Positions 1 through 45,866 of a DNA stretch of 45,866 bases are shown here, in pieces (position 1 is the first letter of the stretch; each line of letters begins with the position of its first letter). Source of the DNA: Betaproteobacteria bacterium RIFCSPLOWO2_02_FULL_65_20 (GTDB lineage: Bacteria > Pseudomonadota > Gammaproteobacteria > Burkholderiales > SG8-39); contig MEQZ01000087.1 in NCBI GenBank assembly GCA_001770425.1, positions 1 to 45,866 of the forward strand. Direction: 5' to 3'. Position numbers and translations under genes: made by a program. The notes beneath the pieces were generated by a model. That model did not search any database. It was given only the letters and a program-made list of their open reading frames with translations, and was not told the DNA's origin.

Positions 1-2132
<2,132 letters not shown>

Positions 2133-2136
<4 letters not shown>

Positions 2137-5100
2137 GCCGCTACCTCCTCTCGAAGCTTGAGCGCCTCCTCGATATCCACTGCTACCACGCGGGATACGC
2201 CCTGCTCCTGCATGGTGACGCCGATCAACTGTCCCGCCATCTCCATGGTGAGCTTGTTGTGGCTGATAAACAGGAACTGGGTCTGTTGCGACATCTTGCG
2301 CACCAGGTCGCAGAAGCGCTCGGTGTTGGAGTCGTCCAGGGGCGCATCGACCTCGTCGAGCAGGCAGAACGGCGCCGGATTGAGCTGGAACATCGAGAAT
2401 ACCAGCGCGATCGCCGTAAGTGCCTTCTCCCCGCCCGACAGGAGATGGATGGTGGTGTTCTTCTTGCCGGGCGGCCGCGCCATGACCTGCACCCCGGCGT
2501 CGAGAATCTCCTCGCCGGTCATGATCATGCGTGCCTCGCCGCCGCCGAACAGCGCGGGAAACAACTGGCTGAAATGTGCGTTGATGGAATCGAAGGTCGA
2601 CTGCAGCAGCCCCCGCGTTTCGCGATCGATTTTCGCGATAGCGTCGTCCAGAGTCTGCAGCGCCTCGGTGAGGTCGGCGGCTTGCGCATCCAGGAACCGC
2701 TTGCGCTCCTGGCTGGTTGCCAGTTCCTCCAGCGCCGCCATGTTGACCGCACCGAGTTCGGCGATCGCATTGGTCAGGCGGGTGATCTCGCCCTGCAGCG
2801 GCGCCGCCCGCCGTCCTTCTCTGAGCACGGCGAGCAGCACGGCTTCGTCCGTGCCGGCCTCCGCAAGTTGAGCGGCGTACTGCTCGTAGTTCATGCGCGC
2901 TGCCTGTTCCTTCAGGCGCAGTTCCACGATCCTGTCGCGCAGCGGCTGCAGCTTCTGCTCGCTCGCCATGCGCGCTTCCTCCGCCGCTCGCAACCGGTTC
3001 GCCGCGTCTTCCTGCCGCATGCGTGCCGCCGTAAGCGTCTGCTCGCACGCCAGTCGGGTCTGCAGCGCCTGCTGCAGCGATTCCCGCAGTCCCTCGTCGT
3101 GGAGCCCGGCGAGCTCGCCGCAGATCGCATCGATCTGATCGGTCGCCGTGCGCGCCTGCTCAAGCAGCGACTGCACGGACCGGTCTATCTCGCCGATCTT
3201 GTTGGCGCATTCCTTCTCGGCGAAGGCAGTCTCCTGCGCCTCGCGTTCAGCCTGCTGCAGCGTCCGGCGCTGAGCCTCCAGAGCCTGTCCCGCGGCATCG
3301 TGTCCGCTGTTCACGTCGAGCAGGCGCGCGTTTCGCTCATCGAGGGCGCGGTACTGCTCCGCAAGGCTCGCCTCCGATGCGGCGCGCGTGGCGTCCTCGG
3401 CAGTCTTTTGCTGCCCGATTTCTTCGAGCTCGCGCTCGATCTGGCCGCTGCGCTCGGCATAGCGCTCCTGGCCCTGGGTCAGCTTGACCTGCTCAAGCTG
3501 GCGTTCGTGATGGCGCTGGCGCAGCGCGGCGCCCGCGGCGCGCAGCGCCGCCAGTCCTTCGTCGTGCTCTGCCAGCGCCAGCTCCAGGCGCGCCAGTTCC
3601 TGGCGCGCGCGCGCAATATCCTCTTCCAGCGTGCGGGCATCGGGGGCCAGCGCCTCGATCTCGCGCTGGCGCGCGAGTATGCCCGTGTCCGACGGGTCGG
3701 GCGCGTGAAAGCTGACACCGTAACGTCCGAACTGGTGTCCGTCGCGGTTGACCAACACCACGCGCGGGTGCAGTTCCAGCCGCACCGCGAGCGCCGGCAC
3801 GCCTTCAACCGCATAGCAATCGTGCAGCCAGGAAGCCAGCACTGCGGCGGCACCCGGTTCCAGAGGGCGCACCAGTTCGGCCAGGGGCCGCAAGCCGTGC
3901 TCCTGCGCGATCGCGAGGGGCACGCCCCCCCCGCCCGTATAGTAGGCGCTGACCTTGGCTGGAGGCGGATCCTCGATCAGGTGCTGCAGCGTGTCGTAAT
4001 CACCCAGTTCCAGCGCGTGCAGTTTCTCGCGCAGCACCGACTCCACTGCCGATTCCCAGCCCGGTTCGACCCGGATGTTCTGCCACAGTCGCGTAGCGGC
4101 GCCCAGTTGGTGGCGCTCGATCCAGCCGTGGATCTGGCCGTTTTCCTCGACCTGGCTCTGAACCTTCTGCAGCGTCAGCAGCTTGGCGTCGAGTGCCGAA
4201 TAATCGCGCTCCGCGGCCTGCAGCCGCTCCTGCGCCGCGGCACGGTCCGCCTCGACGCCGGTGCGCGCGCCCTCGACCTGCGCGAGAACCTCGCTTTGCC
4301 GGAGCATTTCCGCGTCGCTGTGCGCGAGGTCCTGCACCAGTTGCGCCAGGTGCGCGGAATCGGGGGCAAGCAATTCGGCCCGCTCCGCGAGCAGCCGCTC
4401 ATTGCGCGCAAGCAGTCCCTGCAGCACCCGGTCCGCATGCGCGAGGTGGGCCTGTTCGAGCTCGATCACCCGCTCTGTCTCTGCAATGGCCTCGCGCTGC
4501 TCGGCGAGGCGCGACTGCGCCTCGCGATACGCATGTTCGGCTACGGGAAGGCGGGCGGTCTCGTCGCTGAGACGTGCCGTAGCCTCGGACGCGCGCTCGC
4601 GCGCCTGGACGGTGCGCGCCTGCCACATGGTCTGGGCTTCCCTCAGTTCGGCCTGCTGCCGGGCGCCGGCCTCCTGCTGAGCGCGCAACTGCGACAGTTG
4701 CGACTCCAGGCGCTGGCGCGTTTCCGACACGTATCGGATCTCCGCCTCCAGGCGCGACACTTCCGTATTCGCACCATAGAGCGCGCCCTGCGACTCGTTG
4801 AGGGCATCACCGGTGGCGTAGTGCTCGACCCGCGCCTTTTCCAACTGGCTCTCGATTTCGCGCAGCCGCGCGGTTTCGGCTTCGAGCTCGGTGCCGGTGC
4901 GTTCGATATCGCGCGCGTGCCGCTGGGTCTCGCTTTGCGCTTCGTTCCGGCGCAGGAGCCAAAGCAGCCCCTGTTTCTGCTGGCGCTCGCCGTTGAGCTC
5001 GTTGTATTTTCGCGCCACCTCGGCCTGTTTCTCGAGCTTTTCGATCTGGGCGCCCAGTTCCAGGCGTATGTCGTCGACACGCGCGAGGTTTTCGCGCGTA

Positions 5101-5657
5101 TCGGCGAGCCGGTGCTCGGTTTCGCGGCGCCTTTCCTTGTATTTGGATACGCCCGCCGCTTCCTCGAGGAATACCCGCAGATCCTCGGGTCTAGCCTCGA
5201 TGATGCGGGAGATCATGCCCTGCTCGATGATCGCGTAGGCTCGCGGCCCCAGGCCCGTGCCCAGAAAGATGTCCTGCACGTCGCGGCGGCGCACATGGGT
5301 GTTGTTGATGAAGTAGGAGGACTCACCATCCCTTTGCAGCACGCGCTTCACCGCGATCTCGGCGTACTGGGTCCACTGTCCCGCCGCCTTGCCCAGGCTG
5401 TTGTCGAACGTGAGCTCGACGCTCGCGCGCGCAACCGGTTTGCGCAGCGAGGAGCCGTTGAAGATCACGTCCTGCATGGAATCCCCGCGCAGGGCCGCGG
5501 CCCTGGATTCGCCCAGGACCCAGCGCACGGCGTCGATGATGTTCGACTTGCCGCAGCCGTTGGGGCCCACGACGCCGACGAGTTTGCCGGGGACGTTGAT
5601 CGACGTGGGGTCGACGAACGACTTGAATCCGGCGAGTCTCAGGTGGGTGAGGCGCAT
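2133..5657 (-). CDS. smc: chromosome segregation protein SMC (1174 aa)
   Basis: The N-terminus has Walker A GPNGCGKSN in MRLTHLRLAGFKSFVDPT. Long Glu/Ala/Arg/Leu coiled-coil arms flank a hinge. The C-terminus has the signature LSGGEKALTAIALVF and Walker B FCLLDEVDAPLD. Confidence 0.97.
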
Positions 5658-5730
5658 TCCGTATGCGTCTTTACAAAAAAGAAAACCGGCGGGCGCCGGA
5701 ACACGATCGGGAACTGCAAACGTCGGCGCC

Positions 5731-5736
5731 TATAAT
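5731..5736 (+). promoter_or_regulatory. candidate -10 element (perfect TATAAT) for queF
   Basis: TATAAT ends 29 nt upstream of the queF ATG. No convincing -35 was found (GGGAAC region). Confidence 0.3.
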
Positions 5737-5765
5737 AGCATTTTCGCCGCCGCATCCGGGACGCC

Positions 5766-6194
5766 ATGCCAAGCAAACCAAGCAAGCCGAAGCAGCCTTT
5801 CGCCAGCTTCCCCAATCCCAATCCCGGACGGGATTACCTGATTCACATGCAGATTCCTGAATTTACCTGCCTGTGCCCGCTGACCGGCCAGCCGGATTTC
5901 GCCACCATTGCGCTCGATTACATCGCCGACCGGCGATGTGTCGAGTTGAAGAGCCTCAAGCTCTACATCTGGGCGTTCCGCAACCAAGGCGCATTCCACG
6001 AGGCGGTCACCAACCGGATCCTCGACGACCTGGTGCGCTTGCTCGCGCCGCGCTTCATGCGCGTCACGGCGAGGTTCTTCGTCCGCGGCGGCATTTATAC
6101 CACCGTGGTCGCAGAGCACCGCAAGCGCGGCTGGAAGCCTGCCCAGCCCATCGAGCTGCCGGTGGTGGAGGACCAGCCCAGCACCCGGTCTTAG
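5766..6194 (+). CDS. queF: NADPH-dependent 7-cyano-7-deazaguanine (preQ0) reductase, short type-I QueF (142 aa)
   Basis: The catalytic-Cys context is [14 protein letters not shown]. The QueF motif is [15 protein letters not shown]. Size fits the unimodular QueF class. Confidence 0.92.
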
Positions 6195-6202
6195 GCGCTT
6201 AT

Positions 6203-6335
6203 GACTCAAGTGTTGACGCAATTGGCGAAGACTTCGGGTTTACATACGTCTCCCGATTTAGGGAAGTTGCGAAGTTGCAACTTCCCTAAATCGGGAGATT
6301 GATGGAAGCCAAGACCGACCAACCGGCCTGCCCGG
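6203..6335 (+). repeat. palindrome-core intergenic repeat, copy A (core 6249..6298)
   Basis: The core is TCTCCCGATTTAGGGAAGTTGC-GAAGTT-GCAACTTCCCTAAATCGGGAGA: perfect 22-bp arms with a 6-nt loop. The left flank GACTCAAGTGTTGACGCAATTGGCGAAGACTTCGGGTTTACATACG and the right flank are alignable to copies B-E. It lies between queF and dapC. Confidence 0.9.
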
Positions 6336-6343
6336 CGCGACGC

Positions 6344-6349
6344 TATAAT
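6344..6349 (+). promoter_or_regulatory. candidate -10 element (perfect TATAAT) for dapC operon
   Basis: GCTATAATG ends 35 nt upstream of the dapC GTG, immediately right of repeat copy A. The -35 is weak. Confidence 0.3.
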
Positions 6350-6384
6350 GCGCCGCTCTGCGGCTTCTCCTGTCTCCAGCAAGC

Positions 6385-7578
6385 GTGAACCCCAACCTCG
6401 CCAAACTGCAGCCCTACCCGTTCGAGAAGCTGCGCGCCCTGTACGCCGGCGTCGAGCCCAACGCCGCCCTCGCGCCGATCAACCTGTCGATCGGCGAACC
6501 CAAACACCCGACGCCCGAATTCATCAAGCGCGCGCTGACCGATAATCTGGCGGGTCTGGCGAGCTACCCGCCGACGATCGGCTCCCTTGAACTGCGCGAG
6601 GCGATCGCGGCCTGGCTGGTCCGCCGCCATGGCCTGGCCGGGATCGACGCCGCGGTCCAGGTGCTGCCGGTCAACGGATCGAGGGAAGCGCTGTTCGCGT
6701 TTGCGCAGACCGTGATCGAACCGAACCGTGGCCAGGCGCTGGTTGTCTGCCCCAATCCCTTCTACCAGATCTATGAAGGGGCAGCGCTGCTCGCCGGCGC
6801 CGCCCCTTACTTCGTGAACACCTCCGCCGGGCGCGGCTTTGCCGCCGATTACCGGGTCGTACCCGAATCGGTATGGCAGCGCACGCAGTTGCTGTACGCC
6901 TGCTCGCCCTCGAATCCCGCCGGCCACGTCATGGATATCGAGGAGTGGCGACTGCTGTTCGAACTCTCGGACCGCTACGGATTCGTGATCGCCTCCGACG
7001 AGTGTTACTCGGAGCTCTATTTCGACGAGATGCAACCTCCGCTGGGGGCGCTAGGCGCGGCGAACCGGCTCGGACGCAGCGATTTTGCACGGCTGGTCGT
7101 GTTTTCCAGCCTGTCCAAGCGCTCGAACGCGCCGGGAATGCGCTCCGGCTTCGTCGCGGGCGATGCGGCATTGCTCAAGCCCTTTCTGCTGTACCGCACC
7201 TATCACGGCGGCGCGATGAGTCCGGCCGTGCAGGCGGCGAGCGCCGCCGCGTGGAAGGACGAGGCCCACGTGCGGGAGAACCGGCGGCTCTATGCCCAGA
7301 AGTTCGCCGCGACCCTGGGACTCATCAAGGCGCCCCTTGCGGCGGACATGCCTCAGGGCGGATTCTATTACTGGATGCGAACCCCGACCGCCGACACTGA
7401 ATTTGCGCGCGAACTCTATCGCGACCGGAATGTCCTGGTTCTCCCGGGGAGCTTTCTTGCGCGCGACGCGCACGACGAGAATCCGGGCGCGGACTACATA
7501 CGCGTCGCCATGGTCGCGCCGCTCGCAGAATGCGTCGAGGCGATAGCACGCATCGCAGATTTCTCCAACACCCTATGA
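6385..7578 (+). CDS. dapC: succinyldiaminopimelate transaminase (397 aa, GTG start)
   Basis: The N-terminus is [31 protein letters not shown]. It has a class-I aminotransferase fold with the PLP-Lys motif [15 protein letters not shown]. It is directly coupled to dapD. Confidence 0.88.
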
Positions 7579-7589
7579 CACGGACCATC

Positions 7590-8411
<822 letters not shown>

Positions 8412-8449
8412 CGCCGGCGCGCGTTGCAACGCAAGGGGAGGATCTCACC

Positions 8450-10788
<2,339 letters not shown>

Positions 10789-10828
10789 GGTTTCAGAAAC
10801 ACCGGCACGAGACGACGCCTCGCCTCTG

Positions 10829-11695
10829 GTGACGCTCGCCGACTGGCTGCGCTACGCCGTGCGGCGCTTCCGGCGCGCGCGACTGGCCTTTGGCCACGGC
10901 ACGGACAATGCGTACGACGAGGCTGCGTGGCTGCTGCTGCACGTGACAAAACGCCCGTACCAGGATCTCTCCGGCGCGCTGCCGCTCGCCCTCACCGCCG
11001 CGCAACAGCGCCGCGCGCTGGCGCTGATCGAAAAACGCATCGCCACCCGCAAGCCGCTGGCCCACTTGCTGCGCGAGGCATGGCTCGGGAAGCACCGCTT
11101 CTACGTCGATGAACGCGTCATCGTGCCGCGCTCCCACATCGCCGAGCTGCTCGCCGACAGTCTCGCTCCTTGGGCCGGGCAGGTGCGATCCGCGCTGGAC
11201 ATGTGCACCGGCTCGGGCTGCCTCGCCGTCCTGCTTGCACTCGCCTACCCGCGCGCGCGCGTCGACGCGGTGGATGTCTCGCCTTCGGCGCTCGCAGTCG
11301 CGCGGCGCAACCTGAAGGACTACGGACTGCAGCGCCGGGTGCAGCTCCTGCGCTCGGATTTGTACGCAAAACTTGAGAACCTGCGCTACGACCTCATCGT
11401 CGCCAATCCCCCGTACGTCGATGCTCGGGCGATGGCCCGGCTGCCGCCGGAATACCGGCGCGAGCCGCGCCTGGCGCTCGCCGGCGGGCGGGACGGCCTT
11501 GGGTTCGTGAGGCGGATTCTTGCCGATGCACGGCGGCATCTTTCCCCGCGCGGCGTTCTGGTGGTGGAGATCGGCAACGGGCGCCGCGCGCTCGAACGTG
11601 CCTATCCGATGCTGCCGTTTACCTGGCTGGAGACGGGCGCGGGCGGCGATTGCGTGTTTCTGCTGACGCGCGCGCAGCTGCCCGCAGCGCTGTGA
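10829..11695 (+). CDS. prmB: 50S ribosomal protein L3 N5-glutamine methyltransferase (about 288 aa; start uncertain)
   Basis: Motifs are GHGTDNAYDEAAWLL, FYVDERVIVPRS, DMCTGSGC and IVANPPYV (NPPY). The track start 10688 overlaps dapE by 100 nt. The first plausible start after the dapE stop in this frame is GTG 10829 (VTLADWLRYAV...), which aligns with the E. coli PrmB N-terminal region. Confidence 0.8.
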   Translation: MTLADWLRYAVRRFRRARLAFGHGTDNAYDEAAWLLLHVTKRPYQDLSGALPLALTAAQQRRALALIEKRIATRKPLAHLLREAWLGKHRFYVDERVIVPRSHIAELLADSLAPWAGQVRSALDMCTGSGCLAVLLALAYPRARVDAVDVSPSALAVARRNLKDYGLQRRVQLLRSDLYAKLENLRYDLIVANPPYVDARAMARLPPEYRREPRLALAGGRDGLGFVRRILADARRHLSPRGVLVVEIGNGRRALERAYPMLPFTWLETGAGGDCVFLLTRAQLPAAL

Positions 11696-11708
11696 AAGGA
11701 AGGGCATC

Positions 11709-12728
11709 GTGAAGGCAATGGTCGTGAGGGAGTTCGGTCCCCCGAACGTGATGCGGCTGGAAGAACTTCCGGATCCCACACCCGGCCCCGGCGAGGTCGT
11801 GATCCGGGTGCATGCCGTGTCGGTGAATCGCACGCTGGACACGGTGGTGCGCGCCGGGAAATTCAAGCGGCGCGTGACCCTGCCGCTGGTGCTCGGCGTC
11901 GATCCCGCGGGCGTGATCGTCGAGCTCGGGTCCGGCGTCAGCGGCCGCAAGGTGGGAGACCGCGTGGTCACCTCGATGCGGGTCCAGAGCGAAGCCGCGG
12001 CAGACGGGCCGCAACTGGGGAGCGTTCATGCCTGGGGCGGCTATGCCGAATACATCACCGCCCGGGCGGAGGCGACGACCATGGTTCCGGACGGCGTCGA
12101 CCTTGCAACCGCGCACGTCATCGCCCGTCATGCGCCCACGGCGTTCCACCTGCTGCGTGACCGGGCGAAGCTCGCGCCGGGCGAATGGGTCCTGGTCATG
12201 GGCGCGGCCGGCGCGCTGGGCAGCGCGGGCGTGCAGGTGGCCAAGTTTCTGGGTGCCAGGGTGATCGCGGCCGCCGGTGCCGACCAGCGCGCCAAGCTGT
12301 GCCTGGATCTTGGAGCCGATGCCGGTGTGAACTACCGCACGCAGGATCTGACCGCCGAGGCGATGCGCATCACACAGGACAAGGGGGTCGACGTGGTGTT
12401 CGAGAACATCGGCGACCCGGAACTGTTTCCGAAGGCCTTCGCCGCGATCGCCCGCAACGGCCGGCTGGTCACCACGGGCGGGCATGGCGGCGGCATCGTT
12501 CCGCTCGACGTGAACCAGCTCTACCTCAAACAGATCACGGTGATCGGGGCCACGGGACATTCGCACGCCGATATTGCGCTTAGCCTGCAGGCGGCGGCCG
12601 AGGGGCGTTTCAAGGCGATCATCGCCTGCATCCTGCCGCTCTCCCAGGCGCCGCTGGCGCATGAGCTGGTCGAGTCGCGCGCGACCCTCGGCAAAGTCGT
12701 GCTCGACCCGACGCGGCCGGTCTCTTAG
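11709..12728 (+). CDS. NADPH:quinone oxidoreductase / zinc-type alcohol dehydrogenase-like (MDR family, 339 aa, GTG start)
   Basis: It starts MKAMVVREFGPPNVMRLEELPDPTPGPGEVVIRVHAVSVN and has the Rossmann motif VMGAAGALGSAGVQVAKFLGARV. The pattern is typical of the Qor/MDR family. Confidence 0.8.
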   Translation: MKAMVVREFGPPNVMRLEELPDPTPGPGEVVIRVHAVSVNRTLDTVVRAGKFKRRVTLPLVLGVDPAGVIVELGSGVSGRKVGDRVVTSMRVQSEAAADGPQLGSVHAWGGYAEYITARAEATTMVPDGVDLATAHVIARHAPTAFHLLRDRAKLAPGEWVLVMGAAGALGSAGVQVAKFLGARVIAAAGADQRAKLCLDLGADAGVNYRTQDLTAEAMRITQDKGVDVVFENIGDPELFPKAFAAIARNGRLVTTGGHGGGIVPLDVNQLYLKQITVIGATGHSHADIALSLQAAAEGRFKAIIACILPLSQAPLAHELVESRATLGKVVLDPTRPVS

Positions 12729-12729
12729 C

Positions 12730-13236
12730 CTAGCCCGCTGCATAGGCGCCGAACAACGCGCGATCGGTTTCTTCGTCCAGCAGGCTGTCGAGCACCGGAA
12801 GCAGCGCCCCGTCTTCCTTTTGCGCGTGCGAACCCAGGCGCTCGCTGAATTCCAGCGCCAGGACCTTCATCGCCTGCCAGTCCGGCGCGCCGCCCGCAAG
12901 GGCGTTGCGCAGCAGTTCGGCCAGGGGCTGCGCCACCGCGCGGATGGTGGCGTGCTCCTCGATCAGCAACCCCGCGAGATCGCCGTCTCCCGCCTGTTCC
13001 AGACGCGGGAACACATCGCGTTCCTCGAATTCGAAATGGCGCGCCACTTCGACGTCGATGGCACCGAGCAGTCCGCGCGCGAACGCAGGCCAGGCCGAAT
13101 CCCCTTCCGGCGGTGGATAGACGCCTGCGCGACCCGTAAACACGCGCTCGACGCGATTCAGGAGTTCGAGGGTTGCAGCGTGCTCTTCATAGAGCCGCCT
13201 GCTGGTCTGTAGCTGGAATTCCATCGATGGCCTCAT
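12730..13236 (-). CDS. hemerythrin (HHE cation-binding) domain protein (168 aa)
   Basis: The protein starts MRPSMEFQLQTSRRLYEEHAATLELL. Repeated H..E motifs are present (HFEFEERDVFP, LIEEHATI, SHAQKEDG). An alternative ATG lies at 13224. The stop is 1 nt from the convergent oxidoreductase stop. Confidence 0.75.
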   Translation of the reverse strand: MRPSMEFQLQTSRRLYEEHAATLELLNRVERVFTGRAGVYPPPEGDSAWPAFARGLLGAIDVEVARHFEFEERDVFPRLEQAGDGDLAGLLIEEHATIRAVAQPLAELLRNALAGGAPDWQAMKVLALEFSERLGSHAQKEDGALLPVLDSLLDEETDRALFGAYAAG

Positions 13237-13440
13237 GACACGACAGTGGACGGGTACACGGCAGACCTGCGCGGCTTTAGTCGGCCGGATCTCCGGCGCG
13301 CTAAAGCTGCGCCCTACCCGGCACGGGCCGGCTGTCGCCTCAACCCGCCCGTGCCACACTATGGCACGCCAGCCGGTTCGCTGCTTCGGTCCCGATGACT
13401 GATGGGGAATCGGCCTATTCGCCAGGCATCCCCGGCGGAT

Positions 13441-13454
13441 CTGATGTGAGTCAA
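13441..13454 (+). promoter_or_regulatory. FNR/Dnr/NnrR-type box (CTGAT-GTGA-GTCAA) upstream of nnrS
   Basis: It matches TTGAT-N4-ATCAA at 8 of 10 positions. The GTCAA half-site is the form seen in DNR-type boxes. Its centre lies about 41 nt upstream of a position 6-7 nt past a TATCTT -10-like hexamer (13478..13483), which is class II geometry. The box ends 61 nt before the nnrS ATG. Confidence 0.5.
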
Positions 13455-13515
13455 ATCCAATCGCGCACCTACCCTGTTATCTTAGTGCGCTCATCATCAC
13501 CGGCAACCTTGTGTT

Positions 13516-14712
13516 ATGTCCATGCCCATGGCGCCCTTGCGATCCCCCATCGAAGCGCAGCCGAATCGCTTCGCGCTGTGGAATCTGGGCTTTCGCCCCT
13601 TCTACCTGCTGGCAGGGTTGTTTGCCGCACTGTCGATCCTCGCCTGGTCCGCGCAGTTCGCGGGCTGGATGGGTTCGCAGGTCTACCTCGGCGACCCGCG
13701 CTGGCACGCGCACGAAATGATTTTCGGCTACGCGTTTGCTGTCATCGTCGGTTTTCTGTTTACGGCCGGACGCAACTGGACCAACCAGCCGACACCGACC
13801 GGCATGCCCCTGGCGGCCATCGCCGCGCTGTGGCTTGCCGCGCGCGTGCTGGTGCTGACCCCCTGGCATGGCTTTGCCGCCGTAGCCGACATCGGGTTTG
13901 CGATCGCGGCCGCCATCGGGATGGCCATACCGCTGGTTGCAAGCCGCAACCGCCGCAACTACTTTTTCGTGCTGCTGCTGCTGGGATTCGGCGCAGCGAA
14001 TCTCGCCTTCTACCTTGCCATGGCAGGCGTGATCGACTTCTCCATGCAGCGCGGACTCCAGATTGGCCTCGATCTGATCCTGTTCGTGGTCACGGTCATG
14101 GCCGGACGGGTGATACCGATGTTCACGGACAATGCGATTCCGGGAACCCATGCCACGCGCCGGGCCTGGCTCGAGCTCACGGTCCTGGGGAGCACGCTGG
14201 GCCTGCTCGCGGTCGATGTGCTGAATCTGCCGCCGACAGCGATTGCGGTGATCGCAACGATAGCGGGTATTGCGCATGCGGCGCGGCTCGCCTTGTGGAA
14301 ACCCTGGGTCACCGCGCGACACCCGATAGTGTGGATCCTGCACCTGTCCTACGCGTGGATTGCGGTGCATCTCGTGCTGCGCGCGCTCGCAGCCTTTGAT
14401 GTCGTACCCGCAACCCTGGCGACGCATGCGCTGACCCTCGGCGCCATCGGCGGCATCACCCTGGGCATGATGACCCGCACCTCCCGCGGGCACACGGGGC
14501 GCCCGCTGTGCGCATCGCCGATCGAGACTGCGTCCTACGTCCTGGTGCACCTCGCCGCCGCGGTGCGCGTATTCCTGCCGCTTGCCGCGTCAGACCTGCA
14601 GCTGACCGCCGTTCTTGCCTCCGGCGTCCTGTGGGTCATCGCCTTCGGGCTGTTTACGGGCGCGTTCTGGCCGATACTCACGCGTCCCCGCCTCGACGGC
14701 AAACCCGGATAG
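13516..14712 (+). CDS. nnrS: NnrS family protein (haem/copper membrane protein of the NO-stress regulon, 398 aa)
   Basis: The N-terminus FALWNLGFRPFYLLAGLFAALSILAW is followed by about 12 predicted TM segments with conserved His residues, as is typical of NnrS. Confidence 0.88.
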   Translation: MSMPMAPLRSPIEAQPNRFALWNLGFRPFYLLAGLFAALSILAWSAQFAGWMGSQVYLGDPRWHAHEMIFGYAFAVIVGFLFTAGRNWTNQPTPTGMPLAAIAALWLAARVLVLTPWHGFAAVADIGFAIAAAIGMAIPLVASRNRRNYFFVLLLLGFGAANLAFYLAMAGVIDFSMQRGLQIGLDLILFVVTVMAGRVIPMFTDNAIPGTHATRRAWLELTVLGSTLGLLAVDVLNLPPTAIAVIATIAGIAHAARLALWKPWVTARHPIVWILHLSYAWIAVHLVLRALAAFDVVPATLATHALTLGAIGGITLGMMTRTSRGHTGRPLCASPIETASYVLVHLAAAVRVFLPLAASDLQLTAVLASGVLWVIAFGLFTGAFWPILTRPRLDGKPG

Positions 14713-14863
14713 CGGGCAAAGCGCACGCGTTCGCCTGTTATTGGGCGCGATTGCGCGCCGGTGGGCTTTGGCCTACGACCGCCTCGACTTTCCTGTCAAG
14801 CCGCCCGCCTGAAGCGGACCGGCAACCCAACCGCGAGGCTCTCGGTTCGCAGTGAGAAGATCT

Positions 14864-14939
14864 TGGGGTGGCCGATGGGATTCGAACCCACAACAACTGG
14901 AATCACAATCCAGGACTCTACCATTGAGCTACGGCCACC
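14864..14939 (-). tRNA. tRNA-His (GTG)
   Basis: I folded it by hand as G(-1)+GTGGCCG/CGGCCAC acceptor, D arm GCTC-AATGGTA-GAGT, anticodon arm CTGGA-TTGTGAT-TCCAG, T arm GTGGG-TTCGAAT-CCCAT, then C73 and an encoded CCA. The extra G-1 opposite C73 is the His identity mark. Confidence 0.95.
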
Positions 14940-14983
14940 ACTGTACTCTGTAACCTGACTCCAGCACCGCCCGGTGGCGCTGC

Positions 14984-15061
14984 TGGCGTGCCCGGCGGGA
15001 CTCGAACCCACAACCCCCAGCTTAGAAGGCTGGTGCTCTATCCTGGTTGAGCTACGGGCAC
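14984..15061 (-). tRNA. tRNA-Arg (TCT)
   Basis: The fold is acceptor GTGCCCG/CGGGCAC, D arm GCTC..GAGC, anticodon arm CCAGC-CTTCTAA-GCTGG, T arm GTGGG-TTCGAGT-CCCGC, with an encoded CCA. Confidence 0.93.
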
Positions 15062-15093
15062 TTGACCGGACCGGGTGCTACCGCACGTCTGTC

Positions 15094-15170
15094 TGGTCGG
15101 GGTGGAGAGATTCGAACTCCCGACATCTTGCTCCCAAAGCAAGCGCGCTACCGGGCTGCGCTACACCCCG
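15094..15170 (-). tRNA. tRNA-Pro (TGG)
   Basis: The fold is acceptor CGGGGTG/CACCCCG, D arm GCGC..GCGC, anticodon arm CTTGC-TTTGGGA-GCAAG, T arm GGGAG-TTCGAAT-CTCTC, with an encoded CCA. Confidence 0.93.
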
Positions 15171-15181
15171 AGAAGGCGAGT

Positions 15182-15210
15182 ATTCTACCCTCCGGCGGCG
15201 GCCAGTTCAA
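15182..15210 (-). promoter_or_regulatory. candidate sigma70 promoter of the tRNA Pro-Arg-His operon
   Basis: The minus strand reads TTGAAC-17 nt-TAGAAT. The -10 ends 11 nt before the mature tRNA-Pro 5' end, and a GC-rich discriminator follows. Confidence 0.5.
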
Positions 15211-15289
15211 CGCACCCCCGGAAAGCGTGGCTTTCGCTTGCCCCGCCCGCCTATTTCTGGTATCAAGACGCCTTCGCTTTTTCGTTGTA

Positions 15290-15724
15290 ATGGAGCTTGG
15301 TCAATTGGAACTGCAGCACAAGACTTTCCCGCCCTATGCCCCGAAGAAGGGCGAGCAATACATGAATCCCAGGCAGCGCGCGCACTTCAGGAAAATGCTG
15401 GAGGCGCTGAAGGAGGAACTGTCGCAGGATATCGACCGCACCGTGCAGACGATGCAGCACGAGGCGACGATTTTCGCCGACCCCAACGATCGCGCGAGCC
15501 AGGAGTCCGACATCGCCCAGGAACTGCGCAACCGCGACCGGGAGCGCAAGCTGATCAAGAAGATCGACGAGGCCATCACGCACATCGACAGCGGCGATTA
15601 CGGCTACTGCAACAATTGCGGCGTCGAAATCGGGTTGAAGCGGATCGAGGTACGGCCGACCGCGACCCTGTGCATCGACTGCAAGACCCTGGACGAACTC
15701 AGAGAGCGCCAGCTCGCGAGATAA
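15290..15724 (+). CDS. dksA: RNA polymerase-binding transcription factor DksA (144 aa)
   Basis: YMNPRQRAHFRKMLEALKEEL and NRDRERKLIKKIDEAI are present, plus the 4-Cys zinc finger CNNCGVEI..LCIDCK. The track ORF start 15047 runs through the tRNA genes, so ATG 15290 (MELGQLELQ) was taken. Confidence 0.92.
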   Translation: MELGQLELQHKTFPPYAPKKGEQYMNPRQRAHFRKMLEALKEELSQDIDRTVQTMQHEATIFADPNDRASQESDIAQELRNRDRERKLIKKIDEAITHIDSGDYGYCNNCGVEIGLKRIEVRPTATLCIDCKTLDELRERQLAR

Positions 15725-15745
15725 AGGGCGCCAGCGGCGCCCTTT
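15723..15745. terminator. bidirectional intrinsic terminator shared by convergent dksA and pnp
   Basis: AAAGGGCGCC-AGC-GGCGCCCTTT forms a perfect 10-bp stem with A/T runs on both sides. It overlaps the dksA stop and lies 20 nt beyond the pnp stop. Confidence 0.65.
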
Positions 15746-15765
15746 CACTTCCTCCCCCGCGCCGC

Positions 15766-17883
15766 TCAGCTCGAGGCGGCGGGCACTGCGTCCTTCACGG
15801 CCTTCATGGAAAGGCGCACGCGTCCCTTCTCGTCGGCCTCGAGCACCTTGACCTTCACGACCTGGCCTTCCTTGAGGTGATCGGACACGTTGTTGACGCG
15901 CTCGTGGCTGATCTGGGAGATGTGCAGCAGCCCGTCCTTGCCGGGCAGCAGCTGCACGATGGCGCCGAAATCGAGCAGCTTCAGCACCGTGCCGTCGTAG
16001 ACGCGGCCGATCTCGACGTCTGCGGTGATGTCCTCGATGCGTTTCTTCGCGGCCGCTCCGCCCTCGGAACTCACGCAGGCGATGGAAATCGTCCCGTCGT
16101 CGCCGATCTCGATGGTCGTGCCGGTCTCCTCCTGGATGGCCCGGATGACGATCCCGCCCTTGCCGATCACGTCGCGGATCTTCTCCGAATTGATTTTCAT
16201 CTTGATGATGCGCGGCGCGAAGCTGGAGATCTCGGTGCGCGAGCCTTCCAGCGCCTGGTGCATGATCTGGAGGATGTGCAGGCGTCCCTCGCGCGCCTGC
16301 CCGAGCGCAACGTGCATGATCTCCTTGGTGATGCCCTCGATCTTGATGTCCATCTGCAGCGCGGTGATGCCGCTCTCCGTGCCGGCCACCTTGAAGTCCA
16401 TGTCGCCCAGATGATCCTCGTCGCCCAGAATGTCGGACAGCACTGCAAAGCGGTTGCTTTCCTTGATCAGGCCCATCGCGATGCCGGCGACGTGCGCCTT
16501 GGTCGGCACCCCGGCATCCATCAGCGCGAGGCTCGCGCCGCAGACGCTCGCCATCGAGGAGGAGCCGTTGGATTCGGTCACTTCCGATACCACGCGGATC
16601 GAATAGGCAAACTCTTCCGCGCTGGGCAGCACCGCAAGCAGCGCCCGCTTTGCCAGGCGCCCGTGGCCGATCTCGCGGCGCTTGGGCGTGCCCATGCGCC
16701 CGGTCTCGCCGGTGGCGAACGGGGGCATGTTGTAGTGGAGCATGAACCGCTCCTTATATTCGCCCATCAGCGCGTCGATGATCTGCTGGTCGCGGCCCGT
16801 ACCCAGCGTTGCCACCACCAGCGCCTGGGTTTCACCGCGGGTAAACAGCGCCGAACCGTGCGTGCGGGGCAGCACGCCTACGCGAACGCTGATCGGGCGC
16901 ACGGTACGCGTGTCGCGGCCATCGATGCGCGGTTCGCCGTCCAGGATCTGGTTGCGCACGATCTTTCCCTCGAGCCCGAACAGGATGTCGCCGACCAGAT
17001 TCGAATCGAGCGGAGTTTCCGCACCCGCATTCAACTGTTCGGTCAGCTTGGCGCGGATTTCCTCCAGGCGGGCATTGCGGGCCTGTTTCTGGCGCAGGCT
17101 GTAGGCTGCGCGCAGATCGCCTTCGGCAAGCTCGGCGATGCGGTTGACGAGCGATTCGTGCTTTTCGGCCGGTTTCCAGTCCCACGCGGGTTTGGCGGCC
17201 AGGTCGGCAAGCTCGTTGATCGCCTGGATCGCCGCCTGCATCTGCTGGTGCCCGTACACCACCGCGCCGAGCATGACGTCCTCGGAGAGTTCCCGAGCTT
17301 CGGACTCGACCATCAGCACCGCGTGTTCGGTGCCGGCAACCACGAGATTGAGCGCACTCTCCTGCAGCTGGGTCGCGGTCGGATTGAGCACGTACTCGCC
17401 GCCGATATAGCCGACCCGGGCTCCGCCGATGGGGCCGTTGAACGGAACGCCCGAGAGCGTGAGCGCCGCCGACACGCCTATCATTGCCGGAATGTCCGGA
17501 TCCACCTCCGGATTGACCGACACCACCAGGGCGACGACCTGGATCTCGTTGTAGAAGCCGTCGGGGAACAGCGGCCGGATCGGACGGTCAATCAGCCGCG
17601 AGGTGAGGGTCTCCTTTTCCGAGGGCCTGCCTTCACGCTTGAAAAATCCCCCCGGGATCTTGCCTGCTGCATAGGTCTTCTCGACGTAGTCGACTGTAAG
17701 CGGGAAAAAGGCCTGCCCGGGCTTGGGCTCGCGCCTGCCGACCACTGCGCACAGGACGACGGTGTCGTCCATGTTGACCATCACCGCACCATCGGCCTGG
17801 CGGGCAATCTCGCCCGTTTCGAGGATAACCTGATGCGCGCCGTAGCTGAACGTTTTCGTGACAGACTTTAGAGACATGGACAT
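15766..17883 (-). CDS. pnp: polyribonucleotide nucleotidyltransferase (PNPase, 705 aa)
   Basis: It starts [34 protein letters not shown] and has two RNase PH domains, a KH domain ([16 protein letters not shown]) and an S1 domain ([32 protein letters not shown]). The start was chosen at ATG 17883; the track start 17931 adds 16 unlikely residues. Confidence 0.95.
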
Positions 17884-17955
17884 GGATTTTCCGATCTGGA
17901 TTGCTTGGAAGGGCTGCTTGCGCGCCCGCACGGGTTCATGGGACGAATGCCCCAG

Positions 17956-17989
17956 CTAAAACGCCCACCGGTGGGACCAGATGGGCGTT
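17956..17989 (-). terminator. rpsO terminator / rpsO-pnp intergenic hairpin
   Basis: The minus strand reads AACGCCCA-14 nt-TGGGCGTTTT, beginning 12 nt after the rpsO stop. The loop overlaps the nested 12-nt palindrome CCCACCGGTGGG, whose last four bases lie in the 3' stem arm. The U-run is only 4 nt, so termination is probably partial. Confidence 0.45.
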
Positions 17990-18001
17990 GGGGGAATAGG
18001 G

Positions 18002-18271
18002 TTATTTTCGCAGGCCAAGCTTGCCTATGAGTTGCCGGTACTTGTCAGCATTCTTGCGCTTCAGGTAGTCGAGCAGCTTGCGCCTATGGCTGACAAGGGT
18101 GAGCAGACCGCGCCGCGAATGGTGATCCTTGACGTTGGTCTTGAAGTGGCCGGCGAGGCCGTTGATGCGCGCCGTCAGCAGCGCCACCTGCACTTCAGGC
18201 GATCCGGTGTCGCCTTGGGCGCGCTGATGGTCCGTGATGATCTGCGCCTTTTGCGCAACCGTAACTGGCAT
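18002..18271 (-). CDS. rpsO: 30S ribosomal protein S15 (89 aa)
   Basis: [57 protein letters not shown] is the S15 sequence. There is a GGAGAG SD 7 nt upstream of ATG 18271. Confidence 0.97.
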
Positions 18272-18386
18272 TCGAATTCTCTCCGTCGTAAAGCACGTCA
18301 TTTTAAGGCAAAATCAGTAGGTACCACAAGGGCCTGTGTGCGTATTGCTCGCAAAGCGGCCGCAGGGGCCGGATGCTGCGCGGGCT

Positions 18387-19313
18387 TCAGGAGTCCGTCA
18401 GCAGCCGTATGGGGGACACCCCGCCCGAGCCGTCGGCAAGTGCCAGCCCGAGAAACCTTCGGCCCGTTCCATACACCCTCACCCGTCCGGCCGGGCTCCG
18501 TCCTTCACCCTGCCCTTCGCGCTCTATGGGCCCGACTGCCTGCCCGTGAAGGAAAGCGCCTTCCAGGTCGTCCGGCAACTGCACCGGCGGCAGATCCTGA
18601 ACCAGGACATCGACGGCCAGCAGCAAGCGGCTGCACTGGTCCGCCGCCAGCCCCTCGATGTCCTCGAGCCGGTGCGCCTGCTCGAGGCTGAATGCGCCGA
18701 CCGAGGTGCGCACCAGCCCTACGAGGTGTGCCCCGCATCCCAGCACTTCCCCTATGTCCTCGGCGAGCGTGCGCACATAGGTGCCCTTGCTGCACGAAAC
18801 CGAAAGCGTCGCCTCCTCGCCCTCAAGGTCTTCGAGATCCAGCGCGTTGACGGTAACTTTGCGCGCGGCGCGCTCAACGGTGATCCCCTTTCGCGCGTAG
18901 TCGTAAAGCGGCCGGCCCTCCCGCTTCAGCGCCGAATGCATCGGCGGGACCTGCATGATCTCGCCCCGGAAGCGCTCAAGCGAGCGCTCGAGCAGTTCGC
19001 GGGTCACCGACACCGGTCTGCGCTCCAGCACCTCGCCTTCGGCATCTCCGGTCGCAGTGCGTACTCCGAGCCGCAGCCGCGCAACATAGCGCTTGTCCGC
19101 CTCGAGCAGCTCGCCGGAAAACTTGGTCGCCTCGCCGAAGCACAACACCAGCAGGCCGCTTGCCATCGGGTCGAGGGTTCCCGTGTGCCCGCCGCGCTGT
19201 GCCTCCAGCAGCCGACGCGAGCGCTGCAGCGCCGCGTTGGAACTGATGCCGGAGGGTTTGTCCAGAAGCAGCACGCCGTCGATACGACGCCCATGCCGAC
19301 GCTTGGTGGCCAT
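18387..19313 (-). CDS. truB: tRNA pseudouridine(55) synthase TruB (308 aa)
   Basis: GVLLLDKPSGISSNAAL and the catalytic-Asp motif GHTGTLDPMASGLLVL are present. The start was taken at ATG 19313 (MATKRRHGRRIDG). Confidence 0.92.
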   Translation of the reverse strand: MATKRRHGRRIDGVLLLDKPSGISSNAALQRSRRLLEAQRGGHTGTLDPMASGLLVLCFGEATKFSGELLEADKRYVARLRLGVRTATGDAEGEVLERRPVSVTRELLERSLERFRGEIMQVPPMHSALKREGRPLYDYARKGITVERAARKVTVNALDLEDLEGEEATLSVSCSKGTYVRTLAEDIGEVLGCGAHLVGLVRTSVGAFSLEQAHRLEDIEGLAADQCSRLLLAVDVLVQDLPPVQLPDDLEGAFLHGQAVGPIEREGQGEGRSPAGRVRVYGTGRRFLGLALADGSGGVSPIRLLTDS

Positions 19314-19348
19314 GTGGTAGGGATGATTGACGGGGCGCGATTTTAACA

Positions 19349-19505
19349 CCTAAACCGGACGAGCCGGAACCAATCGGGCTGCCTTGTTTGACGCCACTTC
19401 TCTCTCGAATTCGGACCGTTGCAACTGCGCAACGGTCCGAATTCGAGAGACGTATACAAAACCCAATTCTTCGCCATTTCCACAATCGCTTGTGTCACAA
19501 GAGAC
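19349..19505 (-). repeat. palindrome-core intergenic repeat, copy B (core 19401..19450), divergent variant, reverse orientation
   Basis: The core is TCTCTCGAATTCGGACCGTTGC-AACTGC-GCAACGGTCCGAATTCGAGAGA, with perfect 22-bp arms. After reverse complementing, the flanks match the family: ATGGCGAAGAATTGGGTTTTGTATACG on one side and GGTTCCGGCTCGTCCGGTTTAGG on the other. Confidence 0.85.
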
Positions 19506-19538
19506 TAGAATACCAGTGTTGAAACTTGCGGAAAACCG

Positions 19539-20360
19539 ATGCAAACACCCTTGAAACCGGTCACGGTATCCGTTGCGCCCAACGGCGCCTACAAGACGAA
19601 GAAAGATCACCCCGGGCTGCCGATGACGGCAAAGGAACTCGGGGAAACCGCCGCCGCCTGCCATGACGCCGGCGCGGCGATGATTCATCTCCACGTGCGC
19701 GACCACGACGGTGTGCATCTGCTGGATGAGCACGCCTATCGCACCGCCACCGCAGCGGTTGCGCGCGCCGTCGGCCGCGACATGGTGGTGCAGATTACGT
19801 GTGAAGCAGGCGGCAGGTACAACCGGCAGGAGCAAATGGCGGTCGTGCGCGCGGTGGTGCCGGAGGCGGTGTCGATTGCGCTGCGCGATATCGTGCCCGA
19901 TGCGGCGGCCGAGGGTGACGCCGCGGCCTTCTATGCGTGGTTGCGCCGCGAGGGTGTGCTCATCCAGACGATTCTGTTCACGCCTGGGGAGGTGACGCGC
20001 TATTACGCGCTGCGCGAGCGCGGCGTGCTGGGAGAGGGCAAGGATTTCCTGTTGTTCGTGCTCGGGCGCTACACGCCCGGGCAAGTGTCGGTTCCGGCCG
20101 ATCTGCTGCCGTTCCTGTCGGTGTTCCGCGGCGATGTTCCCTGGGCCATGTGCGCGTTCGGGCGCCAGGAGCACGCCTGCGCCGTGACGGCCGCAGCGCT
20201 CGGGGGTCATGTGCGCGTGGGATTCGAGAACAATCTGCACGCTGCGGACGGCAGCGTTGCGGCAGACAACTCGGTACTGGTCCGCCAGGCAGCGGATGGC
20301 GCGCGATTTCTCGCGCGCCCGCTCGGGAGCGCGCAGGACCTGCGCGAGCTCTATTCCTGA
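19539..20360 (+). CDS. 3-keto-5-aminohexanoate cleavage enzyme family protein (BKACE/DUF849, 273 aa)
   Basis: APNGAYKTKKDHPGLPMTAKEL is followed by the Zn-ligand motifs AAMIHLHVRD (HxH) and HVRVGFEN (Glu). These are typical of the DUF849 TIM barrel. Confidence 0.8.
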   Translation: MQTPLKPVTVSVAPNGAYKTKKDHPGLPMTAKELGETAAACHDAGAAMIHLHVRDHDGVHLLDEHAYRTATAAVARAVGRDMVVQITCEAGGRYNRQEQMAVVRAVVPEAVSIALRDIVPDAAAEGDAAAFYAWLRREGVLIQTILFTPGEVTRYYALRERGVLGEGKDFLLFVLGRYTPGQVSVPADLLPFLSVFRGDVPWAMCAFGRQEHACAVTAAALGGHVRVGFENNLHAADGSVAADNSVLVRQAADGARFLARPLGSAQDLRELYS

Positions 20361-20716
20361 TCCGGCGTCCGGTCGGCGACGGCAGCGTCGATCAACTGGG
20401 TCAGGCGCACACCGCGTTCGACCGAGGCGTCGTATTCGAAATGCAGCTCGGGTGTGTTGTGCACCTTGATCCGGCGCCCCAGGGCCGAGCGCAGAAACCC
20501 GGCCGCGCGCCGCAGTCCGGCCTGCGATTGGGCCAGCGCCTGTGCATCGCCGAGGGAGGTGAAAAACACCCTGGCGTGCGCGAGATCCGCCGAGACATCG
20601 ACGTCGGTGATCGTAATCATGCCCACGCCCGGATCCTTCAACTCGGTGTGCAGGATCTCCGACAGTTCCCTCTGGATCTGCTCGGCGATGCGGTTAAGTC
20701 TTGCGGGATTGGCCAT
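20351..20716 (-). CDS. rbfA: ribosome-binding factor A (121 aa)
   Basis: MANPARLNRIAEQIQRELSEIL..DPGVGMITITDVDVSADLAHARVFF..PELHFEYD is the RbfA sequence. Confidence 0.95.
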   Translation of the reverse strand: MANPARLNRIAEQIQRELSEILHTELKDPGVGMITITDVDVSADLAHARVFFTSLGDAQALAQSQAGLRRAAGFLRSALGRRIKVHNTPELHFEYDASVERGVRLTQLIDAAVADRTPDQE

Positions 20717-20741
20717 GGTCGTCCCTTTCCCTGGTACGGGA

Positions 20742-20882
20742 GGCCCTGAGCCGTCAGAGCCTCAGCCGAGCAGCGAGGCTTGTCTTGCCTTACACCATCT
20801 CCCGATTTCGGGAAGTTGCAACTTCGCAACTTCCCGAAATCGGGAGACCTAATAAAACCTGAACGCTTCTCTAATGTCGCCT
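20742..20882 (-). repeat. palindrome-core intergenic repeat, copy C (core 20798..20847), reverse orientation
   Basis: The core on the plus strand is TCTCCCGATTTCGGGAAGTTGC-AACTTC-GCAACTTCCCGAAATCGGGAGA, with perfect arms. The reverse-complemented flank GAGAAGCGTTCAGGTTTTATTAGG matches the left flank of copy E. It lies between the infB stop and the rbfA start. Confidence 0.88.
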
Positions 20883-20895
20883 GGACCATAAGGCG

Positions 20896-23430
<2,535 letters not shown>

Positions 23431-23439
23431 GTGGCTCCA

Positions 23440-24918
23440 TCAACCTTCTGCGAACCAATGGGCGCGCGCATTCATGATCAGGGTCTTGGCGCGCTCCGGA
23501 TCGATACTGGCCATCTCCAGCAAGTCGTCGACGGCGAGGTCGGCGAGGTCGTCGCGGGTTTTCACGCCGGACTGCACGAGCTTCGCCGCGAGGTCGGCGT
23601 CCATGCCCTCCAGACTCAGCAGATTCATATCGACGTGCTCGGCCTGCTCCTCGCTCGCGATCGCCTGCGCCAGAAGTGCATCGCGCGCGCGGCTGCGAAG
23701 CTCGTTGACCGTAGCCTCGTCGAACGAAGCTATCTCCAGCATTTCCTGGATCGGCACATAGGCGACTTCCTCCAGCGTCGAGAAACCCTCCTGGATGAGG
23801 ATGTTCGCGACCTCTTCGTCGATGTCGATTTTCTCCATGAATAGCTGACGCACAGAAGCCGTCTCTTCCTCGGTCTTCTTGGTGGACTCTTCCTCCGTCA
23901 TGAGGTTGATGGTCCAGCCGGTGAGTTCCGATGCGAGCCGCACGTTCTGCCCGGCACGCCCGATCGCGATGGCGAGGTTTTCCTCGTCCACGACCACGTC
24001 CATGCTGTGCTTTTCCTCGTCGACCAGAATGCTCGACACCTCGGCGGGGGCGAGCGCCCCGATCACGAACTGCGCCGGATCGGCCGACCAGAGCACGATA
24101 TCCACGCGCTCTCCGGCCAGCTCCTGGGTGACCGCCTGCACACGCGAGCCGCGCATTCCGACGCAGGTGCCGATCGGGTCGATGCGCCGGTCGTTGGTGA
24201 ACACCGCGATCTTGGCGCGCACGCCCGGATCGCGGGCGGCGGACTTGATTTCGAGCAGCCCTTCCTCGATCTCAGGCACCTCGAGGCGAAACAGCTCGAT
24301 GATGAATTCGGGCGCCGTGCGCGACAGAATGAGCTGCGGTCCGCGCACCCCGCGATCGATGCGCATCAGGCAGGCGCGCACGCGGTCGCCGATACGCAGG
24401 TTTTCCTTCGGGATGATCTGGTCGCGGGGCAAACGCGCTTCGAGCCGCCCGACTTCGATGATGCCCTCTCCGCGCTCCATGCGCTTGATGGCTCCGGTGA
24501 CCAGCTTCTCCTCGCGCGCGAGGAAATCGGAAAGGAGCTGCTCGCGCTCCGCGTCGCGGATCCGCTGCAGAATCACCTGCTTGGCCGCCTGGGCACCGAT
24601 CCGTCCGAACGCAATCGGCTCCAGCTGCTCCTCGATGTACTCCTCAAGCTGGATATCAGCGTACTGCTTCTGTGCCTCGGTGAGGCCGATCTGGAATGGA
24701 GGGAACTCCACCGCATCGTCGGGGACAACCCGCCAGCGGCGGAATGACTCGAAATCGCCGGTGTCGCGGTCGACCGCGACCCTCACCTCGACATCCTCGT
24801 TGAATCGCTTCTTGGTCGCCGAGGCGATCGCCATTTCCAGCGCGCCAAGCACCGTTTCCTTGTGCACGTTCTTCTCGCGCGCCAGAGCGTCGACCAGCAA
24901 CAACAATTCGCGGCTCAC
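23440..24918 (-). CDS. nusA: transcription termination/antitermination factor NusA (492 aa, GTG start)
   Basis: It starts [17 protein letters not shown] and has S1 and two KH domains ([17 protein letters not shown]) plus C-terminal acidic AR repeats. The GTG overlaps the rimP stop (GTGA). Confidence 0.96.
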
Positions 24919-25430
24919 CTTGACCTCCTGCCCTGCATGTCGTACTTGGGAACCAGACGGGCTTTATCGAGATTCGCCAGTGCCAGCATTACTCGCGCAC
25001 CGTTCATCTCGATTTCCACCTGGTCACCGATCACCTGGCGCACCACCCCGACAAACCGCCGCCGCCCGTTCACCGGCTCCCGAAGGCGGACTTCGGCCTC
25101 CTGGCCCGCGAAGCGAATGAAATCAGCCGGCTTCCTGAGCTTTCGATCCAGTCCCGGCGAGGACACTTCCATCCGATCGTATTCGATCCCCTCGACTTCC
25201 AGGACTCTCTGCAACTGCCGGGTCGCTGTCTCGCAATCGGCGAGCGTAACGCTATCGGCGACGCTCCCGGAAGCCTTGCCAGGCTGTTCATGCACTTTAT
25301 CAATAAACACGCGTAACATCATTCCATGATTGGACAAATGGAAATCAGCGAGCTCGTAACCGAGCCCGCCGAGCGTCCGCTCGAGCAGTTGTTCCAGCGC
25401 GTTCAAACGGGTATCCGTAGCCAACCCCAT
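24915..25430 (-). CDS. rimP: ribosome maturation factor RimP (171 aa)
   Basis: [46 protein letters not shown] are RimP motifs. The start is ATG 25430 ([14 protein letters not shown]). The track start 25592 adds 54 junk residues across the AT-rich leader. No SD is evident. Confidence 0.85.
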
Positions 25431-25461
25431 AAATGAAAAATGGGCTCTGAACAGCCCATTT
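25431..25461 (-). terminator. terminator-like leader hairpin abutting the rimP start codon (candidate attenuator)
   Basis: The minus strand reads AAATGGGCT-GTTCAG-AGCCCATTT followed by TTCATTT and then ATG. That is a 9-bp stem plus a U-rich tail. Confidence 0.45.
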
Positions 25462-25506
25462 CGAAATCCGAATCCGCAAATTCGAACCCAAATGCAAATC
25501 CAGTTA

Positions 25507-25515
25507 AGTATAACA
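25507..25515 (-). promoter_or_regulatory. candidate extended -10 promoter (TGTTATACT) for rimP-nusA-infB
   Basis: The minus strand reads TGTTATACT, directly downstream of the rluB terminator T-run. A weak -35 (TTGTTT) lies 17 nt upstream. The predicted leader is about 70 nt. Confidence 0.35.
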
Positions 25516-25546
25516 AAAAAAAGCTGCTGAAACAATGGTAAGCAGC
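25515..25546 (-). terminator. intrinsic terminator after rluB
   Basis: The minus strand reads GCTGCT-12 nt-AGCAGC followed by TTTTTTTT, about 95 nt after the rluB stop. Confidence 0.5.
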
Positions 25547-25642
25547 CCGGATTTTGCTTGCCGCGCCAGGCCGCCCTCGGCCGCTGTGCCACGACTCAAA
25601 CGCGCCTGAAATCGGGCGTTGCAGTATGGCAACGGCGAGCCG

Positions 25643-26512
25643 CTATGACGGCTTGGGCGAGTCAAGCTCGCGCAACAGCGTCGCGACAACCTGCGGGCTC
25701 AATTCCATCCATTTGCCGCGGTGCAGCGTCTCCGGCAGCTTGAACGGTCCGAAGCGCGTTCGGATCAGCCGGCTTACGCCCAAACCCACCACCTCAAACA
25801 TCCGCCGCACTTCGCGGTTGCGTCCTTCCATGATGACTGCCTGGTACCAGCGGTTTGCCCCCTGCCCTCCACGGGGTTCGATGATTTCGAATTTCGCGAG
25901 CCCGTCCTCCAGCATCACTCCACGGCGCATCGCATCCAGTTGCTCGGGCGACAGTTGTCCCAGAACCCTGACGGCATATTCGCGCTCGATGCCGCCGCTG
26001 GGATGCATGAGCCGGTTGGCCAGCTCGCCGGACGTGGTGAATACCAGCAGGCCGCTGGTGTTGTAATCGAGACGCCCGATCTGAATCCAGCGCGCGTTCC
26101 TCACCGGAGGAAGGCGGTCAAACACCGTGGGGCGCCCTTCCGGGTCCCGCAGCGTCGATACCTCACCCGTCGGCTTGTAATACAGCAGCACCCGCGGATG
26201 ATTTCCGGGTCCCTGAACCACCTTTACCGGGCGCCCGTCCAGCGTAATGCGGTCGGCCCCGCTCACCCGCTCGCCGAGCGTGGCCGGGCGGCCGTTCACG
26301 GTCACCCGACCGGCCACGATGGCGGCTTCCATCATCCGACGCGAGCCGGCACCGGCACTGGCCAGCACTTTGTGCAACTTCTCCGGCGCCGCCAGCGCCG
26401 CCTCGGGCGCTCGCGCGGCGTCAGGCTTCTTCTGAGGGCGCCGCTGAGGCGTATTCGGCCGGCTCGCCGGCCGGCGTCTCTGCGGTCGCTTGTTCTGCGA
26501 TGGGAGCGGCAT
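25643..26512 (-). CDS. rluB: 23S rRNA pseudouridine(2605) synthase RluB (about 289 aa; start uncertain)
   Basis: It has an S4 domain ([31 protein letters not shown]), the catalytic motif [14 protein letters not shown] and [15 protein letters not shown] 26512 gives a Pro/Arg-rich N-terminal extension but overlaps scpB by 92 nt. The only in-frame alternatives after the scpB stop are CTG or TTG next to EKLHKVL. Confidence 0.85.
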
Positions 26513-27050
26513 TGAACTCCAGTGTCTTTGCGATTTCCTCAAGCGGCGGCAGTTCCTGGAGCGAGCGCAGCCCCAGGTCGTTGAGAAACTCCTTGGTGGT
26601 GGCATACAGCGCCGGCCTGCCCGGGACCTCCCGGTGTCCCACGACGTCGATCCAGCCGCGCTGCTCGAGCGTGCGGATGATGTTCGGCGATACCGTTACC
26701 CCGCGTATGTCTTCGATATCCCCGCGCGATACGGGCTGCCGGTAGGCGACGATCGCGAGCGTCTCCAGCACCGCCCGCGAATAGCGCGGCGGCTTTTCGG
26801 GATTCAGCCGTTCGAGGTATTTCTGAAAGGACGGCCGGGTCTGGAAGCGCCACCCGGTGGCCAGATTGACCAGTTCCACCCCGCGCTGTCTCCAGTCGTC
26901 GCGCAGTTCGTCGAGCAGACGGCGCAGGGTATCGGGGCCGATCTCCTCGTCGAACATGCGCCGCAGGTCGGCGATCGACAGCGGCGACTGGTTGGCGAGC
27001 AGCGCCGTCTCCAGGACGGTCTTCACTTCACTCGGATTGAGCATGTGCAA
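26421..27050 (-). CDS. scpB: segregation and condensation protein B (209 aa)
   Basis: [45 protein letters not shown] and [13 protein letters not shown] are the winged-helix ScpB motifs. Confidence 0.92.
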
Positions 27051-27849
27051 GCTTCACGTAGATCGGCGCATAGGGCTGGGTCTGGGTAAACTCGATCAGA
27101 CTCTCGCGCGCCAGTTCGAGCATGGCGAGGAAACTGACGATCAGCACCGCTACCCCGCGGCTCGGATCGAACAGGGAGCCGAATTCGACGAACCCGGCCC
27201 CCGACAGCCGGCGCAGGATGGCGCTCATGTGCTCACGCACCGAGAGTTCCTCGCGCGAGATGCGGTGATGCTGCGTGACCTTCGCACGAGCGAGCAGGGA
27301 ACGCCAGGCCGATTCCAGATCCGCAGGGTAGACATCGGGGACCCGCTCGGTCAGCGCCTGCTCGATCCAGACCTCGACCGAGAGATAGTCGCGGCCAAGC
27401 TGCGGCAGCTCATCCAGCTGCCGGGCGGCCTGTTTCATCTTCTCGTACTCGATCAGCCGGCGAACCAGTTCGGCGCGCGGGTCCTCTTCATGGGTCTCCA
27501 GCGCCCTGGGCCGCGGCAGCAGCATGCGCGACTTGATTTCCATCAGCATCGCCGCCATCACCAGGTACTCGGCCGCGAGTTCCAGATTCTTGTGACGCAT
27601 CACCTCGACGTACACCATGTACTGCTCGGTGAGCCGCGCCATGGGGATGTCGAGAATGTCGACGTTGGCCTTGCGGATGAGATACAGCAGCAGATCGAGC
27701 GGTCCCTCGAAAGTGTCGAAGAAAACTTCCAGCGCGTCGGGGGGGATGTACAGATCGCGCGGCAGTTCGGTGAGAAGCTCGCCGCGGACCCTCGCCACCG
27801 ATATCGGCGTGGGTATCGTCGCTTGGACGGGCAGGGCCAGGACAGTCAT
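27028..27849 (-). CDS. scpA: segregation and condensation protein A (kleisin, 273 aa)
   Basis: [31 protein letters not shown] and [21 protein letters not shown] are ScpA motifs. The gene overlaps the scpB start by 23 nt. Confidence 0.92.
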
Positions 27850-27856
27850 GAATCGC

Positions 27857-29059
27857 TCAAGAGTAGCTCAAACCCATCGCCTCGCGCACCTCGCGCATGG
27901 TCTCGTGCGCGAGCCGGCGGGCCTTCTCGCCGCCGTCGGCGACAATGTTTCGCACCAGCGTGGGATCGTCCAGGTACTTCTGCGCCCGCTCGCGCATGGG
28001 CGTCTGTTCGGCGAGCACCGCGTCGATCACCGGCTGCTTGCACTCCAGGCACCCGATCCCTGCGGACCGGCAGCCCTGCTCGGCCCATGCGCGCGTCTTG
28101 TCGTTGGAGTAGACAAGGTGAAACTCCCAGACGGGACACTTGGCCGGATCGCCAGGATCGGTGCGCTTCACGCGCGCCGGGTCCGTAGGCATGGTGCGGA
28201 TCTTCCTGGTGACGGATTGCGCCTCCTCGCGCAGCCCGATCGTGTTGTCGTATGACTTGGACATCTTCTGACCGTCCAGGCCCGGAAGCTTCGAGGACTC
28301 GGTGAGCATCACGTCTGGTTCGACCAGGATCAGGCGTCCGCCACCTTCGAGAAAGCCGAACAGCCGCTCGCGGTCCCCGACCGAAAGGTTCTGCTGCTCG
28401 ACCAGCAGCGCCCGCGCCGCGGCGAGCGCCTCGACGTCGCCCTGCTCCTGGTATCTGTTGCGCAATTGCGCGTAGAGCTTGGCCTTGCGGCTGCCCATCT
28501 TTTTGGCTGCGGCCCGCGCCTTGTCCTCGAATCCAGGCTCACGCCCGTAGACGTGGTTGAAGCGCCGGGCGATCTCGCGCATCAGTTCGACGTGCGGCAC
28601 CTGATCCTCGCCCACAGGCACGAATTTGGCGCGGTAGATCAGCACGTCCGCGCTTTGCAGCAACGGATAGCCCAGAAAACCGTAGGTCGACAGGTCACGG
28701 TCGGACAGCTTCTCCTGCTGGTCCTTGTAGGTGGGCACGCGCTCGAGCCATCCCAGCGGGGTGATCATCGACAGCAGCGTATGCAGTTCGGCGTGTTCTG
28801 GGATGCGCGACTGAATGAACAACACGGCCTGCGCCGGATCGATTCCCGCAGCCAGCCAGTCGATGACCATGTCCCAGACGTGCTGTTCGATCACCTCCGG
28901 CGTGTCGTAATGGGTGGTGAGCGCGTGCCAGTCGGCCACGAAAAACAGGCACGGGTATTCGCTCTGCAAACGCACCCAGTTCTTGATGGCGCCGTGGTAA
29001 TGCCCCAGGTGAAGCATGCCCGTGGGGCGCATCCCGGAGACGACTCGTTGTTCGTACAT
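27857..29059 (-). CDS. trpS: tryptophan--tRNA ligase, long form (400 aa) with four-Cys motif
   Basis: It has the HIGH-type motif GMLHLGHYHG and KMSKS. A ~60-aa insertion lies between RRFNHVYG and KMSKS. The Cys motif is Cys308-x21-Cys330-x6-Cys337-x2-Cys340. Confidence 0.95.
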   Translation of the reverse strand: MYEQRVVSGMRPTGMLHLGHYHGAIKNWVRLQSEYPCLFFVADWHALTTHYDTPEVIEQHVWDMVIDWLAAGIDPAQAVLFIQSRIPEHAELHTLLSMITPLGWLERVPTYKDQQEKLSDRDLSTYGFLGYPLLQSADVLIYRAKFVPVGEDQVPHVELMREIARRFNHVYGREPGFEDKARAAAKKMGSRKAKLYAQLRNRYQEQGDVEALAAARALLVEQQNLSVGDRERLFGFLEGGGRLILVEPDVMLTESSKLPGLDGQKMSKSYDNTIGLREEAQSVTRKIRTMPTDPARVKRTDPGDPAKCPVWEFHLVYSNDKTRAWAEQGCRSAGIGCLECKQPVIDAVLAEQTPMRERAQKYLDDPTLVRNIVADGGEKARRLAHETMREVREAMGLSYS

Positions 29060-29068
29060 TCGTTTTCC

Positions 29069-29728
29069 TCAGAACTGGAACAGGGTCTCGATCAGGCCGA
29101 TCGAGGCCCGCACCATCGGACCGAGAATCAGCCCCAGCACGTTGGTGAAGATCAGGATGAGCAGGATCGGCAGACCGAATCGCTCCAGCCCGGCGTAACG
29201 CTGTGCGAGGCGCTCCGGAAGCAGGCTGAACGCAATGCGCCCGCCGTCCAGGGGCAGGATGGGCAGAAGGTTGAGCACCATCAGCACGATGTTCACGCTG
29301 ACGCCGGCTTGCGCCATCAAACTCGCAGGCTGCGTGAAGGCATTGGGCGGCACCATGATGGCCAGCTTCAGCACCATCGCCCAGCCCATTGCCATCAGCA
29401 GATTCGCCGCCGGTCCGGCCGCTGCGACCCAGAGCATGTCCCGCTTCGGACTGCGCAGCGCGTGAAAATTGACCGGCACCGGTTTCGCCCAGCCGAACAG
29501 GATCCCCGCGCCTACCAGCTTGCTGGTCACGAGGATGACCAGCGGCACCACGATGGTGCCCACCAGGTCGATATGCCGCACCGGGTTCAGGCTGATTCGA
29601 CCCAGTCGCCATGCCGTGAGGTCCCCGAAGTGGCGCGCAACGTAACCGTGGGCCGCTTCGTGGAGCGTGATGGCAAAAATCACCGGGAGGGCGTAGATCG
29701 CAATCGTCTGAACGAGATTGAATTCCAT
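29069..29728 (-). CDS. site-2 protease family (M50) zinc metalloprotease (219 aa)
   Basis: HEAAHGYVARHFGD (HExxH) sits in the first TM region. NLLPILPLDGGRI is the second metal-site motif. The start is ATG 29728 (MEFNLVQTIAIYAL). Confidence 0.85.
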   Translation of the reverse strand: MEFNLVQTIAIYALPVIFAITLHEAAHGYVARHFGDLTAWRLGRISLNPVRHIDLVGTIVVPLVILVTSKLVGAGILFGWAKPVPVNFHALRSPKRDMLWVAAAGPAANLLMAMGWAMVLKLAIMVPPNAFTQPASLMAQAGVSVNIVLMVLNLLPILPLDGGRIAFSLLPERLAQRYAGLERFGLPILLILIFTNVLGLILGPMVRASIGLIETLFQF

Positions 29729-29792
29729 GTGCGGACCAAAATATGCAGCCGTGCATTTTAGCAGACGTGGCTCGCCCTGCCGCGCTGGCACG

Positions 29793-30422
29793 TCAGGTTG
29801 GCTTGCCGAGCGCCGACAAATCGCCCTTGCCCGCACGCACGACCACCGCCTCTGCGCCAGTGAGATCGATCACCGTGGTCGGTTCGATGCCACAGGATCC
29901 TGCGTCCAGAACCAGATCGAGCTCGCGTTCCAGCCGCTCGCGGATGTCCTGGGCGTCATCGGTGGGAACCTCTGCACCTTTGAGGGTCGCCGTGGCCGAG
30001 AGCAGCGGTTCGTTCAACGCCGCAAGCAGAGCCTGCGCCACCGGGTGATCGGGGACGCGCAAGCCTATGGTCTTGCGCCGGGCGTGAAGAATGCGCCTGG
30101 GCAACTCGCGCGTGCCCTCGAGAATGAAAGTATAGCTGCCGGGGGTCAGCGCCTTGAGCAGGCGAAAGCGCACGTTGTCCACGCGTGCATAGGTGGCGAT
30201 TTCGGACAGGTCGCGGCACATGAGCGTGAGGTGATGGCTTTCGTCGAACCCGCGCAGCCGGCGCAGTCGCGCCAGCGCCTCCTTGTCGCCGGTACGGCAG
30301 CCGAAGGCATAGCAGGAGTCGGTGGGATAGGCGATCACGCCTCCTTCCTGCACGATGCGCGCCGCCCGCGCGATCAGGCGCGGCTGCGGGTGCGTCGGGT
30401 GGACGGAAAAGTATTGGGCCAC
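29793..30422 (-). CDS. yciO: L-threonylcarbamoyladenylate synthase family protein (YrdC/Sua5 fold, YciO-like, 209 aa)
   Basis: GGVIAYPTDSCYAFGC and LTPGSYTFIL are present. It is adjacent to trpH, as in the enterobacterial yciV-yciO pair. Confidence 0.75.
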   Translation of the reverse strand: MAQYFSVHPTHPQPRLIARAARIVQEGGVIAYPTDSCYAFGCRTGDKEALARLRRLRGFDESHHLTLMCRDLSEIATYARVDNVRFRLLKALTPGSYTFILEGTRELPRRILHARRKTIGLRVPDHPVAQALLAALNEPLLSATATLKGAEVPTDDAQDIRERLERELDLVLDAGSCGIEPTTVIDLTGAEAVVVRAGKGDLSALGKPT

Positions 30423-30484
30423 AGCGAGTCAGGAATGTAGCTATGCGAAGCAACGATTGAAAGCCGTTGGGGCGGATATCGGGG

Positions 30485-31315
30485 CTAGAGCGCCTGCCAG
30501 ACCGGCTTCAGGCCGTCCGGAAGCTGGGGCAGCGCGCCCAGTTCGACCCGACTCTCGCCGGGCCCGTGAAAATCCGAGCCGCGCGAGGCGAGCATCCCGA
30601 ACTCGCGCGCCAGCGCCGCAAACACCGCGCACTGTTCCGGCGTGTGGTTGGCGGTGACGACCTCGATCCCCAGTCCGCCGTAATCGGCGAATTCGGCGAG
30701 AAACCGGTGCAGGTCCGGGGGCGAAAACGCATAGCGCCCCGGATGCGCCACCACCGCGATCCCGCCGGCGCCCCGGATCCATTTCACCGCGTCAGCCAGA
30801 TTCGCCCATTGATGCGGCACGTAACCCGGTTTGCCGGGCACCAGGTAGTTCTTGAACACGTCCTTCACATCGCGGGCATGGCCCTGCCCGACCAGGAAGC
30901 GCGCGAAGTGGGTGCGGCTGATCAGTGCCGGATTCGAAACGTAGGTCATCGCGCCTTCGAGGCTGTCCGAAATGCCGACCGCATCGAGTCCTGCGGCCAT
31001 CTTGCCGGCGCGGCGCGGTCTTTCGGCGCGCACCGATTGCAGCCCCTGGGCAAGCTGCTCGTCGCCGCGCGCTATGCCCAGACCCACGATATGAATGGTG
31101 GAGCCGCACCAGGTGACGGAAATCTCGACCCCGGGGACAAAGCGCAGGTGCAGCTCGTGCGCAGCGCCGACTGCTTCCTCCAGTCCGCCAGTCTCGTCGT
31201 GATCGGTCAGCGCGAGCGTGGTCACGCCGTGATCGTGCGCCCGCAGCACGACTTCGCCCGGCGTGAGCAGCCCGTCAGAAGCGCGGGAATGGCAGTGCAG
31301 ATCGACGTTTTTCAT
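30485..31315 (-). CDS. trpH: PHP-domain phosphoesterase TrpH/YciV (RNase AM-type, 276 aa)
   Basis: MKNVDLHCHSRASDG, LALTDHDE, VPGVEIS, AHPGRY and SDFHGP are the PHP metal-ligand motifs. Confidence 0.85.
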   Translation of the reverse strand: MKNVDLHCHSRASDGLLTPGEVVLRAHDHGVTTLALTDHDETGGLEEAVGAAHELHLRFVPGVEISVTWCGSTIHIVGLGIARGDEQLAQGLQSVRAERPRRAGKMAAGLDAVGISDSLEGAMTYVSNPALISRTHFARFLVGQGHARDVKDVFKNYLVPGKPGYVPHQWANLADAVKWIRGAGGIAVVAHPGRYAFSPPDLHRFLAEFADYGGLGIEVVTANHTPEQCAVFAALAREFGMLASRGSDFHGPGESRVELGALPQLPDGLKPVWQAL

Positions 31316-31370
31316 GGGGCGAGGATCATAACATGCGCCCCTGCACGCTCTTGCCCTGCCGCACTGCTAT

Positions 31371-32240
31371 TCAGCGAAGCAGAAAATCCTCGATGAGCGC
31401 GGCCGCGCGTTCGGGCTGGTCGTGGTGCATCATGTGCCCCGAATCGGGGATGATCCGCTCGACCAGGTCGGAAAAGGCAGCCTTGCGACTGTCACGGTCC
31501 GCCGCAGACATGCGCAGGTCATTCGCGTTCTGCGAGTTCTCGCCCTCGATCCACAGCACGGGCGCGGCGATCCTGCGCCAGCAGGCCTTGGCCTCTTCGA
31601 GCCTGTAGAGCACAGGATTGACCAGTTTGTGTGCCGGGTCGGCGCGCAGCGCGACGCGACCCTCAGCGGTGGCCATGCCCCAGTGCCGCGCCAGAAACAG
31701 CGAGCGCTCGGGCGTCAGGCGCGCATTGTTCGATCGCAGCCTGTCGGCAAGCTCGTCGAACGAGCCGTAGTCGCGCAAGCGCGCGCCCTTCTCCAATTGG
31801 TCGAGCCAGCGCGCGTAGCGTTGCGGCGCATCCTCGGGGCGCGCATCGTTGAGCCCGAAACCTTCCATGTTGACCAGGCGCGCCACCCGTTCGGGCCGGA
31901 TGCCTGCATACAGCGCCGCGACGTTGCCGCCCATGCTGTGGCCGACCAGTTGCACCGGCTCGGCAGGCTGGAAATGCGCCAGTATTTGTTCCAGATCCGC
32001 AAAATAATCGGGAAACCAGTATGTGTCGGACCCGCTCCGGTCGGACAATCCATAGCCGCGCCAGTCAGGGGCGATCACATGCCAGGCGTGGCGCAAGGCA
32101 TCGACCAGGAACTGGAACGAAGCGGAAAAGTCCATCCATCCATGCAGCAGGAACAGCTTGGGCTGGCCGGCAGCACCCCAGCACCGGCAGTGGACCTTGA
32201 GCCCGCGGATGTCGAGAAAAACGGATTCGCTTGATTTCAC
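31371..32240 (-). CDS. alpha/beta-fold hydrolase (289 aa)
   Basis: The oxyanion region is LFLLHGWMD, the nucleophile elbow is GHSMGG, and a C-terminal His lies in SGHMMHHDQPE. Confidence 0.8.
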   Translation of the reverse strand: MKSSESVFLDIRGLKVHCRCWGAAGQPKLFLLHGWMDFSASFQFLVDALRHAWHVIAPDWRGYGLSDRSGSDTYWFPDYFADLEQILAHFQPAEPVQLVGHSMGGNVAALYAGIRPERVARLVNMEGFGLNDARPEDAPQRYARWLDQLEKGARLRDYGSFDELADRLRSNNARLTPERSLFLARHWGMATAEGRVALRADPAHKLVNPVLYRLEEAKACWRRIAAPVLWIEGENSQNANDLRMSAADRDSRKAAFSDLVERIIPDSGHMMHHDQPERAAALIEDFLLR

Positions 32241-32365
32241 CAGCTGCCCTCATGCTTTGTGGAGGCGACGATGGTAGCAGGAGACGCGTCGACGAACTGC
32301 GCCGGGCTGAATGTCGGCTCTGCTATCATCGCGATTTTGCCTCAGGCTCCGTCTGTCCGGCACGC

Positions 32366-32896
32366 ATGGCAGTCTATTCGCTTGGCGAAAGGAAGATCGC
32401 GGTTCAGGGCGAGGACTGGTACATCGCCGAGAATGCGGCGGTCATCGGCTCGGTGGTGATCGGAAACCACGCGAGCGTCTGGTTCGGCGTCACGATCCGC
32501 GGCGACAGCGAACTGATCACGATCGGGGATCGCTGCAACATCCAGGACGGATCGGTGCTGCACGCGGACCTCGGCTCCCCTCTCACCCTCGGTCACGATG
32601 TCTCGGTCGGGCACAATGCGATGCTGCACGGCTGCACCGTTGGGGCAGGCACGCTGATCGGAATCAACAGCGTCGTCCTGAACCACGCTGTCATCGGGAA
32701 ATCGACGATCATCGGCGCCAATTCGCTCATTTCCGAGGGCAAGACGATTCCGGATGGCGTCCTGGTGCTTGGGTCCCCTGGCAAGGTGGTCCGCGAACTT
32801 ACCACGGAGGAGAAGCAGAATCTGCTGGAGATCGCCGAAGGTTACGTGCAACGCGCCAGGGTCTTCCGCGCGCAACTGCAGCGCCAGCTGGTCTGA
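32366..32896 (+). CDS. gamma-class carbonic anhydrase-like / hexapeptide-repeat protein (YrdA/PaaY type, 176 aa)
   Basis: It has left-handed beta-helix repeats with the conserved RGD and His ligands (IRGDSELITIGDRCNIQDGSVLHAD..VGHNAMLHGC). The start is ATG 32366 (MAVYSLGERKI). Confidence 0.82.
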   Translation: MAVYSLGERKIAVQGEDWYIAENAAVIGSVVIGNHASVWFGVTIRGDSELITIGDRCNIQDGSVLHADLGSPLTLGHDVSVGHNAMLHGCTVGAGTLIGINSVVLNHAVIGKSTIIGANSLISEGKTIPDGVLVLGSPGKVVRELTTEEKQNLLEIAEGYVQRARVFRAQLQRQLV

Positions 32897-32987
32897 ACGC
32901 ACCGCGGCCCCTCGCAGCGCCGCCGTTCGTCCCCCGCCGTGGCAGGCACCGGCTCGCAGCGTTGCCAGGGCAGGTTGGCTTGCGCCC

Positions 32988-33755
32988 CTACCTGGGCGCC
33001 ATTCGAATGGCTCCGTCGAGCCGGATGGTCTCGCCGTTCAGCATCTCATTCTCGATGATGTGCTTCGCCAATGCGGCGTACTCTTCCGGCCTGCCCAAAC
33101 GTGACGGGAACGGCACCATCTTGCCCAGGGCATCCTGAACCTCCTTGGACAGTTCAAGCAGCATCGGGGTCTCAAAGATCCCAGGGGCGATGGTGCAAAC
33201 CCGGATCCCGTCGCGGGAAAGATCGCGCGCGATCGGCAGGGTCATGCCGGCAATTCCGCCCTTGGAGGCGGAATACGCTGCCTGGCCGATTTGCCCGTCA
33301 TACGCGGCCACCGATGCCGTACTGATGATGACGCCTCGCTCGCCGGCAGCGTTTGGCTGGCCCTTGACCATCACCGACGCCGCGAGGCGGATCATGTTGA
33401 AGCTGCCGATCAGGTTGACGGTGATGCAGCGCGTGAAGTTCGCAAGTACGTGCGGGCCGTTCTTGCCGACGGTCTTCTCCGCCAAGGCGATTCCGGCACA
33501 ATTTACCAGGCCCTGCAGGGCGCCGAACTCCTTGACCGCAAGATCGACTGCCGACTTGCCGTCGTTCTCGCTGGTGACATCGGTCTTGTTGAAACGCGCC
33601 TGCCTGCCCAGGCTTTGCGCCAGCGCCTGGCCTTTTTCGACCTGGAGGTCGGCAATCACCACGTTCGCCCCGCCCTCGACAAGCGTCCTCGCGGTGGCCT
33701 CTCCCAGACCGGAGGCGCCGCCGGTTACGATGAATGTGCTGCCCTTTAGCTGCAT
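32988..33755 (-). CDS. short-chain dehydrogenase/reductase, 3-hydroxyacyl-CoA dehydrogenase type-2-like (255 aa)
   Basis: TGGASGLG is the cofactor-binding motif, with NCAG and catalytic YSASKGG. There is an AAGGGA SD before ATG 33755. Confidence 0.85.
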
Positions 33756-33857
33756 GATGTCCCTTTCAGTAGAGAAAACGCCGAAATTATCGGCTAAATC
33801 AGGACGCTTTGCCATGGCGCGGACCGCGCGCCGCAGACGGACGATCAGTCCGTTGCA

Positions 33858-33998
33858 ACTCGAGTGTTGACAGACATGGCGATGAGTGGGTTTCAGGTCT
33901 CCCGATTTTCGGAAGTCGCGAAGTTGCGGCTTCCGAAAATCGGGAGATTATGAAAATGCAAAATCAAGCAGGCCGGTTCCGGCTTGTCCGGCTGAGGG
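33858..33998 (+). repeat. palindrome-core intergenic repeat, copy D (core 33898..33947)
   Basis: The core is TCTCCCGATTTTCGGAAGTCGC-GAAGTT-GCGGCTTCCGAAAATCGGGAGA, with one T-G pair and the rest perfect. The right flank TTATGAAAATGCAAAATCAAGCAGGCCGGTTCCGGCTTGTCCGGCTGAGGG is closely similar to that of copy E. Confidence 0.88.
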
Positions 33999-34004
33999 TT
34001 TCGA

Positions 34005-35150
34005 TCAGGGTTTTTTGCGGTCCCTGGCCTTCTTCTCCGGCAGGAGTTGCGCGCGTTCGCGCAGCAGCGGCTCGACGGCGGCCCGAGCGACCAGATAGGT
34101 CCAGCGCTCGAGCTTCTTTTCCCGTTCCAGATTCTGCAGCAGCCTCACGCGACTCTCCGCGAACGCCTTGTCCTGCTTTTCCTTTTGTTCGGCGGTCTCG
34201 TTCTTTCCCGCTGCGCGCGTGGCCGCCGGCTCTCCGCCGACCGATATCGAGATGAAGTAGCGATCGTCCGCTGTCTTGCTGCCGACCCGCAGCGTATAGG
34301 TCACCCCGTCCAGGGTCTGGGCCTTGACGACGATCGGCCGGACCAGCCCGGCAGCGGCGGCATCCGGGTCGGGGACCACGTCGCTCAGACTCATCGCCTG
34401 CAGTGAGTTGACCGCATCCTGCGCCTTCTGGAGATCGGGCTTCCCGCCGCCTGCCAGCTTCCAGTCATAGGACTCGGTCTCGCGCGACAGGGCGAATCGC
34501 TCTCTGCCATCGGGTCCGGTGGCAGCGACGGACCTGACCCGCTCTGCCCGGATCAGGTCCTTGGAAAGCCACGCGTCAGGCTTGGCCTGGGCAGCTCCCA
34601 GCGGATCCGAAACAAGCGCGACGCTCCCCGTTTCCGTACCCGACATGAGGTAGCGGCCGGTCGGCACGCCCTGCTCCGGGGACGGACCCGCGGCGGCCGT
34701 TCTCGTTGTCACCTTCTTGCCCAGCAGCAGCCGGGCCATCGACTTGCCTGCGCCGTCCGTGAGTTCCAGCAGCGTGCCGGCACCGGCGGCCGCGCCCGGT
34801 TCTGCCAGTTCAAGCCGCGCGCGCTGCGCCTGTGCCACCGGTTCGGTCTGCACGACCTTGAGTTCGATCAGCGCGAGCAGCAGTTCGCGCACGCGCTCGG
34901 CATCGGCGGGGAAATCGGCCCTCTCCTTGACGGCCCAGGCGCCGTCGCGCCGCACCAGGGTGAGCGTGGAGACCGCGTCCCGGAGCGCAACCTGGGCCAC
35001 GTCCTCCAGTTTCAGCCCCGCCACGAGCCTGCCGCCGATGCGCGAGTCCGCAGGCGCCCATGCGGTGCGCTGCGACTGCATGATCCACGCGCCTGCCGCG
35101 GCAAATGCGGCCAGCGCCGCAACCAGTATCAGGAACTGCTTGCGGGTCAT
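34005..35150 (-). CDS. DUF4340-like protein with N-terminal membrane anchor (381 aa)
   Basis: MTRKQFLILVAALAAFAAAGAWIM is the anchor. The protein is Ala/Gly/Asp-rich with a charged C-terminal tail. The ATG overlaps the upstream GldG-like stop (ATGA). The family assignment comes from its context with GldG-type systems and from my recollection, not from a search. Confidence 0.6.
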   Translation of the reverse strand: MTRKQFLILVAALAAFAAAGAWIMQSQRTAWAPADSRIGGRLVAGLKLEDVAQVALRDAVSTLTLVRRDGAWAVKERADFPADAERVRELLLALIELKVVQTEPVAQAQRARLELAEPGAAAGAGTLLELTDGAGKSMARLLLGKKVTTRTAAAGPSPEQGVPTGRYLMSGTETGSVALVSDPLGAAQAKPDAWLSKDLIRAERVRSVAATGPDGRERFALSRETESYDWKLAGGGKPDLQKAQDAVNSLQAMSLSDVVPDPDAAAAGLVRPIVVKAQTLDGVTYTLRVGSKTADDRYFISISVGGEPAATRAAGKNETAEQKEKQDKAFAESRVRLLQNLEREKKLERWTYLVARAAVEPLLRERAQLLPEKKARDRKKP

Positions 35151-37030
35151 TGCGCCACCACCTTGCGTCTGCGCGCGAAACCGAGAACCAGCCCGACAAG
35201 GGAAATCAGAATCGGCAACGCCGCGATGTTCGCGACCTTGGTCCAGAACTCCAGCGCTTCGCTGTCGGCGCGCAGCTCCTTGCGCACTTCCTTGAGCTCG
35301 CGCCGGGTTTGCACCGCCTTTGCGCGGAAGCTTTCGAGCTCGGCCTGCTGCGCCGCCGAGAGGATTGCGGTCTGCCCCGGTGTCTTCTGCTTCTGCAATG
35401 CGCCGAGCTTCTGCTGCGCCTGCGCAAGACTGTCCTCGAGTTCCTTGATCTTGCCCAGGTAGCGCTGCTGCGCGCGCGCCTCCATCTCCCGTATCACCGT
35501 GAACGGCCGCGTAGCGGTTGCCCGCGTGCGCAGACTGATCAGGCTGGTGTCGCCCGCCACCTGCTCGACCAGCGCCTGGGCGAACGCGAGGTTACCGTTT
35601 TGCGGAACGACGATCCGCTGCCCGAAGACCTCCTGGATGGACACGGCCGCAGCGTCATTGATGAAATCGGTGTCCCCGACCAGGACCACGGCGTTCTCGT
35701 CTTTGGCAGCGACCAGGTGGGGCCGGGCGGCGGCGGCAGCTTTTCCGTCACCCTGCTTGTCGCCCTTCGCACCCGCTTTTTCAGGACTGGCCGGCCGGCC
35801 CTCCGGAAACGCCGTCTTGAAACGCCCGGTCAGCCGTATGGCGAGCGGATATTCCTTGCCGGACGGCGCGAAGTCCTTCGCAGCGGCATCGCCCTGTGTC
35901 ATCGCCGCGGACGAATCGGAGAGCCTGGAGAACGTCGATGACTTGATGAGCTCCGTCTGCCGGATGCCATCGGCCGGCGTGCCGCTGAACGCGCCGGAGA
36001 ACGGCACCAGCAGGAAACCCAGGCGGCTGGTCGTGACATCGTCCGCGTTGAGCGCGGCACCGGACAGCGACAGCAGCGTCGGCATCGCACGCGGCCCGGC
36101 GCCGGAGCCGAATTTCATGTCGGTCACGACCTTCGTGGCGTCGTAACCGACGCCCCAGGCCTTGAGCAACCTGTCCAGCGAGGACGCGCTGCCGCCTTGG
36201 GCGCGTCCCATGCCCGGCATCTGGTCGAAATAGGCGTAGGCATCGAGCATCGCGATCAGCCGTCCGCCGCGCAGCACGAACTGATCGATGGCGTACTGCG
36301 CCTGCTCGGTAATTCCTCGCGGGTGTATGACCAGAAGCACGCCGATGTCGTCGTCGATCCGTTCCGCATTCGGATCGACGTGCTTGACGTTGTAGTCGCG
36401 CCTGAGTTCCGAGATGAACACCCAGGGCGCCTGCGCGGGCATCCCCATCATCGGGTTGCCGCCCGAGCCGAATGCGGGCAGCGGCGTCATGACGCCGATC
36501 ACCGGCTTCTTGGCCGTCGCCGTCCTGCCGATCGCGCGCGTGAGATCGTATTCGAGTAGCCGTTCGCGGTCGAGCGTCAGGGCGGGTAGCGCAAACTTCT
36601 GGTCGATCTGGCTGACCGACAGCCCGAGATAGAAACGGTCGCCCGCGCCGGTGACCTGCGCCTCGACGCCGTCCAGTGCCGCCGAGTCCTCGGCATCCGA
36701 GTCCGGCTGAGGGTCGAACTTCTCGACGATGATCTTGCCTCCCGATGCCTGCCTGAATTCGCCCAGCAGGTCTTCCACGCGGCGGCCGAATGCCTTGAGG
36801 GCCAGCGGCACGCCGGCATCGCTCTGGCTGAAGTAAAAGCGGATTTTCACCGGCGATTCGAGCTTCGCTATCACGACCCTGGTGCCTTCGGACAGCGTGT
36901 AGATTCCGCCATCGGTCAGGTCGATGCGCTGCTTGAAGGCGCCGAGCACGAAGTTGGCGAGCACCAGGATCACCAGCACGACGACGACCCCGCCGGCCGA
37001 GTACAACTGCGTCCGGTATTTATTCAGCAT
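35147..37030 (-). CDS. GldG-family ABC-transporter auxiliary protein (627 aa)
   Basis: It has an N-terminal TM segment (GGVVVVLVILVLANFVL) and the GldG-type pattern RIDLTDGGIYTLSEGT..VKIRFYFS. Its large periplasmic region ends in a coiled-coil stretch and a C-terminal TM segment (ANIAALPILISLVGLVLGF). Confidence 0.7.
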   Translation of the reverse strand: MLNKYRTQLYSAGGVVVVLVILVLANFVLGAFKQRIDLTDGGIYTLSEGTRVVIAKLESPVKIRFYFSQSDAGVPLALKAFGRRVEDLLGEFRQASGGKIIVEKFDPQPDSDAEDSAALDGVEAQVTGAGDRFYLGLSVSQIDQKFALPALTLDRERLLEYDLTRAIGRTATAKKPVIGVMTPLPAFGSGGNPMMGMPAQAPWVFISELRRDYNVKHVDPNAERIDDDIGVLLVIHPRGITEQAQYAIDQFVLRGGRLIAMLDAYAYFDQMPGMGRAQGGSASSLDRLLKAWGVGYDATKVVTDMKFGSGAGPRAMPTLLSLSGAALNADDVTTSRLGFLLVPFSGAFSGTPADGIRQTELIKSSTFSRLSDSSAAMTQGDAAAKDFAPSGKEYPLAIRLTGRFKTAFPEGRPASPEKAGAKGDKQGDGKAAAAARPHLVAAKDENAVVLVGDTDFINDAAAVSIQEVFGQRIVVPQNGNLAFAQALVEQVAGDTSLISLRTRATATRPFTVIREMEARAQQRYLGKIKELEDSLAQAQQKLGALQKQKTPGQTAILSAAQQAELESFRAKAVQTRRELKEVRKELRADSEALEFWTKVANIAALPILISLVGLVLGFARRRKVVAQ

Positions 37031-37061
37031 GGTCCACTCCTCGACAGCGCGCGCGGCCTCA

Positions 37062-37805
37062 TCATCCGGCCCGATGGCTGCGGATGATCACGTCGGTGGT
37101 GAACAGCGCGAATGCGATCACCGACAGGAAATACAGCACGTCGCGCGTATCGATGACCCCATTCTGCAGGCCATCGAAGTGCGTGAGAACGGAAAATCCC
37201 GCAACCGATTCGACGACCGACGGACTTGCCCAGCGCGCGAGCAGGTCGGTCACCGGGTTGAATCCGACCAGGATCAGGATGAGGCAAAGCATGACTGCGA
37301 TGATGAAGCTGACCACCTGGCTGCGCGCCAGCGCCGAGGTCATGCAGGACAGGGCCAGATAGGCCCCCGCCAGGAGCACGCTCCCGACGTAGCCGCAGGC
37401 GATGACGCCGTTGTCCGGATCGCCGAGCACGTTCACGGTGATCACCACCGGAAAAGTAAGCGCCAATGCGATGACCAGAAACAGCCAGGACGCGAGGAAT
37501 TTCCCGAGTATCGCCTGCCAGGTCGTGACCGGAAGCGTCAGCAACAGCTCGATCGTGCCCAGCCGCCGCTCATCGGACCACAACCGCATCCCGACTGCCG
37601 GCACCAGCAGCAGGAACAGCCACGGCATCCAGGCGAAGAATGCACCGAGCGAAGCCTCGCCGCGCTCGAAGAAACCGCCGAACGTAAACGTGAAGAAGCC
37701 GGCGAGCAGCAGGAAGATCACCAGGAAAACATAGGCCACCGGCGACTCGAAATACGCAGCAAGCTCGCGTCGGGCGATAATCCGAATGACGGCCGAGGCG
37801 CTCAT
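37062..37805 (-). CDS. ABC-2 type transporter permease (GldF-like, 247 aa)
   Basis: IARRELAAYFESPVAYVFLVIFLLLAGFF is followed by six predicted TM segments. The ATG 37805 overlaps the ATPase stop (ATGA). Confidence 0.8.
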   Translation of the reverse strand: MSASAVIRIIARRELAAYFESPVAYVFLVIFLLLAGFFTFTFGGFFERGEASLGAFFAWMPWLFLLLVPAVGMRLWSDERRLGTIELLLTLPVTTWQAILGKFLASWLFLVIALALTFPVVITVNVLGDPDNGVIACGYVGSVLLAGAYLALSCMTSALARSQVVSFIIAVMLCLILILVGFNPVTDLLARWASPSVVESVAGFSVLTHFDGLQNGVIDTRDVLYFLSVIAFALFTTDVIIRSHRAG

Positions 37806-38545
37806 GCTGCCTCCTTTACGGCATGGGCCGTATCGGGCAGGGTGATCGCGCGGAAGAAATCCTCCAGCCTTCCTGATTCCGAGCGCGCTTTCAGTTCCTG
37901 CGGCGTGCCGTTGGCGACGATGCGCCCGCGGTCGATGATGATCGCGCGCGTGCACACGGCTTCGACTTCCTCGAGGATGTGGGTCGAGAAAATGATTGCC
38001 TTGTTCTCGCCCATGCGGCGGATGAGCGTGCGCGCCTCGTGCTTCTGGTTCGGGTCCAGACCGTCGGTCGGCTCATCCATCACCAGAACCTCCGGGTCGT
38101 GGATGATGGCCTGCGCGAAACAGGTGCGGTGCCTGAACCCCTTGGAGAGCGTGTCGATGGTCTGGTTGTACACCGACTCGAGAAAGCAGGTTTCGACCGC
38201 GCGCTGCACGGCCCGTCTGCACTCCTCGCCGCGCAGTCCCCGGATCTCGGCTGCGAACTTGAGAAACGAGCGCACCGTCATCTCCTGGTAGGACGGCGCC
38301 GACTCGGGCAGATAGCCGATCCTGCGCTTGCCGGGAATCGGGTCCTCAAGCATGTTGAATCCGCACACGCTGATCTTGCCGCAGGTCGGCGGGATGAAGC
38401 CGGTGATCATGCGCATGGTGGTCGATTTGCCGGCGCCGTTGGGCCCCAGAAAGCCGACCACCTCACCCTTGCTCACCTCGAAGGAAACATCGTCCACCGC
38501 GAGCTTCGCGCCGAACGCCTTGGACAGATTTTCAACCTTGATCAT
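37802..38545 (-). CDS. ABC transporter ATP-binding protein (GldA-like, 247 aa)
   Basis: It starts MIKVENLSKAFG, with Walker A GPNGAGKST, a degenerate signature (LSKGFRHR) and Walker B VLVMDEPTDGLD. The start is ATG 38545, preceded by AGGGGA. Confidence 0.88.
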   Translation of the reverse strand: MIKVENLSKAFGAKLAVDDVSFEVSKGEVVGFLGPNGAGKSTTMRMITGFIPPTCGKISVCGFNMLEDPIPGKRRIGYLPESAPSYQEMTVRSFLKFAAEIRGLRGEECRRAVQRAVETCFLESVYNQTIDTLSKGFRHRTCFAQAIIHDPEVLVMDEPTDGLDPNQKHEARTLIRRMGENKAIIFSTHILEEVEAVCTRAIIIDRGRIVANGTPQELKARSESGRLEDFFRAITLPDTAHAVKEAA

Positions 38546-38593
38546 CGCTTGTATCCCCTGTTGTGTGCTGGATGCGATTTTTTTCGACCCGCA

Positions 38594-38621
38594 AGTATAG
38601 GGGCCTGCGCCGCGATTGCAA
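38594..38621 (-). promoter_or_regulatory. candidate sigma70 promoter of the ABC-2/GldG/DUF4340 operon
   Basis: The minus strand reads TTGCAA-16 nt-TATACT, about 50 nt upstream of the ATPase ATG. Confidence 0.4.
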
Positions 38622-38720
38622 GCCCCGTGCGTCCTGAGGGCGCTGCCGCCACCCCTACAGACCCATGTACACGAGCGGAAGTTCCATTGACTGAATAGCC
38701 GGTCGCGCTGCGAGCGCCGA

Positions 38721-39431
38721 CTAAACCGCCAGATGGGCACTGCGAACCGCATCGTCCGCATCCAGCTCAGCCATGGTGCCATTGAAACGGACCCGGCCTT
38801 TTTCGATGATATAGGCGCGGTCCGCCACGGCCGCGGCAAAATGCAGGTTCTGCTCCGAAAGCAGCACGGACAGACCCTCGGATTTCATTTCCAGGACCGC
38901 TGCCGCCATCTGGTCGACGATCACCGGCGCCAGGCCCTCGGAGGGCTCGTCCAGCAGGATGCACGCCGGGTTGCCCATGAGCGTGCGCGCAATGGCCAGC
39001 ATCTGCTGCTCGCCGCCGGACATCTGCGCAGCGGGCCGGTCGCCGGTCTCGGCAAGATTCGGAAAAAGTTTGTACAGCTTCTCCAGGGTCCAGCTGGGCA
39101 CGCCCTGCCGCGCAGGCTGACGACCGACCTCGATATTTTCCAGCACCGTGAGATCGGTGAAAATGCGCCGGTCCTCGGGTACGTAGCCCAGGCCCCGCCG
39201 GGCGATCTGGAACGGCTGCAGCCGGTCGATGCGCTCGCCGCAAAACACCACCTCGCCTGCCGACGGCGGCACCAGCCCGATCAGCGCCTTCAGCGTGGTC
39301 GACTTGCCCGCCCCGTTTCGCCCGAGCAGCACCACCACTTCGCCGGCCGCGGCTTCGAGAGCCACGTCGAACAGGATGTGCGCCTGGCCGTAATACGCAT
39401 TCAGACGCTTCGCAGACAGCATGGGTGGCAT
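38721..39431 (-). CDS. livF: branched-chain amino acid-type ABC transporter ATP-binding protein (LivF-like, about 236 aa)
   Basis: MLSAKRLNAYYG, Walker A GRNGAGKST, signature MSGGEQQMLAI and Walker B ILLDEPSEGLAP are present. Candidate starts are ATG 39431, ATG 39422 and TTG 39446; the last overlaps the livG stop as TTGA. Confidence 0.88.
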   Translation of the reverse strand: MPPMLSAKRLNAYYGQAHILFDVALEAAAGEVVVLLGRNGAGKSTTLKALIGLVPPSAGEVVFCGERIDRLQPFQIARRGLGYVPEDRRIFTDLTVLENIEVGRQPARQGVPSWTLEKLYKLFPNLAETGDRPAAQMSGGEQQMLAIARTLMGNPACILLDEPSEGLAPVIVDQMAAAVLEMKSEGLSVLLSEQNLHFAAAVADRAYIIEKGRVRFNGTMAELDADDAVRSAHLAV

Positions 39432-39442
39432 GGCGGCGCCGC

Positions 39443-40201
39443 TCAATGCCGCGATCCGAGGTAGACCTGGCGCACCTGGGCGTTCGCTCGCACTTCGTCC
39501 GGCACCCCTTCGGCGATCACTGACCCGCGGTTCAGCACGACGATACGGTCGGCGTGCGCGAACACCACGTCCATGTCGTGCTCGGTGAACAGCGCTGCAA
39601 TCCGGCGCTCGCGCACGATGTCCGCTGTAAGTGCCATCAGCTCTATACGCTCCGCCGGCGCCATGCCAGCCGTGGGCTCGTCCATGAGCAACAGCTGCGG
39701 GGCGTTGGCAAGCGCCATCGCCAGTTCAACCCGCTTCAGATCGCCGTAGGCAAGCACCGAGCACGGGCGCTCTGCCTGGTCGGCCATGCCCACGCGCGCG
39801 AGCAGCGCGTGCGCTTCCTCGCGATAAAGATGCGCGGCACGCAGCCACCAGCTGGCCAGGCGATGGTGATACGAGAGCAACGCCATCTGCACGTTTTCGC
39901 GCACGGTCATCGATGCGAACGTGGCCGTGATCTGGAAGGTGCGTCCGACCCCGAGCCGCCATATCTGGCGCGGTGCGCGTCCGACCACCTCGACGCCGCC
40001 GATGCGCACGCTGCCCGAGTCGGGCCTGAGCTGGCCGTTGACCATGTTGAAGCAGGTGGTCTTTCCAGCGCCGTTCGGGCCTATCATCGCCACCAGCTGC
40101 CCAGCCTCGACGGCGAAGCTGGCCTCCCGCACCGCCTGAACGCCGCCGAACGACTTTGCCAGAGCGGACACGACGAGGACGCTGCCGCGCAGGATGGTCA
40201 A
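39443..40201 (-). CDS. livG: branched-chain amino acid-type ABC transporter ATP-binding protein (LivG-like, 252 aa, TTG start)
   Basis: Only the last 252 aa of the 716-aa track ORF are real: SALAKSFGGVQAV, Walker A GPNGAGKTT, a degenerate signature (LAYGDLKRVELA) and Walker B LLLMDEPTAGMAP. TTG 40201 overlaps the permease stop (TTGA) and is preceded by GGAGG. Confidence 0.85.
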   Translation of the reverse strand: MTILRGSVLVVSALAKSFGGVQAVREASFAVEAGQLVAMIGPNGAGKTTCFNMVNGQLRPDSGSVRIGGVEVVGRAPRQIWRLGVGRTFQITATFASMTVRENVQMALLSYHHRLASWWLRAAHLYREEAHALLARVGMADQAERPCSVLAYGDLKRVELAMALANAPQLLLMDEPTAGMAPAERIELMALTADIVRERRIAALFTEHDMDVVFAHADRIVVLNRGSVIAEGVPDEVRANAQVRQVYLGSRH

Positions 40202-42081
40202 GCGGCCTCCGATCGGGCCCAACGCCGTCGCGCGAAGCCGGCGATGCCCTGCGGAAAGACGAGCACGAGCGCGATGATGATGGCGCCCAGCAGAGCGCGC
40301 CAGTAATCCGTGTTCCGAACAACGGTGTCCTGAAGCCAGGTCAGCACGGCAGCGCCCACGACCGGTCCGGACGCGGTGTGGATGCCTCCCAGCAGCACCA
40401 TCACCAGAGCGTCCACCGAAAGCGGGATGCCCAGGGTCTCCGGCGATATGCTGCCTTTGGAAAACGCATAGATCGCACCGGCGAGCCCGGCGAAGGTTCC
40501 CACCAGGACGAACGCCGCCCATTGCAGCCGCGCCAGATCGATACCGATCGCGTCGCAGCGCAGCGGCGAGTCGCGCCCGGCGCGCAGCGCACAGCCGTAG
40601 GGGGAGTACACGATCCGGCGCAGCAGCCAGATGCCGCACCCGCAAAGCGTGAATGCAAGGTAATAGAACGCCGTCTTGGATGCGAGCCATGGCGCGGGCC
40701 AGACTCCGACTAACCCGTTGGATCCGCCGGTGAACTGGTCCCACTGATACACGATCGACCATGCGATCTGCGCGAATGCGAGCGTGAGCATCGCCAGGTA
40801 TACGCCGGAAAGCCGCACGCAGAACCACCCGAACACCACGGCGCCCAGCGCGGCTGCGAGCGGCCCGCCGGCCAGCGCGAACTCCATGGGCAATCCCGCT
40901 TTCTTCACCAGCAACGCCGCACCGTAGGCCCCCAGCCCGAAATACGCCGCATGGCCGAAGGAGACCAAGCCCGCCGGTCCCATGAGAAATTGCAGGCTCG
41001 CGGCGAACAGCGCGTACACCAGGATGTCGATCAGAAGCACGATGGTGTAGGGCTGGGCGACGAACGGCATCACGGCCAGCGCGCCAGCGACGGCGAGCAC
41101 AGCGATCTGCATGGCGCGCCCGGCCGCCGGCCGCTCCCGCGCGCCCGCGGCGATCCGTTGCGCTCCCTGCTGCCTGCCGAGCAGCCCCCACGGACGCATG
41201 ACCAGCACGATCGCCATGACGATGAATTCGGCCACCAGCGTGAGTTTGGAGAGCGAGACGCTGTAACCCAGGAACCCGACCTGCCCGATGCCGACGCAGT
41301 ACGCCTTGATCTCGCCGATGATGAACGCTGCCAGCGCTGCGCCCGGGATGCTGCCCATGCCGCCCACGACGACCACGACGAAGGCATCGGCGATCACGCC
41401 CATATCGAGGAACAGCTGCGCCGGTTCCCTGGGAATCTGCAGCGCTCCACCCAGGCCGGCAAGCGCCGAGCCGAGGGCGAATACCGCGGTGAAAAGCCAC
41501 TTCTGGTTGACGCCCAGCGCGCCCGCCATTTCGCGGTCCTGCGTGGCTGCGCGCACCAGCGTGCCCCATCGTGTACGGTTGAGCAGCAGCCACAGCAGAC
41601 CCAGCACCAGCGGGCCGATGAAGACCAGCGCAAGGTCATACTCCGGAAACGGCCTGCCCAGAATCTCCACCGAGCCGCCCAGTCCCGGCGCGCGCGGTCC
41701 GAGGAGATCTTCAGGACCCCAGGCCCAGAGCACATAATCCTTGATGACCAGCACGATGCCGAAGGTCGCCAGCAGTTGAAACATTTCGGGCGCATGGTAG
41801 ATGCGCCGCAGCAGCAGGATTTCGATCAGCGCCCCCAGCGCTCCGACGACCATCGCCGCCACCAGTATGCCGCCCCAGAAGCCCGCCGGTCCCAGCCCGC
41901 CGCCTGCGCCGGCCCGGCTGATGATGCTATAGGCGACATAGATGCCCAGCATGTAGAACGACCCGTGCGCGAAGTTGACGATGCGCGTCACCCCGAAAAT
42001 GAGCGACAGGCCCACTGCGACCAGGAACAGGGTCGAGGCGCCGGCCAGTCCGTTCAGGAATTGGATGACGAGGCTGGACAC
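40198..42081 (-). CDS. fused LivH-LivM type ABC transporter permease (about 627 aa, GTG start)
   Basis: The N-terminal half is LivH-like (LVIQFLNGLAGASTLFLVAVGLSLIFG..ATQDREMAGALGVN..VMRPWGLLGR). The C-terminal half is LivM-like (LVSFGHAAYFGLGAYGAALL..CDAIGID..GGIHTASGPVVGA). One frame joins them with no stop in the Arg/Ala linker. The track start 42171 runs through repeat copy E, so GTG 42081 was used; it is preceded by AGGGA. Confidence 0.82.
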   Translation of the reverse strand: MSSLVIQFLNGLAGASTLFLVAVGLSLIFGVTRIVNFAHGSFYMLGIYVAYSIISRAGAGGGLGPAGFWGGILVAAMVVGALGALIEILLLRRIYHAPEMFQLLATFGIVLVIKDYVLWAWGPEDLLGPRAPGLGGSVEILGRPFPEYDLALVFIGPLVLGLLWLLLNRTRWGTLVRAATQDREMAGALGVNQKWLFTAVFALGSALAGLGGALQIPREPAQLFLDMGVIADAFVVVVVGGMGSIPGAALAAFIIGEIKAYCVGIGQVGFLGYSVSLSKLTLVAEFIVMAIVLVMRPWGLLGRQQGAQRIAAGARERPAAGRAMQIAVLAVAGALAVMPFVAQPYTIVLLIDILVYALFAASLQFLMGPAGLVSFGHAAYFGLGAYGAALLVKKAGLPMEFALAGGPLAAALGAVVFGWFCVRLSGVYLAMLTLAFAQIAWSIVYQWDQFTGGSNGLVGVWPAPWLASKTAFYYLAFTLCGCGIWLLRRIVYSPYGCALRAGRDSPLRCDAIGIDLARLQWAAFVLVGTFAGLAGAIYAFSKGSISPETLGIPLSVDALVMVLLGGIHTASGPVVGAAVLTWLQDTVVRNTDYWRALLGAIIIALVLVFPQGIAGFARRRWARSEAA

Positions 42082-42100
42082 GATGTCCCTGGTCTCGATT

Positions 42101-42244
42101 GACTCAAGTATTGCAGGTGAAGAATTTGGGTTTATTAGGTCTCCCGATTTCCGGAAGTCGCAACTTCGCAACTTCCGGAAATCGGGAGATTAGGAAAAGC
42201 AAAATCGACCAGGTCTGGTTGGTTCCGGCTTGTCCGGTTTAGGG
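42101..42244 (+). repeat. palindrome-core intergenic repeat, copy E (core 42140..42189), loop flipped relative to flanks
   Basis: The core is TCTCCCGATTTCCGGAAGTCGC-AACTTC-GCAACTTCCGGAAATCGGGAGA, with one C-A mismatch on the plus strand that becomes G-U on the minus strand. The left flank GACTCAAGTATTGCAGGTGAAGAATTTGGGTTTATTAGG aligns with copy A. The right flank TTAGGAAAAGCAAAATCGACCAGG..GGTTCCGGCTTGTCCGGTTTAGGG aligns with copies D and B. Confidence 0.88.
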
Positions 42245-42312
42245 ACGACATCGCGAGCCGAGCCATTGGGTTCAGGCTATGCCGGCTCGATGACTTCGGC
42301 GATCCGACTGCG

Positions 42313-43521
42313 CTACTGCGCAGGCCGCATCCTGCGGACTTCGTCGTCGCTCGGCATGAACTTCGCGCCATCGGCATAGCTGAAATCGGTCATCACGCCC
42401 CGTCCGTCCTTGAGCGCGGTTCTGCCCACGTAGGCGCCCATGGTGGACTGGTGATCGAGGGCGCGGTAGGTGATCTTTCCGAACGGCGAATCCACCTGCA
42501 GCCCTTCCATCGCCGCCACGAGCTTTTCCGAATCGAGGCTGCCCGCCCGCTTCATGGCCGCCACTGCGCTCGCCACCGTCGTATAGCCGACCACCGAACC
42601 CAGGCGCGGATGGTCGCCGTATTTCTTCTGGTAGGCATCAAGGAAGCGCTTGTGCTCCGGCGTGCCGATGGCATACCAGGGATAACCCGTGACGTACCAG
42701 CCGCTGGGCGCCTCATCCTTGAGCGGATCCAGGTATTCGGGCTCCCCGCCCAGCAGGTTGAACACCTCCCTCCCCTTGAACAGTCCGCGCGTATTGCCCT
42801 CGCGCACGAAGCGCGCCAGATCAGCGCCGAACAGCGAGGAGAAGATCGCGTCCGGCTTTGCATCGGCAAGCGCCTGCGCCACCGCCCCGCCATCGATCTT
42901 GCCGAGCGGCGCTGCCTGCTCCGCAACGAACTCGACATCCGGCTGCGCCTTTTTCAGGAGCGCCTTGAACGCCGCCGTTGCAGACTGGCCGTATTCGTAG
43001 TTCGGGTACACGATCGCCCAGCGTTTCTTCTTCAACCTGGCCGCCTCGGGAATCAGCATTGCCGTCTGCATGTAGGTCGACGCGCGCAGGCGGAAGGTAT
43101 AGCGGTTGCCGCTCTGCCAGGTGATCTTGTCGGTGAGCGGCTCGGCGGCGATGAACAGGACCTTCTTCTGCCTGGCGAAATCCGCAACGGCCAGTCCGAC
43201 GTTGGATGCGAACGTGCCCATCAGAAACTGCACGTTCTCCCGCGACAGCAACTCCTCGGCCACCCGCACCGCGTCCCCCGGGTTGCCGTTGTCATCGCGG
43301 GAAACGATCTCGATCTTGCGGCCGAACACGCCGCCGGAGGCGTTCGCCTGCTCCAGCGCAAGTTCCATCCCCTTCCTGTACGGATCGAGGAACGCGGGGA
43401 AGACCTTGTAGCTGTTCAGTTCGCCCAGCTTGATCGCGCCCTGGGCGAGCGCCTCGGCCGGCAGCAAGGCTGTCAACGCAAGGCCGGCGGCAACGAGGAA
43501 ATGAACTCCGTTTCTTCTCAT
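42313..43521 (-). CDS. ABC transporter substrate-binding protein, LivJ/K (type 1 periplasmic binding fold) family (402 aa)
   Basis: The signal peptide is MRRNGVHFLVAAGLALTALLPAEALAQG, followed by IKLGELNS..GGVFGRKIEIVSRDDNGNPGDAV, which is typical of the Leu/Ile/Val-binding protein family. Confidence 0.85.
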   Translation of the reverse strand: MRRNGVHFLVAAGLALTALLPAEALAQGAIKLGELNSYKVFPAFLDPYRKGMELALEQANASGGVFGRKIEIVSRDDNGNPGDAVRVAEELLSRENVQFLMGTFASNVGLAVADFARQKKVLFIAAEPLTDKITWQSGNRYTFRLRASTYMQTAMLIPEAARLKKKRWAIVYPNYEYGQSATAAFKALLKKAQPDVEFVAEQAAPLGKIDGGAVAQALADAKPDAIFSSLFGADLARFVREGNTRGLFKGREVFNLLGGEPEYLDPLKDEAPSGWYVTGYPWYAIGTPEHKRFLDAYQKKYGDHPRLGSVVGYTTVASAVAAMKRAGSLDSEKLVAAMEGLQVDSPFGKITYRALDHQSTMGAYVGRTALKDGRGVMTDFSYADGAKFMPSDDEVRRMRPAQ

Positions 43522-43677
43522 GACTCACTATCCGTCAGCAGGTGAATATTCCTCTGGCCCGGGTCTCGGGCATGCAGGACTATACCACCGCGCGGCTGCC
43601 GCCAATTGGCGCAACGGTTGCGTCGCACCGGCCTTGCCTGCGATGATGGAGCCCGCGAAAACATGTAGGAAACCACC

Positions 43678-44427
43678 ATGTCCGGCGAATCCCAGTACGA
43701 TCAGCGCGCCCGTTATGACGCGCTCATGGAAGTAGCGCGCAACCGAATGACCACGCGCCAGTTCGATCCGAACTATGTGGTACCCAGAGAGCACTACGAA
43801 CTCATCCTCGAAGCCGCGCGACACGCCCCGTCCGGCGCCAATGCGCAGCCCTGGCACTACATCGTCATCACCAAGCCGGAAATCAAGAAGGCGATCGCCG
43901 ACTACTTCGTCGAGGAACAGCGCCTTCGCGCCAGACTCAAGATGAAGTTCCCCACACCCAATTACCGCGGCCTGGAGACCGCGCCCGGCCTGATCGTCGT
44001 CGCTTCGGACTTCCGCTGGACGCGGGCGTTCCCCGTGCTTCTGGACGGATCGGACCTGGACCGCAAATACCACGAAAACGCCGAACGCATCCTGCTGCAG
44101 TCGGTGGCGGCATCCACCATGTCCGCTCATCTCGCGGCGGCGGCCCTCGGCTACAACGTCTGGTGGATTACTGCGATCGGCCAGGAGCACGCCCAAAGAG
44201 CGCTCAAGCCCCTGCTTGGCGTTCCCGACGAGTTGGCCGTCATCGATATCTTCTGTTTCGGCCCGGCCGCCAAGCCGCCTTACAAACGTTGGAAGAAGGA
44301 CCTGAACCAGATCATGAACTGGGACCGCTTCGACATGGCCAACTACATGACCATCGAGCAGATCGACGCCTGGGTGAAGGATAAGCGCAGCCAGGTGATG
44401 TACCGGGACGAGTCCAAGGTCGATTGA
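43678..44427 (+). CDS. nitroreductase family protein (249 aa)
   Basis: RMTTRQFDPNYVVPREHYELILEAARHAPSGANAQPWHY is the FMN-nitroreductase N-terminal signature. A ~40-aa C-terminal extension follows. The specific function is unknown. Confidence 0.8.
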   Translation: MSGESQYDQRARYDALMEVARNRMTTRQFDPNYVVPREHYELILEAARHAPSGANAQPWHYIVITKPEIKKAIADYFVEEQRLRARLKMKFPTPNYRGLETAPGLIVVASDFRWTRAFPVLLDGSDLDRKYHENAERILLQSVAASTMSAHLAAAALGYNVWWITAIGQEHAQRALKPLLGVPDELAVIDIFCFGPAAKPPYKRWKKDLNQIMNWDRFDMANYMTIEQIDAWVKDKRSQVMYRDESKVD

Positions 44428-44589
44428 ACCTGCCCGGACATGAGTCGCGCATCCGGTGTCGCCGGGAAATGCCCGTACCGCAGCGAGACGGAAAACCGTT
44501 GCCGGACGGCTTGACGCTCGGGGAAAATTGTTGGAACATCAAACAAAATTTTTGCCCGTTGGGCGGTAACTGCATCCGCGAGGTTAAGC

Positions 44590-44913
44590 ATGACCTACGT
44601 CGTCACCGAGAGCTGCATCAAATGCAAGTACACCGACTGCGTCGATGTCTGTCCCGTCGATTGCTTCAAGGAGGGGCCGAACATGCTGGTCATCGACCCC
44701 GACGAATGCATCGACTGCGCGGTCTGCGTTCCGGAGTGCCCGGTCAACGCGATTTACGCCGAAGATGACCTGCCGGCCGAGCAGAAGGCGTTCGTGGCGC
44801 TCAACGCCGAGTTGGCCAAGCAGTGGCCGACCATCACCGATACCAAGGGTCCGTTGCCCGAGGCCGAGGAATTCAAGGACATGAAGGGCAAGCTCAAGCA
44901 TCTGCAGCGCTGA
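44590..44913 (+). CDS. fdxA: 7Fe ferredoxin, Azotobacter FdxA type ([3Fe-4S][4Fe-4S], 107 aa)
   Basis: [26 protein letters not shown] and [12 protein letters not shown] give the CxxCxxxxC...CP plus CxxCxxCxxxCP cysteine pattern. Confidence 0.93.
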
Positions 44914-44948
44914 CCCGCTGAGGTCAGCTGGAACTTCGCCCGGAGCGG

Positions 44949-45386
44949 TCAATGCCAGTCGTTCCGTGAGGGTATCGGCAGCGCCATCACCGGAATCCCC
45001 TCCTCGAGCAGTTCCTCCGTTTCCTGGCGCGAAGCGGTCCCCCGGATGCTCCGGTAAGGCACTTCGCGCTGATGGATCCGGCGCGCTTCGGCCGCGAACT
45101 CTGTGCCCACGTTGTCGGTGTTCATGAGCACATAATCGATGATTTCCTGAAGCTGGGGGTGCGGCGGCGTCCTCGCCGGCGCGGAGACCTGTTCCTCTCG
45201 CACCGCCGGCAGAACCTCTGAACCTGAGGTCCGAATCTTGGCCGTCGGCAGCTTCTCGATTTCGGAGCGGCCGCACGACGGGCACGACAGCAGTCCGCGG
45301 TCCTTTTGACCGTCGAAGTCATCGGCCGAGGCGAACCAGCCCTCAAAGCGGTGGTACTTGGGACAAATGAGTTCAAAAACAATCAC
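44949..45386 (-). CDS. DUF1178 family protein (145 aa, GTG start)
   Basis: MIVFELICPKYHRFEGWFASADDFDGQKDRGLLSCPSCG is a zinc-ribbon-like CxxxH...CxxC N-terminus as in DUF1178. There is a GAGG SD 6 nt upstream of GTG 45386. Confidence 0.7.
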   Translation of the reverse strand: MIVFELICPKYHRFEGWFASADDFDGQKDRGLLSCPSCGRSEIEKLPTAKIRTSGSEVLPAVREEQVSAPARTPPHPQLQEIIDYVLMNTDNVGTEFAAEARRIHQREVPYRSIRGTASRQETEELLEEGIPVMALPIPSRNDWH

Positions 45387-45445
45387 TTTAACACCTCGCG
45401 TCCGTCATTCTACTCCGCCTCGTCCGGTCTGTCCGGTGACCCGAT

Positions 45446-45793
45446 TTGCCCGACCCACCTACTCACCAACGGTTGCGCGGCGCAAAAGTTGAACGCATTT
45501 GCACTAAATGTTGCGTCAGATTCGGCGAATTCAATACCGGCAGGTCGCGCGAGCCAGCGGTGAACCATTCGATCCGACCTGATCGCAGATCCAGAGGCGG
45601 CTTCCGGACGCTGTTTGAGCAGAATCCGGGCCGACGAGCCGAAGATGTCCACGCGTTGAACCCCTGGCACCCTGCCGTGCGGATCGCGGCCGTGGCGATG
45701 ATAGGCCTGATCAATATCTGGATGGACGCCGAAATCCAAATTGACTTCTTGCCCAAGCCACACGTGGCCGTCAGTCAGGCCAAGTTCGGGTAG
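45446..45793 (+). CDS. hypothetical protein; strand and start uncertain
   Basis: The plus ORF 45446..45793 and the minus ORF 45410..45763 use exactly mirrored codons, so one is a shadow of the other. By hand count over 45600..45790, the plus frame shows GC3 (~78%) > GC1 (~66%) > GC2 (~40%), the pattern of real genes here. The mirrored frame has the inverse pattern. I recognised no motif in either translation and found no convincing SD. Confidence 0.25.
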   Translation: MPDPPTHQRLRGAKVERICTKCCVRFGEFNTGRSREPAVNHSIRPDRRSRGGFRTLFEQNPGRRAEDVHALNPWHPAVRIAAVAMIGLINIWMDAEIQIDFLPKPHVAVSQAKFG

Positions 45794-45866
45794 GTCGCGC
45801 CGCTAATCCGCGTTGAGTAAAACGTCTGGATAATAGATTTATTATTTTTATAAAACAAACAGTTGC

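Follow-up and report, generated by a model that had tools for sequence, protein, structure and literature searches.

REPs are imperfect palindromes of 20–40 nt that are tagged by GTAG or CGTC beside the stem, and a REPIN is an inverted pair of REPs (PMC3733652). Di Nocera et al. (PMC3733652) report that the gene beside a GTAG REP often ends in a TAG stop codon contributed by the REP terminus. The repeat family described here has five copies in a 45,866-nt stretch of DNA from Betaproteobacteria bacterium RIFCSPLOWO2_02_FULL_65_20 (contig MEQZ01000087.1; this whole stretch is called the window). It resembles the REP/REPIN–RAYT systems of Pseudomonas and enterobacteria (PMC3116915, PMC3733652) in being short, extragenic, abundant and palindromic without terminal inverted repeats, in persisting vertically, in keeping the complementarity of a long hairpin, and in its mobilisation being presumed to occur in trans. 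As with those systems, one end contains TAG, often lies near the 3′ end of a gene and is able to supply a TAG stop codon. Unlike them, the present element consists of one perfect hairpin with 22-bp arms amid about 110 nt of asymmetric, non-palindromic flank, its TAG tags lie about 55 nt from the palindrome, its arms, to judge from their variants, contain no internal REP-like hairpin, and among the analysed loci there was no RAYT gene flanked by the sequence of the element. A reading of the palindrome as a REPIN, in which each arm would be a TCCC...GGGA REP hairpin, was rejected, as variation within the arms is uncompensated.

Like the IS200/IS605 elements and their non-autonomous derivatives, the PATEs, the present family lacks terminal inverted repeats, has a layout that would suit polar insertion beside a short fixed target with no classical duplication, carries a subterminal hairpin near a cleavage-like site at the right end, and may form tandem arrays, because the right end recreates the target. 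The present family differs from them in that no cognate TnpA was found for it, a left-end hairpin is unsupported, the hairpins at its two ends are dissimilar and its strand bias relative to replication is weak (71:39). IS200/IS605 elements and PATEs are not known to have a large, perfect palindrome at their centre. The Correia elements of Neisseria and the ERIC/IRU elements of enterobacteria and Yersinia are also intergenic repeats, 100–170 bp in length, with TA-containing insertion sites. Correia and ERIC elements are co-transcribed with their neighbours, and their long hairpins affect mRNA processing. However, they are palindromic throughout or have long terminal inverted repeats, whereas here the palindrome comprises the central 50 bp only and the target is polar. 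A whole-length hairpin of the ERIC/Correia kind was rejected, since pairing in the consensus fold is confined to the central 50 nt.

A further comparison is with hairpins that rewrite themselves. Quasi-palindrome template-switch mutagenesis is established, and in chloroplast hairpins small loop inversions are frequent. The likeness lies in the recurrent inversion of a loop between perfect arms and in the correction of one arm against the other in the same event; the difference is that chloroplast and bacterial quasi-palindromes are a property of single loci, whereas here a dispersed and apparently lineage-dependent family is concerned. The apex GGAAGTTGCGAA resembles GGAAGGTGCGAA, which we take to be the IS5 inverted repeat; this was treated as a coincidence, because the surroundings form an inverted repeat and not the direct duplication expected after insertion of IS5. 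The GTTRRRY core site of an integron attC site was not seen in the apex by eye, and that identity was likewise dropped. An earlier interpretation, made by a model from the letters alone (the sequence-only reading), held that the family fits no simple category; for IS elements, classical MITEs, terminators and CRISPR, this is a fair statement.

The five copies are where that reading had placed them, and they are more than chance: a 24-nt apex sequence has four matches in the window at three or fewer mismatches, against 0.00 expected, and repeat detection recovered the family independently. The flanks can be aligned across all five, as had been claimed, with a mean column identity of 68%. Copy A (6192..6338, + strand) lies between queF and a dapC-like aminotransferase gene; its left TAG (6192–6194) is the stop codon of queF and its right end is degenerate. 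Its palindrome core (6249..6298, from repeat detection) has 22-bp arms and the loop GAAGTT, and as single-stranded DNA the hairpin has a folding energy of −27.3 kcal/mol (z = −12.4). Copy B (19349..19507, − strand) lies between a BKACE gene (+) and truB (−), with its right end facing truB. Its core (19401..19450) is diverged (TCTCTCGAATTCGGACCGTTGC...), with 6 of the 22 arm positions changed from the family consensus and 6 of the 6 changes mirrored on the opposite arm; the core consensus of 50 nt that had been assigned to all five copies therefore does not extend to copy B. Copy C (20745..20898, − strand) is within the infB–rbfA junction and co-oriented with the operon; its left TAG (20896–20898, − strand) is the stop codon of infB. 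The core (20798..20847) was found by apex match and by repeat detection, and the whole copy folds as RNA with −77.6 kcal/mol (z = −7.9). About 13 extra nt lie beyond its right end, and these were counted against the mobile-element explanation.

Copy D (33846..33997, + strand) is anti-oriented between two − strand genes, for a short-chain dehydrogenase and a DUF4340 protein; its ends are altered, to CAG and CTGAGG, and two arm positions of its core (33898..33947) are unpaired. Copy E (42090..42243, + strand), between ABC-transporter binding-protein and permease genes (both −), is also anti-oriented. It has the canonical right end GGTTTAGG and, in its core (42140..42189), the loop AACTTC, whose orientation with respect to the flanks is opposite to that in copies A and D. 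The three + and two − copies are in one skew domain, on a single replichore. A distance of 10–115 nt from adjacent coding regions, as first described, is contradicted by the left TAGs of copies A and C, which are themselves stop codons. Copy A was identical across 8 independent assemblies (blastn), and copies A, B and C recur at 94–100% identity in 8–10 independently assembled metagenomes; therefore, these copies are not assembly artefacts, a concern that had been raised at the outset.

The unit is longer than the 140 nt or so first proposed and is sharply bounded: it measures about 155–160 nt and runs from 5′-TAG to CTTAG(G)-3′, and in the aligned elements conservation begins abruptly at the TAG and ceases at CTTAG(G). 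Flanks of 56 nt on the left and 54 nt on the right enclose a 50-nt palindrome (22-bp arms and a 6-nt loop), and the right flank is closed by a small CCGGC-N3-GCCGG hairpin with a hypervariable loop. The sequence-only reading was correct that terminal inverted repeats, a U-tract and an adjacent transposase are missing: the two ends of the consensus, TAGTCTCTTATGAC... and ...GCCGGCTTAGG, show no complementarity, and a T-run after the core is absent in all five window copies. RNAalifold found no conserved structure beyond the core, and among the elements found there was no case of flanks without a core. The features that best define the element are ones that the earlier reading did not contain, i.e., the polar TAG ends, the overlap with stop codons and ribosome-binding sites, and the flip-flop of the loop.

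Further copies are numerous. A profile search of about 0.93 Mb of related metagenome DNA gave 164 elements, and a metagenome scan, in which loci were retrieved via an exact arm match, returned at least 118 loci. The hosts are uncultured groundwater Betaproteobacteria, with many of their gene junctions occupied. Related genomes have one extra copy per ~22 kb; extrapolated from a density of one copy per 9–22 kb, the earlier estimate of hundreds of copies in the genome is reasonable. The GTDB species-representative genomes contained only two true matches, both in Betaproteobacteria MAGs with one copy each; therefore, the window's own species is absent from that set. Nothing meaningful matched in plasmid and viral collections. 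At gathering score, Rfam recognised three tRNAs only in the window, and at a relaxed threshold only eukaryotic miRNA-hairpin models appeared, with 12–29 bits against cutoffs of 55–100. A literature search with the core strings returned unrelated primer matches only; thus, neither Rfam nor that search provided an already described repeat or RNA family.

The element always lies in one polarity, between two TAG triplets, with the flanking consensus (c)(T)TAG|G. In the target logo, T is present at position −1 in 53% and G at position +1 in 83%; the left-end triplet is TAG in 58 of 134 elements, and CTA is absent from the common variants. An open reading frame of at least 200 codons is ended by the left TAG in 32 of 64 cases, compared with 6.7% for random stop triplets (p ~5e-21), and in 17 of 74 cases such a frame is ended by the right end, where the opposite strand reads TAA (p ~6e-6; random 6.7%). 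A downstream start codon lies 7–15 nt past the right end in 30 of 62. Co-directional gene pairs host 58 of the 84 classifiable contexts, with the element between the stop codon and the ribosome-binding site, and in tandem gene contexts there are 44 co-oriented elements versus 14 anti-oriented ones; convergent and divergent spacers also carry copies. The site is typically formed by the TAG stop of one gene and the ribosome-binding region of its downstream neighbour; as both are regenerated, insertion takes place without visible damage. The orientation of elements with respect to local GC skew (71:39) is confounded by their co-orientation with genes.

Orthologous sites were found in both filled and empty versions, and clean empty sites retain a single TAG. 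A site that is filled in locus L105 is empty in L065 (...CAATAG|GGTGAGCC), and the infB–rbfA junction, filled in the window and in L145, L147 and L149, is empty in L151 (...CGCTTTAG|CGGGAAAGG...ATG, an 18-nt spacer). Tandem dimers in L065 and L080 have exactly one TAG in common. The empty sites and TAG-sharing dimers indicate insertion at TAG|G. With the sharp boundaries and the extra copy per ~22 kb, they favour the earlier suggestion of a non-autonomous mobile element, and we consider the family to be probably a REP/MITE-like non-autonomous mobile repeat without terminal inverted repeats, new as a family and familiar in kind. The species that make up the filled/empty pairs have flanks that are just 75–90% identical; thus, no recent insertion was caught, which counts against this. 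A MITE of the conventional cut-and-paste type, with a DDE transposase as its mover and a target duplication of 3 bp (TAG) or 2 bp (TA), would have the size and copy number observed, would account for the TAG on both sides and for the tandem dimers with one common TAG, and is nevertheless an improbable identity: terminal inverted repeats are wholly absent, a symmetric transpososome would not yield a non-palindromic target used in one polarity, and deviations at the two ends of elements are uncorrelated, with a duplication of TAG being indistinguishable from fixed terminal sequence.

For the mobile repeat, the mobilising enzyme would be encoded elsewhere in the genome. A single-strand HUH mechanism (IS200/IS605 or RAYT-type) would fit best, because the TAG target is polar and non-palindromic, terminal repeats are lacking and a subterminal hairpin lies beside a cleavage-like TTAG; our assignment of the enzyme to the HUH type is tentative. 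A site-specific recombinase with a CTTAG core would be the second choice, and the layout observed, (c)TTAG|element...CTTAG|G, suits an HUH target and a recombinase core equally. Counting against HUH, compensated changes were not found in the CCGGC-N3-GCCGG hairpin at the right end; a candidate left-end stem, AGTC/GACT, is not retained across copies, so that a left hairpin in the style of IS200/IS605 is unsupported; and the orientation bias of IS200/IS605 elements is stronger than that seen here.

In about 1.17 Mb of loci there was no transposase or recombinase with the ends of the element, which counts against the proposed explanation, and in about 1.1 Mb of metagenome loci no solo arms or flanks enclosed a gene and there were no orphan left or right flanks. 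Within these loci, an autonomous parent element was rejected, as the proteins that recur as neighbours (ABC ATPases and permeases, acyl-CoA synthetases, TctC-type binding proteins and molybdopterin dehydrogenases) are all of ordinary metabolic families, with no transposase among them. When IS200 TnpA and E. coli RAYT were used as tblastn queries, one RAYT-like Y1 gene was identified near an element, on L047 (Pfam Y1_Tnp, E = 1.9e-12; NCBIfam REP_Tyr_transpos, 72 bits, under the cutoff of 80). This was the single result for the RAYT or IS200/IS605 TnpA genes that the sequence-only reading had looked to, and the conserved inverted repeats on either side of the gene, GGGACAGACCACTAAG, bear no relation to the element. 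Close homologues of the gene on L152–L154 lie in stretches of 11–20 kb without any element. Given these unrelated repeats and element-free surroundings, the L047 gene does not support the HUH lead.

After insertion, the flanks decay like neutral DNA and the palindrome stays near-perfectly self-complementary. The arms are paired in 98.2% of cells, and changes on both sides occur at 12 of the 22 pairs (108 cells), a level of paired change reached in 0 of 500 shuffles and compared with at most 18 cells in slid controls. The loop is GAAGTT in 43 elements and AACTTC in 39. Orthologous copies differ via loop flips and mirrored changes on both arms; two near-identical strains share the same 68-nt left flank, and between their cores the loop is flipped and an A:T pair is replaced by C:G through a double change. 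Divergence between orthologues is 22–37% in element flanks, 14% in coding flanks and 7–9% in arms, and non-seed elements diverge from the consensus by 13.7% in the arms and 27.8% in the flanks, with the conservation of the arms being inflated by ascertainment because loci were retrieved by exact arm match. Arm positions 1–4, 8–11 and 18–22 are near-invariant, the blocks TCTC, ATTT and GTTGC being spaced by freely co-varying positions. Mismatches on the sense strand show no strand bias (G:T 6, A:C 6), and the orientation of the loop relative to transcription is 20:18. The changes in the core are strand-symmetric events at the level of DNA, not of RNA. Upkeep of the palindrome is limited to lineages in which intact copies are common, and sister lineages have lost it: at the site of copy C, only a decayed remnant is left in L147/L148 and in L149, with the palindrome gone, and elsewhere in the 20 kb of L147/L148 and the 12.7 kb of L149 there is no recognisable element.

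Upkeep of this kind would seem to need something acting across copies: a protein supplied in trans and recognising the palindrome or its hairpin, or else a copying process, whether inside one hairpin or from one copy to another. The sequence-only reading had named a REP-like mRNA hairpin and a protein landing pad as candidate roles, and either could explain why the palindrome is maintained. An RNA hairpin in polycistronic mRNAs, like those of REP, Correia and ERIC elements, would make the mobile element merely a vehicle and act as a barrier to 3′ exonucleases or as an RNase III site, uncoupling the stability of neighbouring cistrons. The 58 of 84 contexts between co-directional genes, from stop codon to ribosome-binding site, suit such a role, as do a perfect 22-bp duplex available from either strand, the RNA folding energy of copy C and the survival of complementarity through many double changes. 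However, G:U is not above A:C on the transcribed strand (6 vs 6), the loop is randomly oriented relative to transcription, copies occur in convergent and divergent spacers too, a pure stem has no need of near-invariant arm sequence, and the insertion at the essential infB–rbfA junction has decayed in sister lineages; we regard selection for an RNA hairpin as doubtful. Elements within operons would put a very stable hairpin into mRNA, and this is likely to be a side effect. The suggestion of a small-RNA gene family, each member transcribed from its own left-flank promoter to a right-flank terminator, was rejected and is very improbable indeed. TTGACA in the left-flank consensus and the small GC hairpin near the right end are what speak for it, yet a −10 box at a workable distance and a U-tract are absent, scans of the consensus for promoters and terminators were empty (no terminator-like sites in the scanned regions), no Rfam family matches above generic hairpin noise far under gathering scores, and RNAalifold gives no conserved structure outside the core. 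Furthermore, the flanks decay faster than the neighbouring genes, mismatches are symmetric and the loop occurs both ways.

The palindrome could also be kept without any function, if the loop is inverted and one arm is rewritten from the other by hairpin template switching in replication, or by short conversion events among copies, so that complementarity lasts without selection. The near 50:50 loop orientation, the loop flips with mirrored arm changes between orthologues and near-identical strains, and a mismatch of just 2% of arm pairs without strand bias are what such self-correction would leave. Against it, unbiased conversion does not slow change, and the arms change 2–4 times more slowly than their own flanks; it should also act in any lineage, and L147 and L149 have lost complementarity at infB–rbfA. 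We hold this to be a possible explanation, and not a strong one. To the same degree, a lineage-specific, trans-acting dimeric protein that binds DNA or the hairpin may recognise the 50-bp palindrome as its site, with selection preserving the cores; the putative binder would be a nucleoid-type protein or, possibly, the family's own mobilising enzyme, domesticated. The strand-symmetric constraint, the near-invariant TCTC, ATTT and GTTGC blocks between co-varying positions of each arm, and the retention of cores only where a lineage has many intact copies are consistent with a protein site, but no candidate protein was identified in the analysed loci, sites within operons would block transcription, and the estimate of conservation is inflated by the way in which loci were retrieved. 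If such a protein exists, it keeps hundreds of cores intact and flipping in live lineages as the rest decays, in a long-lived partnership of repeat and enzyme analogous to REPIN–RAYT, and unlike it in the asymmetric arms, the central perfect hairpin and the polar TAG target. A further difference would be the pre-adaptation of the element to entry between a stop codon and the ribosome-binding site that follows it.

Four features that matter for the biology of mobile DNA meet in this family: the absence of terminal repeats, a polar non-palindromic target, an insertion that preserves stop codon and ribosome-binding site, and a core hairpin that outlasts the remainder of the element. Lineages in which the core is kept can be set against those in which it is lost, a comparative handle for finding the protein or process responsible, and in wild populations the flip-flop of the loop offers a natural read-out of DNA events templated by the hairpin. 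In genome annotation, hundreds of elements per genome inflate intergenic spacers and share stop codons with real genes. In some metagenome assemblies, contigs break off at the element, as do L143 and L144, which both stop at the palindrome.

A palindrome with alignable flanks is present at each of the five positions first recognised from the sequence alone, i.e., in copies A (6192-6338, forward strand), B (19349-19507, reverse), C (20745-20898, reverse), D (33846-33997, forward) and E (42090-42243, forward), and the sequence-only reading is thereby confirmed and is extended here. The 24-nt apex gave four matches at three or fewer mismatches, against 0.00 expected from shuffles, and the family was recovered independently by a repeat finder. 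Copies A, B and C recur at 94-100% identity in 8-10 independently assembled metagenomes (ENA, JGI), which rules out an assembly artefact for these three; the record names (C687J26845, ANAN16-1, RIFCSP...) presumably denote aquifer sediment and groundwater datasets. The core of copy B, TCTCTCGAATTCGGACCGTTGC-GCAGTT-GCAACGGTCCGAATTCGAGAGA, is unlike that of the rest of the family: it departs from the consensus at six places, each matched by a mirror change on the opposite arm.

When 134 distinct copies were aligned with 80 nt of context on either side, conservation began abruptly at a TAG and stopped abruptly at CTTAG(G). The 160-nt consensus comprises a left flank (TAGTCTCTTATGACTCAAGTGTTGACAGAATTGGCGAAGAATTTGGGTTTATATACG), the left arm (TCTCCCGATTTTGGGAAGTTGC), the loop GAAGTT, the right arm (GCAACTTCCCAAAATCGGGAGA) and a right flank (TCATGGATGGCAAAGCGAGCCAACCTGTTTGGTTCCGGCTCTGCCGGCTTAGG). 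In agreement with the sequence-only reading, its left and right ends show no inverted-repeat relationship. The right flank contains a CCGGC-N3-GCCGG stem with a hypervariable loop, in which no compensated changes were found, and folding of the consensus on either strand pairs only the central 50 nt.

The most distinctive feature of the element, overlooked in the sequence-only reading, is its placement relative to genes. In copy A the left TAG serves as the queF stop codon, and in copy C it serves as that of infB. In half of the elements with a stop triplet at the left end (32 of 64), that triplet terminates an open frame of 200 codons or more; for the right end, read as TAA on the opposite strand, the count is 17 of 74. 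The background rate for random stop triplets from the same DNA is 6.7% (p about 5e-21 for the left end and 6e-6 for the right). Of 62 cases with a gene beginning on the right, 30 have the start codon 7-15 nt past the ...TTAG/G end, and the terminal AGG then occupies the Shine-Dalgarno position. Just outside the element, position -1 is T in 53% of cases and position +1 is G in 83%. The polarity is always TAG, never CTA, and in tandem gene contexts the elements are co-oriented with the genes 44:14.

The proposal of a mobile element is supported by orthologous intergenic regions that carry the element in one contig and lack it in another, two of the several empty sites being clean. An empty site on one contig (L065, ...CAATAG/GGTGAGCC) corresponds to a filled site on another (L105, ...GCTATAG[element]TTTAG/GGGCGAGCC). 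At the universally conserved infB-rbfA junction, contig L151 is empty (...CGCTTTAG/CGGGAAAGGTCGGACGCC-ATG, an 18-nt spacer), and the window, L145, L147 and L149 carry an insert of 150-190 nt. Further support comes from independent direct tandems in L065 (5640-5960) and L080 (2500-2800), where the right end of one unit runs into the left end of the next via a single shared TAG; a third such array of two or more units, in L074 (5470-5690), has a truncated left flank in its second unit. Within a copy, departures from TAG at one end do not correlate with those at the other, so a 3-bp duplication and insertion after TAG by a TAG-ending element are indistinguishable. All filled and empty pairs are between species with flanks 75-90% identical, and there is no recent insertion among them.

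In a set of 77 distinct cores, pairing holds for 98.2% of arm cells, mismatched arm pairs amounting to only about 2%, and changes on both sides occur in 12 of the 22 arm pairs (108 cells); none of 500 shuffles reached this covariation, and the maximum from slid registers was 18 cells. Each arm has nearly fixed positions (1-4, 8-11 and 18-22) and freely co-varying ones (5-7 and 12-17). With the asymmetric flanks as reference, the loop has the orientation GAAGTT in 43 elements and AACTTC in 39, and it is inverted in place between orthologues (L008/L059, L011/L103, L116/L094 and window copy C/L145), which also differ by mirrored arm changes. Two contigs from different assemblers, L143 and L144, encode identical QueF and share an identical 68-nt left flank of copy A, and their copy A has a flipped loop and an A:T to C:G double change; both end exactly at this palindrome (L143 4427-4533; L144 3158-3266). 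Possibly, mixed loop states broke the assemblies there; the variant core is that of copy C, and a mis-join to another copy is conceivable.

Persistence of the hairpin could reflect a binding partner, self-correction, or a role in mRNA. On the transcribed strand in co-directional contexts, G:T and A:C mismatches are equally frequent (6 and 6), and loop orientation relative to transcription is 20:18; given this strand symmetry, the constraint looks to be at the level of DNA rather than RNA-specific. For the same reason, and because scans of the consensus found neither a sigma-70 promoter nor a terminator, its fold is limited to the central 50 nt and Rfam holds no family for it, the suggested small RNA gene or family is rejected. 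In ten orthologous pairs, element flanks diverge by 22-37%, adjacent coding DNA by 14% and arms by 7-9%, the last value being biased because retrieval relied on an exact match to one arm; elements lacking this match differ from the consensus by 13.7% in the arms and 27.8% in the flanks. No flank-bearing element lacking a core was found among the elements searched.

Maintenance of the core depends on lineage, as seen in an unbiased sample of infB-rbfA loci retrieved via RbfA homologues rather than via the element. The lineage of L145 and L146 (91% identical) has a full copy with a near-perfect palindrome. In those at 82-83% identity, L147/L148 (Betaproteobacteria RIFCSPLOWO2_12_FULL_63_13) and L149, the spacer is comparable in length and aligns only weakly to the element, its arms no longer complementary, and the family profile found no element in L147/L148 (20 kb) or L149 (12.7 kb). 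This decayed spacer in element-less stretches suggests that the insertion is old and that the core survives only where intact copies are common, which argues against a fixed, locus-specific function. We infer a trans-acting partner, copy-dependent correction, or both.

An exact scan with a single arm (TCTCCCGATTTNNGGAAGTNGC), using one genome per species, gave only two true matches, both in 'Betaproteobacteria bacterium' MAGs with one copy apiece; the same scan of metagenome contigs gave at least 118 stretches. With a profile built on the window's five copies, 164 non-overlapping elements were identified in 0.93 Mb, and the window shares no DNA similarity with the element-bearing loci outside the element. 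With the first element per locus left out, the density is one per 22 kb, compared with one per 9 kb in the window, from which a few hundred elements per genome, as earlier proposed, is a fair extrapolation. Searches of viral contigs and plasmids found no element, and a full-text literature search with core strings found no match. In L003 (583-688; MAG Betaproteobacteria RIFCSPLOWO2_02_FULL_63_19), a run of N (scaffold gap) immediately follows an element. The element may break or gap assemblies, and copy numbers in MAGs are possibly underestimated.

REP/REPIN-RAYT is the closest known family, but the element fails the REP/REPIN defining tests, as it does the terminal-repeat test for MITEs, the two-hairpin test of the ends for IS200/IS605 and, for ERIC and Correia elements, that of a palindrome over the whole length. 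Thus, it is filed as a new form within a known kind, the small non-autonomous intergenic repeats, restricted to a lineage of uncultured organisms and unusual in its stop-codon and ribosome-binding-site precision, polar target and lineage-dependent core maintenance, features testable with existing metagenome time series. A single-strand HUH mechanism would fit the anatomy best, given the polar non-palindromic target, the lack of terminal repeats and the hairpin adjoining the TTAG end; a site-specific recombinase would come second. Orientation relative to GC skew is 71:39, and the window, a single skew domain, holds both orientations, a weaker bias than expected for IS200/IS605. No gene bounded by element flanks was found in about 1.17 Mb, nor a transposase among recurrent neighbour proteins.

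L047 carries a RAYT-like Y1 transposase gene (506-1310; also in L152, L153, L154 and L155) at a distance of 4.5 kb from an element. It is not supported as the partner: its conserved 13-19-bp inverted repeats (GGGACAGACCACTAAG ... TTAGTGGTCTGTCCCC), though also containing TTAG, are unrelated to the element, and the 11-20 kb stretches around its homologues on L152-L154 have no element. In L047 the TAG within TTAG serves as the gene's own stop codon. Contigs bearing the gene are mostly only 1-3 kb long, which suggests that it sits among assembly-breaking repeats.

Several smaller observations concern individual sites. Past the right end of copy C, and before the conserved rbfA stretch GGGAAAGG...ATG, about 13 extra nt (GGCCTCCCGTACCA or similar; window about 20716-20745) are common to all filled lineages, including L145 and L147, and absent from the empty L151. 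L083 (1-60) has a direct fusion of one element's right end (...GCCGGCTTGG) to the mid-palindrome of another, which either nested insertion or rearrangement at the hairpin could have produced. The copy B orthologue in L146 (1555-1800) breaks off after the left arm; next come what appears to be part of a left flank in inverted orientation and a 45-nt palindrome of different sequence (CCGCGTTTTCCGTACGGATGCTTTTTATCCGTACGGAAAACGCGG). Hexamers resembling a -10 box lie a few bases past the right ends of copy A (TATAAT, 6343-6348, forward) and copy B (TAAAAT, 19340-19345, reverse); the one upstream of truB is kept as TACAAT/TAGAAT in L151, L146 and L147 and looks like the native truB promoter rather than part of the element, since it is kept even at the L151 site, which has no recognisable element. 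A BKACE-family gene (19539-20360, forward) lies convergently between rbfA and truB, with a 10-nt overlap into the 3' end of rbfA. L151 lacks this gene, and its rbfA and truB are direct neighbours, as in the usual nusA-infB-rbfA-truB operon. The window also has a tRNA trio (14864-15170, reverse): His-GTG, Arg-TCT and Pro-TGG.
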